Shown: piece by piece, positions 1 to 64,000 of the stretch
Layout: each line of letters starts with the position of its first letter
Numbering within the stretch: the stretch's first letter is position 1
Source: an uncultured Actinomycetes bacterium
GTDB taxonomy: Bacteria > Actinomycetota > UBA4738 > HRBIN12
Assembly (NCBI GenBank): GCA_963785835.1
Contig: CAWAWO010000005.1
Coordinates: 484,657 to 548,656, forward strand
DNA: 64,000 nucleotides
Reading direction: 5' to 3'
Position numbers and translations under genes: made by a program
Notes under the pieces: generated by a model
Seen by the model: the letters and a program-made list of their open reading frames with translations, nothing else
Database searches by the model: none
What the model was told of the DNA's origin: nothing

Positions 1-62
1 TCTCGACGACAACCCTGATTGGGGGATGCCCCCACCGACCGGTTGAGGCTCCGCCCAGACCT

Positions 63-110
63 GCGCCGTCGGCTACCGGAGCCTGCTCCTCCGGTGGCCG
101 CCGGCGCTTT
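63..110 (+). terminator. Probable intrinsic terminator of the upstream gene
   Basis: GCGCCG-T-CGGCTACCGGAG / CTCCGGTGGCCG-C-CGGCGC forms an 18-bp stem with a 7-nt loop, followed by TTT. Confidence 0.55.
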
Positions 111-167
111 CGTCGGAAGGGACGAGAGAAAGCCCTGGATCATCAACCTCAGTGCGCCTTCGCGCGA

Positions 168-749
168 GTGACTCCGCAGGTGATGATGTCGGTGATCGGC
201 CCGCCAGTCGCGGCGAGGAGCAGGCTCGTGCTGGAGCGTTCGGAACGGGTGATCCGGCCGGTGCCGGAAGCCTTCGAGGACTTCTACGTCCGGGAGTACC
301 TGGGCGTGGTCGGTCTCGCCTATGCGCTCTCTGGCTCCCGATCTGGATCCGAGGACCTCGCCCAGGAGGCATTCATGGCGGCCCATCGCGACTGGGATCG
401 GATCGGCCTGTACGACAAGCCGGGCGCCTGGGTCCGCAGGGTCGTGGCGAACCTCTCTGTTTCGGCCTTCCGTCGCCGAGCAGTCGAAGCGAAGGCGCTC
501 GCGCGCATCGCGTTCGGACGCGAGGAGCCGCTGCCGGACCTCGCCGAGGGGGACCCGGAGTTCTGGGCGGCGATCCGCTCGCTTCCCCGTCGGCAGGCCC
601 AGGTGCTGGCCCTCCACTACCTGGAGGATCGATCGATCGTCGAGGTCGCCGAGATCCTCGACGTCACGCCCGGGACCGTGAAGCGACACCTTCATGACGG
701 GCGGCAGGCGCTCGCCCGGCGCCTGAGGTCGGAGGAGGGCGACGTATGA
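168..749 (+). CDS. ECF RNA polymerase sigma factor (SigE-like); exact start uncertain
   Basis: Region 2 (SEDLAQEAF, PGAWVRRVVAN) and region 4 (LPRRQAQVLALHYLEDRSIVEVAEILDVTPGTVKRHLH). Confidence 0.92.
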   Translation: MTPQVMMSVIGPPVAARSRLVLERSERVIRPVPEAFEDFYVREYLGVVGLAYALSGSRSGSEDLAQEAFMAAHRDWDRIGLYDKPGAWVRRVVANLSVSAFRRRAVEAKALARIAFGREEPLPDLAEGDPEFWAAIRSLPRRQAQVLALHYLEDRSIVEVAEILDVTPGTVKRHLHDGRQALARRLRSEEGDV

Positions 750-1825
750 CGCTCGACGCTCGTGGCCGTCGCGCCGGTGACGACTTCAGGCGTGAGGTCG
801 ATCACCTCGGGTCGTCGCAGCCTGACCGTCGGTCCTTCGCTCGGTTCGAGCGGATCCGAGCTCGGAAGCTTCGGAACCGCCGGATCGGCGCCGGACTCCT
901 CGCAGGTGCCGTGACCGTGGCGGCGATCTTGCTCCTTGGGAAGGTGTTCGCGCCCGTCGGTCGAGAGCCGGCCGCTCCTCCCGTGCCCGGGGGCCTCATC
1001 CTCTACGCGGACGCGGGCTCCGAAGGACTCGCGGATTGGTTCACGGTGCGGCCGGACGGCACCGCGACCCGCGACCTCGACATCGAAGCGACCTGCGCGG
1101 TCTGGTTCCCGGACGGCCGCAAGATCCTGATCACCGACGACGACGCCGCTCGAGCGGGCGCGCCCCTGCGCCCGGCCGTCGTGGAGCCCGATGGATCGAG
1201 CCGCCGCCCTCTGGATGCCACCAGGAACCCGGATCTGAACCTAGGATGCGGGGACGTATCGCCCGACGGGATCAGGATCGCACTGGAAGGCTTCGGCCAG
1301 GACGGTCATCCCGAGCTCGACGGGATCTACTCGGTTCGGGCCTCGGACGGCGGCGGGCTCACCCAACTGCTCCGAGGCCCCGTGGCACCCCCGTGGTACT
1401 CGCCCGACGGCACCCGCCTCAGCTTCTTCGGCACCAAGGAGGGCGTCAGCCCGACGGGATCCGGGGCACTGTTCGTGATGGGAGCCGACGGTTCCGACCC
1501 GGTCCGGATCACTCCCTGGGGCTACGCGTTCGACGATCATGCATGGTCGCCCGATGGAACCTGGATCGTCTTCCAGAGGCCGTACGGACGGTTGTATCTC
1601 GTGCGCCCTGACGGCTCAGGGCTCCATCCGGTGCAGCTCGAGCTCGAAGCAGGCGAGGGCGCGCTGGAGCCGTCGTGGTCCCCCGACGGGGAGTGGATCG
1701 TGTTCAGCCTCCAGCGCTCCGACCGTGGCCAGATCTTCATGGTCCGACCCGATGGGACCGAACTCAGAAAGGTGACCGGAGCCCCCGGCGTCCAGGCGGA
1801 GCGCCCTGACTGGGGAACGCCCTAG
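746..1825 (+). CDS. Membrane-anchored TolB/PD40 beta-propeller protein, possible anti-sigma factor
   Basis: ATGA overlap with the sigma gene; short cytoplasmic N-terminus, one TM helix, repeated WSPDG/SPDG motifs. Confidence 0.85.
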   Translation: MTLDARGRRAGDDFRREVDHLGSSQPDRRSFARFERIRARKLRNRRIGAGLLAGAVTVAAILLLGKVFAPVGREPAAPPVPGGLILYADAGSEGLADWFTVRPDGTATRDLDIEATCAVWFPDGRKILITDDDAARAGAPLRPAVVEPDGSSRRPLDATRNPDLNLGCGDVSPDGIRIALEGFGQDGHPELDGIYSVRASDGGGLTQLLRGPVAPPWYSPDGTRLSFFGTKEGVSPTGSGALFVMGADGSDPVRITPWGYAFDDHAWSPDGTWIVFQRPYGRLYLVRPDGSGLHPVQLELEAGEGALEPSWSPDGEWIVFSLQRSDRGQIFMVRPDGTELRKVTGAPGVQAERPDWGTP

Positions 1826-2034
1826 CCCGCTCATAGCCCCCTGCGGGTGAGCCGGGACACCCAACGAGCGCCACTCCAGAGAGCCGAGATCGGAGTGGAA
1901 GGGCGTCCACGCGGCCGCAAGGATCGGCGCCTCGCAGCCGAAGGTGGTGTCTCTCACGGGGATCTCCGAGCCCGAAGAAGCCGTGGCGATCGACTGGCGC
2001 GAGCAGCCCAACATCGTGGCGTAGCATCGCCGTC

Positions 2035-2370
2035 ATGGCGTACGACGAGGCCCTTGCTGGCCGTATCCGGGAGCTCCTCGCCGGCGAGGCCGGTCTGACC
2101 GAGCAGAAGATGTTCGGGGGACTCGCGTTCCTGATCGGGGGCAACATGGCCGTCGCCGCCAGCGGTCAAGGTGGAGTCCTGGTCCGGGTCGACCCGGAGC
2201 GGTCGGACTCGATCGTCGCGTCGACGAGCGCGCGCCCGATGGAGATGCGGGGCCGGAAGATGCAGGGGTGGCTCCGCGTCGCACCGGAGGAACTGCGGAC
2301 GAAGCGACAGCTCGCGAAGTGGGTAACGCTCGGCGCGACCTACGCGCGCTCGCTTCCCGCGAAGCGGTAG
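2035..2370 (+). CDS. TfoX N-terminal domain protein
   Basis: MAYDEALAGRIRELL, EQKMFGGLAFLIGGNM, MRGRKMQGWLRV. Confidence 0.85.
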   Translation: MAYDEALAGRIRELLAGEAGLTEQKMFGGLAFLIGGNMAVAASGQGGVLVRVDPERSDSIVASTSARPMEMRGRKMQGWLRVAPEELRTKRQLAKWVTLGATYARSLPAKR

Positions 2371-2418
2371 TCGCACGCACCGGCCGGCGCCGTTCGACGT
2401 CGTGATAGAACCAACACG

Positions 2419-3805
2419 ATGGCGGAGAGGCTGTCGCCCGAGGACTCGCGCATCCTCGCGCTCGAGTCCAAGTCGATCGTCGGGCACACGTGCAAGGTCG
2501 TGATCGCCGAGCGGACCGGCGACGGCGTCGAGTACCTCCGCGACCGGATCGTCGCGTCGCATCGCGCTCGCGCCGAGCTGTCGACGGCGGATCGTGATCA
2601 CTCCCTACCGCATCGACGCGCCGGTGTGGGCAGACGACCCGAACTTCGACGTTCGCCGGCACGTCCGTAAGGTGCCCGTCGCCGGACCCGTCGGGGATGG
2701 GGAGCTGCGCGAGATCGTCGCTCGACTCATGGCGGAACGGCTACCGCGCGATCGGCCGTTGTGGGCGATCGACGTCGTCGAGCCCCTCGAAGACGGCACG
2801 AGGGCCGTCATCTGGCGCATCCACCACGCGATGGCCGACGGGCAAGCGGCGATGGCGATCGGCTCGGCTCTGCTCTGGAGCGACTCGACCGACCCTGAGC
2901 CCGACCCTCCGCGCCTTCCCCCCGCCGAGCCGCTACCGACCTCGAACATCCTGATCGCGGCCGCCCTGTCGGACCGGGCCCACGCGGTCGGCGACACCGC
3001 CCAACGGATCGGGCGACGGGTCGCGTCACGCCGCCGTTTGCGGGAGAGCCTCGAGGAACTCCGCGGTGCCCCCAGCGCGATCCGGCGCGAGCTGGTACCC
3101 GAACGCGAGACCTCGCCGTTGAACGCGCCGGTGGGGCGGAGGCGTCAGGTCGCGTTCGTCGACCATCCGCTCGACGCCGTTCATCGCGCATCGCACGCCC
3201 TTGGCGAAGGGGTGACGATCAACGACCTCCTCCTCGGTGTGATCGCCGGCGGGCTGCGCCACTGGCTGGAGGCGCGGCACGGCTCGATCGGGCCGCTGCG
3301 TGTCCAGGTGCCGGTGAGCATGCATCGAGAGGGTGAGGCGCCCGGCGCGGTCCCGAACCGGGACTCCTTCGTCAACATCGACCTTCCCGTTCAGGAAGCC
3401 GACGCCGCGCGGCGCGTGTTGGCCGTCAACGAGCAGATGCGGGCCCGAAAGGAGGATCGCGACGCCGAACAGCTATACGCGGTCTTCGCGGACGTCGGGC
3501 ACGTGTCGAAGCACCTGTTCGACCTGGCGCACCGCATCGCATCGAACCCGCACATCTTCGCCCTCTCCGTCTCGAACGTGCGTGGTCCGGCGGGCACGCA
3601 CTACCTCGCGGGAGGGCAGATCCGGGAGGTCTACTCGCTCGCGGAGGTCGCCCCGCACCACGCACTCAGGGTGTCCGCGATCTCCTTCGCCGGACGGATG
3701 GCGATCGGCCTGTGCGCGGACGCCGACGCGATCCCGGAACTCCCCGAGCTCGCCGAAGGCGTCCAGCGGTCGATGGTCGAGCTGACCGAGGGCGCCACCG
3801 CCTGA
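2419..3805 (+). CDS. Wax ester/triacylglycerol synthase family O-acyltransferase (frameshift near 2550-2595)
   Basis: Catalytic HHAMADG, RDRPLW, TINDLLL, VPVS, SNVRGP; N-terminal RLSPED in a different frame. Confidence 0.85.
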
Positions 3806-3863
3806 GGATGCTCCAGATCGACGGGTCTGCGGGTGATTGACCGGGCCTCGGGCATCGAACAGA

Positions 3864-3879
3864 CTGAACAGGTGTTCGA
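3864..3879. promoter_or_regulatory. LexA (SOS) box overlapping the ruvC start codon
   Basis: ctGAAC-aggt-GTTCga matches the Gram-positive/actinobacterial GAAC-N4-GTTC consensus. Confidence 0.8.
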
Positions 3880-4378
3880 TTCGTGCGTGCTCGGGGTCGA
3901 CCCGGGCGTGTCCGCGCTCGGCCTGGGGACGGTTGGCAGGCGGGATCGGCGGCCCGTCGTGCTGGCTGCCGAGACGGTCCGAACGCCAACCCACCTCCCG
4001 GAGAGCGAGCGCCTGCGACTCCTCTATGAGGCGGTACGGGACGCCATCTCCGCGCACCGTCCTGGATCGGTCGCGATCGAGCGGATCGCGTGGAACAAGA
4101 ATCAGGTCAGCGCGATGGCGGTCGCCCGCGCCACGGGCGTCGTCTTGCTCGCGGCGGCCGAGGCCGACCTGGATGTCGAGGAGTACGGCTCGCTCGAGGT
4201 GAAGATGGCCGTGACAGGCCAGGGGAACGCCGACAAGGCCCAGGTGCGCGACGCGCTCGAACGGTTCCACGGCCTGCAAGACCTGCCGAACGAGCCCGAC
4301 GCCGTCGACGCCGTCGCGATCGCGCTCTGCCACCTCACCCAGTCGCGTCTGCGGCGTGTGGCAAGGTTGGCCACGTGA
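3872..4378 (+). CDS. ruvC: Holliday junction resolvase RuvC
   Basis: VLGVDPG, AIE, VKMAVTGQGNADKAQV, DAVDAVAIALCH. Confidence 0.96.
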   Translation: MFDSCVLGVDPGVSALGLGTVGRRDRRPVVLAAETVRTPTHLPESERLRLLYEAVRDAISAHRPGSVAIERIAWNKNQVSAMAVARATGVVLLAAAEADLDVEEYGSLEVKMAVTGQGNADKAQVRDALERFHGLQDLPNEPDAVDAVAIALCHLTQSRLRRVARLAT

Positions 4379-4947
4379 TCTCGTTCCTCGAGGGTGATGT
4401 CGCCGAGAAGGCCGGGACGCGGGTGGTGATCTCGGTCGGCGGGGTCGGCTACGACGTGCTCGTGCCGGCCTCCACGCTCTCGAAGCTGCCACCGGTGGGG
4501 CGGCCGACTCGCGTGCACACGCGGATGACGGTCCGCGACGACGCGATGGTCCTGTACGGGTTCGCGAGCGCCGACGAACGGGAGCTGTTCGACCTCCTCG
4601 TGACCGTGAACGGCATCGGGCCGAAGGTGGCGCTCTCGTTCCTGTCCGTGCTCTCGCCTGAGGCCCTACGCCGGGCCATCGCGTCCGGCGACGTCGCGGC
4701 GCTCACCGTCGTGCCTGGAGTCGGCAAGAAGGTGGCCCAGCGGGTCGCGCTGGACCTGAAGGACAGGCTCGGTGGCGACGAGGTCGTGATCGTCGACGGC
4801 CCGCTCGTGGACGTCCGCGAGGCGCTCCTCGCGCTCGGCCTGTCGCCGCAGGAGGCGAGCGAGGCGATGACCGGCCTCGCGCCGAACGGCGACCGTCCGG
4901 TGGAGGACCTCCTCCGAGAAGCACTGCAGCGCGTAGGGCGGGGGTAG
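4375..4947 (+). CDS. ruvA: Holliday junction branch migration protein RuvA
   Basis: GTGA overlap; [31 protein letters not shown]. Confidence 0.97.
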
Positions 4948-4951
4948 GGTG

Positions 4952-5980
4952 ATGCGCGACGTGAGCGAGGACCCGCGGATCGTGGACGCCGAGGTGCCCG
5001 AGGAGGAGCGCGAGTTCGACGTCGCGCTCCGCCCGCGTCGGATCGACGAGTTCGTCGGTCAGGAGCGGATCAAGGAGCAGCTCGCGCTGCTGATCGACGG
5101 AGCCCACGCGCGCGGCGAGACCGTCGATCACCTCCTGTTCTCGGGGCCGCCGGGGCTCGGCAAGACCACGCTCGCCGGCATCGTCTCCAATGAGCTCGGC
5201 GTCGGGTTCCAGCCGACGTCCGGCCCGGCGCTCGACCGGCCGGGCGACCTCGCCGCGATCCTGACGAACCTCGAGGAGGGCGACGTCCTGTTCGTGGACG
5301 AGATCCACCGGATGCCTCGCGCCGTCGAGGAGGTCCTGTATCCGGCGCTCGAGGACTTCAAGCTGGACGTCGTGCTCGGCAAGGGACCGAGCGCGCGCAG
5401 CATCCGGCTCGACCTGCCGAGGTTCACGCTCGTCGGCGCGACCACCCGCCCCGGGCGGATCACGCTCCCGCTCCGCGAACGGTTCGGGTTCTCGCCACGA
5501 CTCGACTACTACTCGGTGGAGGACCTGGGCGCGATCGTGCACCGCTCGGCCGGGATCCTCGCGGTGACGGTGGACGAGGAGGGCGCCCAGCAGATCGCCC
5601 AGCGGTCTCGAGGCACGCCGCGGGTCGCCAACCGCCTCTTGCGGCGGGTCCGAGACTTCGCCGAGGTGCGCCACGACGGCCAGATCACGGCCGAGGTCGC
5701 CCGCGCCGGGCTCGAACTCTTCGAGGTCGACGAGCAGGGGCTCGACAAGCTCGACCTCGCGATCCTGTCGACGATCGTGGGCAAGTTCGGAGGTGGCCCG
5801 GTCGGGCTGTCCACGCTCGCGGCGGCCATCGGCGAAGAGACCGACACAGTCGAGGACGTCGTCGAGCCCTACCTGCTCCAGCTCGGCCTGCTCCAGCGGA
5901 CGCCCAGAGGCAGGGTCGCGACCGAGCGCGCATACCGTCATCTCGGCGTTGCCCGCGAGGACGCGCTCCCGCTCGGCTGA
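4952..5980 (+). CDS. ruvB: Holliday junction helicase RuvB
   Basis: [36 protein letters not shown]. Confidence 0.98.
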
Positions 5981-6056
5981 ACCTGCAGCCTTCCGGCGGC
6001 GAACCGAGCGGTAGCCTGTATGCTGCCTGGTCACCCCCGAGGAGGCTCGTCAAACA

Positions 6057-6428
6057 ATGGTGTTCGGAATCCTTGCCCAAGAGGGCGGTGCGGCCGGCGG
6101 TTCGCTGATCGGCCTTGCGCTGCCCGTCCTCATGATCGTGGGCTTCTACTTCTTGCTCATCCGTCCGCAGCGCAACCGCCAGCGCGCCCAACAGGCGCTT
6201 CTCGCCTCCCTCGAGGTGGGGGACGATGTCATGACCACCGGAGGGATCTTCGGCACGATCATCGAGATCGATGACGACGAGGGCTACGTGATCGTGGAGA
6301 TCGCGCCCGGCACCCGCGTCCGGATGGTTCGTCAGGGGATCGCGCAGCGCTTCGTGGAGGATGAGGCCGGGTACGACGAGGACGAGGGCGGCGGGTCCGC
6401 CGACGAAGGGGTCGACCGGGAACCGTGA
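6057..6428 (+). CDS. yajC: Preprotein translocase subunit YajC
   Basis: FYFLLIRPQ, GDDVMTTGGIFGTI. Confidence 0.95.
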   Translation: MVFGILAQEGGAAGGSLIGLALPVLMIVGFYFLLIRPQRNRQRAQQALLASLEVGDDVMTTGGIFGTIIEIDDDEGYVIVEIAPGTRVRMVRQGIAQRFVEDEAGYDEDEGGGSADEGVDREP

Positions 6429-7162
6429 GCACGGAAGCAGCGCCCGGCGCGCGTTCGCTTGAGCCGGCGGTGGAACCGGAACCGGCGGTCGAGCCCGGAG
6501 GCGAAGGGATCACCCTCGAGCTGGTCCAGGACGATCCCGAGCTCTCGTCATTCATCACGGCGGCCGACCGCGTGATGGAGGGTCTGGGCTACACGGAGCA
6601 CGGCTTCCGGCACGCCAACCTCACCGCGCGCATCGCGTTCAACGTCCTGTCCCGCGCCGGGTTCGACGAGCACACGGCCAACCTGGCGTGCGTCGCCGGC
6701 TATCTCCATGACGTCGGAAACATGATCAGCCGCGAGGCGCACGGGCAGACCGGCGGCGTGCTCGTCTACCAGGCGCTCCGCGATCGGGTGCCGGCCGCCG
6801 ACCTGGCGCTGATCGTCTCGGCGGTCGCGAACCACGAGGAGGACAACGGCTACGCGGTCTCGCCGGTCTCGGCGGCCGTGATCCTGGCCGACAAGTCCGA
6901 CGTCCACCGGAGCCGGGTGCGCAAGTCCGGCCAGATCGAATTCGACATCCACGATCGCGTGAACTTCGCGGTCGAGCAGTCGTTCCTGCGGGTCGACTCG
7001 GCGGCCAAGACCGTGAGCCTGGAGCTCACGATCGATACGCAGATCAGCCAGGTCATGGAGTACTTCGAGATCTTCCTCGGCCGCATGCAGCTGTGCCGTC
7101 TGGCGGCCGAGGTGCTCGACTGCAAGTTCAAGCTGCTCATCAACGGCGCGGAGCTGGCATGA
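6425..7162 (+). CDS. HD-domain phosphohydrolase
   Basis: GYTEHGFRHA, YLHDVGN, ANHEE, ILADKSDVHRSRVR. Confidence 0.88.
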   Translation: MSTEAAPGARSLEPAVEPEPAVEPGGEGITLELVQDDPELSSFITAADRVMEGLGYTEHGFRHANLTARIAFNVLSRAGFDEHTANLACVAGYLHDVGNMISREAHGQTGGVLVYQALRDRVPAADLALIVSAVANHEEDNGYAVSPVSAAVILADKSDVHRSRVRKSGQIEFDIHDRVNFAVEQSFLRVDSAAKTVSLELTIDTQISQVMEYFEIFLGRMQLCRLAAEVLDCKFKLLINGAELA

Positions 7163-7181
7163 GCCTCGCGGGGATCGAGCG

Positions 7182-9188
7182 ATGAAGAAGCCGCGCGCCC
7201 TGTGGACGGCGATCGTGTTCGTCCTCCTGCTCGTTGCGGGCGGGATCGCCCTGCTCGTCACCGGGACGCAGCCCGTCCTCGGCCTGGACCTGAAGGGCGG
7301 GATCTCGGTGATCCTGTCGGCGCCGGAGGGCACCGAGGACGACGTGATGGATCAGGCGCTCGAGAACATCCGGAGCCGCATCGACGCGTTCGGCACCGCT
7401 GAGCCGTTGCTGTTCGTGACCGGCGACACGATCGAGGTCCAGATCCCCGGGCTCGCACAAGGCTCGATCGAGGAACGGCCGAAGACCCAGTTCTGCATCG
7501 CCGACACCGAGGGTGTCTCCTACGGCTGCTTCGAGGAGGAGCGGCCCGCCGACGCCGAGATCGAGGCCGCCGCGGTCGATCCCGTCGTGACCTCGGTATG
7601 CCTGGCCGGAGAGGCGTTCGGCAACGCTCCGCTGTGCTTCCCGACGCAGGAGGAGGCGGATGCCGCGCTCGAAGAGATCAGGATCCAGCGGCAGCAGCAG
7701 GAGTTCTGCTTCGCGGGAGCCGCCTTCGGAGAAGCGGCGCCCTGCTTCCCGACTCGCGACGAGGCCGAGACGCAGCTCGAGGGCGTCGACACCGTCGCGA
7801 CGCAGACCTTCTGCATCGCCGGCAGGCGCGACGCTACGCTGTCGAGTGACTTCGGCCCCGCGTGCCTCCCCACGACTGAGGAAGCCGAGACGCTGCTCTC
7901 CGAGCTCGAGGTTCAACGCTCGGACGCGGAGTTCTGCGTGCTGAGCTCGGCCGGCGAGAACCTCGGGTGCTTCCTGTCCAGGGAGGACGCCGAGGCGCGC
8001 CTGCAGGAGACCGGCCAAGAGCGTCTGCTGCAGGTGATCGGCCAGACCGCGCGGCTCGAACAGCGCGAGGTCCTCGAGGTCCTGACTGCCGCGACCCCCG
8101 GGTACGAAGCGGCGACGCTCACGTGTTCGACCGAGGCCGAGCAGGGAACGCCCGAGTGCTCCTTCGAGGAGCTTTCCGATCAAGAGGTCGTGTTCCTGGA
8201 CCGGGACGGGCGGACGAAGTATCGACTCGGCCCCGTCGAGCTCACCGGCGACGCGATCGATCAGGCGGCGGCGGTCCTGGACACCGGCGCGGCCGGCGCC
8301 GTCGGCCAGGGGTGGCAGATCCAGTTCGATCTCACCGATCAGGGGGCGGACACGTTCGCCGACGTGACGACGCGCCTCCAGGGTGGCCAACTCGCGATCG
8401 TCGTCGACCAGGAGGTGGTTTCGGCGCCGACCGTGCAGAGCGCGATCACCGGTGGCACCGGCGTGATCACGGGCAGCTTCACAGAGGCTCGCGCCAAGGA
8501 CCTCGCGACCCAGCTGAACGCCGGAGCCCTGCCGGTCGCGCTCACGACCCAGCAGGTGCAGACGGTCAGCCCGACGCTCGGGGACGAGTCGCTCCAGCAG
8601 GGGCTCGTCGCGGCGATCGCCGGACTCATCCTGCTGTGGATCTATCTCCTCTTCTACTACCGGGTCCTCGCGATCGTCGCCTGGATCGGGATGGCGATCT
8701 GGGCGTTGCTGGCGATCGCCCTCATCGCGCTCGCGGGACAGACGATCGGCTACAACCTGACGCTCGCCGGCGTCGCCGGCCTCGTGATCTCCCTCGGCGT
8801 GACCGCGGACTCCTACATCGTGTTCTTCGAGCGGCTGAAGGATGAGGTCCACGGCGGTAAGTCCCCCCGGTCGGCGGTCGGGCCCGGGTTCCAGCGGTCG
8901 TTCAAGACGATCGTCGCGGCCGACCTCGTGACCGCGATCGCGGCGCTCGTCCTGTACCTCACCGCGATCTCCTCCGTCCGCGGGTTCGCGCTCACGCTGG
9001 GCGTGGCCACCTTGCTCGACCTGTTCGTCGTGTACTTCTTCAAGCGCCCCGCGGTCTCGCTCCTCGTGCGAAGCGACCGAGCGGTCAACTGGCGCTGGTT
9101 CGGCGTGAAGGCGGGCCTCGCGGCCGACCGTGAGGCCGCGCCGGCCGCTCCCGCCCCGGCTCCCGCGATCGCCGGAGGGTCGGAGTGA
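7182..9188 (+). CDS. secD: Protein translocase subunit SecD with a Cys-rich repeat insertion
   Basis: LGLDLKGG, LAIVVDQEVVSAP, LNAGALP, VSPTLG, GVTADSYIVFFERLKDE, VRGFALTL. Confidence 0.96.
   Translation: MKKPRALWTAIVFVLLLVAGGIALLVTGTQPVLGLDLKGGISVILSAPEGTEDDVMDQALENIRSRIDAFGTAEPLLFVTGDTIEVQIPGLAQGSIEERPKTQFCIADTEGVSYGCFEEERPADAEIEAAAVDPVVTSVCLAGEAFGNAPLCFPTQEEADAALEEIRIQRQQQEFCFAGAAFGEAAPCFPTRDEAETQLEGVDTVATQTFCIAGRRDATLSSDFGPACLPTTEEAETLLSELEVQRSDAEFCVLSSAGENLGCFLSREDAEARLQETGQERLLQVIGQTARLEQREVLEVLTAATPGYEAATLTCSTEAEQGTPECSFEELSDQEVVFLDRDGRTKYRLGPVELTGDAIDQAAAVLDTGAAGAVGQGWQIQFDLTDQGADTFADVTTRLQGGQLAIVVDQEVVSAPTVQSAITGGTGVITGSFTEARAKDLATQLNAGALPVALTTQQVQTVSPTLGDESLQQGLVAAIAGLILLWIYLLFYYRVLAIVAWIGMAIWALLAIALIALAGQTIGYNLTLAGVAGLVISLGVTADSYIVFFERLKDEVHGGKSPRSAVGPGFQRSFKTIVAADLVTAIAALVLYLTAISSVRGFALTLGVATLLDLFVVYFFKRPAVSLLVRSDRAVNWRWFGVKAGLAADREAAPAAPAPAPAIAGGSE
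7485..8015 (+). repeat. Five tandem protein-level repeats (about 35 aa; FC..G..CFPT.EEA) inside secD
   Basis: FCIADTEGVSYGCFEEE / VCLAGEAFGNAPLCFPTQEEA / FCFAGAAFGEAAPCFPTRDEA / FCIAGRRDATLSSDFGPACLPTTEEA / FCVLSSAGENLGCFLSREDA. Confidence 0.85.
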
Positions 9189-10330
9189 GCATCCGACGCG
9201 CGTTCGATACGTTCCGCGGATACCGGCATCCCGAATTCCGCATCATCCAGCAGCGCCGCCGCTGGGCGATCGTCTCCGCGGTCGTGATCGCCCTGTCGCT
9301 GCTCGGCTTGCTCTGGCGCGGCCTGAACCTGTCGATCGACTTCACCGGTGGAACGCTGATCGAGTACGAGCTCGCGAGCGACGTGACCGTCGACGAGATC
9401 CGCGAGCTCCTGGAGTCCGACCCGTACGCCCGCGAGAGCGCCGAGGTCCAGATCGCCGGCGGTGACAGGGTCTCGATCCGGACGAGTGCGCTCACCGACC
9501 TGTCGGCCGAGGAACGCACGCAGCTGTTCGACGCGCTCGCCGAGCAGGCGGGGATCCCGGCGGACGACATCAGCGCGCAGGTGGTGGGCCCGACGTGGGG
9601 CGAACAGATCTCGCGTCAGGCGCTTTTCGGACTCCTGATCGTCCTGGCGGCGATCACCCTGTACATCACGCTGCGGTTCGAATGGAAGATGGCGCTCGGG
9701 GCGATGGTCGCGATGGTGCACGACGTGGTGGTCACGGCCGGCGTCTACGCGCTCACCGGCCGGGAGGTCTCGCCGGCGACGGTGATCGCCATCCTGACGA
9801 TCCTCGGGTTCTCCCTCTACGACACCGTGGTGATCTACGACAAGGTCAATGAGAACGTCGAGTCCACCGCGGCGCTCGGCAAGGACACGTACGAGGGGGT
9901 CGCCAACGCGTCCATGAACCAGGTGCTGATGCGCTCGGTCAACACGTCGCTCGTCGTCGTGCTCCCGATCCTGTCGCTGCTCCTGTTCGGAGGGGCGACG
10001 CTCAAGGACTTCGCCTTCGCGATGTTGATCGGTGTCATCACGGGCGCGTACTCGTCGATCTTCGTTGCCACCCCGATCCTCGTCGTGCTGAAGGAGCGCG
10101 AACCGCGCTACCAGCAGCTCCGGGCGCGGATCGAGGGCCGTCCGAGCGCCCGGCGCCTGCAGGCCGTGCCCGCGCCGGTGCCCGCTCAGGAGGAGGAGCC
10201 GGAGGTCGCGCAGCAGGAGCTCGCGGCGGCGGCATCGTCGTCGTCTTCGACGCGGCGCCCCGGCACCACGTCGTCCCGGCCACGCCCCAAGAGCAAGCGG
10301 CGCCCGCCCGCCAAACGCCGGCGGAGGTGA
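9185..10330 (+). CDS. secF: Protein translocase subunit SecF
   Basis: IDFTGG, VGPTWG, HDV, GFSLYDTVVIYDKVNEN, GAYSSIF. Confidence 0.97.
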   Translation: MSIRRAFDTFRGYRHPEFRIIQQRRRWAIVSAVVIALSLLGLLWRGLNLSIDFTGGTLIEYELASDVTVDEIRELLESDPYARESAEVQIAGGDRVSIRTSALTDLSAEERTQLFDALAEQAGIPADDISAQVVGPTWGEQISRQALFGLLIVLAAITLYITLRFEWKMALGAMVAMVHDVVVTAGVYALTGREVSPATVIAILTILGFSLYDTVVIYDKVNENVESTAALGKDTYEGVANASMNQVLMRSVNTSLVVVLPILSLLLFGGATLKDFAFAMLIGVITGAYSSIFVATPILVVLKEREPRYQQLRARIEGRPSARRLQAVPAPVPAQEEEPEVAQQELAAAASSSSSTRRPGTTSSRPRPKSKRRPPAKRRRR

Positions 10331-10334
10331 TCTC

Positions 10335-10856
10335 GTGGAGATCGAACAGCTGAAGGCGCTCGTCCGCGACGTGCCCGATTTCCCCCAGGAGGGGATCGTC
10401 TTCAAGGACATCACGCCGCTGCTCGCGGACGAGCTCGCGTTCTCGACGGTGATCGACCTGACCGTGGTGCACTTCGGTCGCGGCAACGTCGACAAGGTGG
10501 TGGGGATAGAGGCCCGCGGGTTCATCCTGGCGTCGCCGGTCGCGTATCACTTCGGCGCCGGGTTCGTGCCCGTCCGAAAGGTGGACAAGCTCCCCTGGGA
10601 GACCGAGTCCGCCGAGTACGAGCTCGAGTACGGGACGGCCACCCTCGAGATCCACCGGGACGCGGTCGCCGCGGGCGAGCGGGTGCTGATCGTCGACGAC
10701 GTGCTCGCGACAGGGGGGACCGCGAGGGCGACGGCCGAGCTCGTCGAACGCATCGGCGGCAAGGTCGTCGGCATCGCGTGCCTGATCGAGCTCGGGTTCC
10801 TGAACGGGCGGGACAAGCTCGAGGGATACGACCTGTTCACGCTGCTCCGCTACTAG
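10335..10856 (+). CDS. apt: Adenine phosphoribosyltransferase
   Basis: PDFPQEGIVFKDITPLL, GIEARGF, YELEYG, VDDVLATGGT. Confidence 0.97.
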   Translation: MEIEQLKALVRDVPDFPQEGIVFKDITPLLADELAFSTVIDLTVVHFGRGNVDKVVGIEARGFILASPVAYHFGAGFVPVRKVDKLPWETESAEYELEYGTATLEIHRDAVAAGERVLIVDDVLATGGTARATAELVERIGGKVVGIACLIELGFLNGRDKLEGYDLFTLLRY

Positions 10857-10924
10857 GCGGCCCCGACGCTCCGAGGCCGTCGCCGCCGCACCCGCGCGTA
10901 CACTCCCGGTGCGGAGGTGGGCTC

Positions 10925-13184
10925 GTGGACAGCGAGGAGCAGGTCAAGACCGAGCGTCGAGGCGGTCTGCTCTCGCGCCTTCGCCCCGGCGACTCCGAGC
11001 CGCGGGACGGGCTCGACGCGCTCGTCCGCACCGTCAAGGGGTACAACGCCAAGGCGGACTTCAAGGAGATCGAGCGGGCCTACCGGTTCGCCGCCGAGCA
11101 CCACGAGGGCCAGAAGCGCCTGTCGGGCGAGGAGTTCATCGAGCACCCGCTCGCCGTGGCGCAGATCCTGGCCGACCTCGGGCTCGACACGACGACGCTC
11201 GAGGCGGCGCTCCTGCACGACACGGTCGAGGACACCGACGTCACGGTCGACGGCCTGGAGGCCGAGTTCGGGCCCGAGGTGGCGCGGATCGTCGACGGGC
11301 TGACCAAGCTCGACGCGCTCTCGTTCCGCAGCCGCGAGCACGAGCAGGCGGAGAACGTCCGCAAGATGATCGTCGCGATGGCGGGCGACATCCGCGTGCT
11401 GCTGATCAAGCTCGCCGACCGACTCCACAACATGCGGACGCTCTCCGCGCTCCCTCCCGACAAGCAAGGGCGGATCGCGACCGCCACGCTCGAGATCTAC
11501 GCGCCGCTCGCGCACCGTCTCGGCGTTCAGCAGGTGAAGTGGGAGCTCGAGGATCTCTCGTTCAAGACGCTCCACCCTGGCCCGTACCGAGAGATCGCGA
11601 GCCTGGTCGAACGGCGCCGGGGCGAGCGGCAACAGTACGTCGACGCGGTGCTCGAGGCCGCCCGTACACGACTGCGGGAGTCCGGGGTCAAGGCGGAAGT
11701 CATCGGCCGCCCGAAGCACCTGTACTCGATCTACGAGAAGATGGTGATCGGCGGCAAAGAGTTCAACGAGATCTACGATCTCGCCGGCGTCCGGATCCTC
11801 GTCGCCTCGATCCGAGACGTTTATGGGGCGCTCGGCGCCGTACATTCCCTGTGGAAGCCCGTGCCCGGGCGCTTCAAGGACTACGTCGCGATGCCCAAGA
11901 ACAACATGTACCAGTCGTTGCATACGACCGTGGTCGGACCCCAGGGGCGCCCGATCGAGGTGCAGATCCGGACGAAGGACATGCACCGAACGGCCGAGTT
12001 CGGGATCGCGGCGCACTGGCGCTACAAGGAAGGACGCGACGGGAAGAAGGCGAAGGAGGCCGCCGACCTCGCGTGGCTCGGCCAGATGCTCGAATGGCTG
12101 AAGGACATGGCCGACCCCCGCGAGTTCATGGAGGGCCTGAAGATCGACCTGTACGGCGGCCAGGTCTTCTGCTTCACGCCGAAGGGCGACGTGCTGAACC
12201 TGCCGGCGGGTGCCACGCCGGTGGACTTCGCCTACTCGATCCACACCGAGGTCGGCCACCGGACGATCGGCGCGAAGGTGAACGGCAAGCTGGTGCCGCT
12301 CGACTACGAGCTTCGGACCGGCGACACGGTGGAGATCCTGACCTCGAAGGCGCAGGGCGAGGGACCCTCGCGCGACTGGCTGCGCTGGGTGAAGACGCCT
12401 CGAGCGCGCAACAAGATCCGACAGTGGTTCAGCCGCGAGCGCCGAGAGGACGCGCTCGAGGACGGGCGCGAGCAGCTCCAGCGCCTGATGCGCAAGCAGA
12501 ACGTCCCGCTCAAGCGGCTGGCCACCGAGGAGGCGCTCGAACAGCTCGCGGACGAGATGAAGTTCCCGAGTCTCGAGTCGCTCTACGTGGCGGTCGGGGA
12601 GGGGCACGTCTCGCCGCAGTCGATCGTCGCGCGCCTCGGACGGTCGCTCCAGGGCACGACCGAGGAGGACGTCACCGAGGTGCCGCTCGCGCGCCCGGTC
12701 CGCATCGGCGAGCCCACCGCCACCACCGACGTGACGTCGGGCGTGGAGGTCCCCGGGTCGGCGGACGTCTGGGTGCGGCTCGCCCGCTGCTGCACGCCGG
12801 TCCCCGGCGACGACATCCTGGGGTTCGTGACCCGCGGGCACGGGGGTGAGCGTCCACCGAACGGACTGCCCCAACGCGAAGTCGCTCCTCGCGCAGCCCG
12901 AACGGCTGATCGACGTCACGTGGCGTGCCGGCAAGCCGACTTCGTTCGTCGTCGCAGTGCAGGTCGATGCGCTGGACCGAACCCGGCTGCTCTCCGACGT
13001 CGCGACGGTCCTGTCGGACCATCACGTGAACATCCTCTCCGCCACCACCGCCGTCGGCCGGGACCACACGACGACGCTACGGTTCACGTTCGAGCTCGGC
13101 GACATCGCGCACCTCACCGAGATCCTGGGAGCGATCAAGAAGGTCGAGAACGTCTACGACGCGTTCCGCGTCGTCCCGCGTTGA
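10925..13184 (+). CDS. relA: Bifunctional (p)ppGpp synthetase/hydrolase Rel (one extra G near 12842-12846)
   Basis: HD domain (ALLHDTVED), RFKDY, YQSLHT, TGS, ZFD (RCCTPVPGD), ACT domain in the shifted frame; GGAGG RBS upstream. Confidence 0.95.
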
Positions 13185-13209
13185 GGGTCGTTCCGAGGGT
13201 CGTTCGGCG

Positions 13210-13653
13210 TTGAGGATCCTGCTCCAGCGGGTCGCCCGCGCTTCCGTCACGGTCCGGGGCGATCTCGTCGCCGAGATCGGTTCGGGGTTCCTGCTCCTGG
13301 TGGGCGTCGGGAAGGACGACGGGTTCGGCGAGTACGACCGTCTGGCCGAGAAGGTCCACAACCTCCGGGTCTTCGAGGACGAGCAGGGCAAGATGAACCG
13401 GTCGCTGTCCGATGTCGGGGGCGAGATCCTCGTCGTTCCGCAGTTCACGCTGTACGGCGACGTTCGCAAGGGACGCAGGCCGTCGTGGGACGGTGCCGCG
13501 CCACCCAAGATCGCCGAGGACCGGGTTGAGGCGTTCGCGAAGGCGCTCGAAAGCCGCGGGGCGACGGTCAAGCGCGGGGCGTTTCGCGAGCACATGCAGG
13601 TGGAGCTCGTGAACGACGGCCCCGTCACGCTCTGGATCGACGCTCAGGATTAA
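13210..13653 (+). CDS. dtd: D-aminoacyl-tRNA deacylase
   Basis: LQRV, LRVFEDEQGKMN, QFTLYGD, NDGPVT. Confidence 0.96.
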   Translation: MRILLQRVARASVTVRGDLVAEIGSGFLLLVGVGKDDGFGEYDRLAEKVHNLRVFEDEQGKMNRSLSDVGGEILVVPQFTLYGDVRKGRRPSWDGAAPPKIAEDRVEAFAKALESRGATVKRGAFREHMQVELVNDGPVTLWIDAQD

Positions 13654-13673
13654 CGATTCGTTACTCGTCGAAC

Positions 13674-14207
13674 TCATAGATCGTCCTGCCACAGAATGGA
13701 CTCGTCCCCCGCCAAGAGTTCGATGACCGCGCTCGAGTCGGCTGTTGGCCGCGAGGTCACGAAAAGCACCACGCCCTGGTCGACGTCGTCGACGAGCACG
13801 GTTCCCTTCGTGCGAAGCCGAGCCGAGGCGGCGCGCTCGGATCCAGACCCGGCCACGCGGCCTCAGATCCCCAGACCGTGATCACCCCAACAACCGGCAT
13901 AGTTGATCCAGGGCCTGTCTCGTTCAGGGTCGGTGCCGTTGCCTCCAGCCCCGCCGCGAACCCGCCATGATCCATCGTCTTCTTCGATGAGCCGAACGAC
14001 CAGAACCAGGGGCGTGCCAGCCGTGTCCTGAAAGGTGGCCGCGTGGATCTGGCTACCTGGGATGGCTCGACGCTTCACTATCCTCATCGACGAGAGCACG
14101 GGTGGGGATGAGGGCCAGCCTCGTCCCGGCTCACTACCGGTGGGCTCCGGTTGCCCTGCCTCGCCCATCGCGTAAAGCCACTCCTTGACCGCACGCCGGG
14201 GCTTCAC
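13674..14207 (-). pseudogene. Hypothetical protein interrupted by one in-frame TGA at 13863-13865
   Basis: ORFs 13863..14387 and 13674..13856 share a frame (GLGI*GRVAG); GGAGGAG RBS before the GTG at 14207. Confidence 0.5.
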
Positions 14208-14601
14208 CCGGTTCTCCTCCAGCCTCCCTAACTCCGTGCGCGTCGCACGCCTGCTTGCCGATCGCACGACCGAGCTGCCCGCGATGGGCTGCCACCCATC
14301 GATATGCGCTCTCGGTCGCGGAGGGCGCGAGTGCAGCCAATGTCGCGAGCGGAACGCCACCCGGCAGCAAACGGAGCAGGGGCGCAACCGCGGCGCCGCC
14401 CGACCGCACGTGTGCGTTCGTCACAAGATGCCACGACGCAATCCTGCGCTCTTGGCTCAGGCCGGGCAGGAGGTCGTCCGCTTCGGTGGCCTGCAATGGA
14501 ACGGCGCGCAGCCGTCGCCCCCGGTTCCAGGCCATGATCTTCGACACGCACCAGCGGCAGAACCCACAATCAGCGTCGTACAGAAGCACCGCAGTGTCCA
14601 C
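14134..14601 (-). CDS. DCC1-like (DUF393) thiol-disulfide oxidoreductase family protein
   Basis: LLYDADCGFCRWCV, SWHLV, AYRWVAAHR; 3' end uncertain. Confidence 0.85.
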   Translation of the reverse strand: MDTAVLLYDADCGFCRWCVSKIMAWNRGRRLRAVPLQATEADDLLPGLSQERRIASWHLVTNAHVRSGGAAVAPLLRLLPGGVPLATLAALAPSATESAYRWVAAHRGQLGRAIGKQACDAHGVREAGGEPGEAPACGQGVALRDGRGRATGAHR

Positions 14602-14643
14602 CTCGACAGGGTACGGCCGAAGGGAGGACCTCCGAGGCCGGGG

Positions 14644-14907
14644 CTAGATCAGACGGGCCTGGTTCTTTGCAGCCCTGCGGCTCCGGCTCGGGACCTGCGG
14701 AGCCGGGTGCTCGACGAGCGCGACCACGCGGTCGGCCATGAACCGGCCGCTGCGGACCGGGGCGCCGCTCCTGGTCACCTCGGTGACCTCGATCACCCCG
14801 CGCGACGTGCCGACCTCGACCCGTCGACCCGCCTTGGTGGCCTCGATCTCGTACGTGAGCACTCCCGCACCCGAGTCCACGACGATCTCCACGCGGTCGC
14901 CCCGCAT
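14644..14907 (-). CDS. Small conserved-looking hypothetical protein (87 aa)
   Basis: MRGDRVEIVVDSGAGVLTYEIEATKAGRRVEV...; host-like codon use; TAGGCT 7 nt upstream. Confidence 0.7.
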   Translation of the reverse strand: MRGDRVEIVVDSGAGVLTYEIEATKAGRRVEVGTSRGVIEVTEVTRSGAPVRSGRFMADRVVALVEHPAPQVPSRSRRAAKNQARLI

Positions 14908-14992
14908 GTCCGGCAGCCTACCCGTCCGGGCCGACATCGGGTCTCCCGGGCCGGGTGGGTGGGGCCAGGTGGCTGGATAGACTCTCCGCGCG

Positions 14993-15625
14993 ATGTACCT
15001 GGACGTCTTCTCCGACAACTCGTTCGAGACGAACTGCTGGTTGATCGCGGCCGACGGCACGGACGAGGCCGTCGTCGTCGACCCCGGCTTCTCGCCCGGC
15101 CGCGTGCGCGCGATGCTCGAGACCGAGGGCAAGCGTCCGGTCGCTGTGCTCGCCACCCACGGCCACTTCGATCACATCGGTGCGGCGGACGAGTTCTGCG
15201 GCGACGACCTGCCGTTCCATATCCACGAGGCCGACGTCCAGGCGCTCACCGACCCGAACGCGTGGGGGGCGAGCAGGGATCTCCCGCCCGTCCCGGTCAA
15301 GGACGTCCGAACGCTGTCCGACGGCGACGTGCTCACGTTCGCGGGCTTCCGGATCGAGGTGCTCCACACCCCCGGCCACACGCCGGGGAGCGTGGTCTAC
15401 CGGACCGACGGCTGGGTGCTCTCGGGCGACCTCGTGTTCGCGGGCTCGGTCGGTCGCAGCGACTTCCCGAACTCGAGCCCGCCGGACATGCAACGCAGCC
15501 TCCGCCGGTTCCTCGAGCTGCCGGGCGGGCTCGACGTGCTTCCCGGCCACGGCCCCCGAACGACGGTCGAGCGCGAGCGGGCGACCAACCCGTTCCTCCA
15601 GGCGGGGGGCTACCGCTCGCGATGA
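14993..15625 (+). CDS. MBL-fold metallo-hydrolase (glyoxalase II-like)
   Basis: THGHFDH, HTPGHTPG, SGD, PGHG; usual position before hisS. Confidence 0.93.
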   Translation: MYLDVFSDNSFETNCWLIAADGTDEAVVVDPGFSPGRVRAMLETEGKRPVAVLATHGHFDHIGAADEFCGDDLPFHIHEADVQALTDPNAWGASRDLPPVPVKDVRTLSDGDVLTFAGFRIEVLHTPGHTPGSVVYRTDGWVLSGDLVFAGSVGRSDFPNSSPPDMQRSLRRFLELPGGLDVLPGHGPRTTVERERATNPFLQAGGYRSR

Positions 15626-15671
15626 CCGCTCGCTCCTTGAGCCCCCCGCGCCCCCTGCAGGACCTCTGAGC

Positions 15672-16946
15672 GTGGAGCTGCAACCGCCGCGCGGCACCTC
15701 CGACCTCCTCCCGCCGGATTCCGAAACGATGCTCGGTCTGTACGAAGCGGCCCACCGCCTCGCGAGGCTCTACGGGTTCCGGTTCGTGGAGACGCCCACG
15801 TTCGAGCACACGGAGCTGTTCGCGCGGACCTCCGGTGAGACCTCCGACGTCGTCACGAAGGAGATGTACACGTTCGAGGACAAGGGTGGGCGGTCGCTCA
15901 CGCTCCGACCCGAACAGACCGCGAGCATCGTGCGCGCCTACCTCGACCACGCGCAGGAGCTGCCCACGCCGTTCAAGGCGTACCACGTCTCGCCTCAGTT
16001 CCGTCACGGGCGGCCCCAGGCCGGGCGCCTGCGTGAGTTCCGCCAGTTCGGGATCGAGACGATCGGCGTGGCGGCCGCCGCTGCGGACGTCGAGGTGATC
16101 GCCGTCGGGGATCGGTTCCTCCGCGGCCGCGGGCTCGCTGACCTGGAGCTGCGGATCAACTCGATCGGGGACGCGGAGTGCCGGCCGGCCTACCGCGAAC
16201 GCCTGATCGCGTACCTCGAACCCCACCAGGCCGAGTTGGACGAGGACTGCCGGACACGACTCCGGACGAATCCGCTTCGCGTGTTCGACTGCAAGGTGGA
16301 CGGGCCGACCCCGCTCATCCAGGAGGCGCCGGTCATCTCCGACCATCTCTGTCAGGCGTGCGCCGAGCACTTCGCCGCGACTCGCAATGGGCTCGACGCG
16401 CTCGGGGTCGCGTTCGTCCACGATCCGCGGCTGGTCCGAGGGCTCGACTACTACACGCGCACCGCGTTCGAGTTCGTCTCGGGCTCGCTCAGCCAGGCGC
16501 AGGCCACGGTCTGCGGCGGCGGACGGTACGACGGGCTCGCCGAGGTGCTCGGAGGCGCCCCGACCCCCGGCGTGGGGTTCGCGCTCGGCCTCGATCGCAC
16601 GCTCGTCGCGCTCGAGGCCGAGGGTGCGGAACTCTCGGGCGAACGCGGAGTAGCGTGCTTCGTCGTGGCGATCGGGTCCGAGACCGCCGAGGTCGCCGCG
16701 CGGCTCGTCGAGGAACTCCGGACGTCGGGGATCCCGGTGGACACTGCGTACGAGGATCGCCCGCTGAAGGCGCAGCTGAAGATGGCCGACCGATCGGGTG
16801 CTGCGTACGCGGTGATCCTCGGCGAGCGAGAGATCGAGGCGGGCGTCGCCACGCTCCGACGTCTGGCGGACGGCGAGCAGGACGAAGTGCCGATCGGCGA
16901 TGTGGTGAACTGGCTGTCCCGAACCGACTGGGCGGCAGAACGATGA
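15672..16946 (+). CDS. hisS: Histidine--tRNA ligase
   Basis: PRGTSDLLP, KEMYTF, LRPEQTA, RGLDYYTRTAFE, GGGRYDGL. Confidence 0.97.
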   Translation: MELQPPRGTSDLLPPDSETMLGLYEAAHRLARLYGFRFVETPTFEHTELFARTSGETSDVVTKEMYTFEDKGGRSLTLRPEQTASIVRAYLDHAQELPTPFKAYHVSPQFRHGRPQAGRLREFRQFGIETIGVAAAAADVEVIAVGDRFLRGRGLADLELRINSIGDAECRPAYRERLIAYLEPHQAELDEDCRTRLRTNPLRVFDCKVDGPTPLIQEAPVISDHLCQACAEHFAATRNGLDALGVAFVHDPRLVRGLDYYTRTAFEFVSGSLSQAQATVCGGGRYDGLAEVLGGAPTPGVGFALGLDRTLVALEAEGAELSGERGVACFVVAIGSETAEVAARLVEELRTSGIPVDTAYEDRPLKAQLKMADRSGAAYAVILGEREIEAGVATLRRLADGEQDEVPIGDVVNWLSRTDWAAER

Positions 16947-18763
16947 GCGACCTGCGCACGGGTGGCACCTCTGTGAACCTGCGAACCGCGATGCGAACGC
17001 ACGCGTGCGGCGACCTGCGCGCCGCCGACGTCGGCGCCTCGGTCTCGCTGTGCGGATGGGTCTGGCGCCGGCGCGACCACGGCGGCGTGACGTTCGTCGA
17101 CCTCCGCGACCGGCGGGGGCTCGTGCAGCTCGTGTTCCATCCCGAGGAAGCGTCGGACGCCCATGCCGCCGCGCAACATCTCGGTTCGGAGACCGTGATC
17201 CGGGTCACCGGCGAGGTGCGGGAACGCCCACCGGGCACGGTGAACCCCGAGCTTCCGACCGGCGAGGTCGAGGTGGCCGTGTCCGAGCTCGAGGTCCTCT
17301 CCGAGTCCGAGACGCCGCCGTTCGTGATCGAGGATCGGATCGAGGCCTCCGAGGAGCTCCGGCTCCGGTATCGGTACCTGGACCTGCGGCGCCCCGAGAT
17401 GACCAAGGTGCTCGCGCTCCGGCACACGATCAACCGGATCATCCGCGAGGAGATGGAGGCGGCCGGGTTCCTCGAGGTCGAGACGCCGATCCTGGGACGG
17501 AGCACGCCCGAAGGCGCCCGCGACTTCCTCGTCCCGTCCCGCTTCTGGCCGGGGACGTTCTACGCGCTCCCGCAGTCCCCACAGCAGCTGAAGCAGCTGT
17601 TGATGGTGGCCGGGCAGGACCGCTACTACCAGATCGTCCGCTGCCTGCGTGACGAGCAGCCGCGGGCCGATCGCAGCTTCGAGTTCACGCAGCTCGACGT
17701 GGAGATGTCGTTCGTGGATCAGGAGGACGTGTTCGCGGTGATCGAACCGCTGTACGCGCGGGTCGTACGCCAGACCCAGGGCGTCGAGATCGAGACCCCG
17801 TTCCCCCGGATGACGCACGAGGAGATGCTGTCGCGGTTCGGAACCGACAAGGCGGACCTGCGGTACGGGATGGAGCTGTCCGAGCTCGGCGAGGTCTTCT
17901 CGGGAACGGGCTTCCGGGCCTTCGCGTCCGTGCTCGCGGAGGGCGGACTCGTGAAGGGGTTCGCGGCACCCGGCGGCGCCGAGCTCTCACGCAAGGAGCT
18001 CGACGACCTCGTCCAGGTCGCGAAGTCGCGGGGGGCGGCCGGACTCGTCTGGATCGCGGTCGAGGCCGACGGTGTCCGCTCGCCGGTCGAGAAGCACCTT
18101 TCGACCGAGGAGATCGACGGCGTCCGACGGTCGACCGGCGCGGGACCGGGCGACCTGCTCCTGATCGTGGCCGACCGGCCAGATCGCACCAACGTGGCGC
18201 TCGACGGTCTTCGGCGTCATCTCGCCGACCGGCTCGGCCTCGTCCCCGAGGGCGACTGGCGGTTCTGCTGGCTCGTGGACCCACCGCTGTTCGAGTGGAG
18301 CGAGGACGAGGGCAAGTGGGCTTCGTCCCACCACCCGTTCACCGCGCCGGCGTCCGACGATCTCGATCCGGAGACCGCGACGTCGCGCGGGTACGACCTC
18401 ATCCTGAACGGCTACGAGGTGGGCGGAGGGAGCATCCGGATCCACCGTCCGGACGTGCAGCACCGGGTGTTCGAGGTCCTCGGCCTGTCCGACGAGGAGA
18501 TCCAGGAGAAGTTCGGGCACCTGCTGACCGCGTTCGGGTACGGGGTGCCCCCGCACGGGGGGATCGCGATGGGGATCGACCGGCTGGTCATGCTGATGGC
18601 GGGCAAGGACACGATCCGCGACGTGACGGCGTTCCCCAAGGCACAGTCGGGGGCGGATCCGCTCACCGGGGCGCCCGCGCACGCGTCCGAGGAGCAGCTC
18701 CGTGAGCTCGGCATCGCGGTGACGGTGAAGGAGCACGAGGAGGCGAGCGCCGGCGATGGTTGA
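16943..18763 (+). CDS. aspS: Aspartate--tRNA ligase (probably non-discriminating, RDHGG)
   Basis: RTHACG, RDHGG, TPEGARDFLVP, LPQSPQQLKQLLM, PPHGGIAMGIDR. Confidence 0.97.
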   Translation: MSDLRTGGTSVNLRTAMRTHACGDLRAADVGASVSLCGWVWRRRDHGGVTFVDLRDRRGLVQLVFHPEEASDAHAAAQHLGSETVIRVTGEVRERPPGTVNPELPTGEVEVAVSELEVLSESETPPFVIEDRIEASEELRLRYRYLDLRRPEMTKVLALRHTINRIIREEMEAAGFLEVETPILGRSTPEGARDFLVPSRFWPGTFYALPQSPQQLKQLLMVAGQDRYYQIVRCLRDEQPRADRSFEFTQLDVEMSFVDQEDVFAVIEPLYARVVRQTQGVEIETPFPRMTHEEMLSRFGTDKADLRYGMELSELGEVFSGTGFRAFASVLAEGGLVKGFAAPGGAELSRKELDDLVQVAKSRGAAGLVWIAVEADGVRSPVEKHLSTEEIDGVRRSTGAGPGDLLLIVADRPDRTNVALDGLRRHLADRLGLVPEGDWRFCWLVDPPLFEWSEDEGKWASSHHPFTAPASDDLDPETATSRGYDLILNGYEVGGGSIRIHRPDVQHRVFEVLGLSDEEIQEKFGHLLTAFGYGVPPHGGIAMGIDRLVMLMAGKDTIRDVTAFPKAQSGADPLTGAPAHASEEQLRELGIAVTVKEHEEASAGDG

Positions 18764-19151
18764 GCTCACCGAGGAGGACCTCGAGATGCTCACGGGAACG
18801 AACTTCGCGACGTTCGTCACCGTGAACCCCAACGGCACGCCGCACGCGACGATCACGTGGGTCGACGCCGTGGACGGTCACGTCCTCGTCAACACGGCGA
18901 AGGGACGCGTGAAGCACCGGAACAGCGAGGCCAACCCTCGTGTCGCGATCTCGATCATGAACGGCGGCGACGCCTACGACTGGATCTCGATCTCGGGCAC
19001 GGTGGTTCGGTTCGAGTCCGGCGAGCGCGCCGAGCGGCACATCGACGAGCTCTCGCACCGGTACGACGGGCACGGCTACTCGTACACGCCGGGTCAGGAG
19101 CGCGAGATCCTGTGGATCCGCCCCCGGCGCGTCATCCGCTACAAGGACTGA
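18756..19151 (+). CDS. PPOX-class F420-dependent oxidoreductase family protein
   Basis: TVNPNGTPHATITWVD, NTAKGRVKHRN..ANPRVAIS. Confidence 0.85.
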   Translation: MVELTEEDLEMLTGTNFATFVTVNPNGTPHATITWVDAVDGHVLVNTAKGRVKHRNSEANPRVAISIMNGGDAYDWISISGTVVRFESGERAERHIDELSHRYDGHGYSYTPGQEREILWIRPRRVIRYKD

Positions 19152-19158
19152 CCAGTAG

Positions 19159-20454
19159 ATGGCCGACGTCCCCCTCGCGGCGCGGCTGCGGCCCAGGACG
19201 TTCGACGAGTTCGTGGGCCAAACCCATCTGATCGGGCCGGGGAAGGCGCTCACCCAACTCCTCGAGGGCGGACACCTCCCCTCGATCGTGCTCTGGGGCC
19301 CGGCGGGAACGGGCAAGACCACCCTCGCCTACCTGCTGGCCGATGCGGTGGGAGGGGAGCTCGTGCAGCTCTCCGCCGTCTCGTCCGGCGTCGCGGATGC
19401 GCGCAAGGTGATCGAACAGGCCAAGGGCGCCCTGTTCCGGACGGTGCTGTTCGTCGACGAGGTGCACCGGTGGTCCAAGGCGCAGCAGGACGTGCTGCTC
19501 CCCGCGGTGGAGGAGGGGACGGTCACGCTGATCGGGGCGACGACGGAGAACCCGTACTTCTCGCTGGTCACGCCGCTGCTCTCGCGGTGCATCCTCATGC
19601 AGCTCGAGCCGCTCGGCGCCGACGAGATGCGGAGCCTGCTCGAGCGCGCCCTCACCGACGAGGACCGGGGCCTCGGCAAGCAGGGCGTCGAGGTTGCCGA
19701 GGAGGCGCTCGACCACCTCGTGGACATCGCCGGCGGCGACGCGAGGATCGCGCTCACCGGGCTCGAGGCGGCGGTACTCGCGGCGCGCTCCGCCGGTGAG
19801 GAGTCGGTCACACTCGAGCGCGCGGCCGACGCCGCGCAGAAGAAGGCGATCGTCTACGACCGCCAGGGGGACGCGCACTACGACGTGATCTCCGCGTTCA
19901 TCAAGAGCATCCGGGGCTCGGACCCGGACGCGGCCCTGTTCTGGCTCGCGAGGATGCTCGAGGCGGGAGAGGACGCGCGGTACATCGCGCGACGGATGGT
20001 CGTGCACGCGAGCGAGGACATCGGGCTCGCGGACCCGCGGGCGTTGCTCGTCGCCGTCGCGGCCGCGCAGGCGGTCGAGTTCGTCGGGCTGCCCGAGGCC
20101 CAGCTGAACCTGGCCGAGGCCGCCATCTACCTCGCCCGAGCGCCGAAGTCCAACAGCGTGATCTCGGCGCTCGGCCGCGCGACGAAGGACGCGCGGTCGG
20201 CCGACCCCGTGCCGCTGCACCTCAAGGAACCGTCGGGCCACCCCGGCCTGAAGAAGCTCGGCTACGGCAAGGAGTACCGGTACCCCCACGACTACCCGGG
20301 GCACCGGGTCGACCAGCAGTACCGACCGACGCGCTTCGAGGGTGCGCACTACTACGAGGCCTCGGGCGAAGGTGAGGAGACCGAGCCGCTGAGTGAGGGG
20401 GAGGAGGCCGAGCCGCCGAGCGACGAACCCTCGGGCTCGGCGCCCTCGATATGA
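19159..20454 (+). CDS. rarA: Replication-associated recombination protein A
   Basis: PLAARLRP, WGPAGTGKTT, GATTENP, HYDVISAFIKSIRGSDPDAA, EDIGLADP. Confidence 0.96.
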   Translation: MADVPLAARLRPRTFDEFVGQTHLIGPGKALTQLLEGGHLPSIVLWGPAGTGKTTLAYLLADAVGGELVQLSAVSSGVADARKVIEQAKGALFRTVLFVDEVHRWSKAQQDVLLPAVEEGTVTLIGATTENPYFSLVTPLLSRCILMQLEPLGADEMRSLLERALTDEDRGLGKQGVEVAEEALDHLVDIAGGDARIALTGLEAAVLAARSAGEESVTLERAADAAQKKAIVYDRQGDAHYDVISAFIKSIRGSDPDAALFWLARMLEAGEDARYIARRMVVHASEDIGLADPRALLVAVAAAQAVEFVGLPEAQLNLAEAAIYLARAPKSNSVISALGRATKDARSADPVPLHLKEPSGHPGLKKLGYGKEYRYPHDYPGHRVDQQYRPTRFEGAHYYEASGEGEETEPLSEGEEAEPPSDEPSGSAPSI

Positions 20455-20488
20455 TGCCCGCACCCCAGCCCGAAGGAGGAGCAGCCAC

Positions 20489-20878
20489 GTGGTGATCGCC
20501 GCGCTCGACGGAGGAGACATCGCGCTCATCGTGCTTTCGGCCTTCTGGGGACTCCTGGTCCTGTTCCTGTGCATCGTGCTCATCAACACGTTCCGCGTGC
20601 TCGAGAGCACGAAGATGATCATCGACGCGATGCGCGAAGAGACGATTCCGCTGCTGCGGGAGGTCAAGGGCTCGGTCGAACGCACGAACCGCGAGCTCGA
20701 CCGGGTGGACGGGATGCTCGAGGCCACGAACGAGATCGTCGGACGCGTCCGGCGGATCTCGGGACTGGTCGAGCAGGCCGTGTCGGGCCCGCTCGTCAAG
20801 ATCATCTCGGTCGGGGCGGGACTGCGGAAAGCGTCGAGCCGGTTCGGCGGCACGCGCGGCGCCAAAGGTCGTTCGTGA
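20489..20878 (+). CDS. DUF948 family membrane protein
   Basis: N-terminal TM (IALIVLSAFWGLLVLFL) then coiled coil; GGAGGA RBS; typical position before alaS. Confidence 0.8.
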   Translation: MVIAALDGGDIALIVLSAFWGLLVLFLCIVLINTFRVLESTKMIIDAMREETIPLLREVKGSVERTNRELDRVDGMLEATNEIVGRVRRISGLVEQAVSGPLVKIISVGAGLRKASSRFGGTRGAKGRS

Positions 20879-21150
20879 GGCGTCTGTTCTGGCTGGCGCT
20901 CGGCCTGGGCGCCGGGGCGGCGACCGCGATCATGTCGGCTCGCTTCCTCCGCCGCCAGCGACAGAAGGTGGCTCCGGCGAAGCTCGCGCGCGAGGCCCGA
21001 GGCGGCATGCTGGATCTCGCGAAGCTCGTCTCCGGATCCATCGAAGAGGGCAAGCAGGCGATGCGGGAGCGGGAAGAGGAACTGCGGCGGCAAGGCCTAG
21101 TCGAGGGATCGACGGCGGGCCGAACGGGTCGGACGGGAGCCTCCGGGTAG
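20875..21150 (+). CDS. Small membrane-anchored hypothetical protein
   Basis: MRRLFWLALGLGAGA...AMREREEELR; GTGA coupling; conserved slot before actinobacterial alaS. Confidence 0.75.
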   Translation: MRRLFWLALGLGAGAATAIMSARFLRRQRQKVAPAKLAREARGGMLDLAKLVSGSIEEGKQAMREREEELRRQGLVEGSTAGRTGRTGASG

Positions 21151-21163
21151 ACTCGCCTTCCCG

Positions 21164-23808
21164 ATGGAAGGCCGAGAGATCCGTGCGTCGTTCCTGCGCT
21201 TCTTCGAGGAGCGCGACCATCGCGTCGTGTCCTCGTCGTCGCTGATCCCGCCGCCGGAGTCCGGGCTGCTGCTCACGAACGCCGGGATGAACCAGTTCAT
21301 CCCGTACTTCCTCGGCCACGCGAAGGCGCCGTTCCCACGCGCGGTGACCGCGCAGAAGGTCTTCCGGGCGCTGGACATCGACAACGTCGGACACACCGAT
21401 CGCCACCTGACGTTCTTCGAGATGCTCGGCAACTTCTCCTTCGGCGACTACTTCAAGGCAGAGGCGGTGGCCTGGGCTCACGAGCTCGTCACCGAGGTCT
21501 GGGGGATCGATCCCGGGCGCCTGTGGGCGACGGTGTACGAGGAGGACGAGGAGGCCGTGGCCGCGTGGGACGCCGTCGGCATGCCGGAGGCGAGGATCGT
21601 GCGGCGGGGCAAGGTCGACGAGCACGGGGAGCTCGCGAACTACTGGTCGACCCATGCCGCCGGGCCGGGCGGACCGTGCTCGGAGATCTTCGTGGACAGA
21701 GGCGCCCGGTTCGGGCCGGACGGCGGACCGAACGTCGACGAGGAGCGGTTCATGGAGATCTGGAATCTGGTGTTCATCCAGGACGAGGTGGACGCCGACA
21801 TCAACGTGATCGCGGAGCTCCCCGCGAAGAACGTCGACACGGGCTCGAGCTTGGAGCGCGTCGCGACCGTACTCCAGGATGCCGATAACGTCTTCGAGAC
21901 GGACCTGCTGCGCCCGCTCCTCGAGGTCGCCGAGTCGCTCGCGGGCGTCACGCACGGTTCTGACGACCGCACCGACGTCTCGCTCAAGGTGATCGCCGAG
22001 CACGGTCGCGCGACGGCGTTCCTGATCGCCGACGGCGTGCAGCCGTCCAACGAGGGACGCGGCTACATCCTGCGCCGGATGCTGCGCCGGGTCGTCTCGC
22101 ACGCGCGGCGGCTCGGGATCGAGCAGGACGTGACGCCCCCGATCATCGAGCGCACGATCGAGCAGTTCGGCGACAGCTACCCCGAGCTGGTGGAGAACCG
22201 CGCGTACATCGAGCAGGTCGCCACCTCGGAGGAGGAGCGGTTCGCCGGGACGCTCCGGCAGGGGATGGCGCTGTTCGACGCCGAGGTGGAACGGGCCGAG
22301 AAAGGGGAGCGCCTCCCCGGCGACGTGGTGTTCAAGCTCCACGACACCTTCGGCTTCCCGAAGGAGCTCACGGCCGAGCTCGCCGCCGAGGCCGGCCTGG
22401 CGATCGACGAGGAGCGCTTCGAGGCGCTGATGGCCGAGCAGCGCGAGCGGGCCAAGCGCGCGGCGCGGAAGGGGCGGGCCGACGAGCACCTGGCCGCCGT
22501 GGCGGCCGAGGCGGGGAAGACCGAGTTCGCCGGCTACGGGTCGACGGAGTCCGATGGGCGCCTGGTTGCCCTGCTGGGCTCGGACGGCCCGACCGAGCTC
22601 GCCGCCGAAGGCGAGGAGGTCCGCCTCGTCCTGAACCGCACGCCGTTCTACGCTGAGTCGGGCGGGCAGGTCGGGGATCAGGGGCTCGTCCGCGGGACCG
22701 GCCGGGGCGGTGCGCGTCACGGACGCGCAGTTCGGGCCGGGCGACATGATCGTGCACACCGGCGTCGTCGAGTCCGGCGAGCTCCGCGCCGGCGAGGAGG
22801 TGCACGGCGAGGTCGACGCCGAACGGCGGGCGGCAACGGCCCGAGCGCACACGGCCACCCACATCGTCCATTGGACGCTGAAGCATCTGCTGGGCGAACA
22901 CGCGCGGCAGGCAGGTTCCCTCGTCGGTCCCGGGCGGCTTCGCTTCGACTTCCCGCATCACTCTGCGGTCGGCTGGGGCGCGCTCGAGGAGGCCGAGGGG
23001 ATCGCGAACGAGAAGACCTCATCCGACGATCAGGTCACGATCTACGAGACCACGTTCGACGAGGCGCGGAACCAGGGCGCGATCGCGCTGTTCGGCGAGA
23101 AGTACGGCGACTTCGTGCGCGTCGTGGAGGTCGGCGACTACTCGGTCGAGCTGTGCGGCGGCACCCACGTCCACCACACGGGGCACGTCGGCACCATCCG
23201 CATCCTTCACGAGGGTTCGATCGGCGCGGGGATGCGTCGTGTGGAGGCGGTGGTCGGGCCCGAGGCGCTGCGCGAGATCAACCTCGAACGCGAGCTGCTC
23301 CGCGCCGTGGCGGAGGTCCTCGGCAGCGACCCGAAGGGCGCCTCCGAGCGCGCGCGCCAGTACGTCGAGCGGGTGAAGCAGCTCGAGAGCGAGGCGGGGA
23401 AGAAGGACAGGCAGGAGCTGCAGAAGGTTGCCGAACAGCTCGCGAGCACATCGCGGCGTCGTTGCCGGGGCGAAGCTGGTGGCGCGTTCGCACGACGCGG
23501 CGGCGGACGAGCTGCGCAGCCTCGCGCAGGACGTGGCCAACCGGCTCGAGAACCCGAGCGGCGCCGCCGTGGTGCTGGGGACCGGGCAGGACGGCAAGGC
23601 CCTGCTCGTCGCCGCCTCCTCGCCGAACCTGCAGGCACGAGGCGTGAGGGCGACGGACCTGCTCGATCCGGCGGCGAAGATCGTCGGTGGGGGGGCCGGC
23701 GGCAAGCCCGGCCTCGCGTTCTCGGGTGGCCCGAAGGGTGACGCGTACCAGCAGGCGCTCGACGCGATCGAGCCTCGCCTGAAGGAGCTCCTCGAGGCCG
23801 GTGGCTGA
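21164..23808 (+). CDS. alaS: Alanine--tRNA ligase (frameshifts near 22695 and 23455)
   Basis: TNAGMNQF, HLTFFEMLGNFSFGDYFK, TPFYAESGGQVGD, HTATH, ELCGGTH, GGGAGGKP. Confidence 0.95.
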
Positions 23809-24223
23809 CCGACCCGGCCGCGTCCTGGGGCTCGACCTCGGCGACGCGCGCATCGGGGTGGCCGTGTCGGATGACGAGCGGCGCCTCGCGGTCCCGCTCG
23901 GGACCGTCCGGACGGGAGCGCCGGCCGACCTGAAGGCGATCGCCGCGCTCGTCGGTGAGCACGACGTCACCGCGGTCGTCGTCGGACATCCGCTGCTGCT
24001 CACCGGTGAGACTGGCAATCGCGCGCACCATGCCGAACGGTTCGCGGACGCCCTCCGCGCGGTGGTCGCCGTCCCGGTGATGCTGCAGGACGAACGACTC
24101 TCGACGTCCGAGGCCGAGCGCGCGCTTCGCGACGCCGGCGCGAGCGGCAGGGATCGCCGGCGGGTCGTCGACCGTTCGGCCGCGACCGTCATCCTGCAGG
24201 CGTGGCTCGACGCCCGCGAGTGA
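23801..24223 (+). CDS. ruvX: Holliday junction resolvase RuvX / YqgF
   Basis: LGLDLGDARIGVAVSD, DERLST, VDRSAATVILQ. Confidence 0.95.
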   Translation: MADRPGRVLGLDLGDARIGVAVSDDERRLAVPLGTVRTGAPADLKAIAALVGEHDVTAVVVGHPLLLTGETGNRAHHAERFADALRAVVAVPVMLQDERLSTSEAERALRDAGASGRDRRRVVDRSAATVILQAWLDARE

Positions 24224-24294
24224 CCTGAACCCGAAGGTCGGTTGCACGGTCGGGAACCCGGACTTCGGCAGGCCGCCGGTATGCTGCCGAGCCG

Positions 24295-25366
24295 ATGCAG
24301 GAGGCCCCTCCCCGCCAGGACCAGACCCCGCCCCGCCACCGAGCCGAACGGCGCACGAGCTGGGGCCGGTGGGTCGCCCTCGTCGTGCTGCTCTCGATCG
24401 TCGGCCTCGGTTTCGCCGCGTCTCGCTACTACAACTGGTGCCAGGAGGCCTCGGGTTCGCAGGAGCCGGTGTCGTTCGAGGTGGCCGACGGCCAGAGCGG
24501 CTCCGAGGTCGTCGACGCCCTGCACGAGCAGGGCGTTGTGCGGTGCGGCCTCGTGTCGAGATGGCTGCTCCGGCGGAGCGGCCTCGAGGGCGAGTTCCGT
24601 GCCGGGACGTTCGAGCTCACCACCAACATGAAGCCGGACGACGCATTCGTCGTGCTGACGACGCCGCCCGAACCGGTTCCGACGGTTCGGCTCACGATCC
24701 CGGAGGGGTATCGGCTCACCCAGATCGCGGAACGCGTGGAGGGATCGCTCGGGATCCCGGCCAGGGCGTTCATGAGGGCGATCGAGTCCAGGGACTGGTC
24801 GGCCCCGCCGTACCTGCCGGAGGACGCCGAGAGCCCCGAGGGGTTCCTGTTCCCTGAGACCTACGAGTTCGTCGAGGGCGACACGCGCGCTATAGACGTG
24901 ATCCGCGAGCTGCTCGACCAGTTCGTCGCCGAGGCCGACGGTCTCCCGTGGGACCGAGCCGAGGAGCTCGGCGTCACGCCATACGAGGTGGTGGTGATCG
25001 CCTCGATGATCGAGAAGGAGGCCGCGCTCGACGAGGAGCGCGCGCTCATCTCAGGCGTGATCCACAATCGTCTGGCGATCCCGATGACCCTCGGGATCGA
25101 CGCGACGCTCCTGTACGACGACCCGACCCCCGACGGGCAACTGTCGTTCTCCGACCTGGAGTTCGACAGCCCGTACAACACGAGGATCAATCCCGGGTTG
25201 CCGCCGACGCCGATCGCGAGCCCGGGCCGCGCGTCGCTCGAGGCCGCGCTTGAACCCGGCCGACACGGAATTCCTCTTCTATGTGCTCTGCGGCGAGGAC
25301 GGGCACCACGAGTTCGGCACGACCGCGGCCGAGCACGAGTCCAACCGCGTCAAGTGCAACGAGTGA
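24295..25366 (+). CDS. mltG: Endolytic transglycosylase MltG (extra C near 25256)
   Basis: TIPEGY, EGFLFPETY, IASMIEKE, SPYNTRINPGLPPTPI; shifted C-terminus FLFYVL..GHHEF. Confidence 0.93.
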
Positions 25367-25372
25367 GCGGTC

Positions 25373-26264
25373 GTGGCTGAAGTCCCCGACCGCCCCGGAC
25401 GGGTTCGAGGATCGACGCGGACCGTCGGGGTGATCGGCTGGCCCGTGGAGCACAGCCTGTCGCCCGTGATCCACAACGCCGCGTTCGCGGCGCTCGAGAT
25501 GGACTGGGTCTACCTCCCGCTTCCCGTGCCTCCCGGACGCGTCGGTCCCGCGCTCGAGGGGCTCCGCGCGCTCGGGTTCGCGGGCACGAACGTGACGATG
25601 CCCCACAAGACCGAGTGCGCCAAGCTGGTCGGTGAGCTCTCCGACGACGCCCGCCTCCTCCAGGCGGTCAACACGATCGTCGTCGGGTCCGACGGGCTCG
25701 CGGGACACAACACCGACGTGACCGGCTTCGAACGCTTCCTCGCCGTCGACGCCGGCTTCGATCCCTCGGGCCGAACGGCGCTGCTGTTCGGTGCGGGAGG
25801 CGTCGGTCGCGCCTGCGCGCTGGCGCTCGCGCGGGGCGGGCTCGCCGAGCTGACGGTGGCCGTCCGCGAGCCCGAACGCGTCGAGGCGGTCCGAGCGCTG
25901 GTCGGAGCCGTTCGGCACCGAGGTCTCGGGCATCGGTTTCGACGACGCTGCGAACGCGGTCTCGGCGAACCTCGTCGTGAACGCCACGCCGCTCGGCGCT
26001 CGGGGCGAGACCCTTCCGCTGCCCACGCTCGAGCCCGGGGGCGTCGCGGTCGATCTGTTGACCAGCCCGAGCTCCACTCCGCTGCTGACGGAGGCTCGTC
26101 GAGCCGGATGCACGGCGTTCGGCGGGATCGGGCTCCTGCTGCATCAGGGGGCCATCGCGTTCGAGCTGTGGACGGGCCGGGTCCCGCCGCTCGACGTGAT
26201 GTCGGCCGCGGCGCTCGCCGAGCTCTCGGAGAACGCCGAGCCGGCGCCCGGCGCGGAGCGCTGA
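25373..26264 (+). CDS. aroE: Shikimate dehydrogenase (frameshift near 25904)
   Basis: IGWPVEHSLSPVIHN, NVTMPHK, AVNT, HNTD, GAGG; NATP and LLHQG in the shifted frame. Confidence 0.93.
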
Positions 26265-26321
26265 CCCCAACTCAAGCCTGCGACGCGGGCTCCCGATGGT
26301 TCGGTCGGAGCCCTCTCGTTT

Positions 26322-26460
26322 ATGGACGACCTCAGCGGTCTCGCGTCCACGCTGGCGGCCGGCGTCGACGACGTCCGCGGCTGTCTCGTCCTTCGCGCGA
26401 CGGCCCTCGTCGCGAATGGTCTTCCCTCGCTGCACACGAACAGCGCGTCGTAGGCGATCA
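26322..26460 (+). pseudogene. N-terminal fragment resembling a Roadblock/LC7 (MglB-like) protein
   Basis: MDDLSGLASTLAAGVDDVRGCLVL, then with small indels SRDGLV, the Roadblock beta-turn motif. Confidence 0.4.
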
Positions 26461-26474
26461 CACGGCTGATCGAG

Positions 26475-26827
26475 ATGGAAGTCGAGACCTTCCTCGTGGC
26501 GCAACCTGAACACCTGGAACGGCGTGACGGGGAGCAGCTGCACTTCGTCGTCAACTACCGGTCGATCTTCCCGGCGAGCTGCGATCCGTCGCTGTACGGG
26601 ATCTACGCGGGGAACAACACGAAGTTGAACAACGTGGAGATCCTCTTCTACGCCCGTGCACGGTTCGGATGAACAACCAGAACGACTTCACGGGGCAGAT
26701 CATCGGGCAGACGGTCCTGGTCGACAACTACTTCACGTTGAACGCCACGCCGGTGCACGTCCCCGGGGCCGGCGACGTCGACGGCTTCGACCAGAGCATC
26801 GTGTACATCCGCGAGGTCGTGAACTGA
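26475..26827 (+). pseudogene. C-terminal fragment of an Asn-rich exported protein (PilX/minor-pilin-like)
   Basis: GNNTKLNNVEILFY then MNNQNDFTGQIIGQTVLVDNYFTL...IVYIREVVN*; no matching N-terminus. Confidence 0.45.
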
Positions 26828-26861
26828 CCTCTCGGATCGTGCGGTAGCGTTCGGCCCCACG

Positions 26862-27647
26862 ATGAGCGCTTCCGACGTCCTGCTCCGGCTCGCGATCGCG
26901 CTGCCCCTCGGCCTCGTGTTCGGCAGCTTCCTCACCGTGGTCATCCACCGGGTGCCGGCGGGGGAGTCCCTCGTCCGCCCCAGGTCGCGCTGCCCGAGCT
27001 GTGGCACGCAGCTCCGGGCGGTCGACAACGTTCCGGTGGCGTCCTGGCTCGCGCTCCGCGGCCGATGCCACGCGTGCGGGGCGCGGATCTCGGCGATCTA
27101 CCCACTGACCGAGGTGGCCTGCGGCGCCCTGTTCGTCGCGGTGGCCCTCGTGTACGAGGATCCCTGGCAGGCGGTGCTCCTCGCGCCCTTCCTCGGGCTC
27201 CTGGTCGGCATCTCCGTGATCGACCTGCGTCACTATCGGATACCGAACCGGCTCGTCTACCCGGGCGTGGTGGTTTCGGGCGCCTTCGTGGTGGTGGGGG
27301 ACCTCGCAGGGGCTCCCCTGAGCGCGCCCGGCGCGGTCGTCGGGTTGCTCGCGTACGGCCTGGGGCTGCTGGTCGTTGCCCTCATCGCCCCGAAAGGCAT
27401 GGGGATGGGTGACGTGAAGCTCGCCGGACTGATCGGACTCGTTCTCGGGGCGATCGACCTCGCCCTGGTCGCCGTGGCCGCGGGGGCAGGGATCCTGCTC
27501 GGGGGAGTGGGCGCCCTGGTGGCTCTCCTGCTGGGGGCGAGCCGGAAGACGCGGATACCCTACGGGCCCTTCATGGCTGCAGGCGCGGCCGTCGCCGTCT
27601 TCGTGGGCGACGCTGTGGTCGACGGGTACCTGAGCCTCTTCGTCTGA
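26862..27647 (+). CDS. pilD: Prepilin peptidase (A24)
   Basis: GSFLTVVIHRVP, SRCPSC, RGRCHAC, GMGMGDVKL, IPYGPF. Confidence 0.95.
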   Translation: MSASDVLLRLAIALPLGLVFGSFLTVVIHRVPAGESLVRPRSRCPSCGTQLRAVDNVPVASWLALRGRCHACGARISAIYPLTEVACGALFVAVALVYEDPWQAVLLAPFLGLLVGISVIDLRHYRIPNRLVYPGVVVSGAFVVVGDLAGAPLSAPGAVVGLLAYGLGLLVVALIAPKGMGMGDVKLAGLIGLVLGAIDLALVAVAAGAGILLGGVGALVALLLGASRKTRIPYGPFMAAGAAVAVFVGDAVVDGYLSLFV

Positions 27648-27729
27648 GCGCGACGCCGGCCTGAGCGCTCGGGCCCGGCCAACGTCGGGGGAGCGCTGTT
27701 ACTCGTGTGCATTCCTGAGCATTCCCGCT

Positions 27730-27747
27730 AATTACATCTATGTAATT
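27730..27747. promoter_or_regulatory. Perfect palindromic operator candidate AATTACAT-CT-ATGTAATT
   Basis: 8-bp perfect inverted repeat in a conspicuously AT-rich intergenic region. Confidence 0.65.
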
Positions 27748-27782
27748 CAGCCTGGCGTGCCGAAAGTGATTAAATGGGGTTA

Positions 27783-27811
27783 TTGACGGTGGATGTTGCA
27801 CTTGTTACGTT
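27783..27811 (+). promoter_or_regulatory. Sigma70-type promoter for the HTH-HTH-pilMNO operon
   Basis: TTGACG (27783-27788), 17-nt spacer, TACGTT (27806-27811); AT-rich sequence upstream. Confidence 0.7.
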
Positions 27812-27893
27812 GCGCGACCCTCCTGTCAGCTGGTGGAGGATGAGGCCGATGTTGAAGGTGTGCAACATGATGAAGCTGTGGGAGATGCGCTAG

Positions 27894-28085
27894 ATGAGCA
27901 AACGCAGGCCGTTCGTGGGTGACCGGCTCCTCACGGTCGCCGAGGTGGCCGCGACGATGCGCGTGTCGAACATGACGGTGTACCGGCTGATCAAGGGCGG
28001 AGAGCTGGCCGCGATCAGGGTCGGCAAGAACTACCGGATCAGGGAGTCGGACGTGGACAGGTATCTGTCGGAGCGATCGGTCTAG
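27894..28085 (+). CDS. Excisionase-family HTH DNA-binding protein (BldC/Rv0500A-like), copy 1
   Basis: LLTVAEVAATMRVSNMTVYRLIKGGELAAIRVGKNYRI. Confidence 0.92.
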   Translation: MSKRRPFVGDRLLTVAEVAATMRVSNMTVYRLIKGGELAAIRVGKNYRIRESDVDRYLSERSV

Positions 28086-28093
28086 AGGCAGGG

Positions 28094-28324
28094 GTGACGG
28101 TGGCTCGAGCGTCTCGCACGGGGTGGACCGGCCGGCAGGCCGGCGACCGCCTGCTCACCGTCGCCGAGGTCGCCGCGACGATGCGCGTGTCGAACATGAC
28201 GGTGTACCGGCTGATCAAGGAGGGAGAGCTGGCCGCCCTGCGTGTGGGCAAGAACTACCGGATCAGGGAGTCGGACGTGGACGGGTACCTGGCGGAGCGG
28301 TCCGTTCAGGTGGAGGGAGCCTGA
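28094..28324 (+). CDS. Excisionase-family HTH DNA-binding protein (BldC/Rv0500A-like), copy 2
   Basis: LLTVAEVAATMRVSNMTVYRLIKEGELAALRVGKNYRI. Confidence 0.92.
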   Translation: MTVARASRTGWTGRQAGDRLLTVAEVAATMRVSNMTVYRLIKEGELAALRVGKNYRIRESDVDGYLAERSVQVEGA

Positions 28325-28325
28325 G

Positions 28326-29630
28326 GTGGCTCGCACGAGGGTCGGCGTGGACGTGGGCTCGACGGCGGTTCGGGTCGCCGAGGTCGCCGCCGGCGACATC
28401 CCCGTGCTCGTGAGGGCTGCTCAGGTGCCGCTCCCCCCGGGCGCCGTCGAGGCCGGCGAGATCCGCGATCCCGAACCGGTGGCCCACGCGCTCCGCGAGG
28501 CGCTCGGCAAGGCGGGTGTGAAGACGCAGGCAGGTCCTCCTCGGCGTCGGGAACCAGCGCGTCGTCGTTCGCGAGATCGCGCTCCCGTGGCTGCCCGAGA
28601 AAGAGCTGCGCGACACCCTCGCGTTCCAGGTCCAGGAGTTCATCCCGATGGCCGCCGACGACGCGGTGCTGGACTTCGATGCGCTCGGCGAGATGGACCA
28701 GGACGGCCGGAGGATGCAGCGGATCCTCCTGGTCGCGGCACACAAGGGCATGGTGAACGCGCTCGTGCAGGCGGCGCTCGCGGCAAAGCTCGAGCCGCTC
28801 GGCATCGATCTCGCGCCGTTCGCCGTGGTGCGCGCGGTCGGGACGGGGGACGAGGGTCTGGACCTCGAGACTCCCGGCGACGAGGCCGTGATCGACGTCG
28901 GCGCGCACGTGACGTCGATCTGCGTCCACGACCGTGGAACGAGCCGGTTCGTCCGGATGCTCCCTTCGGGTGGCCGCGACATCACGCTGGCGGTCGCGGG
29001 AGGGCTCGGTGTGGCGGACGACGTCGCGGAACGACTGAAGCGGGGCGAGACCCTCGGAGCCGCCGGCGACGACTCGATGGCCGCGGCGAGAACGGCGGCG
29101 AAGGGGCTCGCCGAGGAGGCCGGAAGGCGACGCCGCACGACACGCGGGATCCCGGCGACGAGACGCGAACGGTCCGACCGAAGACGCGGAGCCGGCTGGC
29201 GGATGACGATGGCGCAGGCAGGTGAGCGAGCGGCGCGACGTCGATCGGTTCGCCGACCTCGCCGGGGCACCCCGGCAACGGCGGGGTACCGGGCGAAGAG
29301 CTTCCCGGGTCGCCGGATCCGGATCAGGTTCGGAGCCTCGCGCTCGCGCGCGCCGGCAGCTTCGTGGACGAGGTCCAGTCGTCACTGGAGTCCTACGCTG
29401 CGCAGGTTCCGAGCGCACACATCGGCCGTGTCCTCGTGGTTGGGGGCGGTTCGCGCCTCGACGGGTTCGCCGAAATGCTCCAGGAGCGGATCCCGGTGCC
29501 CGTCGACCGAGGCCGGCTGTTCGAGCGGGTGAAGTCCGATCTCGATCTGTCCGCGGAGGCCGCCGTGGAAGCGGAGGCGGTCCTCCCGGTCGCGGTCGGC
29601 CTGGCGATGCCCGGGCAGAGGCGGGCGTGA
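28326..29630 (+). CDS. pilM: Type IV pilus assembly protein PilM (frameshifts near 28530 and within 29060-29350)
   Basis: VGVDVGSTAVRVAEV, LPPGAVEAGEI, VVVREIALP, IDVGAHVT, GGRDIT, VGGGSRL, AVGLA. Confidence 0.9.
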
Positions 29631-30262
29631 GCCAGGTCAACCTCCTTCCCCCCGAACTCCGTCAGCGACAGGCGATCCGTCGCACGACCTCACTCGTCGT
29701 CGCGGCGGGCGCTCGGCCTGCTCGCGCTCATCGGCGTCTTCTACTTCCTGCAGCTGCAGCGCCTGGCGGACGCGCAGGACGAGCTCGAGGCGCAGCAGGC
29801 CACCAACGCCGAGCTGCAGAGCCAGATCGACGGGCCTCCAGCGGTTCGCCGACCTGCAGGCCGAGCTCGCGGCCAAGGAGCAGCTCGTCGCGACGATCTT
29901 CGTGAACGAGGTGTCGTGGTCGAGCGCCCTGCTGGACGTGTCGCGGGTGATCCCGGACGAGTCGTACCTCACGAACCTGACCGGCCAGATCACGGCCCTG
30001 GCGGACGAGGACGCGGAGCACCACCGGCGGCACGCCGGAGACCACGCTGATCGGCACGATGACGTTCCAGGGCGTGGCCCAGGAGACCGACACGATCGCG
30101 AACTGGATCACGCAGCTCGAGCAGGTCCAGGGCTGGGTGAACGCGTGGGTCACGAGCGCCCAGGAGGACGCACCGTTCTCGCGCATCTACACGTTCTCGA
30201 ACGGGCTCGACCTCACGCAGGAGGCGGCCACCGCTCGAGGTCAGGGAGAGGTGTCGCCGTGA
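29627..30262 (+). CDS. pilN: PilN domain protein (several frameshifts)
   Basis: MSQVNLLPPELR motif, TM, coiled coil, WSSALLDVSRVIPDESYLT. Confidence 0.85.
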
Positions 30263-30867
30263 ACCGTCGCGCGCCGATCATCGCCGGGGCGATCGCCGTC
30301 GTGGTCGCGCTCCTGCTCATCTTCCTGCTCGTGCTGCCGAAGATGCGTGAGGTGAGCGAGACCGAGGAGCAGCTGCAGGCGGCCCAGGATCGGGAGATCG
30401 TCCTTGCGGCCGAACTGCGCGCGCTCGAGCAGGCGCAGGAGCAGGCGCCGGAGACCGAGCAGGCGATCGCCGCGATCGACGACGCCATCCCGCCGACGGC
30501 CGATCTCCCGGCGCTGTTCCGGTTGCTCGACAGCGCCGCGTCTCGCGCGGCCGTCGACTTCTTCTCGTTCACCCCGGGCACGCCGGTCCTCGATCCGACG
30601 TCCCAGTACTCCACGATCTCGTCCCAGGTCACCGTCAGCGGTGGGTACTTCGCGATCGACGAGTTCCTGTTCCTGCTCGAGACGCTGCCGCGAGCCGCCA
30701 AGGTGACCACGATCGCGGTCTCGGGTGCGGCCGTGACCGAGGAGACCACGACGAGCTCACTCCAACTGCAGGTCACGGTCGAGTTCTTCACCACGGACAC
30801 CAGCGCCGGTCCGGGCTCCATCCCCGGTCCGACCGTTGGTACCACGACGACGGAACTGGGAGCGTAG
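30259..30867 (+). CDS. pilO: Type IV pilus assembly protein PilO
   Basis: TM, coiled coil, IPPTADLPALFRLL, VSGGYFAIDEFLFLLETLPR. Confidence 0.88.
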   Translation: MNRRAPIIAGAIAVVVALLLIFLLVLPKMREVSETEEQLQAAQDREIVLAAELRALEQAQEQAPETEQAIAAIDDAIPPTADLPALFRLLDSAASRAAVDFFSFTPGTPVLDPTSQYSTISSQVTVSGGYFAIDEFLFLLETLPRAAKVTTIAVSGAAVTEETTTSSLQLQVTVEFFTTDTSAGPGSIPGPTVGTTTTELGA

Positions 30868-30869
30868 TC

Positions 30870-31532
30870 ATGCAGCTCACCCCCCGAGACAAGAGGATCC
30901 TGCAGATCGCAGGGGTCGTCCTGCCCTTGCTCCTGCTCCTGTACTTCTTCGTGCTGCGGCCGGACGACGGCGAAGACGTCGCGCTGCCGGAGTTCCCGAC
31001 GGGCGCCACCGGGCTCACCGGGGCGAACGGCGGGTCGCCGAGCGTGACGCCGTCCGAAACGCCCCGCGAGACGCTGCCGCCCGTGTCGTTGGCCGGGTCC
31101 CGGGATCCCTTCTCGATCCCACCGGGGCTCGAGCTCTCGGGCGGCGGCGTCGGCCCCACCTCGCCGGTGCCCACGGGCACCGCAACGATCCCACCCCCGG
31201 CGACGTCGCCCACACAGCCTCCTCAGCCGCTCCCGACCTCGACGTTCACGCCGCCCCCACCACCACCACCGCCGCCGCCGCCCCCGACCACGTCGCCGAC
31301 CCAGCCGCCGCCTCCTCCGGAGCAACCGGGACACAAGATCCTGATCGGGGGGCACAACGTGAAGCTGAAGAGCGTCGCCGGGAACCGCTCGGTGGACGTG
31401 TCGGTCGACGGCAGGACCTACACCGTGGAGCCGGGCGCGACGTTCGACGACAACTTCAAGCTGGTGAGGATCAACGGGAGGTGCGCCAAGTTCCTGTTCG
31501 GTGACCAGAGCTTCGAGCTCTGCGAGAAATAG
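30870..31532 (+). CDS. Membrane-anchored Pro-rich protein in the PilP position
   Basis: TM, RDPF motif, poly-Pro linker, C-terminal beta domain (YTVEPGATFDDNFKLVRING.CAKFLFGD). Confidence 0.75.
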   Translation: MQLTPRDKRILQIAGVVLPLLLLLYFFVLRPDDGEDVALPEFPTGATGLTGANGGSPSVTPSETPRETLPPVSLAGSRDPFSIPPGLELSGGGVGPTSPVPTGTATIPPPATSPTQPPQPLPTSTFTPPPPPPPPPPPPTTSPTQPPPPPEQPGHKILIGGHNVKLKSVAGNRSVDVSVDGRTYTVEPGATFDDNFKLVRINGRCAKFLFGDQSFELCEK

Positions 31533-31673
31533 GGGAGACGCAGCCAGCCGGCCCGCGCCGGGGGGAGCGGTCGCCGGTCCGAGAGGGCGGCCTCGGAAGA
31601 CGGGGCCGCCCTCGACCCATCCCGGGCTCGCTGCGACCCCATCCGCCCGCGGCGCCCTCCTATGATGGACCGG

Positions 31674-32825
31674 ATGTTGCGCCTGCTCACGGCCGGTGAA
31701 TCCCACGGGAAGGGCCTCGTCGGCGTGCTCGAGGGCCTGCCCGCCGGCGTCCCGATCTCGCCCAAGGAGGTCGCGGGTGAGCTCGCCCGCCGCCGCCATG
31801 GACACGGCCGCAGCGGACGGCAGAAGCTCGAAGCCGACCGGTTCGACATCGTGTCCGGCGTCCGGCACGGACGAACGCTCGGCAGCCCGGTCGCGATCAC
31901 GATCGAGAACGCGGAGTGGGCCGAGAAGTACCGGGACGTGATGGCGGTCGAGGCCCCAGCCGACCCGACGGAACGGCTCACGCGCCCCCGCCCCGGACAC
32001 GCGGATCTCGCGGGGCTGCAGAAGTACGGGTTCGACGACGTGCGCAACGTCCTCGAACGCGCGAGCGCGCGCGAGACGGCGACGCGGGTCGCGCTCGGCG
32101 TGTTCTGCAAGGCGTTCCTCGCCGAGCTCGAGATCACGGTCGTCTCGCACGTGGTTCGGATCGGGAAGGTATCCGTGCGTTCCTCGCGCGTTCCCCGCCC
32201 CGAGCATCTCGAGGCGGTCGACGCGTCGCCCGTCCGGTGCTTCGACGAGGTCGCCGCAGACCGGATGATCGCCGAGATCGACAGGATCCGAAAGGCGCGT
32301 GACACCGTCGGCGGCGTCTTCGAAGTGGTGGCCTACGGCTGCCCGCCGGGGCTCGGGTCGCACGTGCAGTACGACCGCAAGCTCGACGCGCGGCTCGCGC
32401 TCGCCCTCATGAGCATCCAATCGGTGAAGGGTGTCGAGGTCGGTGACGGGTTCACCTCGGCGTCCCGGCCGGGGTCTCGGGCGCACGACGAGATCGTGAC
32501 GGCTCGGGGCGAACTGCGGCGCAAGACCGCCCGCGCCGGTGGGATCGAGGGCGGCATGAGCACCGGCCAGCCGATCCGCGCCCGGGCGGCCATGAAGCCG
32601 TTCTCGACGGTGCCGAAGTCGCTCGCGACCGTCGATCTGGAGACCGGGCGACCGGGCGTCGCCATCGCGCAACGCACCGACGTGTGCGCGGTCCCCGCCG
32701 GGGCGGTCGTCGGCGAGGCGGTGACGGCGTTCGTGCTCGCGGACGCCGTGCTCGAGAAGTTCGGGGGCGACTCGCTCCCGGAGACGCGACGCAACCTCGA
32801 GGCGTACGCGGCGGGCCTTCCGTGA
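31674..32825 (+). CDS. aroC: Chorismate synthase
   Basis: [31 protein letters not shown]. Confidence 0.97.
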
Positions 32826-33322
32826 TCGTGTACCTCGTGGGCATGCCCGGCTCGGGCAAGTCCACCGTGGGTCCCGAGCTCGCCCGGCGGCTCAGTGTGC
32901 CGTTCGTCGAGCTCGACGAGCAGATCCAAGCCACAGCCGGCGCCTCGGTCCGCGAGATCTTCGATCGCGAGGGCGAGGCGCGCTTCCGGGAGCTCGAGGC
33001 GGCGGCGCTCGCCGAGTCGGCCGGACGCGATCCCTCGGTCGTGTCGTGCGGCGGGGGGGTCGTGCTGGAGCCGGCCAACCGCGTCACGCTCCGGGCAACG
33101 GGGGAGGTCGTGTTCCTCTCGGTGCCGCTCGAGGTTCTGCGGGCGCGCGTCGTTCCCGCGGCCGACCGGCCGCTGATCCGTGCCGAAGGGGATCTCGAGC
33201 GACTGTTCCGAGAGCGCGAACCCTTGTATCGAGAGTTCGCCCAGCACGTCGTCGACGCGAGCGGCGAGGCGCCCGAGGTGGCCGCCGCGATCGAGAGGGA
33301 ACTGCTCCGTTGGAGCGCGTGA
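32822..33322 (+). CDS. aroK: Shikimate kinase
   Basis: [29 protein letters not shown]. Confidence 0.95.
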
Positions 33323-34401
33323 GCGTCGCGGTCCCCAGCGGGACCTACGACGTCACCATCGGCGAGGACGTGCTCTCCGGGGCGGCCGAGCATCTGCCCG
33401 AGCTGCCGGCCTCCGAGCGGGCGTTCGTGGTCGCCGACTCGGCGGTCGCCGAGCGATACCTCGACCCCCTGGTCCAGGGCCTCGAGGCCGCAGGCCTTCG
33501 CGCGGTGCATCTCGGCGTGCCGCGGGGCGAGGACGCCAAGACGATCCAGGTGATGACCGCGTTGCATCGCCAGCTCGCGACGCAGGGCGCGCACCGCGCC
33601 GACGCGGTCCTCGCGCTCGGCGGCGGCTCGGTCGGCGACCTGGCCGGGTTCGTCGCGGCGACGTACATGCGCGGTGTCCCGTTCGTCCAGGTGCCGACCA
33701 CGCTCACGGCGCAGGTCGACGCGGCGATCGGCGGCAAGAGCGCCGTGAACCTCCCCGAGGGCAAGAACCTCGTGGGCGCCTTCCACCAGCCGGTCGCGGT
33801 GCTGGCCGACGTCGCGACGCTCGCCACCCTCCCCGATCGCGAGTACCGGAGCGGGCTCGCGGAGGTCGCGAAGTACGCCCTGACGTTGGACCCCGAGCTG
33901 CTCGGGTCGTTGGAGGCCGACCCGTCACCCCTGCTCGAACGCGGGCCGCGAACCCTCGAAGCGCTCGTGGCACGTTGCGTCCGCGCCAAGGCGTCGGTGG
34001 TGAGCGTCGACGAACGGGACGAGTCTTCGCGGCTGGTGCTGAACTACGGCCACACGCTCGGCCATGCCCTCGAACGGCTGGAGGCCTTCGCCGGCCGTTC
34101 GCACGGGGAGGCGATCGCCCTCGGCATGGTCTTCGCCGCTCGTCTCGCCGAGACGCTGGGGCGCGCCGAACAGGGGCTCGTGGCCCGCCACGCGCGTCTG
34201 TTGGCCTCGCTCGGGCTCGAGACGGACGCGACGCTGCCCGCGGCCGATGACGTCATGGCCACGATGCGGATGGACAAGAAGTATCGGGGCGGGGTCCGCT
34301 TCGTCCTGCTGGAAGACGTCGGACGGCCGTTCGTGGAGGATGACGTTCCGGAGGACGTGGTGCGTTCCACGTTGGAAGCGATGGGGAGGGTGAGCCAGTA
34401 G
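33310..34401 (+). CDS. aroB: 3-dehydroquinate synthase
   Basis: GGGSVGDLAGF, PTTLTAQVDAAIGGK, KNLVGAFHQP, LNYGHTLGHALE. Confidence 0.96.
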   Translation: MERVSVAVPSGTYDVTIGEDVLSGAAEHLPELPASERAFVVADSAVAERYLDPLVQGLEAAGLRAVHLGVPRGEDAKTIQVMTALHRQLATQGAHRADAVLALGGGSVGDLAGFVAATYMRGVPFVQVPTTLTAQVDAAIGGKSAVNLPEGKNLVGAFHQPVAVLADVATLATLPDREYRSGLAEVAKYALTLDPELLGSLEADPSPLLERGPRTLEALVARCVRAKASVVSVDERDESSRLVLNYGHTLGHALERLEAFAGRSHGEAIALGMVFAARLAETLGRAEQGLVARHARLLASLGLETDATLPAADDVMATMRMDKKYRGGVRFVLLEDVGRPFVEDDVPEDVVRSTLEAMGRVSQ

Positions 34402-34403
34402 CG

Positions 34404-34839
34404 ATGCGGGTGCTCTTCGTGTTCGGTCCCAACCTCGGTGCGCTCGGACGCCGCGAGCCCGAACGCTACGGGACGCAGACGCTGGACGAGATCATGGACG
34501 AGGTGTCCGAGCGAGCGTCGCGCCTCGAGCACGAGCTCGTCTGGCGCCAGTCCGACGACGAGGGCGAGCTGATCGGGTGGCTGAACGACGCGTCCGGGCG
34601 AGGCGTTCGAGGCCGTGATCCTCAACCCCGGCGCGCTCGCGCACTACTCGTACGCGCTGCGCGACGCGGTCGGCGGGTGCGGGCTCCCCGTGATCGAGGT
34701 CCACATGACGAACATCTACGCGCGCGAGGAGTTCCGGCGGCACTCCGTGATCTCGCCGGTGTGTCGCGCGACGATCGCCGGCGCCGGCGCCGGCGGCTAC
34801 CACGTCGCGCTCGAGGCGCTCCGGTGGATCTCGGCGTGA
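34404..34839 (+). CDS. aroQ: Type II 3-dehydroquinate dehydratase (frameshift near 34598)
   Basis: [16 protein letters not shown]; [26 protein letters not shown] in the shifted frame. Confidence 0.93.
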
Positions 34840-34847
34840 ACGGGCGG

Positions 34848-35930
34848 ATGGATCATCGCTCGCGGCGCGAGCGGCTCGCCGAACGGCTGGGCGCTCTCGA
34901 GCTCGACGCGCTGATCGTCACCCGCCTGCCGAACGTCCGCTACCTCACCGGGTTCACGGGCTCGAACGCGCAGCTCGTGGTCGCCCGGGACGGCTCGGCG
35001 GTGTTCCTGACCGACGGGCGCTACGCGGAGCAGGCGAGCCACGAGGTGCCCGACCTGGATCGGACCGCCTACCGGGAGGGCTACCCCCGGCCGCTGCTCG
35101 ACGCGTGCCGGACGATGGGGGCGACGAGGACCGGCTTCGAACGCCGTGCGCTCTCCTTCGACGAGTGGGCGCAGCTCGACGAGGGCGCCGACGGACTGGA
35201 GCTCGTCCCGACGGGCCCGGAGGTGGAGGCTCTGAGGCGAGTGAAGGACGCCGACGAGCTCGAACGGATCGGACGGGCGCAGGGCTTTGCAGACGACGTG
35301 TTCGAGCGGGTCGTCCTGAACGGGGGCTTGCGGGCCGGGACCACCGAGCGCCGGGTCGTCCGCGACCTGGAGACGGCGATGCGGGATGCCGGCGCCGACG
35401 ACCGCGCGTTCGACTCCATCGTGGCGTTCGGCGACCACGCGGCCGAACCCCATCACCATCCGACCGATCGCGAGCTCGCGCCCGGCGACGTCGTGAAGCT
35501 CGACTTCGGCGCCTTGGCCGACGGCTACCACTCGGACATGACGCGGACGGTCGCATTCGGGGAGCCCGATCCGCGCGTGCGGGAGATCCGAGACGTGGTC
35601 GCCGCCGCGAACCGGGCGGGGAGGGATGCGGTGCGCCCCGGCGTGTCCACCGTCGACGTGGACGCGGCAGCGCGAACGGTCGTATCCGAAGCGGGATTCG
35701 CGGAGGCGTTCCCCCACGGGCTCGGCCACGGCGTCGGTCTCGAGATCCACGAGGAGCCATTCCTGCGCTGGCACAGCGGCCACGAGCTCGAAGAGGGGAT
35801 GGTCGTCACGATCGAGCCCGGCGTGTACATTCCCGGCCTCGGAGGCGTCCGGATCGAGGACATGGTCGAGGTGACCGCCGACGGGTGCCGCGCGATCCCT
35901 CGCTCGACCAGGGAGCTGATCGTCCTGTGA
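34848..35930 (+). CDS. pepQ: Xaa-Pro aminopeptidase (M24)
   Basis: [41 protein letters not shown]. Confidence 0.93.
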
Positions 35931-36490
35931 GCGTTTCGACCAACGACCTGAAGAACGGCATGACCCTGGAGCTCGACGGGGTGCTGTTCCAGATCGTCGA
36001 GTTCCAACACGTGAAGCCGGGCAAAGGCGGCGCGTTCGTCCGGACCAAGCTGCGGAACGTGAGGACGGGCGCCGTCGTCGAGCGCACGTTCAACGCGGGC
36101 GTGAAGGTCGGCCTCGCGATCGTCGAGCGCAAGGACATGCAGTACCTGTACCGCGACGGCGAGTCGTTCACGTTCATGGACATGGACTCCTACGAGCAGA
36201 TCCCCGTGGGTGCCGACGTCGTCGGGGGCGGCGCGAGCTGGCTTTCGGAAGGCTCGACTGTGCAGGTCTCGGTGCATCAGGGGACACCGATCTCCGTTGA
36301 GCTCCCTGCCTCCGTGGCCCTTGCCATCACCAAGACGCAGCCGGCCGTCAAGGGCGACACGAAGACCAACGCGATGAAGCCCGCCACGCTCGAGACCGGC
36401 GCCGAGATCCAGGTGCCGATGTTCGTCGCCGAGGGTGAGCGCGTGAAGGTCGATACCCGGTCGGGCGCCTACATCGAACGGGTGAAGTGA
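35927..36490 (+). CDS. efp: Elongation factor P
   Basis: [36 protein letters not shown]. Confidence 0.97.
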
Positions 36491-36494
36491 CTGC

Positions 36495-36920
36495 TTGAGC
36501 TCGCGCAGGCAGGAGCGCCGCCTCGCGATCGACATCCTGTTCCAGGCGGACGTCACCGGAAGCACCGGCCGATCCGTCCTGGCCGAGTGGTTAGCGTCGG
36601 GCCGCGACGTTCACGACTTCACCCGTGACCTCGTCGAAGGGGTGGCGGATCACCTGGATGAGCTCGACCGGACGATCGGCGCGCATTCGGAGGGATGGAG
36701 CGTCGACCGGATGGCCTCGGTGGACCGGACGATCCTGCGCGTCGCGGCCTTCGAGCTGCTGATCGGCCGGCAGACCCCCGTGGGGGCTGCGATCGACGAG
36801 GCGGTTCGAGCTGCCAAGGAGCTGTCGACCGAGGACTCGGGCCGGTTCGTGAACGGCATCCTCGGCAAGATCGCGCGGGCGTCCGCGGGAGAGCGGGAGT
36901 CGTCGGACGAGCGGGGGTGA
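36495..36920 (+). CDS. nusB: Transcription antitermination factor NusB
   Basis: GWSVDRMASVDRTILR, IDEAV, FVNGILG. Confidence 0.96.
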   Translation: MSSRRQERRLAIDILFQADVTGSTGRSVLAEWLASGRDVHDFTRDLVEGVADHLDELDRTIGAHSEGWSVDRMASVDRTILRVAAFELLIGRQTPVGAAIDEAVRAAKELSTEDSGRFVNGILGKIARASAGERESSDERG

Positions 36921-36939
36921 GATCCGCGCGGAGCGGGGC

Positions 36940-38887
<1,948 letters not shown>

Positions 38888-38895
<8 letters not shown>

Positions 38896-40180
38896 GCGAA
38901 CGCTCTTCCGCGGCGCGCGCGTGATCGATCCCGCGTCGGGGCGCGACGAGGTCGCGGACGTGCTCGTCGCCGACGGCGTGCTCGCCTCGCCCGACGGCGC
39001 GTCGAACGCCACGGTCCTGAACTGCGACGGGCTGGTGCTCGCGCCTGGACTGGTCGACCTGCACACGCATGTCCGAGAGCCCGGGCGCGAGGACAAGGAG
39101 ACCGTGGAGACCGGTTCGCGAGCCGCCGCGCTCGGAGGCTTCACGGCGATCTCGCCGATGGCCAACACCGAGCCGGTCGCGGACAACGCGGCCGTGATCC
39201 ACGAGGTCCGCGAGCTCGGCGTCCGAGCCGGCATCGTGGACGTCCTGCCGGTCGGCGCGATCACCCGCGGGCTCGAGGGCGAGGTCCTCGCCGAGATGGG
39301 CGAGATGGTCGACGCGGGCGTCCGTATGTTCAGCGACGACGGCCGGTGCGTCCCGACCGCGCGGATGCTCCGGAACGCGCTCACCTACGCGCGCACGTTC
39401 GAGGGCGTCGTGATCGCGGAGCACTGCGAGGACGCGTCGCTCGCCGAGGGCGGACAGATGCACGAGGGCTTCCATTCGTACTCGCTCGGCCTGGCCGGTC
39501 AGCCCCGTGAGGCCGAGGAGGTCGTCGTCGCGCGGGACCTCGCGGTGGCGAGGCTCGCCGGCGGGCGGCTGCACCTGTGCCATCTCTCGTCGGCCGGGTC
39601 CGTGGAGATGGTCCGGCGCGCGAAGGCCGAGGGCTTGCGCGTGAGCGCGGAAGTGACCCCGCACCACCTCGTGTTCAGCGACGAGGACCTGCTCACGTTC
39701 GACACCCACTTCAAGGTCAACCCGCCGCTCCGCTCGCCGGAGGATCGCGAGGCGCTCGTGCGGGGCCTCGCCGAGGGGACGATCGACGCCGTGGCCACCG
39801 ATCACGCGCCGCACGCGGTGGAGGAGAAGGAGGCCGAATTCGACCTGGCGCCGGTCGGGACGATCGGGCTCGAGACGGCGCTCGCGGCCGTGCTGACCCA
39901 CCTCGTTCACCCGGGGCACCTCACGCTCGTTCGCGCCGTCGAGGCGATGTCGACGACGCCCGCCCGGATCCTCGGCGCCGCCGACCAGGGCGGCCCGCTG
40001 GAGCCCGGCAGGCCGGCGAACCTCGTCGTGTTCGATCCGGACGCCGAGTGGGTGGTCGAGCCCCCGTTCGGGTCCAAGAGCCGGAACTCCGCCTTCCTGG
40101 GGCGAACGCTCCGTGGACGCGTGGTGCACACGGTGCACCGCGGCTCGCTGGTCGTCGCCGACGGCAAGGCCCAGCGATGA
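38888..40180 (+). CDS. pyrC: Dihydroorotase
   Basis: [31 protein letters not shown]. Confidence 0.97.
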
Positions 40181-40208
40181 GCCGCCGGGCGGCGCCGGGG
40201 CGGCCTCG

Positions 40209-41348
40209 GTGACGAGCCGACCGACGGCGATCCTCGCACTCGAGGACGGGACGACGTTCCGCGGGTGGGGGTTCGGCGCCTCCGGGGAGACCCTCGGCGA
40301 AGCCGTCTTCAACACCGGCATGACCGGCTACCAGGAGGTGCTCACCGACCCGTCCTACGCGGGCCAGGTGGTGGCGATGACCGCTCCGCACCAGGGCAAT
40401 TACGGGACGAACGACGACGATCCCGAATCGACCCGCGTGCAGGTGGCCGGGTTCGCCGTCCGCGAGGCCTCGCGGCGAGCCTCCTCGTGGCGAGCGACCC
40501 GAACCCTGCCGGACGACCTCGCCGAGGCCGGGGTGGTGGGGATCGAGGGCATCGACACGCGGCGGTTGACACTGCGGCTCCGCGAACGAGGCGCGATGCG
40601 CTGCGGGATCTCGACGCTCGACGACGACGTCGATGCGCTCCTCGGCCGCGTGCGGGCCCATCCCGGGATGAACGACGCCGACCTCGCCGCGTCGGTGAGC
40701 GTGCCCGAGCGCTACGAGGCTCGTTCGAACGTCGGGCCGGCCGCCCGGACCCTCGGTCGCGTCTTCCGCGTGGCCGTGTTCGACTTCGGCCTGAAGCGCT
40801 CGATCCTTCGACGGCTGGCCGCCGCCGGGATGGAGGCCACGGTCCTGCCGGCACGAACGCCCGCGAGTCGCGTCCTGGAGGAGGGGTTCGACGGCGCGTT
40901 CCTCTCGAACGGCCCCGGCGACCCGGCCGCCACGGCCTACGGCGTCGAGGCCGCGGCGGGACTCCTCGGCCGGATCCCCGTGTTCGGCATCTGCCTCGGC
41001 CACCAGTTGCTGGGGCTCGCGCTCGGTGGCCGGACGTTCAAGATGAAGTTCGGGCACCGCGGCCTCAACCAGCCGGTGCGCGACGGCCGGACGGGCCGGG
41101 TCGAGGTCACGAGCCACAACCACGGGTTCGCCGTGGATCCCGAGGGTTGGCCCGCGCGGGACGGCGTCGCCGAGACCGCGTTCGGACGGGTCGAGCTCAG
41201 CCACTGGAACCTGAACGACGGGACGCTCGAGGGGATGCGGTGCCTCGACGTCCCCGCGATCTCGGTCCAGTACCACCCGGAGGCGGCGCCGGGACCGCAC
41301 GACTCGCGATACCTGTTCGCCGAGTTCCGGGAGCTGATGGGTGCCTAG
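40209..41348 (+). CDS. carA: Carbamoyl-phosphate synthase small subunit
   Basis: [43 protein letters not shown]. Confidence 0.98.
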
Positions 41349-44300
41349 GCGAACGGATATCCGTCGCATCCTGGTGATCGGCTCCGGCCCGATCGTGATC
41401 GGGCAGGCGTGCGAGTTCGACTACTCGGGGACGCAGGCCTGCAAGGTGCTTCGGCGCGAGGGGTTCCACGTCTCCCTCGTCAACCCGAACCCCGCCACGA
41501 TCATGACGGACCCCACGTTCGCCGACGCGACCTACGTCGAGCCCCTCACCCCCGACTCCGTGCTCCGCGTGATCGAACGCGAGCGGCCGGACGCACTGCT
41601 CCCGACGCTCGGCGGGCAGACCGCGCTGAACGTCGCGGTCGCGCTCGCCGAGTCCGGCGACCTGGACCGGACCGAGACCCGGCTCATCGGCGCGAGCCTC
41701 GAGACGATCCGCAGGGCGGAGGATCGGAGCGGCTTCCGCTCGACGATGATCGGGGCGGGGCTCGACGTCCCGCGGGCCGAGACGGCCCGAACGGTGGAGG
41801 AGGGCGTCGCCGTGGGTGACGCGATCGGATACCCGGTGATCGTTCGGCCGTCGTTCACGTTGGGGGGCGGCGGTAGCGGGTTCGCGCGCGACCGTGACGA
41901 GCTGCGTCAACTCGCGGCGAGATCGCTCGAGGCGAGCCCCGTGACCGAGATCCTCGTGGAGGAGTCGATCGCCGGGTGGAAGGAGTTCGAGCTCGAGGTC
42001 ATGCGCGACGGGGCGGACAACGTCGTGGTCGTGTGCTCGATCGAGAACGTGGACCCGATGGGCGTGCACACCGGCGACTCGGTCACGGTCGCGCCGGCGC
42101 AGACGCTCACCGACCGCGAGTACCAGCGGATGCGCGATTCGGCCCTCGCGTGCATCCGAGCGATCGGCGTCGAGACCGGCGGGTCGAACATCCAGTTCGC
42201 CGTCGAACCGGCGACGGGTCGCCAGGTCCTGATCGAGATGAACCCGAGGGTCTCGCGGTCCTCGGCGCTGGCGTCGAAGGCGACGGGGTTCCCGATCGCG
42301 AAGATCGGCGCGCTGCTCGCGGTGGGCTACAGGTTGGACGAGATCCCGAACGACATCACGGGCGTCACGCTGGCGGCGTTCGAACCCGCGCTCGACTACG
42401 TGGTCGTGAAGGTGCCCCGGTTCGCGTTCGAGAAGTTCCCCGAGGCCGACCCGGTGCTGACCTCCACGATGAAGTCGGTCGGCGAGGTGATGGCGATCGG
42501 CCGGACGTTCAAGGAAGCGCTCGGCAAGGCCTGGCGCTCGCTCGAGCGGACCCCGTTCGATCTGGGATGGTCGGCCGTCTCCGGCGGCGACCTCGAGACG
42601 CTCGGGACGCCCGGCGAACGCCGCCTGCATCTGGTCGAGGCCGCGCTGCACGCCGGACGATCGGTCGACGAGGTTGCGCGGACCAGCGAGATCGATCCGT
42701 GGTTCGTCGACCAGATCGCCCAGGTGGTCGAGCAGGCATCGTCGATCGAGGGGCGAGCGCTCGACGAGATCTCCATGGACGAGCTGCGGGAGGCGAAGCG
42801 CGCCGGGCTGTCGGACCGGCGGCTCGCCGCCCTCGTCGACGCGGACGAACGCGACGTGCGGGCACGCCGAACGGCGCTCGGCGTTCGGCCGGTGTTCAAG
42901 ACGGTCGACACGTGCGCGGGCGAGTTCCCCGCGCGGACGCCGTACCACTATTCGACCTTCGAGGAGGAGGACGAGGTCCGGCCGGCCGAGCGGCCACGGG
43001 TGGTCATCCTCGGCGCCGGCCCCAACCGGATCGGGCAGGGGATCGAGTTCGACTACGCATGCGTCCACGCGGCGTACGCGCTCGACGAAGCCGGCTACGA
43101 GGCCGTGATGGTGAACTCCAATCCCGAGACCGTCTCGACCGACTACGACACGAGCGCGCGGCTGTACTTCGAGCCGCTGTCGGCCGAGGACGTCCTCGCC
43201 GTCTGCGAGGCCGAACGGCCTGTCGGGGTGCTGTGCCAGATGGGGGGGCAGACGCCGCTCCGCCTGGCGCACGACCTCGAGGCCGCGGGATGGCCGGTGC
43301 TCGGCACCACGCCCGAGGCGATCGACCTCGCCGAGGACCGTGGTCGGTTCGCGCGCCTCCTGCAGGAGCTCGAGATCCCCGCTCCTCCCCATGGCGAGGC
43401 GCACGGCCTGGAGCAGGCGCGCGCGGCCGCCGGGCGCATCGGGTATCCCGTCATCGTGCGACCCTCCTACGTCCTGGGTGGGCGCGCGATGGAGATCGTC
43501 TACGCTCCGGAGGAGCTCGAGCGGTTCGTCGGCCACGCGGCGGCGGCGAGCCCCGACCACCCCGTGCTGATCGATCGGTTCATCGAGGGGGCGGTCGAGA
43601 TCGACGTCGACGCGGTGTGCGACGGTACGGAGGTGTTCGTCGGCGCCGTCATGGAGCACATCGAGGAGGCGGGGATCCACTCGGGCGACTCGTCGTGCCA
43701 GATCCCTCCGGCGACGTTGTCGGACGACGAGCTGGACGAGATCGAGCGCATCACGGCGACGCTCGCGAGGCGACTCGGCGTCCGCGGCCTGATCAACCTG
43801 CAGCTCGCGGTCAAGGACGAGAAGATCTGGGTCCTGGAAGCCAATCCGCGCGCGTCCCGGACCGTGCCGTTCGTGTCGAAGGCCACCGGCGTCTCGCTGG
43901 CGAGGATCGCGACGTTCGTGGTGCTCGGTCGAACGATCGAGGAGCTGAGGGACGAAGGGCTGCTCCCGGCCGACCGCCGCCACTACCTCCACCTTCCCTA
44001 TACCTCGGTCAAGTCGCCGGTCATGCCGTTCGGACGGTTCCCCGGCGTCGACACCGTCCTCGGTCCCGAGATGCGGTCGACCGGCGAGGTGATGGGCGTC
44101 GATCCGGACCCCGGTCGCGCCCTCGCCAAGGCACTGATCGCGAGCGGAACCGCGCTCCCGAGCTCGGGCACGGTCTTCCTCAGCGTCGCCAACCGCGACA
44201 AGCGCGCCATCGTGTATCCGGCCAAGCGGCTCGCCGACCTCGGGTTCCGGTTGCTGGCGACCCGCGGGACGGCGGGTGTGCTGCATCGAGCGGGTGTCAC

Positions 44301-44643
44301 CGCCACGCGCGTCGACAAGGTGTCCGAGGCCGAGCATGCGAAGGACGCCCGGTCGATCGTCGACCTGATCCGCGAGGGCGCGGTGGACATGGTCGTGAAC
44401 ACGCCGTTCGGACGAGGCCCCAGGACCGACGGATGGCTGATCCGCACCGCGGCGTCACAGGCGGGCATCCCCTGTGTGACGACGCTCCCTGGCGCGATGG
44501 CCGCGCTTCGGGGGATCGAGGCGCTCCGCGAGGGGCACGGGGAGCCGCGTTCGCTCCAGGAGCTGCACGCGCAGGGGAGCGGCGAGGTGCCCGTGCAGGA
44601 GCGACTGCCGATCGAGGCGCTCCACCGCGAGGTCGCGTCGTGA
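41341..44643 (+). CDS. carB: Carbamoyl-phosphate synthase large subunit
   Basis: [48 protein letters not shown] domain. Confidence 0.98.
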
Positions 44644-45512
44644 AGCGCGTCCGGGCCGAGGTGCTGAACGCGCGCAAGCTCGGCGCCTACCACTCGATCA
44701 CGTTGGTCGCCCCCGAGGTCGCCGAACGCGTTCGGCCCGGTCAATTCATCTCGGTCGCGATGCCGGCCGGACGGACGTTCCTGCTCCGACGGCACTTCTC
44801 GGTGCACCAAGCGTCGAAGCGAGGCGGCTGGGCGGGGACCCTCGAGTTCGTGTTCGATCCCCGCGGCCCGGGGACCGGCTGGCTCTCCGAGGTCCGGGCG
44901 CACCGGTTCCTCGACGTCATCGGTCCGCTCGGCAAGCCGTTCGCGTACCCCGCGAAGCTGAACGCCTGCCTGCTCGTGTCCGAGGACCACGGGTCCGCGC
45001 CGCTGTACTTCCTCGCGCAGGAGCTGCGCGAACGAGGCAAGCGCGTCGACATGCTCGTAGGCGCCGAGACGCAGGACCGCGTGTTCAAGCCGATCGAGGC
45101 CAAGCGGCTCGCGGGGTCGATCGTGATCACCACCGACGACGGGAGCCTCGGGGAGCAGGGGAGCGTGCTCGACGCGCTCCCCGAGGTCGTCGAGGCGACG
45201 GGCGCTCAGGTGATCTACGCGGCCGCGCGACGCCCGACGCTGCGCGGCATCGCCGAGTTCTGCGGCGCGCACGGGATCCCCTCTCAGGTGGCGCTTGAGG
45301 AGCAGATGGCGTGCGGCACCGGGCTGTGCTTCGTCTGCACCGTCCCGGTGATCCGCAGGGACGGGTCCGGGTACGACAACCTCCGGGTGTGCACCGAGGG
45401 GCCCGTGTTCAATCCGGCGCGCGTCCTGTGGGAGCTCTGGATGGGCGAGCCGTCACCGATGACGCAGACGCCGCCGGAGGGGTTCCCGGTGGTTCGCTCG
45501 TGGCCGGGATGA
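44640..45512 (+). CDS. pyrK: Dihydroorotate dehydrogenase electron transfer subunit (divergent)
   Basis: PGQF, GPLGKPF, TDDGSLG, 2Fe-2S motif [11 protein letters not shown]...VCTEGPVF. Confidence 0.88.
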
Positions 45513-45528
45513 GCGGCTCGGACGCGCG

Positions 45529-46476
45529 ATGAGGCAGACGTTGGCGGTCGACCTCGGCGGGGTGTCGCTCGCGAACCCGGTCCTCGCGGCGTCCGGCTGC
45601 CTGGGGACCGGGTCCGACGTCCCGGGGGGGCTCGTCGACCTCCAGCGGCTCGGCGCCGTCGTGACCCGCAGCCTGACCTACTCGGGATCGAAGGGATGGC
45701 CAACGCCTCGGGCCGCGGAGACCCCTTCGGGGATCGTGTCGGCCGTGGGCACCCAGAACCCGGGTGTCCAGGCGTTCGTCGCCCAGGATCTGCCTCGCTT
45801 CCAGAAGGCAGGGGTCCCGCTGATCGCCTCGGTCGCGGGCTCGAGTCTGGACGAGTACGTGGGTGTGGCCGGCGCCCTCCACCTCCAGCCCGGGATCGTT
45901 GCCCTCGAGGTCTACCTCTCGTGCCCGGACGAGGAACGGGAGGGCGACCCCTTCTACACCCGCATCGAGCGCCTGACCGAGATCGTGGGAGCCGTCGCGA
46001 GGCAGTCCCGGGTGCCGGTGTTCGCGAAACTCCCCGCTTTCGTCCCGGGACTGGTCGAGACAGCGCAGGCCTGCGTCCGGGCCGGAGCCTTCGGGCTGAC
46101 GCTGATCGATGCCGTGCCGGCGCTCGCCGTCGATGCGGAGCGGCTCCGGACGAAGACCGCGATGCCCGTGGGCGGTCTCTCGGGTCCTGCGATCAAGCCG
46201 ATCGCCCTCGCGGCCGTGTATCAGGTCGCTCGAGCGCTGCCGCAGGTGCCGCTGCTGGGGGTCGGAGGCATCACCAACGGTGAGGACGCCGTCGAGTTCC
46301 TGCTCGCCGGCGCGTGGGCGGTCCAGGTCGGAACGGCGCTGCTGGTCAACCCGTCGGCGCACGTCGAGATCGCGAAGGGGATCGTCGAGTACCTCCGCGG
46401 GAAGGGCTTCTCCTCGCCTGCAGACCTGCGAGGCCGACTTCGGGTACCGGGCGGCCAGAACGGGAACGGCGCATGA
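45529..46476 (+). CDS. pyrD: Class 1B dihydroorotate dehydrogenase catalytic subunit (divergent)
   Basis: NPVLAASG, SCP, GGLSGPAIKP, GVGGI, AVQVGTA; position in the pyr operon. Confidence 0.85.
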   Translation: MRQTLAVDLGGVSLANPVLAASGCLGTGSDVPGGLVDLQRLGAVVTRSLTYSGSKGWPTPRAAETPSGIVSAVGTQNPGVQAFVAQDLPRFQKAGVPLIASVAGSSLDEYVGVAGALHLQPGIVALEVYLSCPDEEREGDPFYTRIERLTEIVGAVARQSRVPVFAKLPAFVPGLVETAQACVRAGAFGLTLIDAVPALAVDAERLRTKTAMPVGGLSGPAIKPIALAAVYQVARALPQVPLLGVGGITNGEDAVEFLLAGAWAVQVGTALLVNPSAHVEIAKGIVEYLRGKGFSSPADLRGRLRVPGGQNGNGA

Positions 46477-46501
46477 CCCGTCGGTCGGGACCTTCACGCC
46501 C

Positions 46502-47185
46502 GTGATCCCGCGACCCGAGAATCCGTTGATCGTCGCGCTGGACGTGTCGGACCTGGATGCGGCCGAGGCGCTCGCCCGCGCGCTCGAGGGAACGGTCGGT
46601 CTCTACAAGATCGGGTTGGAGTTGTTCACGGCGAACGGTCCACCGGCGGTGGACCGCGTGCGGTCGCACGGACCTGTGTTCCTCGACCTCAAACTGCACG
46701 ACATCCCCACCACGGTCGGGTTCGCTGCGCGCAACGCCGGCCGGCTCGGCGTCGACATGCTCACCGTGCATTCGCTCGGCGGCGAGGGCATGGTCGCAGC
46801 CGCGGTTCGAGGGGCGGCCGAGGGTGCCGAGACAGGCGGTCACCCGGCTCCCGCGGTCGTGGCCGTCACGGTGCTCTCGAGCCTTGCAGGGGAAGGATTG
46901 GCGTCGCCCGCATCGCTCGCGTTCGAAGCGGTGTCCGCCGGTGCGAGCGGCGTCGTCGTCTCCGGCGACGACGTGTCGGTGGTCCGAGAGGTGGTCGGGG
47001 ACGAGTCGGTGCTCGTCGTCCCCGGCATCCGCCCCGCCGGCTCGAACGGACATGACCAGGTCCGGATCCTCACACCGGAGGAAGCGGTCGAACGCGGTGC
47101 GGACTATCTCGTCGTCGGTCGCGCGATCTCCGGGTCGAGCGATCCGGCGGCCGTCGCGCGCGCGATCCTCGCGAGCGTTCGCTGA
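46502..47185 (+). CDS. pyrF: Orotidine-5'-phosphate decarboxylase
   Basis: LIVALD, KIGLEL, FLDLKLHDIPTTV, PGIRP, VVGRAI. Confidence 0.96.
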   Translation: MIPRPENPLIVALDVSDLDAAEALARALEGTVGLYKIGLELFTANGPPAVDRVRSHGPVFLDLKLHDIPTTVGFAARNAGRLGVDMLTVHSLGGEGMVAAAVRGAAEGAETGGHPAPAVVAVTVLSSLAGEGLASPASLAFEAVSAGASGVVVSGDDVSVVREVVGDESVLVVPGIRPAGSNGHDQVRILTPEEAVERGADYLVVGRAISGSSDPAAVARAILASVR

Positions 47186-47300
47186 GGAGATACCGGCGTG
47201 GAAAACCGCAGGTGGGACGCGATGAGTCGCGTTGATGCCCTCGCGAAGCCGTGACTATACTCGCGGGTTCCCTGGGCCCCTGAGCGAAGGAGCGTCGACC

Positions 47301-47615
47301 ATGCCCCTACCGGTGTTGAGTCCTGAAGATCGGGCGAAGGCCCTCGAGAAGGCCGCCGAAGCGCGGAAGAAGCGGGCCGAGCTCAAGGGTCAGTTGAAGA
47401 CCGGCAACGTGAGCCTGTCCGACGTGCTGACCCGTCAGGACGACGACACGGTCGGCAAGATGAAGGTGTCGGCGGTCCTCGAGGCGCTCCCGGGTGTGGG
47501 GAAGGTCCGGGCGCGCAAGATCATGGAGCGTCTGGACATCTCCGCCAGCCGACGGGTTCGTGGCCTGGGTGCGAAGCAGCGCGAGTCGTTGCTCGCCGAG
47601 TTCGCGAAGAAGTAG
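47301..47615 (+). CDS. mihF: Actinobacterial integration host factor
   Basis: ALEKAAEARKKRAELK, GKMKVSAVLEALPGVGKVRA, RRVRGLG. Confidence 0.95.
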   Translation: MPLPVLSPEDRAKALEKAAEARKKRAELKGQLKTGNVSLSDVLTRQDDDTVGKMKVSAVLEALPGVGKVRARKIMERLDISASRRVRGLGAKQRESLLAEFAKK

Positions 47616-47620
47616 CGGAT

Positions 47621-48214
47621 CTGGCCCGCGGTACGGGCAGGCTCTTCGTCCTCGCCGGGCCCTCCGGGGTCGGCAAGGGCACGGTGGTCCGTCTCGTCCT
47701 TCGTCGACTCCCCGAGCTCGCGATCTCGGTCTCGGTCACGACCCGGGCGCCCCGCTCGTCCGAACGCGAGGGCGTCGACTATCGCTTCGTCTCGGAGGAC
47801 GAGTTCGACCGGATGATGACGGCCGGGGAGCTCCTGGAATGGGCCGAGATCTTCGGACACCGTTCCGGCACGCCCGCCGAACCGATCCGGGCGGCCCGGG
47901 CGGCGGGGACCGACGTCCTGCTGGAGCTCGACGTCCAGGGCGCCCGTCAGGTTCGGCAGGCCGTGCCCGAGGCAGTGCTCGTGCTGCTCGAGCCCCCCTC
48001 GATCGAGGAGCTGGAGCGGCGGTTGCGCTCCCGAGGAACCGAGACCGAGGACCTGCTCGCCCGGCGGCTCTCGAAGGCAGGATGGGAGCTCGGCGAGCGC
48101 GATCTGTTCGACCACGTCGTGGTGAACGACGACTCTGAGGAGGCCGCCAGGGAGGTCGCTGCTATCATCGGGGCGTCTCCCCGGCACCCCACGGAAGGAT
48201 CGACCGACCCATGA
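47621..48214 (+). CDS. gmk: Guanylate kinase (probable non-canonical start)
   Basis: [14 protein letters not shown] lies in frame upstream of the ORF-track start; [20 protein letters not shown]. Confidence 0.93.
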
Positions 48215-48456
48215 TCGAACCCAAGATCGACGAGTTGCTGTCGCAGGTCGACTCGAAGTACACGCTGGTCACCCTGGCGGCCAAGCGCGCCCGGGAGATC
48301 AACTCCTATTACAACCAGCTCGGTGAGGGCAGGGCGGAGTTCGTGCCGCCGCTCGTCGAGTCCGGGCTCCGCAACAAGCCGCTGTCGATCGCCCTGGAGG
48401 AGATCGCCGAGGGCAAGATCAACGCGGAGCGCCCCGAGGGCGTCGGCATCAAGTAG
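48211..48456 (+). CDS. rpoZ: RNA polymerase omega subunit
   Basis: [28 protein letters not shown]. Confidence 0.96.
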
Positions 48457-48488
48457 ACGCAGCGGCAACCCCTGAGGAGGGGAGGGAC

Positions 48489-49712
48489 GTGGCGACGAGC
48501 GAGCGTTCCGTCCTGAGCGGCCGGCGCGTGCTGCTCGGCGTCACGGGAGGGATCGCCGCCTACAAGGCCTGCATCCTCACGCGGCTCCTTCGGTTGAAAG
48601 GAGCGTCCGTCCGCGTCGTGATGACGCGCTCGGCCGAACGGTTCGTCGGCGCGGCCACGTTCGCCGCGTTGTCCGATCACCGCGTATACACGGATCTGTG
48701 GGAAGAACCGGGCACCGTCCTGCACGTGCGGTTGGCGCACGAGGCCGACATCGCGGTCATCGCGCCGGCCACCGCGAACCTCATCGCCAAGCTGGCCCGC
48801 GGGTTCGCCGACGACCTGCTGAGCGCCACGATGCTCGAGTTCGCGGGGCCGGTGGTCGTGGCGCCCGCCATGCACACGGGGATGTGGGAGCACCCGGCCA
48901 CCCGGCGGAACGTGCGGATGCTCGAGGAGCTGTACTCGGCGCGCGGCTTGCGGTTCGCGGGGCCGGTCAGTGGACCGCTCGCGGCCGGGGACGAGGGACC
49001 GGGCCGGATGGCCGAACCCGACGCGATCCTCGCCGAGATCGAGGACGTCCTGGCCGAGCGAGGCGATCTCGCCGGACGACGGATCGTCGTCACGGCTGGC
49101 CCCACGTGGGAGCCGATCGATCCCGTGCGGTTCGTCGGCAACCGCTCGACGGGCAAGATGGGGTTCGCCGTCGCCGAGGAGGCGTTCGGGCGGGGCGCGC
49201 ACGTGACGCTCGTCGTGGGGCCGGGAACCGTCGAACCGCCGGAGGGCCTCGACGTGGTGCGGGTCTCCACCGCGGAAGAGATGCGCGACGCCGTGCTGCG
49301 AGCCTTGGAGGACGCGGACGCGGTCGTCATGGCCGCCGCGGTCGCGGATTTCCGTCCGGAAGCAGCCGTGGGGGACAAGCTGAAGAAGGACGAGGGCCCT
49401 CCGGAGGTTCGGCTGGTGCCCACGCCCGACATCCTTGCCGAGCTCGGGGCGTCGCCCGGGGAGCGGGTGCTCGTCGGGTTCGCCGCCGAGACCGCGGACG
49501 TCGAGGCGGCGGGACGGCAGAAGCTCCTGAGCAAGGGCGTGGATCTCCTCGTGGCGAACGAGGTCGGACGCGAGGGCACGGGGTTCGGCTCGGACACGAA
49601 CCGGGCCGCGATCCTGGCCGCCGACGGACAGGACGAACCGATCCGGGACTGGTCGAAACGCGAGCTCGCCTCGGCGATCTGCGACCGCCTCGCCAAACTG
49701 CTCACCCGCTGA
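48489..49712 (+). CDS. coaBC: Phosphopantothenoylcysteine decarboxylase/synthetase
   Basis: GVTGGIAAYK, APATAN, TAGPTWEPIDPVRFVGNRSTGKMG, VGFAAET. Confidence 0.97.
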   Translation: MATSERSVLSGRRVLLGVTGGIAAYKACILTRLLRLKGASVRVVMTRSAERFVGAATFAALSDHRVYTDLWEEPGTVLHVRLAHEADIAVIAPATANLIAKLARGFADDLLSATMLEFAGPVVVAPAMHTGMWEHPATRRNVRMLEELYSARGLRFAGPVSGPLAAGDEGPGRMAEPDAILAEIEDVLAERGDLAGRRIVVTAGPTWEPIDPVRFVGNRSTGKMGFAVAEEAFGRGAHVTLVVGPGTVEPPEGLDVVRVSTAEEMRDAVLRALEDADAVVMAAAVADFRPEAAVGDKLKKDEGPPEVRLVPTPDILAELGASPGERVLVGFAAETADVEAAGRQKLLSKGVDLLVANEVGREGTGFGSDTNRAAILAADGQDEPIRDWSKRELASAICDRLAKLLTR

Positions 49713-49769
49713 GGACCGCTGACCGCACCGCGGAAGAGCGTCGCGGGCCACTGCTATGCTCGGCCGGCG

Positions 49770-50957
49770 ATGAGCCAGCCGTACCTGTTCACCTCCGAAT
49801 CCGTCACCGAGGGGCATCCCGACAAGCTCGCCGATCGGATCTCCGATGCGGTGCTGGACGCGATCATGTCGGTCGATCCCGACGGCCGAGTGGCGTGCGA
49901 GACGCTCGTCACGACGGGCCTCGTCATGGTGGCCGGCGAGATCTCGACCTCGGAGTACATCGACATCCCCGCCGCCGTGCGTCGAACGGTCACCGAGATC
50001 GGCTACACGGACGCGAACTTCGGCATCGACGGCGACACGTGCGGCGTGATCACCTCGATCCAGGAGCAGTCCGCCGACATCGCGCGCGGCGTCGACGACT
50101 CGCTCGAGCATCGCGAGGGCCATTCGTCCGACGCGCTGGACCTGCTCGGCGCGGGCGACCAGGGGATGATGTTCGGCTTCGCGTGCCGGGAGACCGACGA
50201 GCTCATGCCGCTCCCGATCGCCATGGCGCACCGGCTCGCCAAACGACTCGCCGACGTCCGCAAGGCGGGCGTCGTTCCGTACCTTCGGCCAGACGGCAAG
50301 AGCCAGGTCTCGGTCGAGTACGAAGGCACCACTCCGCGCCGCGTCCACACGGTGCTCATCAGCGCGCAGCACCGGGAGGAGGTGGACGTCGAGACACTCC
50401 TCGCGCCCGACGTGCGGTCCGAGGTGATCGATCCCGTGCTGCGGGAGTTCGACCTCGACGCCGAGGGCGTGCGGATACTCGTGAACCCGACCGGCCGGTT
50501 CGAGATCGGCGGCCCGAAGGCCGACACGGGACTCACCGGCCGGAAGATCATGGTCGACAGCTACGGAGGGATGGCGCCCCACGGCGGAGGATGCTTCTCG
50601 GGCAAGGACCCGACCAAGGTCGACCGCTCCGCCGCGTACATGGCCCGGTACGTGGCCAAGAACCTCGTGGCCGCCGGCGTCGCCGACCGCGTGCAGATCC
50701 AGGTGGCGTACGCGATCGGGACGGCGCATCCGCTCTCGCTCGCCGTCGACACCTTCGGAACGGAACAGGTCGACCCAGCGACCATCGTCGACGCGGTGTG
50801 GGAGGCGTTCGACTTCCGCCCCGCGGCGATCATCCGCGACCTGGACCTGCGTCGCCCGATCTACGAAGACACCGCGGCCTACGGTCACTTCGGCCGCAAG
50901 GAGTTCCCCTGGGAGGCGACCGACCGCGCGGATGAGCTCCGCCGCGCGTTCGGCTGA
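49770..50957 (+). CDS. metK: S-adenosylmethionine synthetase
   Basis: [36 protein letters not shown]. Confidence 0.98.
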
Positions 50958-52761
50958 CGCCGGGACGACGCCGAGCGGCCGGCCGCTTTCGGGCCCGGTC
51001 TCGGTATGCATCGACCGGCCCGTGCTCTCGCTCGACCGGCCGTTCACGTACGAGCTGTCCGAGGATCTCGAGGCCGGCATCGGCTCGCTCGTGCAGGTTC
51101 CGTTCCACGGCCGACTCGTTCGAGGCTGGGTCCTGGGGCCGACCGACGACGTGCCGGCCCGGATGTCGAACATCAAGAAGACCGTGTCGCCCGTCCGGTT
51201 CTTCGACGCGACGATGCTCGAGCTCTATCGCTGGATCGGCGAACGCTACCTCGCGCCGCTGGCCTCGGTGATCGGTCGCTCGGTCCCGCCCCGGGTCGCC
51301 TCGGAGGAAGCGGTCGCTTCGCAGGACCCGCGTCCACCGTTCGACGACGCGGGTCGAGAGCCGGTCGTTCTGCCCGGCTATCGGAACGGTCCGGCGTTGC
51401 TGGCCGCGGCCGGTGAGGCCGACGGGTGCTTCGTGCTCCGGCCGGCGCCGGCCGACGAGTCGGCGGCCGCCGTCGAATGCGTCGGGGCTTCGCTCGCCCG
51501 GCGGCGCGAAGCCATCGTGCTCGTCCCCGAAGCCGACCCGCTCCCCGCGACCGCGGCCGCGATCCGGGAGGCCTTCGGCGGCGACGTCGCGCTGTTCCTC
51601 GGCGGCGACAAGCGCGCGCGCTATCGGATGTGGCTGGACATCGCCGCCGGCAGGTACCGCGTGGTCGTGGGGACACGCCCCGCAGTGTTCGCGCCTCTCT
51701 CCGACGTCGGGGTCGTGTACGTCCATCGGGAGGGGCACAGCCAGCACCGGGAGGAGCGCTCGCCCTACTACCACGTCCGCGACGTCGCGCGGGAGCGCGC
51801 TCGGATCGACGGCGCGGTCTGCGTCCTGAGCGCGTTCTGTCCCTCGCTCGAGTCCTCGACGTTCGAACACACGGAGGTCGAGCCCCCGGGCAGGGCGTGG
51901 GCGCCCGTCGAGGTCGTGAAACCGGGTCCCGAGGGCAGGTCGGCGCGGCTCGTCCGCGCGCTTCGAGAGGCTCGTGGCGCGTTCCTGTACGAACCCGTTC
52001 CCGGCTACGGGATCGCTCGCGTGTGCCGCGCGTGCGGCGAGGCGGCGGCGTGCGCGTCGTGTCGAGGAGCGATCCGCATACAAGAAGGGCGGGCCCGCTG
52101 CACCGTGTGCGAGGCGCCAGGCCGCTGTTCGTCGTGCGGCGCCTCGGCCTTCGGCATCGCCCGAGGGGGCGCCGAACGCGTGCACGAGTGGGCCCGAGGC
52201 GTGACGTCCGTACGCGTGTCGCATGCGCCGAGGGGATCCGCCTCCCAGCCGAGGAAGGACGAGGTCCTGGTCGGAGGTCTGGAGGTGCTGAAGGACGTGG
52301 GGACGCCCGGTTTGGATCTCGTCGGGATCCTGAGCGCCGACGCGTCGCTGCGCCGGCCCGGGCTGTCGGCGCGGGAGCGAACGGTCGTCGCCTGGTTCGA
52401 AGCGGCGGCATGGGCTCGCCCCGACGGCCGTGTCATCGTCCAGACGACCGCATCGAACGATCCTGCGATCCAGGCGCTCGTGATGGCGCGACCGGATCGG
52501 TTCCACCGCTCCGAGGCCACACGGCGAGCCGATGCTGGGTTCCCCGCCGGGGCTCCGGTCTTCCGCGTCGCGGGGACGGGCGAACTCGAGTCGGCGTTGG
52601 AAGCCCTCCCGCACCACACGTTGCTGAGCACGTCCGCGGATGAGGCGACGGTATGCTTGCTCTCCCTCGACCCGTCCGACCTCCCCGCGTTCGGTCGCGC
52701 CGTGCGACACCTCGCCGAACGCGGTGTCGCGACCCGGGTCGAGGCCGAGCCGCATCTGTAG
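50932..52761 (+). CDS. priA: Primosomal protein N' (degenerate helicase motifs); start uncertain
   Basis: [28 protein letters not shown], four CxxC pairs, VIVQT. Confidence 0.88.
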
Positions 52762-52771
52762 GAGGACCACG

Positions 52772-53275
52772 GTGACGGTGCTGCCCATCAGGACGTTGGG
52801 GGACCCGGTGCTCCGCGAACGCGCGACACGGGTCGAGACGTTCGACGCCGCGCTCCGCCGGCTCGCGGAGGACATGATCGAGACGATGCACGCCGCTCCC
52901 GGCGTCGGTCTGGCCGCGAACCAGGTCGGGCTGCGGCTCGCGTGCTTCGTCTACGACGACCGCGACGGCCATGCGGGGTTCGTCGCGAACCCCGAGCTGT
53001 CGGCGTTCGAGGACGAGGAGACGATCGACGAGGGATGTCTTTCGGTCCCCGGCCCCTACCACCCCACGAGTCGCGCGTTGCGGGTCCGTCTCGCTGGGGT
53101 GGACCTCGATGGCAAGGCGGTGGACGTACGGGCAGAGGGACTGCTCGCCCGCATCTTCCAACACGAGACCGATCACCTGAAAGGCATGCTGTACCTCGAC
53201 CGGCTGAACGACGAGGGCCGGCGCGACGTGATGCGCCAGCTCCGTGAGCTCGAGGTGGAACGCTCGGAGCGCTGA
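52772..53275 (+). CDS. def: Peptide deformylase
   Basis: GVGLAANQVG, EGCLS, QHETDHLKG. Confidence 0.97.
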   Translation: MTVLPIRTLGDPVLRERATRVETFDAALRRLAEDMIETMHAAPGVGLAANQVGLRLACFVYDDRDGHAGFVANPELSAFEDEETIDEGCLSVPGPYHPTSRALRVRLAGVDLDGKAVDVRAEGLLARIFQHETDHLKGMLYLDRLNDEGRRDVMRQLRELEVERSER

Positions 53276-53327
53276 ACGAGACGAGCGGCAGGCCGAGCCG
53301 TTCGCCCGGCCACGTATCCTCGGGCGC

Positions 53328-54257
53328 GTGGCTCTCCGCGTCACGTTCCTCGGCAACGATCGATGGTCCGTACCGTCGCTGCGCGCGCTCGTTGGATCGG
53401 ACCACGACGTCGTCGCTGCGGTGACCGCGGCGCCCAAGCCGGCTGGGCGAGGGAGCCGGCTCACCCCGACGCCGGTCGCCGAGGCCGCGCAGGCGCTCGA
53501 GCTCCCGCTCCTCGAGGTCGAGACGGTGCGATCGGATCCGGGGCTCTCGTCGCTCGTGTCCACTCAGCCCGACGTCCTCGCCGTGGTCGCCTACGGTGAG
53601 CTCCTGCCGCCCGCAGTCCTCGCCCTGCCGAGGATCGCTCCCGTCAACCTGCACTTCTCGCTGCTTCCGAAGCTGCGGGGTGCGAGCCCGGTTCAGACCG
53701 CCCTGCTCCTCGGCCTCGAGGAGACGGGGGTCTCGACGATCGTGATGGACGAAGGGCTGGACACGGGGCCGGTGATCCTGCAGCGTGGCGAGCCGATCGA
53801 ACCGGCCGACGATGCGGGATCCCTCGGGGATCGGCTCGCCACGCTCGGCGCGCAGGTCCTGGTCGAGTCGATCGATCTGCTCGCCTCCGGTCGTGCGAGC
53901 CCAATGCCGCAGGACGAGGCGCTCGCGACCTACGCGCGTCGGCTCGGAACCGAGGATCGCCTCCTCGACTGGTCGAACGATGCGGGCGACCTCGTGAACC
54001 GGTGTCGAGCGCTCTCCCCGGAGCCGGCCGCGACCACCACGTTCCGCGGCAAGGACCTCAAGGTCTTCCGGGCCGCCGACGCGTCTGCCGACGGCGAACC
54101 GGGCACGGTCGTCGAGGTCGGCCGAGACGGGTTCGTCGTCGCGACGGCGGGAGGAGGGTTCCGCCCGCTCGAGCTCGCCCCCGCGGGCGGTCGCCGGATG
54201 AGCGCCACGGATTTCGTGAACGGGTATCGGCCGTCCGTCGGCGAGCGCCTCGGGTGA
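53328..54257 (+). CDS. fmt: Methionyl-tRNA formyltransferase
   Basis: VVAYG, NLHFSLLPKLRGASP, MDEGLDTGP. Confidence 0.96.
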   Translation: MALRVTFLGNDRWSVPSLRALVGSDHDVVAAVTAAPKPAGRGSRLTPTPVAEAAQALELPLLEVETVRSDPGLSSLVSTQPDVLAVVAYGELLPPAVLALPRIAPVNLHFSLLPKLRGASPVQTALLLGLEETGVSTIVMDEGLDTGPVILQRGEPIEPADDAGSLGDRLATLGAQVLVESIDLLASGRASPMPQDEALATYARRLGTEDRLLDWSNDAGDLVNRCRALSPEPAATTTFRGKDLKVFRAADASADGEPGTVVEVGRDGFVVATAGGGFRPLELAPAGGRRMSATDFVNGYRPSVGERLG

Positions 54258-55552
54258 GCGTCACCACTTCGGCGCGCGCCGTCGCGCTCGACGTGGTGCG
54301 CCGCGTCACCGATGAGGGCGCGTATTCCAACCTCGCGCTCCGACGCTCGCTCGAACGCGCGGGCCTGTCCGATCGCGACGCCGCCTTCGCCACCGAGCTC
54401 GCGTACGGGACGCTCCGGCGTCTGGTCCCGATCGATCACGAACTCGGGCCGCTGCTCGAACGTCCCCTCGACACGGCGCCGAAGGGGGCACGTGCCGCGC
54501 TCCGGTTGGGCGCGTACCAGATCCGGTACACGCGGGTGCCCGCGCACGCCGCCGTCTCCGAGACGGTCTCGCTCGTGGACCGTCGCCACCGCGGGTTCGT
54601 CAACGCGGTGCTCCGCCGGCTGACGACGGAGCCGGCAGGTGCGGTCGAGGGCTCGGCGGACGATCCGATCTCCGTCCGCACGGGCTTGTCCGAGTGGGCG
54701 GTGCGCGAGCTCCGTCGTCTCGTGCCCGAGGAGGTCGAGGCGGCCGCGGCAGCGCTCGGGGAACGAGCGCGGATCGCCGTCCGGACGAACGCGTGCCGAA
54801 CCTCGATCGAGGAGCTGGAGCGCGAGCTCGCCCGGGCCGGGGTCGGCGCCGAGCGCGGCGAGCTCCACCCGGAGTCGCTGCTCGTCGACGCGGGCGACCC
54901 GGCGTCGTTCCCGCGCTTCGACGAGGGATGGTTCGCGGTGCAGGATCAAGCATCCTCGTTCGTCGGGGCCGCCCTCGACGTTCGGCCGGGAGACCGCGTC
55001 TTGGACGTCTGCGCGGGACCAGGCGGGAAGGCGGCGCAGCTCGCATGCCTGGCCGGCGACGGGAACCTCGTGGCCGCGGACGTCTCGCCGGTGCGGCTGT
55101 CGCTCGTTCGCGGTGCGCTGGGACGACTCGGCGTCTCCGCCCGACTCGTCGTCCAGGACGGACGGCGCCCCGCGATGAGCGGCGGCTTCGACCGCGTGCT
55201 CGTGGACGCACCGTGCTCGGGCATCGGCTCGGCGCGTCGGCGGCCCGAGCTCCTCTGGCGGGTCCGCCGGGACGAGCTCTCCGGCTTGGCGCGGCTGCAG
55301 GTGGGCATCGCGACCGCCGCGGCGGGTCTCCTCGCCCCGGGCGGGCGTCTCGTCTACAGCGTCTGCACGTTCCCGCGCGCCGAGACCGACGCGGCGTGCG
55401 ACGCGCTGCTGCGACGGGCTCCCGAACTCGAGCCCGTCTCGATGGAGGGACCCGACGGCGCGGCCGAACGCGTGCGCTTGTGGCCGCACCGGCACGGGTG
55501 CGACGCGATGTTCGTCGCGGCGTTCCGCAGGCGCGAACGGACCCGCGACTAG
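54254..55552 (+). CDS. rsmB: 16S rRNA m5C967 methyltransferase RsmB
   Basis: NusB-like N-terminus, VQDQASS, LDVCAGPGGK, DAPCSGIG, YSVCT. Confidence 0.94.
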   Translation: MSVTTSARAVALDVVRRVTDEGAYSNLALRRSLERAGLSDRDAAFATELAYGTLRRLVPIDHELGPLLERPLDTAPKGARAALRLGAYQIRYTRVPAHAAVSETVSLVDRRHRGFVNAVLRRLTTEPAGAVEGSADDPISVRTGLSEWAVRELRRLVPEEVEAAAAALGERARIAVRTNACRTSIEELERELARAGVGAERGELHPESLLVDAGDPASFPRFDEGWFAVQDQASSFVGAALDVRPGDRVLDVCAGPGGKAAQLACLAGDGNLVAADVSPVRLSLVRGALGRLGVSARLVVQDGRRPAMSGGFDRVLVDAPCSGIGSARRRPELLWRVRRDELSGLARLQVGIATAAAGLLAPGGRLVYSVCTFPRAETDAACDALLRRAPELEPVSMEGPDGAAERVRLWPHRHGCDAMFVAAFRRRERTRD

Positions 55553-55561
55553 GATGCGAGG

Positions 55562-56218
55562 GTGGCAAAGCTCGCCGCATCGATCCTGTCCGCGGACCTG
55601 GCTCGGCTCGCCGAGGAGGTAAAGCTCGTCGAGCCGCATGTCGACCTCATCCATGTGGACGTGATGGACGCTCACTTCGTCCCGCCGCTCACGATCGGGC
55701 CTCCCGTGATCGCGAGTCTGCGGTCCCATACCGATCGACCGCTCCACGCGCACCTGCAGGTCGAGTCGCCGGAGGGGCTGTTCGAGGTGCTGGCGGAGGC
55801 GGGGACCGACGCCGTGAGTTTCCACGTGGAGGCCGTGAGCGATCCCGCGCCCCTGATCCGCAAGGCGAGCGCTCTCGAGGTCCGCGTCGGGCTCGCGCTT
55901 GCCCCCCCGACCTCGATCGAACAGGTGGGGCCGTACCTCGACGAGATCGACGACGTCGTCGTCTTGGCGGTGCATCCCGGTTGGGCGGGGCAGCCGTTCC
56001 GGTCCGAGGTGCTCGAGAAGGTCGAGGCGGTCAGGACCGAGATCGATCGCCGTGGGCTCGCCGTCGACGTTCACGTGGACGGCGGGGTGAACGCGGAGAC
56101 CGTCGGACGATGCATCGACGCCGGCGCCGATGTGGTGGTGGCCGCGTCGGCGATCTTCGGCGGCTCCGATCCCGGGGGAGCCGCTCGAAAGCTGCGCGCC
56201 CTGGCGGGGGGAGCCTGA
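55562..56218 (+). CDS. rpe: Ribulose-phosphate 3-epimerase
   Basis: SILSAD, HVDVMD.HFVP, PGWAGQ, VDGGVN. Confidence 0.95.
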   Translation: MAKLAASILSADLARLAEEVKLVEPHVDLIHVDVMDAHFVPPLTIGPPVIASLRSHTDRPLHAHLQVESPEGLFEVLAEAGTDAVSFHVEAVSDPAPLIRKASALEVRVGLALAPPTSIEQVGPYLDEIDDVVVLAVHPGWAGQPFRSEVLEKVEAVRTEIDRRGLAVDVHVDGGVNAETVGRCIDAGADVVVAASAIFGGSDPGGAARKLRALAGGA

Positions 56219-57147
56219 TGCCCGAGTCCATCCTCGTGGTCGACGACGATCCGGACATCGCCCGGTTCGTCGAGGTCAACCTCCGGAGCGCGGGGTACGA
56301 CGTGTCGGTGGCCTCGGACGGCGAGGAGGCGTTGCAGAAGGCCGGCCTGCTTCGTCCGGATCTCGTGCTCCTCGACGTGATGATGCCGCGGATCGACGGC
56401 TTCGAGGTCGCGCACCGTTTGCGCCGGAACCCGCAGACGGCCAACACGTCGATCATCATGCTGACGGCGAAGGCGCTCGCGACCGACAAAGTGCTCGGGC
56501 TCACCGCCGGCGCCGACGACTACATCATCAAGCCGTTCGACCCGATCGAGCTGCTCGCGCGCGTCAAGGGAACGCTCCGTCGCGCGAAGGAGATGCGCAA
56601 CCTGTCGCCGCTTACGGGACTGCCCGGCAACATCCGGATCCAAGAGGAGATCGAACGCATGGTGCGCGAGGATCATCCGTTCGCGGTCCTGTACGCCGAC
56701 CTCGACAACTTCAAGGCGTACAACGATCAGAAGGGGTTCGTCCGGGGCGACCGCCTGATCCAGGCGACCGCCCGCGTGATCCAGGACGCGGTCGTCCAGT
56801 ACGCCCCCGACGGGTTCGTCGGGCACGTCGGTGGCGACGACTTCGTCGCGGTCGTGCAGCCCGACGTCGCCGAGGACGTGGCCAAGCGCGTCGTCGAGAC
56901 GTTCGACGCCCAGATCCACGGGTTCTACGAGCCCGAGGAGGTCGCGCAGGGCTACGTAGAGGTCGAGGACCGCAAAGGGGAGATGCAGCACATCCCGATC
57001 GCCGGGGTCTCGGTCGGCATCGCCACCACGGATGTGCGCTCGTTCGCCCACTACGGGGAGGCCGTCTCGATGGCGACGGAGATGAAGCAGTTTGCCAAGC
57101 GCGAGGGGCGTTCTTCCTACGCGATCGACCGCCGCAGGGTGGACTGA
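56218..57147 (+). CDS. Response regulator with a diguanylate cyclase domain (REC-GGDEF)
   Basis: LVVDDD, LLDVMMP, KPF; PLTGLPGN, DLDNFKAYND, GHVGGDDF. Confidence 0.93.
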   Translation: MPESILVVDDDPDIARFVEVNLRSAGYDVSVASDGEEALQKAGLLRPDLVLLDVMMPRIDGFEVAHRLRRNPQTANTSIIMLTAKALATDKVLGLTAGADDYIIKPFDPIELLARVKGTLRRAKEMRNLSPLTGLPGNIRIQEEIERMVREDHPFAVLYADLDNFKAYNDQKGFVRGDRLIQATARVIQDAVVQYAPDGFVGHVGGDDFVAVVQPDVAEDVAKRVVETFDAQIHGFYEPEEVAQGYVEVEDRKGEMQHIPIAGVSVGIATTDVRSFAHYGEAVSMATEMKQFAKREGRSSYAIDRRRVD

Positions 57148-57259
57148 CTCGCCACCCTCCCAGAGGCGGCCGACCTCTGCGGCCGGAAGGACTTCTTCTC
57201 CCTGACCAGGCCCGCGGGGTGACCGGCCGCAGCCGGCCGACCTATACTCAGGCGAGAAA

Positions 57260-57387
57260 CCTGTCTTCGGGGCGGGGTGCAAGTCCCCACCGGCGGTGAC
57301 AGTCCGCGACCCTCCGAGAGCCACTCGGGGGTGGACCCGGTGCGATTCCGGGACCGACCGTGAGAGTCGGGATGGGAGAGGACGGGT
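57260..57387 (+). ncRNA. FMN riboswitch (RFN element)
   Basis: TCTTCGGGGCGGGGTGCAAGTCCCCACCGGCGGTGACAGTCCGCGA...CCGGTGCGATTCCGG..CCGAC..GGATGGGAGAGGA; TATACT -10 at 57243; upstream of ribD. Confidence 0.96.
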
Positions 57388-57451
57388 GCGCGGCGGCTGC
57401 CAGGCCGCCCCGTCCCGCGTTCCCCGCATACCGCCTCGGGAACGGAGCAGC

Positions 57452-58549
57452 GTGTCCGACGAGGCGTACATCGAGCGAGCGATCGAGCTCGCGGAGCGGG
57501 GACGGGGGCTCGTTTCGCCCAACCCGATGGTCGGCGCCGTGGTCGTCGCCGAGGACCAGGTCGTCGGGGAGGGCTGGCACGAAGGCGCCGGGCTGCCGCA
57601 TGCGGAGGTCCTGGCCCTGAACGCCGCCGGCGAGCGAGCGCGGGGCGCCACGCTCTACGCCTCTTTGGAACCGTGCACCCACTACGGCCGCACCCCGCCC
57701 TGTACGGACGCCATCCTTCGCGCCGGCATCGCTCGGGTGGTCGCCGCCGCGACCGATCCGAACCCGGTCGTCGACGGCAAGGGGTTCGAGATCCTGCGGT
57801 CGGGCGGGATCGACGTTCGGTCCGGCGTCCTGGCCGAGGCGGCCGAACGCCAGAACCATGCCTTCGCGAAGCACGTTCGAACGGGGATGCCGTTCGTCGT
57901 CTGGAAGATGGCGTCCTCGCTCGACGGCAAGGTCGCCGCTCGCGACGGTTCGTCGCGGTGGGTGACCGGCGACGCCGCCAGGGCCGACGTCCACCGGTTG
58001 CGCGCGTGGTCGGATGCGATCGCGGTCGGGGCCGGCACGGCGCTCGCCGACGATCCCGAGCTCACGGTCCGAGATCCCGACTATCGCGGACGGCCGCCGA
58101 TCCGCGTGCTCGTGGACGCCCGCGGCCGCGTGCCCGCGACCGGTGACCTGTTCGATCGTCAGGCGCCGACCCTGGTGGCTACCACGGAGCGTGCGCCCGT
58201 CGAGGTTCGCGAGGCGTGGCGCGCGGCCGGAGCCGACGTCGTCGTGTTCGAGGCCGAGGGCGAGCTGGTGCCGATCGGCGCACTCCTCGCGGATCTCGGC
58301 AAGCGCGACGTGCAGGGAGTGCTGCTGGAGGGTGGGCCGACGCTCGCCTGGTCGGCCGTCGAGGACGGGCTGGTCGACGCGATCGTCCTGTACCTGTCCC
58401 CGAAGTTGATCGGCGGACGGGACGCCCCGACCGTGCTCGAAGGCCGGGGGTTCGCCCCGGTCGGGCACGCGCTGCCGCTGCGGATCCGTTCGGTCGAGCA
58501 CGTCGGAGAGGACCTGAGGGTGGAGGCCGATGTTCACCGGGATCGTTGA
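57452..58549 (+). CDS. ribD: Riboflavin biosynthesis deaminase/reductase RibD
   Basis: PNPMVGAV, HAE, LEPCTHYGRTPPC, SLDGK, LLEGG. Confidence 0.97.
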   Translation: MSDEAYIERAIELAERGRGLVSPNPMVGAVVVAEDQVVGEGWHEGAGLPHAEVLALNAAGERARGATLYASLEPCTHYGRTPPCTDAILRAGIARVVAAATDPNPVVDGKGFEILRSGGIDVRSGVLAEAAERQNHAFAKHVRTGMPFVVWKMASSLDGKVAARDGSSRWVTGDAARADVHRLRAWSDAIAVGAGTALADDPELTVRDPDYRGRPPIRVLVDARGRVPATGDLFDRQAPTLVATTERAPVEVREAWRAAGADVVVFEAEGELVPIGALLADLGKRDVQGVLLEGGPTLAWSAVEDGLVDAIVLYLSPKLIGGRDAPTVLEGRGFAPVGHALPLRIRSVEHVGEDLRVEADVHRDR

Positions 58550-59114
58550 GGAGCGCGGCGTGGTGCGGGAGACCGGCCCGCCCCGGCTCTCGGTCGCGTG
58601 CCGGACGGTGACGTCGGACGCCGAGCCCGGAGCCTCGATCGCGGTGAACGGCGCCTGCCTGACCGTGGTCGAGCGCTCGAGCGACCATCTCGCGTTCGAC
58701 CTGTCCGAGGAGACGCTCCGCCGGACCGGCTTCGCCCGGCTCCGCGAGGGCGACCCCGTGAACCTCGAGCGCGCGCTGACGCTGTCGAGCCGTCTGGGCG
58801 GGCACCTCGTCCAGGGGCACGTCGACGGGGTCGGGGAGGTGACGGGGTTCGAACGCACGGGCGACGGTGGCGCCTGGCTCACCGTGCGCGCGCCGGGGGA
58901 CCTCGTCCGCTACCTGGTGGAGAAGGGGTCGATCGGCGTGGACGGCGTGAGCCTCACGATCGCCGAGTGCGTCGGCGAGGTGTTCTCGGCCGCGCTGATC
59001 CCGCACACGCTCGACGTGACGACGCTCGGGTCGGCGAAGGTGGGCGACCCCGTGAACCTGGAGGTCGACGTGATCGCGAAGTACGTGGAGGCGCTCCAGG
59101 GGCAGCGGATATGA
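58530..59114 (+). CDS. ribE: Riboflavin synthase (alpha chain)
   Basis: MFTGIVEE, SIAVNGACLT, GGHLVQGHVDG, KGSIGVDGVSLT. Confidence 0.97.
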   Translation: MFTGIVEERGVVRETGPPRLSVACRTVTSDAEPGASIAVNGACLTVVERSSDHLAFDLSEETLRRTGFARLREGDPVNLERALTLSSRLGGHLVQGHVDGVGEVTGFERTGDGGAWLTVRAPGDLVRYLVEKGSIGVDGVSLTIAECVGEVFSAALIPHTLDVTTLGSAKVGDPVNLEVDVIAKYVEALQGQRI

Positions 59115-60349
59115 GGGATCCGGCGTTCTCGACGATCGACGAGGCCATCGCCGACATCCGGGCGGGCAAGATCGTGATCGTCGTCGACGACGCCGACCGG
59201 GAGAACGAGGGCGACTTCATCATGGCCGCCGAGATGGCCACCCCCGAGAGCCTGAACTTCATGGTCACCCACGGCCGCGGGATCGTGTGCATGCCGATGA
59301 CGCAGCAACGGCTCGACGAGCTTCGGATCCCGTTGATGGTCTCGAAGAACAACGAGAGTCACGGCACCGCGTTCGCGGTCTCGATCGACATCCAGGGCCG
59401 CACGACGACCGGCACGAGCGCGTTCGACAGGGCGGCGACCGTTCGAGCGATCGCCGACCCCGACCTGCGCCCCGAGGACATCCGGATGCCCGGCCACGTG
59501 TTCCCGCTCATGGCGCAGGAGGGCGGCGTGCTGAAGCGCGCCGGTCACACCGAGGCGACCGTCGACCTGGCTCGCCTGGCGGGCCTGTATCCCGCCGGCG
59601 TGCTCTGCGAGGTCCTGCATCCGGACGGGTCGATGGCCCGCCTGCCCGAGCTCACCCGGGTCGCGACGGAGCACGACCTGCGGATCATCTCGATCGCGGA
59701 CCTGATCGAGCACCGCCGTCGCCGGGAGCACCTGGTCCAGCGCACGGCCGAGGCTCAGATCCCGACCGAGCACGGCGAGTTCACCGCGTACACGTACGAG
59801 AGCCTCGTCGACGGGATCGTGCACGTCGCGCTCGTGCTCGGTGAGGTCGGCGACGGGGAGCGGATCCTCGTCCGGGTGCATTCGGAGTGCCTGACCGGCG
59901 ACGTGTTCGGGTCGATGCGGTGCGATTGCGGCGATCAGCTCCACAGCGCCATCAGCCAGGTGGGCAAGGAAGGTCGAGGGGTCGTCCTCTACATCCGCGG
60001 CCACGAGGGCCGCGCGATCGGGCTGACGCACAAGCTGCGCGCGTACCGGCTGCAGGAGCAGGGTCGCGACACGGTCGAGGCGAACGTCGAGCTCGGGTTC
60101 GCGGCCGACCCACGCGACTACGGGATCGGGGCGCAGATCCTCGTCGATCTCGGCGTGCGCTCGATGCGGCTGCTCACGAACAACCCCGCCAAGCGCGCCG
60201 GCCTGGAGGGCTACGGGCTCTCGATCGTCGAACGGGTCCCGCTCGAGACGCGACCGACGGCCATGAACATCGGGTACCTGCGGACCAAGGCTCAGAAGAT
60301 GGGGCACCTGCTCGAGAACCTGGAGGAGGAACCGGGGGTGGCGCCGTGA
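59111..60349 (+). CDS. ribBA: Bifunctional DHBP synthase / GTP cyclohydrolase II
   Basis: DDADRENEGD, RAGHTEA, VRVHSECLTGD...CDC, LLTNNP. Confidence 0.97.
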   Translation: MRDPAFSTIDEAIADIRAGKIVIVVDDADRENEGDFIMAAEMATPESLNFMVTHGRGIVCMPMTQQRLDELRIPLMVSKNNESHGTAFAVSIDIQGRTTTGTSAFDRAATVRAIADPDLRPEDIRMPGHVFPLMAQEGGVLKRAGHTEATVDLARLAGLYPAGVLCEVLHPDGSMARLPELTRVATEHDLRIISIADLIEHRRRREHLVQRTAEAQIPTEHGEFTAYTYESLVDGIVHVALVLGEVGDGERILVRVHSECLTGDVFGSMRCDCGDQLHSAISQVGKEGRGVVLYIRGHEGRAIGLTHKLRAYRLQEQGRDTVEANVELGFAADPRDYGIGAQILVDLGVRSMRLLTNNPAKRAGLEGYGLSIVERVPLETRPTAMNIGYLRTKAQKMGHLLENLEEEPGVAP

Positions 60350-60894
60350 ACGAGATCCCGGGGGGGCGGGGGGCTCAAGGCGCTGACGCGGATGCGAGCG
60401 CGGACGCGCGAGCGGTAGGCCCCCGCGAGCTCAAAGGCGAGCTTCGAGCCGGCGGGCGGCGCTTCGCGGTCGTCGCGGCCCGGTTCAACGAGCTCGTGAC
60501 CCGCAAGCTGCTGGAGGGCGCGCTCGCGGCGCTCCGGGCGGGCGGCGTGGCGGACGAGGACGTCGACGTGGCGTGGGTGCCGGGCGCGTTCGAGCTTCCC
60601 CTGGTGGCCCGCCGCATGGCCGCCTCGAAGACGTACGACGGCGTGATCTGTCTCGGCGCCGTGATCCGTGGCGAGACGGCGCATTTCGATCACGTCGCCA
60701 GGGAAGCGGCCACAGGGATCCGCAGCGCCGGCGAGGAGACGGGGGTGCCCGTGACCTTCGGCGTCCTCACCACCGACACGCTCGAGCAGGCGTTGGATCG
60801 CGCGGGTGGGGAACATGGGAACAAGGGCTGGGACGCGGCGACCGCCGCCATCGAGACGGCCTCGCTGCTCGAGCAACTGCCCAAGGAGGCGTGA
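60346..60894 (+). CDS. ribH: 6,7-dimethyl-8-ribityllumazine synthase
   Basis: ARFN, VPGAFELP, GAVIRGETAHFD, FGVLT, NKG. Confidence 0.96.
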   Translation: MNEIPGGRGAQGADADASADARAVGPRELKGELRAGGRRFAVVAARFNELVTRKLLEGALAALRAGGVADEDVDVAWVPGAFELPLVARRMAASKTYDGVICLGAVIRGETAHFDHVAREAATGIRSAGEETGVPVTFGVLTTDTLEQALDRAGGEHGNKGWDAATAAIETASLLEQLPKEA

Positions 60895-60897
60895 TCC

Positions 60898-61248
60898 GTG
60901 ATCGTGGACAAGCCGTGGGGCAAGGTCGTGACCTATGCGCTGAACCAGCCGGCCTCGGTACGGATGATCACCGTCGAGCCGGGGCAGGAGACCAGCGTGC
61001 ACTACCACCAGATGCGCGACGAGATGTGGGTGGTGCTCGACGCAGGGCTGAACGTCCAGATCGGCAACCGGTCCGTGGAGGCCTCGACGGGCGAGGAGTT
61101 CATGGTGAGCGCGGAGACCACCCACCGGATCACCAACCAGGGGACGTCCCGCGGGCGCGTGCTGGAGATCGCGTACGGCTACACGACCGAGGACGACACG
61201 CTGCGCCTCCAGGACGACTACGGGCGCGCGCTCGAACCCGACTGGTGA
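60898..61248 (+). CDS. Cupin protein (mannose-6-phosphate isomerase type II C-terminal-like)
   Basis: KPWG, SVHYHQMRDEMWVV, THRI, RLQDDYGR. Confidence 0.85.
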   Translation: MIVDKPWGKVVTYALNQPASVRMITVEPGQETSVHYHQMRDEMWVVLDAGLNVQIGNRSVEASTGEEFMVSAETTHRITNQGTSRGRVLEIAYGYTTEDDTLRLQDDYGRALEPDW

Positions 61249-61314
61249 TCGTGGCGTTGAGCGGCCGGGATGCCGCGTGCTACGCTCCGCGGGCTCCAAG
61301 CACAGGAGGGCACG

Positions 61315-61518
61315 TTGGCAGAGCAGGGCACCGTGAAGTGGTTCAGCAACGAGAAGGGCTTCGGCTTCATCTCGCGCGAGGGAGAGGACGACGTCTTCGT
61401 CCATTTCTCCGCGATCGAAGGCGAAGGCTACAAGTCGCTCACCGAGGGCCAGACGGTCGAGTTCGACGTCGTGGACGGCCCCAAGGGCAAGCAGGCGGCC
61501 AACGTTCGGCCCGTCTGA
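61315..61518 (+). CDS. cspA: Cold-shock protein
   Basis: [24 protein letters not shown]; AGGAGG RBS before TTG. Confidence 0.96.
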
Positions 61519-61606
61519 CATCGGCCCCGCCCGGGGGCGCTCCGAGCGTCGACACCGCCTCGAACCTGCACCTATACTCTGCGGGTTCGGTTCACCGTGT
61601 TCCACC

Positions 61607-61631
61607 AGGCACCGGCGGACGCCCGGTGCCT
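61607..61631 (+). promoter_or_regulatory. Leader hairpin upstream of infC-rpmI-rplT
   Basis: AGGCACCGG/CCGGTGCCT 9-bp stem between a TATACT -10 (61573) and the infC SD. Confidence 0.5.
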
Positions 61632-61656
61632 TCGTCTCGATAGGAGGTGATGCGGG

Positions 61657-62220
61657 GTCTCGGCTGATCCGCGCATAAACGACCGGATCCGCTCGGCGCA
61701 GGTGCGCCTGGTGGGCCCGGACGGATCGCAGATCGGGATCGTTTCGACCCAGGATGCGCTCCGGCAGGCACAGGAGTTGGACCTCGATCTGGTGGAGGTG
61801 GCGCCGCAGGCGAATCCCCCCGTGGCCCGCATCATGGATTACGGGAAGTTCAAGTACGAGCGCGACATCCGCCAGAAGGAAGCCCGCAAGAAGCAGGCTC
61901 GGATCGAGGTCAAGGAGATCAAGTTCCGTCCGAAGATCGACCCGCACGACTACGCCACCAAGAAGGGCCACGTCGAGCGGTTCCTGCGGGCGGGCGCGCG
62001 GGTCAAGGTGACCATCATGTTCCGCGGGAGGGAGATGGCCCGGACCGAGCTCGGCCGCAAGATCTTGGACCGGCTGGTCGAGGACCTCGGGGACTCGGCC
62101 GTGGTCGAGTCCTCGCCCAAGCAGGACGGACGCAACATGGTGATGGTCATCGCGCCGACGAAGAAGCATCCCGAACCGAAGGGCGCGGGCAGGGAACGCA
62201 CCTCGCCCGCCCCGGCCTAA
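61657..62220 (+). CDS. infC: Translation initiation factor IF-3 (non-canonical start)
   Basis: [11 protein letters not shown] upstream of the ORF-track start; [34 protein letters not shown]. Confidence 0.96.
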
Positions 62221-62259
62221 GGGACGCGACCGAGCATCAGGCAGGAAGCAGGGAAGAAG

Positions 62260-62451
62260 ATGCCGAAACAGAAGACGCACCGCGCGACGGCCAAGCGCTT
62301 CCGCATCACGCGCCGGGGCAAGGTGATCCACCGCAAGGCGACCGGGAACCATTTCCTGAAGAAGAAGGGTGGCAGCCGACGGCGCCGCGTCGAAGGCATG
62401 ACCGAGGTCACGGCCGAGCGGACCAACATCCGCCGGTTGCTGGGGAAGTAG
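62260..62451 (+). CDS. rpmI: 50S ribosomal protein L35
   Basis: [19 protein letters not shown]. Confidence 0.97.
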
Positions 62452-62458
62452 GGTCGAG

Positions 62459-62818
62459 ATGGCACGCGTCAAGCGCTCCGTGCACGCGAAGAAGAAGCGC
62501 CGCGAGGTCCTCCGCAAGGCGAAGGGCTACTACGGCTCGCGCTCGCGCCGCTATCGCGTCGCGAAGGAACAGCTCCTGCACTCGGGTCAGTACGCCTACC
62601 GCGACCGGCGCGACCGCAAGGCGCAGTTCCGCCGGCTGTGGATCGCGCGGATCGGAGCCGGTGCCCGCCAGAACGGCCTGTCCTACTCGCGGTTCATGAA
62701 CGGTCTGCAAAGAGCCGGGGTCGAGGTCGACCGCAAGGCGCTCGCGGATCTGGCCGTGCACGACCCGGCGGCGTTCGGGCAGCTCGTCCAGGCGGCGAAG
62801 GACGCGCTCGCAGCCTAG
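62459..62818 (+). CDS. rplT: 50S ribosomal protein L20
   Basis: [36 protein letters not shown]. Confidence 0.98.
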
Positions 62819-62896
62819 ACGCGTCGCGACCCCGAGGGGGGCCGCCGTCCGCGCCACCGCGCGGAGAACGTCCGAGGCTCGTCCCCCGGCGCCCCC

Positions 62897-64000
62897 GTGA
62901 TCACCTCCGTCCGGAACCCGAGGGTGGCTTCCGCGCTCCGGCTCCACAAGCGCGCGTTCCGCGAGCGCGACCGGGCGTTCCTGGTCGAGGGCATTCGAGC
63001 CGTGGAGGAGGCGCTCGGGCGCCCGGGCGGCGTCACGGCGCTCTTCTGTCTCGATCCGAGCCACCGTCTCGCCGAGCGCGCGCGGTCCGTCGGTGCCGAG
63101 GTCGTCCATGTGGGCGAGGAGGTGATGGCGCGCCTCACCGGCACCGTCACGCCGCAGGGGATGGTGGCGCTCGCGCCGTTCGTCGACGTCTCGATCGACG
63201 CGCTTCCGTCGGATCTCTCGTGCGTCGCGCTCCTGCACGCGGTCCGAGATCCGGGCAACGCCGGAACCGTCCTCCGCTCCGTGGACGCGGCCGGAGCCGA
63301 CGCCGTGGTCGTCTCCTCCGCGTCGGTCGACGTGTACAACGCGAAGACCGTCCGCGCATCGGCGGGGTCGTTGTTCCACGTTCCGCTGGTCCGTGAGGTC
63401 GACACCGAGGAGACGATCGAGCTCCTGCGGAGCCGCGGTGTTCGGGTGCTCGCCATGGACGCCACGGCGGAGTCCGACCTCCACGAGGTGGACCTCACCG
63501 ACCCCGTCGCGTTCGTGTTCGGGAACGAGGCGTGGGGTCTTCCGGAGGAGATCGCGCGCCTCGCCGACGTGGTCGTGCGGATCCCGATCGCAGGTCGCGC
63601 CGAATCGCTCAACGTCGCCGCCGCGGCGACGGTTTGCCTGTTCGAGTGGGCGAGGCAGCAGCGCGAGGGGCGGCGGGCGGTCCTCGAGACGCTGATCGCC
63701 GCGGCGGCACACGACATCCGGTCGCCGCTCACCGCGATGAAGGGCTTCGGCCACTCGCTGTTGACCCGCTGGGATCGGATGACGGCCGATCAACGCGACC
63801 TGATGCTGCGGGGCATCGTCGTGGACGCGGACCGCATGAACTCGATCGTGCGCCAGCTGGTCGACGCCGCGCGCCTGACCGCCGGACGGCTCGAGCTGTT
63901 CCCCGAACGGACCGACGTCGGGGACCTCGTCCGGCGGGTCGCGGCCTCGCTCGCCCGGAACCCCGATCATCCGCCGGTCGAGTGGGAGGGGGGCGACGTG
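62897..64000 (+). CDS. TrmH/SpoU-family RNA methyltransferase fused to a histidine kinase HisKA domain (truncated by the window end)
   Basis: Hand translation: ITSVRNPRV, FLVEG, VRDPGNAGTVLRS, FGNEAWGL, ESLNVAAAA, then in frame AAAAHDIRSPLTAMKGF...ADRMNSIVRQLVDAARLTAGRLEL. Confidence 0.9.
   Translation, partial: MITSVRNPRVASALRLHKRAFRERDRAFLVEGIRAVEEALGRPGGVTALFCLDPSHRLAERARSVGAEVVHVGEEVMARLTGTVTPQGMVALAPFVDVSIDALPSDLSCVALLHAVRDPGNAGTVLRSVDAAGADAVVVSSASVDVYNAKTVRASAGSLFHVPLVREVDTEETIELLRSRGVRVLAMDATAESDLHEVDLTDPVAFVFGNEAWGLPEEIARLADVVVRIPIAGRAESLNVAAAATVCLFEWARQQREGRRAVLETLIAAAAHDIRSPLTAMKGFGHSLLTRWDRMTADQRDLMLRGIVVDADRMNSIVRQLVDAARLTAGRLELFPERTDVGDLVRRVAASLARNPDHPPVEWEGGDV

Follow-up and report, generated by a model that had tools for sequence, protein, structure and literature searches.

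SecDF is a proton-driven motor for protein export, and the base of its P1 domain is usually seen as a conserved platform under a mobile head. MmpL5, another membrane protein of the RND superfamily, reportedly carries an alpha-helical periplasmic extension, a coiled-coil tube that serves drug export (PMC12501195). The SecD protein described here comes from a 64,000-nucleotide stretch of DNA, called the window below. Outside one insert it resembles the SecD proteins of known SecDF motors (TIGR01129; 3aqp, 5xan, 5yhf) everywhere. The locus is also arranged like known SecDF loci: secF follows directly, and upstream lies a 123-amino-acid open reading frame that we take to be yajC from its position, its sequence and the usual actinobacterial gene order. 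Unlike the known SecD proteins, this one has about 180 extra residues that split the P1 base between positions 38 and 39 of the SecD_1st profile. The MmpL5-type extensions of Actinomycetota are likewise lineage-specific and likewise project outward from an RND-superfamily membrane protein. However, the MmpL5 extension is a coiled coil and the SecD insert is predicted to be an array of sheet-plus-helix repeats, and we found no relation between the two in sequence or fold. Full-text literature searches, judged from their result listings, gave no description of the SecD insert or of the phage motif that we relate to it below.

A long insert splits the P1 base of SecD

The features of the locus are collected in Table 1. 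The frame of secD is open from end to end, as the first-pass annotation of this DNA had reported. The NCBIfam secD model (TIGR01129) matches the protein at 313.1 bits against a cut-off of 244.4. This match falls into two stretches with the insert between them, the second restarting at residue 279. The Pfam SecD_1st domain is represented by profile positions 1-38 of 60 only. Downstream, the SecDF_P1_head family is found with an E value of 1.7e-28 and is followed by SecD_SecF_C. A Foldseek search with a model of full-length SecD returned SecDF structures as its top matches, the best being 5xan (E 3e-22). The AF2 model places a helix at residues 4-26, mixed alpha/beta structure at 40-462 and helices at 467-635, which is the predicted topology of an N-terminal transmembrane helix, a large outer P1 domain and a transmembrane bundle. 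Two charged residues of the transmembrane region, D543 and R563, which are candidates for a proton-conducting role, are invariant in an alignment of 67 rows.

The insert breaks into the P1 base directly behind the IEVQIPG hairpin and is followed by the helix ERLLQVIG. Extra residues had been noticed between IEVQIPG and the next conserved segment, and comparison with relatives that lack the modules bears this out. The stretch from IEVQIPG to LLQVIG spans 191 residues in this SecD and 13 residues in the two zero-module relatives (L027 and L028).

Table 1. Features of the secD locus, in positions of the window (aa, SecD residues)
Feature	Position	Strand	Description
123-aa ORF upstream of secD	6057..6428	+	From ORF list; presumed yajC
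secD	7182..9188	+	668 aa, intact open frame; ORF list, translation, TIGR01129, Pfam, Foldseek
First part of P1 base	7347..7457	+	aa 56-92; ends with IEVQIPG hairpin; SecD_1st stops at position 38/60
Lineage-specific insert	7458..8012	+	aa 93-277; five tandem Cys-pair modules
Module 1	7485..7577	+	aa 102-132; C105, C116
Module 2	7590..7685	+	aa 137-168; C140, C152
Module 3	7698..7793	+	aa 173-204; C176, C188
Module 4	7803..7913	+	aa 208-244; C211, C228; longer loop, C-x16-C
Module 5	7926..8018	+	aa 249-279; C252, C263; most conserved module
P1 base resumed	8016..8084	+	aa 279-301; helix ERLLQVIGQ and strand ARLEQREV
Separate Cys pair C315...C326	8124..8159	+	Just ahead of Pfam P1-head match; not a module
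P1 head subdomain	8202..8537	+	aa 341-452; Pfam PF22599
Transmembrane SecD/SecF C-terminal domain	8541..9059	+	aa 454-626; PF02355; model helices 467-635
secF	9185..10330	+	Start overlaps secD stop; SecD_SecF_C E 9e-62, Sec_GG

The insert contains five Cys-paired modules

The insert is made of five modules of about 31-37 residues, and the count of exactly two Cys in each was confirmed when the coordinates were verified by translation. A profile built from 18 modules of other families recovered the five expected sites in this SecD (whole-protein E 5.3e-23). In a six-frame search of the genome the same profile found nothing outside SecD, the next best row having an E value of 6. The five-fold repeat is real, and within this genome it is specific to SecD. 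At the DNA level, TRF reported four short runs only, none of which corresponds to the modules. Because the repeat is invisible in the DNA, we consider the module copies to be old.

A sixth Cys pair proposed in the head region is also present (C315 and C326), and the module profile does not match there. In the 67-row alignment C315 never varies and C326 is conserved to at least 90%. The pair is found in the zero-module relatives L027 and L028 and is absent from families f7 and f8. The description of the insert as acidic holds for this protein, which has 38 Asp and Glu against 11 Lys and Arg in the insert, but not as a conserved trait. Across 32 orthologs the balance shifts from an excess of 30 acidic residues at one extreme to an excess of 3 basic residues at the other.

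A lack of Cys conservation in orthologs, which the first-pass annotation had named as a reason to give up its reading, is not what the alignments contain. All 10 insert Cys are invariant among 32 aligned orthologs from many genera. Among 120 database SecDs, the full set of 10 insert Cys is present in 116. Of the other four, P0059, P0068 and P0111 have lost the whole pair of module 3, and the last has lost one Cys. L069 has lost the pair of module 1. The two Cys of a module are thus a coupled pair in evolution, as expected of a staple. The loop that separates them has 8 to 70 residues, between fixed flanks; the upper end of this range is reached in module 4, where other genera carry inserts rich in Pro, Ser and Thr.

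The insert is under purifying selection, with dN/dS values of 0.23-0.52 that are the highest of four regions of the protein in 6 of 8 pairs. Conservation is uneven along the array. Mean pairwise identity is 0.68 for module 5 as against 0.39-0.45 for modules 1-4, in which only core residues (the Cys, and Ala and Leu of the helix) are conserved while surfaces and charge drift. Module 5 scores 41.4 bits with the other-family profile and 38.6 bits with a profile made from the phage and small-protein copies described below.

Module copy number differs between families of one class

Repeat number had been proposed as something that might vary among SecD orthologs, and it does: within one class of Actinomycetota, SecD has 0, 1 or 5 modules depending on the family. 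Five modules occur in families f1 and f3, and a single module occurs in f2, f4, f6 and f7. One f1 genus (G048) has collapsed to one module, so modules 1-4 are dispensable at least there. Outside the class, 369 genomes gave two weak matches, neither of them in SecD. One (G618) lacks the motif on inspection, and we treat it as a chance match, and the other (G528) is a 67-residue standalone copy of the phage type. When f1 and f3 are compared position by position, orthology is clear for modules 1 and 5 only. Module 5, which adjoins the resumed SecD core, looks like the ancestral copy and the counterpart of the single module of other families.

The modules are predicted to form one rigid body

We modelled the insert alone with AF2 and obtained a confident prediction (pLDDT 92.1, pTM 0.74). 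Each module is modelled as a long strand of 12-13 residues, a short strand and a helix, in agreement with the earlier proposal of a beta-hairpin/helix unit. Together, the five are modelled as a single rigid body of sheet plus helices. In the model of full-length SecD, the insert blocks have pLDDT values of about 75-87.

Structural searches with the insert did not clearly place it in a described fold. Against the PDB, Foldseek returned a single row below 1e-3, chain 7b5h_AD of a contractile-injection baseplate, which we rejected as a shared fold (TM 0.22, rmsd 13). The best of the 48,161 chains that VIA-align compared reached a Z of 6.2, with 57 residues aligned. The VIA-align match to 6q2z, which we take to be a UPF0339/YegP-like small beta-alpha protein, had a Z of 5.0 over 50 residues with an rmsd of 3.3, and both values lie in the range that the tool calls common arrangements. 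BFVD held nothing below 1e-3, its weak 60-residue match having a probability of 0.82 and an E value of 0.29. Searching PDB sequences with the module profile and with a small-protein profile gave nothing below E 0.14. In the ESM Atlas, the nearest clusters to residues 93-280 were SecD_1st at 0.83-0.85, which is under the level that the tool treats as more than a lead. We also considered that the module might derive by duplication from the hairpin and helix of the base itself, and dropped this idea, as the profile signal is absent.

The sequence motif of the module recurs in phage head proteins

The first-pass annotation had recognised no named domain in the insert, and neither did our family searches. 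Pfam, NCBIfam and PHROGs gave nothing above cut-off for the insert or for single modules, and all PHROGs rows had E values of at least 0.15. Three Pfam families show a weak local likeness, a hairpin followed by a helix, that does not reach the cut-off on any SecD module. SPOR (PF05036) appeared on the insert at E 0.17, and DUF7336 (PF24024) scored E 0.14-0.17, below its curated cut-off. Seven SecD modules were scanned at E values up to 10; none matched DUF2188 (PF09954), and six matched no family at all. On the phage protein P0160, DUF2188 did fall at the module position (E 1.6e-4), with 22.2 bits against a cut-off of 22 and no single stretch passing.

Sequence profiles were more informative. 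Searching 1.84 billion proteins with a SecD-module profile yielded 107 matches at E <= 1e-3, about 61 of them SecD or SecD fragments and about 41 of them other proteins. The best of the non-SecD matches was P0141 (E 4.4e-15). These other proteins carry Peptidase_S78, Mu-like_Pro, Peptidase_S78_2 or DUF2213, or are only about 60 residues long; the hosts of the motif are phage head-maturation proteases, portal proteins and small standalone proteins. The first-pass annotation, which had suggested a profile search of other proteins, missed this wider occurrence. The motif detected is [FWY]-C-[VIL]-x(8-10)-G-C-[YFH]-x-[TS]-x(3)-A-x(3)-L. The consensus of the phage and small-protein copies, about 30 residues long, is RGGEFCVFSEDGKNLGCYPTREEAEARL, and an example of a single SecD module is ERDGQFCVISSADKNLGC. 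A profile built from phage and small proteins only finds SecD alone in this genome (E 4.7e-22); its members were picked with the SecD profile, and this reciprocal test is not fully independent.

The phage motif forms parts of phrog_3684 and phrog_2859, both of 'unknown function'. It shares with the SecD module the length of about 30 residues and a C-x10/11-C spacing, and a profile of either group matches the other significantly. As in SecD, the two Cys come and go together, and tandem copies occur in phage proteins too. The small-protein form of the motif was found in 229 records of cultured phages, and 481 standalone relatives were collected at E <= 1e-3. In a set of 120 standalone relatives, the pair is complete in 119 and entirely missing in the remaining one, with no protein keeping a single Cys. 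Both Cys are also absent from the copy in a Yersinia phage protease. A tblastn search with the insert itself did not match any cultured phage. The two groups differ in context: phage copies stand alone or are fused to proteases or portals, whereas SecD copies sit in an exported loop, in fives, with modules 1-4 diverged.

A proposed captured and amplified arm on SecD

We think it somewhat probable that a captured mini-domain was amplified to a stapled, non-catalytic structural arm on SecD. The unit would be an autonomous mini-domain of about 30 residues, a beta-hairpin with one Cys per strand and then a short helix, present here in five tandem copies. One copy may have been gained, or have arisen, at the P1-base site early in the history of this Actinomycetota class. 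This founding copy would be today's module 5, the single module of f2, f4, f6 and f7 and the copy most like the phage motif. A later duplication would have brought the number to five in f1 and f3, and Pro/Ser/Thr-rich loops were probably added at the hairpin tips in several genera. The direction of capture, into SecD, is one that we infer. The arm would add bulk to the fixed P1 base, next to the P1 head that swings, and may serve as a spacer or a guide surface in the wall-proximal zone, with no specific binding or redox site. In modules 1-4 only core residues are conserved.

Each module's Cys pair most likely forms a cross-strand disulfide outside the membrane. Several observations speak against this. 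The phage copies are presumably cytoplasmic proteins, so that conservation of two Cys does not by itself imply a bond between them. The array persists without the known oxidases. Predicted exported proteins show only a weak bias toward even Cys numbers (87 even to 77 odd, against 1321 to 1713 in the control; Fisher p 0.019), obtained with crude gene calls and crude signal-peptide rules. If the six Cys pairs at the Sec exit swapped disulfides with exported proteins, SecD could be a redox element that replaces a missing DsbA or VKOR. VKOR, DsbB, DSBA and Thioredoxin_4 were indeed not found in this genome (G000, 82% complete), in G009 (95% complete) or in the closed genome G085, VKOR was found in none of nine other genomes of the same genus, and the Cys pairs are strictly conserved and lie outside the membrane. 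Against the redox role, the insert has no CxxC motif and no match to thioredoxin-type families. Its Cys are spaced from C-x8 to C-x20 and beyond, across the hairpin, and by its sequence it does not appear to be a DsbA-like thioredoxin-fold oxidoreductase. A module may also lose both Cys while the protein persists, and Cys-less copies of the module exist. The VKOR-bearing lineages G103, G073 and G082 keep the same array. VKOR itself occurs in 23 of 94 f1 genomes and in 27 of the 121 genomes searched in the class, DsbA and DsbB having been looked for in five class genomes only. We regard the redox role as highly improbable. Metal sites formed by Cys of neighbouring modules, for example Zn-Cys4, seem scarcely credible. 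The Cys number is always even, and His directly follows the second Cys in 17 of 57 phage copies. However, single-module SecDs have only two insert Cys, losses take the two Cys of one module and not four, and SecD modules have Phe, Tyr or Leu after the second Cys, not His.

The remaining alternatives concern what the array does. As a substrate-handling extension, it would use exposed edge strands to hold the unfolded chain emerging from SecYEG by strand addition, cooperating with the P1 head and perhaps stopping backsliding. The periplasmic part of SecDF, in which the insert sits, interacts with unfolded protein, according to a passage in a review (PMC5974789). The long strand predicted in every module and the purifying selection on the array fit this role as well. 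However, modules 1-4 show little conservation of surface or net charge, one f1 genus manages with a single module and whole families have none, and we consider the role rather unlikely. We find it unlikely, too, that a phage-type mini-domain was captured and amplified to an arm that actively handles exported chains by strand addition and possibly passes disulfides to them. The insert could also be a tolerated passenger, a mini-domain that landed in a loop able to accept it, multiplied through unequal recombination and does nothing beyond folding harmlessly. Its copy number of 0, 1 or 5, the reduction to one module in an f1 genus, the disordered Pro/Ser/Thr-rich loops tolerated within the array and the comparatively high dN/dS of the insert would all suit a passenger. 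Yet five modules and 10 Cys are kept across many f1 genera and in f3, and dN/dS is well below 1, and we consider a passenger quite unlikely. The structural arm is the reading that we prefer.

Significance

The comparison exposes an unannotated Cys-paired mini-domain of about 30 residues that occurs on its own and fused to prohead proteases and portal proteins. The exported, five-fold cellular version gives another setting for studying a motif found in phage head-assembly proteins. Conserved Cys pairs on the outer side, in genomes without recognisable Dsb or VKOR oxidases, raise the question of how, if at all, exported proteins are oxidised. The hosts are presumably single-membraned. Across one whole class of Actinomycetota, the SecDF P1 base has been rebuilt with 0, 1 or 5 modules, a natural series in which to ask how extra outer mass affects a proton-driven export motor.

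A tandem Cys-pair array splits the P1 base of SecD

Three lines of evidence identify the product of secD as a true SecD. The NCBIfam profile TIGR01129 scored 313 bits (cut-off 244), the Pfam domains SecD_1st, SecDF_P1_head and SecD_SecF_C were matched, and an AlphaFold2 model of the full-length protein (pLDDT 78.8) matched solved SecDF chains (E 3e-22). The SecD_1st match ends at residue 92, which is profile position 38 of 60, and the SecD profile picks up again at residue 279. Between these points lie five stretches (modules 1-5) with exactly two cysteines apiece. The first-pass annotation had placed Cys-pair repeats here, and the translation agreed with its coordinates and residues; a sixth pair that it reported is present as C315/C326.

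Features of the secD neighbourhood. Positions are those of the window. We take ruvB, yajC, apt and relA to be these genes from reading their translations alone.
Feature	Position	Strand	Remark
ruvB		+	ORF list
yajC		+	123-aa ORF
HD-domain gene	6425-7162	+	245 aa; lies between the putative yajC and secD
secD	7182-9188	+	668 aa, open frame
Extra Cys pair in SecD	8124-8159	+	ahead of the P1 head
secF		+	ORF list
SecF C-terminal tail	about 10110-10330	+	~70 residues, low complexity
apt		+	ORF list
relA	10778-13213	+	listed ORF
relA frame change	12821-13240	+	directly after GFVTRG

The neighbouring genes have features of their own. The start of the HD-domain gene overlaps the stop of the preceding ORF, and its product matched Pfam HD (E 9e-4, under the cut-off) and HDIG (E 9e-4). 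This gene precedes secD in 13 of 14 related loci, with 67-94% identity, and is therefore better conserved than SecD. The SecF tail (…SSSSSTRRPGTTSSRPRPKSKRRPPAKRRRR), rich in Ala, Ser, Pro, Arg and Lys, extends beyond the Pfam SecD_SecF_C match, which ends at residue 304. In relA, frame +1 gives the expected ...VSVHRTDCPNA..., a complete C-terminal domain and a stop, whereas the listed ORF continues as Arg/Pro-rich nonsense. The cause is either a genuine frameshift or an assembly indel error.

We found no DNA-level tandem repeat in the insert, and the module copies are therefore old. When a profile of all modules was searched against the 2.61-Mb genome translated in six frames, it identified five domains in SecD and matched no module outside it (next best E 1.2). 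To avoid circularity, a second profile drew solely on 18 modules from other families. It also supported the five-fold repeat proposed earlier, with matches at the five expected places in SecD (whole-protein E 5.3e-23; 41 bits for module 5 and 8-16 bits for the remaining modules) and none elsewhere in the same genome.

Module number varies by family

The class, a single order with eight families (f1-f8), comprises 294 genomes, and the module profile matched 227 of the genomes at E <= 0.001. The two tallies used here include 9 and 13 unpublished genomes, the latter figure being that of the class-wide profile search. One f6 example, G029, and one f8 example, G037, are unpublished; G039 and G031, respectively, show the same.

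Module-profile matches in the eight families, with module number from extracted sequences.
Family	Genomes matched	Modules in SecD
f1	206/222	five; one in one genus
f2	3/3	one
f3	2/2	five
f4	1/1	one
f5	0/2	none
f6	1/9	one
f7	13/27	one
f8	0/27	none

A SecD match was present in 40 of 41 related genomes, and every full-length copy extracted from the genus of the source genome has five modules and 10 Cys. Repeat number, which the first-pass annotation proposed to compare among orthologs, differs by family and is zero, one or five; the f1 genus represented by G048, with its single module, departs from the family pattern. Modules 1-4 are thus dispensable in at least one genus. Forms of SecD with zero modules have 13 residues between the anchors. 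Among 369 genomes sampled from the phylum outside the class, only two matched, neither of them in SecD. Searched against 5.8 billion proteins, the insert returned 231 matches, and all of the best 120 listed carry SecD domains. Among these 120, the few that bear a source name are called SecD, and NCBI entries have the label Actinomycetota bacterium. What splits the P1 base of SecD is an array restricted to this lineage, made of five tandem copies of a small autonomous module.

G106 has two near-identical five-module copies on contigs C260 and C157 (L087, L088), which may reflect a strain mixture or a duplication. At G192:C1:520844-521298, two short open frames (276 and 127 aa) cover the modules and point to a frameshift.

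The module resembles a motif in phage head-assembly proteins

We searched 1.84 billion representative proteins with a 31-position module profile (E <= 1e-3). Among the 107 matches, 51 were plainly SecD by BLAST against the SecD set and about 10 more were SecD fragments; four looked spurious, being Cys-rich repeat proteins or lacking the motif. The roughly 41 non-SecD matches are proteins with Peptidase_S78, Mu-like_Pro, Peptidase_S78_2, DUF2213 or DUF5661 domains, a portal protein and head-maturation proteases identified by PHROGs, and ~60-aa proteins without annotation. Their stretches resemble single SecD modules (phage protease ERDGQFCVVSEDGSETLGCHDTREEA versus SecD ERDGQFCVISSADKNLGCEDSREEA), and the phage proteins, too, can carry two or three copies in tandem. 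A profile of 57 non-SecD copies, themselves picked beforehand by the SecD profile, matched only SecD in the source genome (E 4.7e-22), with module 5 on top at 38.6 bits.

The standalone ~60-aa family has 481 members (E <= 1e-3), and 229 cultured-phage records match it. Its motif is K-R-G-x-x-[FW]-C-V-x-S-K-x-G-K-N-L-G-C-[YF]-P-T...R-L-R-Q-I-E-F-F-K (alignment A4; examples P0176, P0193, P0211, P0212, P0217, P0218, P0222 and L085:509-664), and the family matches segments of phrog_3684 and phrog_2859, each annotated as unknown function. Of 120 members, 119 have both Cys, none has one alone and one has neither; in the prohead protease of a Yersinia phage, the motif stands at the N-terminus with both Cys absent. 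The earlier impression that the repeat belongs to no named domain held, with no Pfam or NCBIfam family covering the motif and no solved structure matching it by sequence. Judged by sequence, the closest relatives of the SecD module are phage head-assembly proteins, in which the copies are presumably cytoplasmic.

The array is predicted to be one rigid body

We modelled the insert alone (197 aa) from a 32-row alignment (pLDDT 92.1, pTM 0.74). The prediction gives each module a long strand (11-13 residues), a short strand and a helix of 10 residues, in line with the hairpin-helix unit proposed earlier, and the helix of the last module continues into the SecD base helix. A pTM this high points to a single rigid body, not to a string of separate beads. 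In the model, the first Cys lies in the first strand of every module and the second in the short second strand of modules 1, 2 and 5. From the sequence and the DSSP string, the C-x10-C spacing with its usual middle Gly could allow the two Cys to lie opposite one another in a tight hairpin. We found no convincing likeness of the array to solved or viral predicted structures.

Several genera carry Pro/Ser/Thr-rich segments of 10-60 residues in the module 2-3 turn and the module 4 hairpin interior (one example, G209, is unpublished; G024, G181, G091, G103, G097, G060 and G042 show the same), sites at which a loop can bulge and leave the array intact. In eight within-genus pairs, dN/dS was 0.23-0.52 for the insert, compared with 0.03-0.15 for the TM region and 0.07-0.47 for the head. 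Mean pairwise identity is 0.68 for module 5 and 0.39-0.45 for modules 1-4, in which the helix Ala and Leu are conserved besides Cys. The net charge of the insert ranges across orthologs from an acidic excess of 30 to a basic excess of 3. The scaffold is therefore kept, and the surfaces drift.

The insert cysteines are evolutionarily coupled in pairs

All 10 insert Cys are invariant in the 32-row alignment, which covers many genera, and at least 90% conserved in a 67-row full-length alignment. Among the 120 database SecDs listed, 116 have all 10, three have 8 with both module 3 Cys replaced in each, and one, from a single 2.4-kb contig, has 9; only 2 or 3 Cys lie outside the insert. Both module 1 Cys are lost in L069, from a closed genome. 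The insert Cys are thus evolutionarily coupled in pairs. The gap within a pair varies from 8 to 70 residues while the flanking residues are constant. Paired conservation and loss, variable gaps and fixed flanks are what a within-module staple predicts, and are unlike the pattern expected of metal sites shared between modules.

The extra pair ahead of the P1 head follows a pattern of its own. In f1-f5 there is one pair, its loop 10-15 residues long or longer; four Cys occur in two f6 genomes, and none in the f7 and f8 examples (compared at L029, L080, L079, L082, L077 and L078).

Origin and role of the array

Module 5 is the most conserved and most phage-like module and the counterpart of the single-module forms, which suggests that it was the first copy, from which internal duplication would have produced five. 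The motif is widespread among phages but has a narrow range in SecD, which makes its capture from a gene of phage type more likely than the reverse. According to a review of SecDF (PMC5974789), the P1 base and P4 together make an eight-stranded sheet, able to close into a barrel as the cycle proceeds, and the head swings above this sheet. The insert adds a body of 180 residues to that base. We lean slightly towards a joint reading in which the Cys pairs form disulfides on the outer face and the array serves as an arm with a structural role, as spacer or guide next to the mobile head, and is neither an enzyme nor a specific receptor. A redox relay, raised in the first-pass annotation, in which the Cys pairs of SecD would act as a redox element, is unlikely: a CxxC or thioredoxin signature is absent, Cys are lost in pairs and VKOR-bearing genera carry the same array.

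Several observations weigh against the disulfide and arm reading, among them the dispensability of modules 1-4 noted above. Searches for VKOR, DsbB, DSBA and Thioredoxin_4 were negative in the source genome (82% complete), G009 (95%) and the closed G085; G103 has VKOR and DSBA, and G024 has DSBA. VKOR is patchy, occurring in 27 of 121 class genomes (the source genome and 120 requested at >= 90% completeness), 23 of 94 in f1 and none of 9 further genomes from the source genus. DsbB was found in 0 of 5 genomes checked. A rough count of Cys parity in predicted exported proteins was weakly even-biased. Either the insert disulfides form without known enzymes or the Cys pairs serve another purpose, and the same alternative holds for the phage copies.

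Judged from search results, the full-text literature yielded no paper on a SecD or SecDF insert of this type or on the phage motif. We rate the array as a previously undescribed modification of the known SecD machine, with a mini-domain family without annotation as a by-product.

Follow-up and report, generated by a model that had tools for sequence, protein, structure and literature searches.

RlmR and RlmP are SPOUT 2'-O-methyltransferases of the 23S rRNA A-loop. According to the titles of the structure entries and to paper abstracts, from which the enzyme names and targets are taken, RlmR of Thermus thermophilus is responsible for Um2552 (PDB 9h1k and 9muj; TTHA0275, 4x3m), while RlmP, or YsgA, of Bacillus subtilis is responsible for Gm2553 (PDB 7qiu). 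Both enzymes comprise 250-280 amino acids, with an L30e-like N-terminal domain followed by a SpoU catalytic domain, and both end after the SPOUT fold. In Streptomyces coelicolor, OhkA (SCO1596) is described as an orphan PAS histidine kinase and OrrA (SCO3008) as an orphan regulator of the NarL type; the neighborhood of OhkA includes pheS (SCO1595), the TrmH-like SCO1597 and the genes of L35 (SCO1599) and IF-3 (SCO1600). A third group of relevant proteins consists of degenerate histidine kinases that work as dimeric phosphotransferases, namely Spo0B of B. subtilis, ChpT of Caulobacter and PhyT of Sphingomonas, the CA domain of ChpT being described as 'functionally degenerated'. These proteins combine a dimerization and histidine-phosphotransfer (DHp) domain carrying a phosphorylatable histidine with a CA-like domain that does not bind ATP, and they are stand-alone or membrane-anchored, with no enzyme fused to them.

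The gene analyzed here encodes a methyltransferase and the core of a histidine kinase as a single polypeptide. It lies at the end of the window, i.e. the whole stretch of 64,000 nucleotides that was analyzed, and belongs to the conserved cluster infC-rpmI-rplT-fusion-pheS. From GTG 62897 to position 64000 of the forward strand the frame is open over 368 codons without a stop, and the listing of open reading frames marks its 3' end as open. Followed into the longer locus (L003, 2554-3981), the frame gives a complete protein of 475 amino acids; its stop corresponds to position 64324 in window numbering, and pheS starts 30 nucleotides further on. The features are as follows.

61702-62220, forward strand: infC (Pfam IF3_N/IF3_C)
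62260-62451, forward strand: rpmI (Pfam Ribosomal_L35p)
62459-62818, forward strand: rplT (Pfam Ribosomal_L20)
62897-64000, forward strand: fusion gene, window part (residues 1-368 of 475), by translation; the start fits homologs beginning M/V-ITS-x-RNP
62915-63169, forward strand: L30e-like RNA substrate-binding domain, N-terminal (residues 7-91; above cut-off with PF22435 at 59.1 bits and with PF08032 at 36.5 bits)
63227-63643, forward strand: SpoU/TrmH SPOUT methyltransferase catalytic domain (residues 111-249; PF00588 131.8 bits, cut-off 29.7)
63614-63778, forward strand: continuous predicted helix (residues 240-294; AlphaFold2 model, mean pLDDT 91.7)
63686-63886, forward strand: HisKA/DHp domain (residues 264-330; PF00512 42.9 bits, cut-off 26.9)
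63710-63712, forward strand: CAC codon of His272, the phospho-acceptor position of the H-box (AAHDIRSPL), by translation
63902-64000, forward strand: start of the CA-like (degenerate HATPase_c) domain (residues 336-475, the window containing 336-368; HATPase_c 21.9 bits, under the cut-off of 26.4 bits)

The protein thus begins with an L30e-like RNA-binding domain, continues with a SpoU/TrmH methyltransferase and a HisKA (DHp) domain that holds His272, and ends in a CA-like domain, four parts in all. On the window part, Pfam detected MRM3-like_sub_bind (residues 7-91), SpoU_methylase (111-249; E 1.5e-38) and HisKA (264-330; E 4.3e-11), all above the curated cut-offs, while a PAS domain found no Pfam match in the 475-residue protein. 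The motifs DPGNAGTVLR, FGNEAWGL and ESLNVA, together with EWARQQREGRRAVLETL and AAHDIRSPLTAMKGF, are present in the translation. Much of what the initial annotation had proposed from the letters of the window therefore stands: a single frame from GTG 62897 to the window end, a complete TrmH/SpoU enzyme with N-terminal and catalytic domains, and an H-box whose histidine codon begins at 63710. Its 'start of a HATPase domain' is right in that a CA-like domain begins at this place, but the full domain stays below the HATPase_c cut-off. No terminator site was found by the scan between rplT, the fusion gene and pheS, the four terminator-like matches at the locus all being within coding sequence, and an Rfam search of the 11 kb of L003 at gathering thresholds gave no match. 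In a listing of sequencing runs, one possible DNA run contained 0.07 of the sampled words, and no RNA run containing them was listed.

The fusion is widespread in the class. A protein search returned at least 120 related clusters of 428-491 amino acids that align over 91-100% of the query, with 66-84% identity when the protein of the window itself is excluded; the clusters listed are the 120 relatives to which the counts below refer. Public records label these proteins 'TrmH family RNA methyltransferase'. By our own count, 106 of the 121 class genomes sampled have an uninterrupted match from residue 2 or earlier to residue 463 or later. Synteny is kept in the 20 class loci examined, barring one (L028) whose flank showed only pheS; contig ends truncate some of the others. 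From 45 within-genus pairs, dN/dS was 0.20 for SPOUT and DHp alike, 0.31 for the CA-like domain and 0.32 for the N-terminal domain, values which indicate purifying selection on all four domains.

The methyltransferase half appears fully equipped. N121, R127, E211, S237 and N239 are retained in 120/120 relatives; they correspond to the Asn/Arg, Glu and Ser/Asn residues of SPOUT motifs 1-3, which we take to have catalytic roles. The closest solved structures are RlmR (9h1k), TTHA0275 (4x3m), an S. meliloti entry (5kzk) and YsgA/RlmP (7qiu). By sequence, no solved structures match better than RlmR and RlmP (E 4e-36 and 2e-37), which are also among the best matches of the predicted fold, with target-normalized TM scores of 0.87 (for RlmR, against 9h1k) and 0.83-0.88 and with 33-37% identity. 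Both of them stop where the present protein adds a further 220 residues that make up its DHp and CA-like module. Judged from the Pfam score, the conserved residues and these likenesses, the methyltransferase half is intact and methylation of the ribosomal A-loop region is most likely still to be expected.

The kinase half has followed a different course, in which the phospho-acceptor has been kept and the ATP pocket lost. His272 is invariant in three alignments (20/20, 55/55 and 120/120), and the whole H-box is preserved as in working kinases (H-D-[IL]-R-S-P-L), with D273 in 120/120 relatives and R275 and P277 in 55/55. The HATPase_c score of 21.9 bits compares with 92-111 bits in six unfused orthologs. 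Extension of the sequence beyond the window, suggested by the initial annotation as a way to see the N, G1, F and G2 boxes, revealed that neither N-box position is Asn in any relative (0/120), that the Asp of G1 is Arg in 120/120 and that Lys stands in place of the middle G2 Gly in 119/120. The Mg-binding Asn of the N-box and the adenine-binding Asp of G1 are missing also in 27/27 members spanning the class. With the loss of the Asn for holding Mg-ATP and of the Asp for reading adenine, canonical autophosphorylation is not expected.

What is left of the CA-like domain is nevertheless not without structure. Its predicted fold resembles the DHp-CA part of HK853 (target-normalized TM 0.77-0.79), a precomputed PF02518 match exists for 27/120 of the relatives listed, a Gly-rich loop with an invariant Lys is retained, and W390, W391 and R414 are invariant in 120/120 relatives; K440 is counted with these three among the new invariant residues. 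Non-canonical binding of a nucleotide or of phosphate may be possible. Thr or Asn is preferred at position His+4 in the phosphatase motif of HisKA proteins; here that residue is Ser in 119/120 relatives. The DHp-CA half is best described as a predicted pseudo-kinase that has kept its phosphorylatable histidine and lost its ATP pocket. The 'cytoplasmic kinase' of the initial annotation is not upheld for this protein, no intact HATPase domain being found downstream, an outcome that the annotation itself had named as speaking against its reading.

The two halves are predicted to be closely joined. In the AlphaFold2 model, residues 240-294 form one unbroken helix in which the last SPOUT helix, what was once the linker and helix 1 of DHp follow one another, and both ends of this helix fall in the predicted dimer interface. 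The last methyltransferase helix would run directly into the DHp helix, making a rigid junction. Modeling of the dimer, which had also been proposed, gave a homodimer score of 0.58 against 0.00 for the best control, a mark reached by 20/30 proteins whose solved structures are pairs of one chain and by 1/23 whose structures are single chains. The runs had at least 86% of contacts in common, with a partner pLDDT of at least 82, and the interface comprised the SPOUT face and DHp residues 263-329. Resemblance of the two halves to SPOUT and DHp dimers of known structure may account for this outcome.

The reading that best accounts for these data, to which we assign a probability of roughly 60%, is that of a Spo0B/ChpT-like pseudo-kinase module rigidly joined to a methyltransferase dimer. 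It is because an ATP site is missing while His272 and the DHp surface are held by selection that the module is read as similar to Spo0B, ChpT and PhyT. The comparison is one of analogy and not of family membership, since no Spo0B- or ChpT-type family is among the 10 Pfam families that match the 475-residue protein at E<=1; moreover, in contrast with those proteins, the present one is fused to an enzyme. According to this scheme, the methyltransferase half would most likely still modify the A-loop region, whereas the kinase half, incapable of canonical autophosphorylation, would present a dimeric DHp that acts on receiver domains by phosphoryl exchange or by dephosphorylation, or that does no more than bind them. 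Through the rigid helical junction, the state of the methyltransferase (bound to SAM, rRNA or a pre-50S particle) and the state of DHp could affect each other.

The likeliest receiver for the kinase half, judging from gene context and identity, would be an OrrA-like regulator of the NarL type encoded next to hpf. The source genome contains such a regulator (L205, 1486-2175), which is 71% identical to a candidate Streptomyces OrrA picked by position and lies in the same comF-hpf-regulator context as that candidate. It is present in 114/121 class genomes. Genus g47, which has lost the kinase module, has kept the regulator (75% in G100, 69% in G127), which shows that the OrrA-like protein can persist independently of the module. 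In genus g25, module and regulator are lost together, but nearly every other receiver has gone as well and 4 per genome remain, so that co-loss there is not specific (receiver domains listed: 35 in the source genome, 41 in G100 and 4 each in G114 and G119). A search for the partner by phyletic pattern was abandoned: with a clear counterpart defined as at least 50% identity over at least 85% of the query, 14/34 receivers of the source genome have one in G100 and 20/34 do not (own count), too many to single one out.

The alternative that survives best, although we consider it somewhat unlikely, is that no phosphoryl chemistry takes place and that the methyltransferase has recruited the DHp and CA-like part for dimerization, scaffolding or binding to the ribosome or RNA, His272 having a structural or binding role. 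Dimers are the rule for SPOUT enzymes as for DHp domains, and in the model the two share one axis; the four new invariant residues of the CA-like domain suggest a new surface or pocket; and two genera dispense with the kinase module while keeping a TrmH-only gene at the same place, as would fit an accessory role. However, it is the entire H-box, and not the histidine alone, that has been kept as in working kinases, and the rate of evolution of DHp is as low as that of the SPOUT catalytic domain. Similar SPOUT enzymes also appear to dimerize without any extension, to judge from the listing of multi-chain solved entries.

An active cytoplasmic kinase, with the methyltransferase as input domain, that autophosphorylates in response to SAM/SAH or rRNA and signals to a response regulator is very unlikely here. 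The intact H-box with His272, and a CA-like domain with a Bergerat-like fold and Gly-rich loop, would be compatible with it, but the sub-threshold HATPase_c score and the replacement of the N-box Asn and G1 Asp, both in the 120 relatives and across the class, speak against it, all the more as an intact domain can be seen for comparison in the unfused orthologs and in a second, rarer group of fusions (group B). This group consists of eleven PAS-less fusions with canonical N, G1, F and G2 boxes, so that an active SPOUT-kinase is plausible in other lineages, and the active-kinase idea of the initial annotation may hold for them. PAS-less fusions with an intact ATP domain appear to have arisen repeatedly, to judge from a quick tree of the methyltransferase half with SH-aLRT support.

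Finally, the chance that a mis-assembly, frameshift or lost stop joined two genes in a single genome is practically nil: the assembly is fragmented and incomplete (8 contigs, 82% complete), two genes occupy the same place in other Actinomycetota and two lineages (G199/L021 and L123) carry the halves in one frame with a single stop between them, but the explanation was rejected on the conservation of the frame, a 473-492-residue frame without the PAS segment of about 120 residues recurring in 106/121 class genomes from many assemblies and sources, and on purifying selection on both sides of the junction, which together confirm the fusion as a genuine gene.

The origin of the fusion can be traced in other Actinomycetota, where gene orders agree with the expected succession of rplT, a TrmH gene and a separate kinase before pheS. 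In 19 genomes of the phylum sample, separate genes for TrmH and for a PAS-HisKA-HATPase_c kinase lie side by side, and named records of Streptomyces and Kitasatospora show the same pair; the stop of one gene often overlaps the start of the next. In the unfused orthologs, a strong HATPase_c comes with PAS_4 or PAS, or with PAS matches that stay below threshold. Over DHp, the fusion is 45-51% identical to kinases at the OhkA position and 28-32% identical to paralogs of the same genome. By position and sequence, the kinase half is the ortholog of the PAS-kinase located between trmH and pheS, which is the position of OhkA in named Streptomyces loci; OhkA and OrrA were recognized by position in other Streptomyces genomes and not from the S. 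coelicolor sequences. OhkA-type kinases are encoded by genes of their own and have a PAS input as well as a fully canonical HATPase_c, whereas in the fusion PAS is deleted, TrmH is joined and the ATP site is lost. The comparison of gene orders and domains indicates that the fusion was formed by deletion of the PAS domain and of the intergenic stop. The methyltransferase sits where the PAS domain was, in agreement with the earlier proposal that it has taken the place of the kinase input domain.

Both halves come from well-known families, while their joined form appears to be new: among the papers listed in a literature search, no title or beginning of an abstract described a fusion of a SpoU methyltransferase with a histidine kinase, although supplementary tables of domain architectures could mention one. 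The identification of the kinase half as a PAS-deleted ortholog of the OhkA-position kinase is likewise new here. An rRNA-modifying enzyme rigidly coupled to a two-component phospho-acceptor domain would connect ribosome biogenesis directly with His-Asp signaling, which is rarely seen. As a kinase-dead yet conserved module, the DHp-CA half would also enlarge the short list of pseudo-histidine-kinases and phosphotransferases to which Spo0B, ChpT and PhyT belong.

OhkA of Streptomyces is a regulator of antibiotic production and development. Conservation of the trmH-kinase pair across Actinomycetota and its repeated fusion suggest a testable input for this kinase. In a more speculative extension, which we regard as quite unlikely, the fusion would be the Rosetta stone of a phylum-wide circuit in which OhkA-type kinases physically read the state of the neighboring A-loop methyltransferase, reflecting late 50S assembly or SAM supply, and pass it to the hpf-linked OrrA-type regulator. 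If true, ribosome biogenesis would be tied to hibernation and development, and in this class the circuit would be hard-wired in one polypeptide, where phosphotransfer or phosphatase activity would be all that is left of the kinase.

The open frame that begins at GTG 62897 runs uninterrupted to the window end, as the initial annotation had described, and on the contig fetched past the window (locus L003) it reaches its stop after 475 residues, with the start of pheS 30 nt further on. The motifs quoted in that annotation are all present, and the succession it proposed, a TrmH/SpoU enzyme with an N-terminal substrate domain followed by HisKA, is borne out by Pfam domains above curated cut-offs. 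The main features are as follows.

62897 to the window end and beyond, + strand: fusion gene, open frame with 368 residues inside the window
63710, + strand: codon CAC of His272, the H-box of the DHp domain
Residues 7-91 of the fusion protein: L30e-like substrate-binding domain (Pfam, above curated cut-off)
Residues 111-249: SpoU_methylase (Pfam, E 1.5e-38, above curated cut-off)
Residues 264-330: HisKA (Pfam, E 4.3e-11, above curated cut-off)
61549-61578 (L003 1206-1235), + strand: sigma-70-like promoter match (10 of 12 positions), ~125 nt upstream of infC

The genes infC, rpmI and rplT lie upstream of the fusion gene, and a terminator scan detects no terminator-like site in the intervals of rplT, the fusion gene and pheS. 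The promoter-like site, a consensus match only and the sole one in the scanned stretch, is consistent with a single transcription unit from infC onward. Further upstream, 53244-60894 (+) is occupied by a run of housekeeping genes, whose true starts are probably further downstream than listed because the listed ORF starts overlap.

53244-54257, + strand: fmt
54002-55552, + strand: rsmB, start probably later
55562-56218, + strand: rpe
57296-58549, + strand: ribD
58598-60349, + strand: ribBA
Within 59887-60894, + strand: ribH

The interval between rpe and ribD holds, at 56218-57147 (+), a gene for a response regulator whose output domain is GGDEF (Response_reg 104.6 bits, GGDEF 61.7 bits); it lies ~5.7 kb upstream of the fusion gene. 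Two long window ORFs, 60573-61643 (+, 356 aa) and 56130-57299 (+, 389 aa, overlapping the response regulator gene in another frame), have no Pfam match and may be spurious frames over real genes in high-G+C DNA.

The fusion is real and not an artefact. A search of 5.8 billion proteins matched at least 120 clusters, the window's own protein among them; among the matches listed, fusion relatives measure 428-491 aa with 91-100% query coverage and, the window's own protein apart, 66-84% identity, and where named they are 'TrmH family RNA methyltransferase' from 'Actinomycetota bacterium' genomes. The taxonomic spread of the architecture, a question raised by the initial annotation, is wide within the window's class: 120 of 121 sampled genomes match at E<=1e-40, and 106 of the 121 carry one unbroken match that begins at residue <=2 and extends to >=463 (author's count of the match table). 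This sample covers one order only, the single order that the class appears to hold; some class and phylum counts take in genomes flagged unpublished, and no claim depends on those alone. In the other class genomes the match is cut by a contig end (G101, G040, G031, G124) or probably so (G140, G137), the halves are split over two contigs (G104, G129), a longer linker lies in a single open frame (G038), the match is missing (G134), or a TrmH-only gene is found (G055, G114 and G119 of genus g25; G100 and G127 of genus g47). The order infC-rpmI-rplT-gene-pheS is kept wherever the flank is present (20 class loci), with the exception of L028, where pheS alone is shown. A TrmH of 270 aa in G100 and of 254 aa in G114 is followed directly by pheS.

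The kinase half derives from a separate gene at the same place. In a phylum sample of 251 genomes, a profile built from 20 fusions matches at full length in 18 of 19 class members (the 19th, G031, is truncated by a contig end) and, outside the class, only in G199, with one in-frame TAG between the halves. In 19 other genomes among the listed rows, one of them unpublished, the halves are separate same-strand matches 350-450 nt apart. Fetched loci show a TrmH of 262-301 aa (the 432 aa listed for L017 reflect an overextended ORF start) and then a kinase of 348-386 aa, often with overlapping stop and start, the pair standing between rplT and pheS, which confirms the background of separate TrmH and sensor kinase genes given in the initial annotation. 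The same six-gene order occurs in named records of Streptomyces sp. NBC_00988, S. diastatochromogenes and Kitasatospora sp. KL5. In the Streptomyces literature, SCO1600 is IF-3, SCO1599 L35, SCO1595 pheS and SCO1594 pheT, while SCO1596 encodes the orphan kinase OhkA, which promotes development, represses antibiotic production and has the orphan NarL-type regulator OrrA (SCO3008) as partner. Given the conserved position between TrmH and pheS, the kinase half is therefore a positional ortholog of OhkA-type kinases, with DHp identity of 45-51% to them versus 28-32% to the best own-genome paralogs. It thus descends from an OhkA-position kinase. Whereas OhkA-type kinases are separate proteins with PAS (in some sub-threshold only), HisKA and a strong HATPase_c (92-111 bits), the fusion has its PAS deleted and its ATP site lost. 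In G162 (L023, 1652-2710, - strand), a PAS-kinase without TrmH directly follows rplT and precedes pheS; the pair can therefore lose either member.

Beyond the window end, where the initial annotation suggested looking for N, G1, F and G2 boxes, a CA-like domain is indeed found, but HATPase_c scores 21.9 bits on the full protein (cut-off 26.4 bits) and the boxes are altered. An alignment of 27 class-wide members, 11 group B fusions (PAS-less TrmH-kinases of other lineages) and 7 unfused relatives shows that in 27/27 class members the N-box NL[VI]ENA has become AF[VI]E[SA]xxWW, G1 (DxGxG) a motif with Arg replacing Asp, the F box LFxPRxPG and G2 (GTGLGL) G[ST]K[ILM]GL; in the unfused kinases, as in group B, all four are canonical. 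In a set of 120 made up of the window protein and 119 close relatives, neither N-box position ever holds Asn (0/120 at each), the G1 Arg is found in 120 and the middle G2 Lys in 119. W390, W391 and R414 are invariant in this set and look like a new signature. His272 and D273, like the SPOUT motif residues N121, R127, E211, S237 and N239, are retained in all 120. At the level of sequence, these patterns establish an intact methyltransferase, a conserved H-box and a lost ATP site. The earlier reading of the product as a kinase fails in this lineage because no intact HATPase domain lies downstream, the very outcome that the initial annotation had named as refuting it. The module is nevertheless not decaying: within-genus dN/dS (45 pairs) comes to 0.20 in both SPOUT and DHp, 0.31 in the CA-like domain and 0.32 in the N-terminal domain, so that all four are under purifying selection.

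An AlphaFold2 model from a 55-row alignment (mean pLDDT 91.7, pTM 0.73) predicts one continuous helix over residues 240-294, which begins as the final SPOUT helix and ends with DHp helix 1, the one bearing His272. By Foldseek, the first half resembles RlmR 9h1k (TM 0.87, normalised to target), TTHA0275, the S. meliloti enzyme 5kzk, YsgA/RlmP 7qiu and AviRb, and the second HK853 DHp+CA (TM 0.77-0.79), in agreement with a sequence search of solved structures. Dimer modelling, also suggested initially, gives a homodimer score of 0.58 versus 0.00 for the best control. Of 30 proteins solved as one-chain pairs, 20 attain this mark, as does 1 of 23 with single-chain structures; at least 86% of contacts agree between runs, and partner pLDDT is 82 or higher. 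The predicted interface joins the SPOUT dimer face (124-133, 154-161, 229-257) to DHp residues 263-329, which speaks for a two-fold axis common to both dimers. Because both halves resemble solved dimers, this score may reflect that likeness and not binding itself.

The rigid helix would couple the state of the methyltransferase to that of the DHp, and the kinase module would work like Spo0B, ChpT or PhyT, which are described in the literature as degenerated histidine kinases that pass phosphoryl groups from one receiver to another or act on receivers. The likeness is one of working and not of membership, because no Spo0B- or ChpT-type Pfam family matches the fusion protein. The main rival, a purely structural role of the DHp and CA-like module, has perhaps one chance in four. 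An active non-canonical kinase is improbable. For a Spo0B-like module, the likely receiver partner of the DHp would be an OrrA-like regulator.

The best GerE-domain match in the Streptomyces record behind L144 lies ~5.6 kb from mtrB, where it forms the C-terminal portion of an ORF of 248 aa that adjoins a long-form hpf gene and whose N-terminal half looks receiver-like by sequence. We infer that this ORF is the OrrA counterpart, its position fitting the SCO3008/SCO3012 numbering. The one clear ortholog in the window's genome (C5:78851-79537) has 71% identity, the next best match 43%; the start of this ortholog and the stop of an hpf-like gene overlap, and a comF-like gene precedes the latter. 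This hpf-like (Ribosomal_S30AE) and OrrA-like NarL regulator pair spans L205:1001-2175 (G000:C5 ~78366-79540), and the adjacency recurs in the Streptomyces record L204. Of 121 class genomes, 114 carry the regulator at E<=1e-70 (69-96% identity). In that search it is absent from the three genomes of g25, a genus in which the kinase module is lost too; this co-loss is not specific, because the two g25 genomes searched, G114 and G119 (1.5-1.6 Mb), keep only 4 receivers each versus 35 in the window's genome. Two-component signalling is thus almost completely lost in this reduced-genome genus of the window's family. In g47, the module is lost and the regulator kept.

Among 1.84 billion representatives scored, ~20 full-length fused clusters are found, group B proteins among them at 31-40% identity, and one cluster member is named as from an Acidimicrobiales bacterium. 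At L021 (G199, 1987-3663, - strand) and L123 (~2983-4512, + strand), TrmH and a PAS-less canonical HisKA-HATPase_c kinase share a frame with a single stop between them, which may represent a fusion that split recently, a fusion precursor, a read-through site or a sequencing error. In a quick tree of the SPOUT half (50 hand-picked rows, SH-aLRT support only), the 18 class rows, both TrmH-only genes included, form one branch (support 88), in keeping with a module that was lost secondarily; L043, which sits deep inside the clade, is the clearest case. For the 10 group B rows, no fewer than three changes are required even when only branches of support >=95 are counted: protein P0143, for example, joins an Acidimicrobiales locus that is unfused (98), and P0137 joins loci L015/L016 (100). 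TrmH therefore appears to have been fused to a PAS-less kinase core several times.

No published account of the TrmH-HisKA fused architecture was found, although supplementary domain tables could mention one. What is new here is the orthology of the kinase half to the OhkA position, the deletion of PAS, the apparently recurrent fusions, some of which have their ATP domain intact, the probable secondary losses of the kinase module, and the hpf-linked OrrA-like regulator as its candidate partner.
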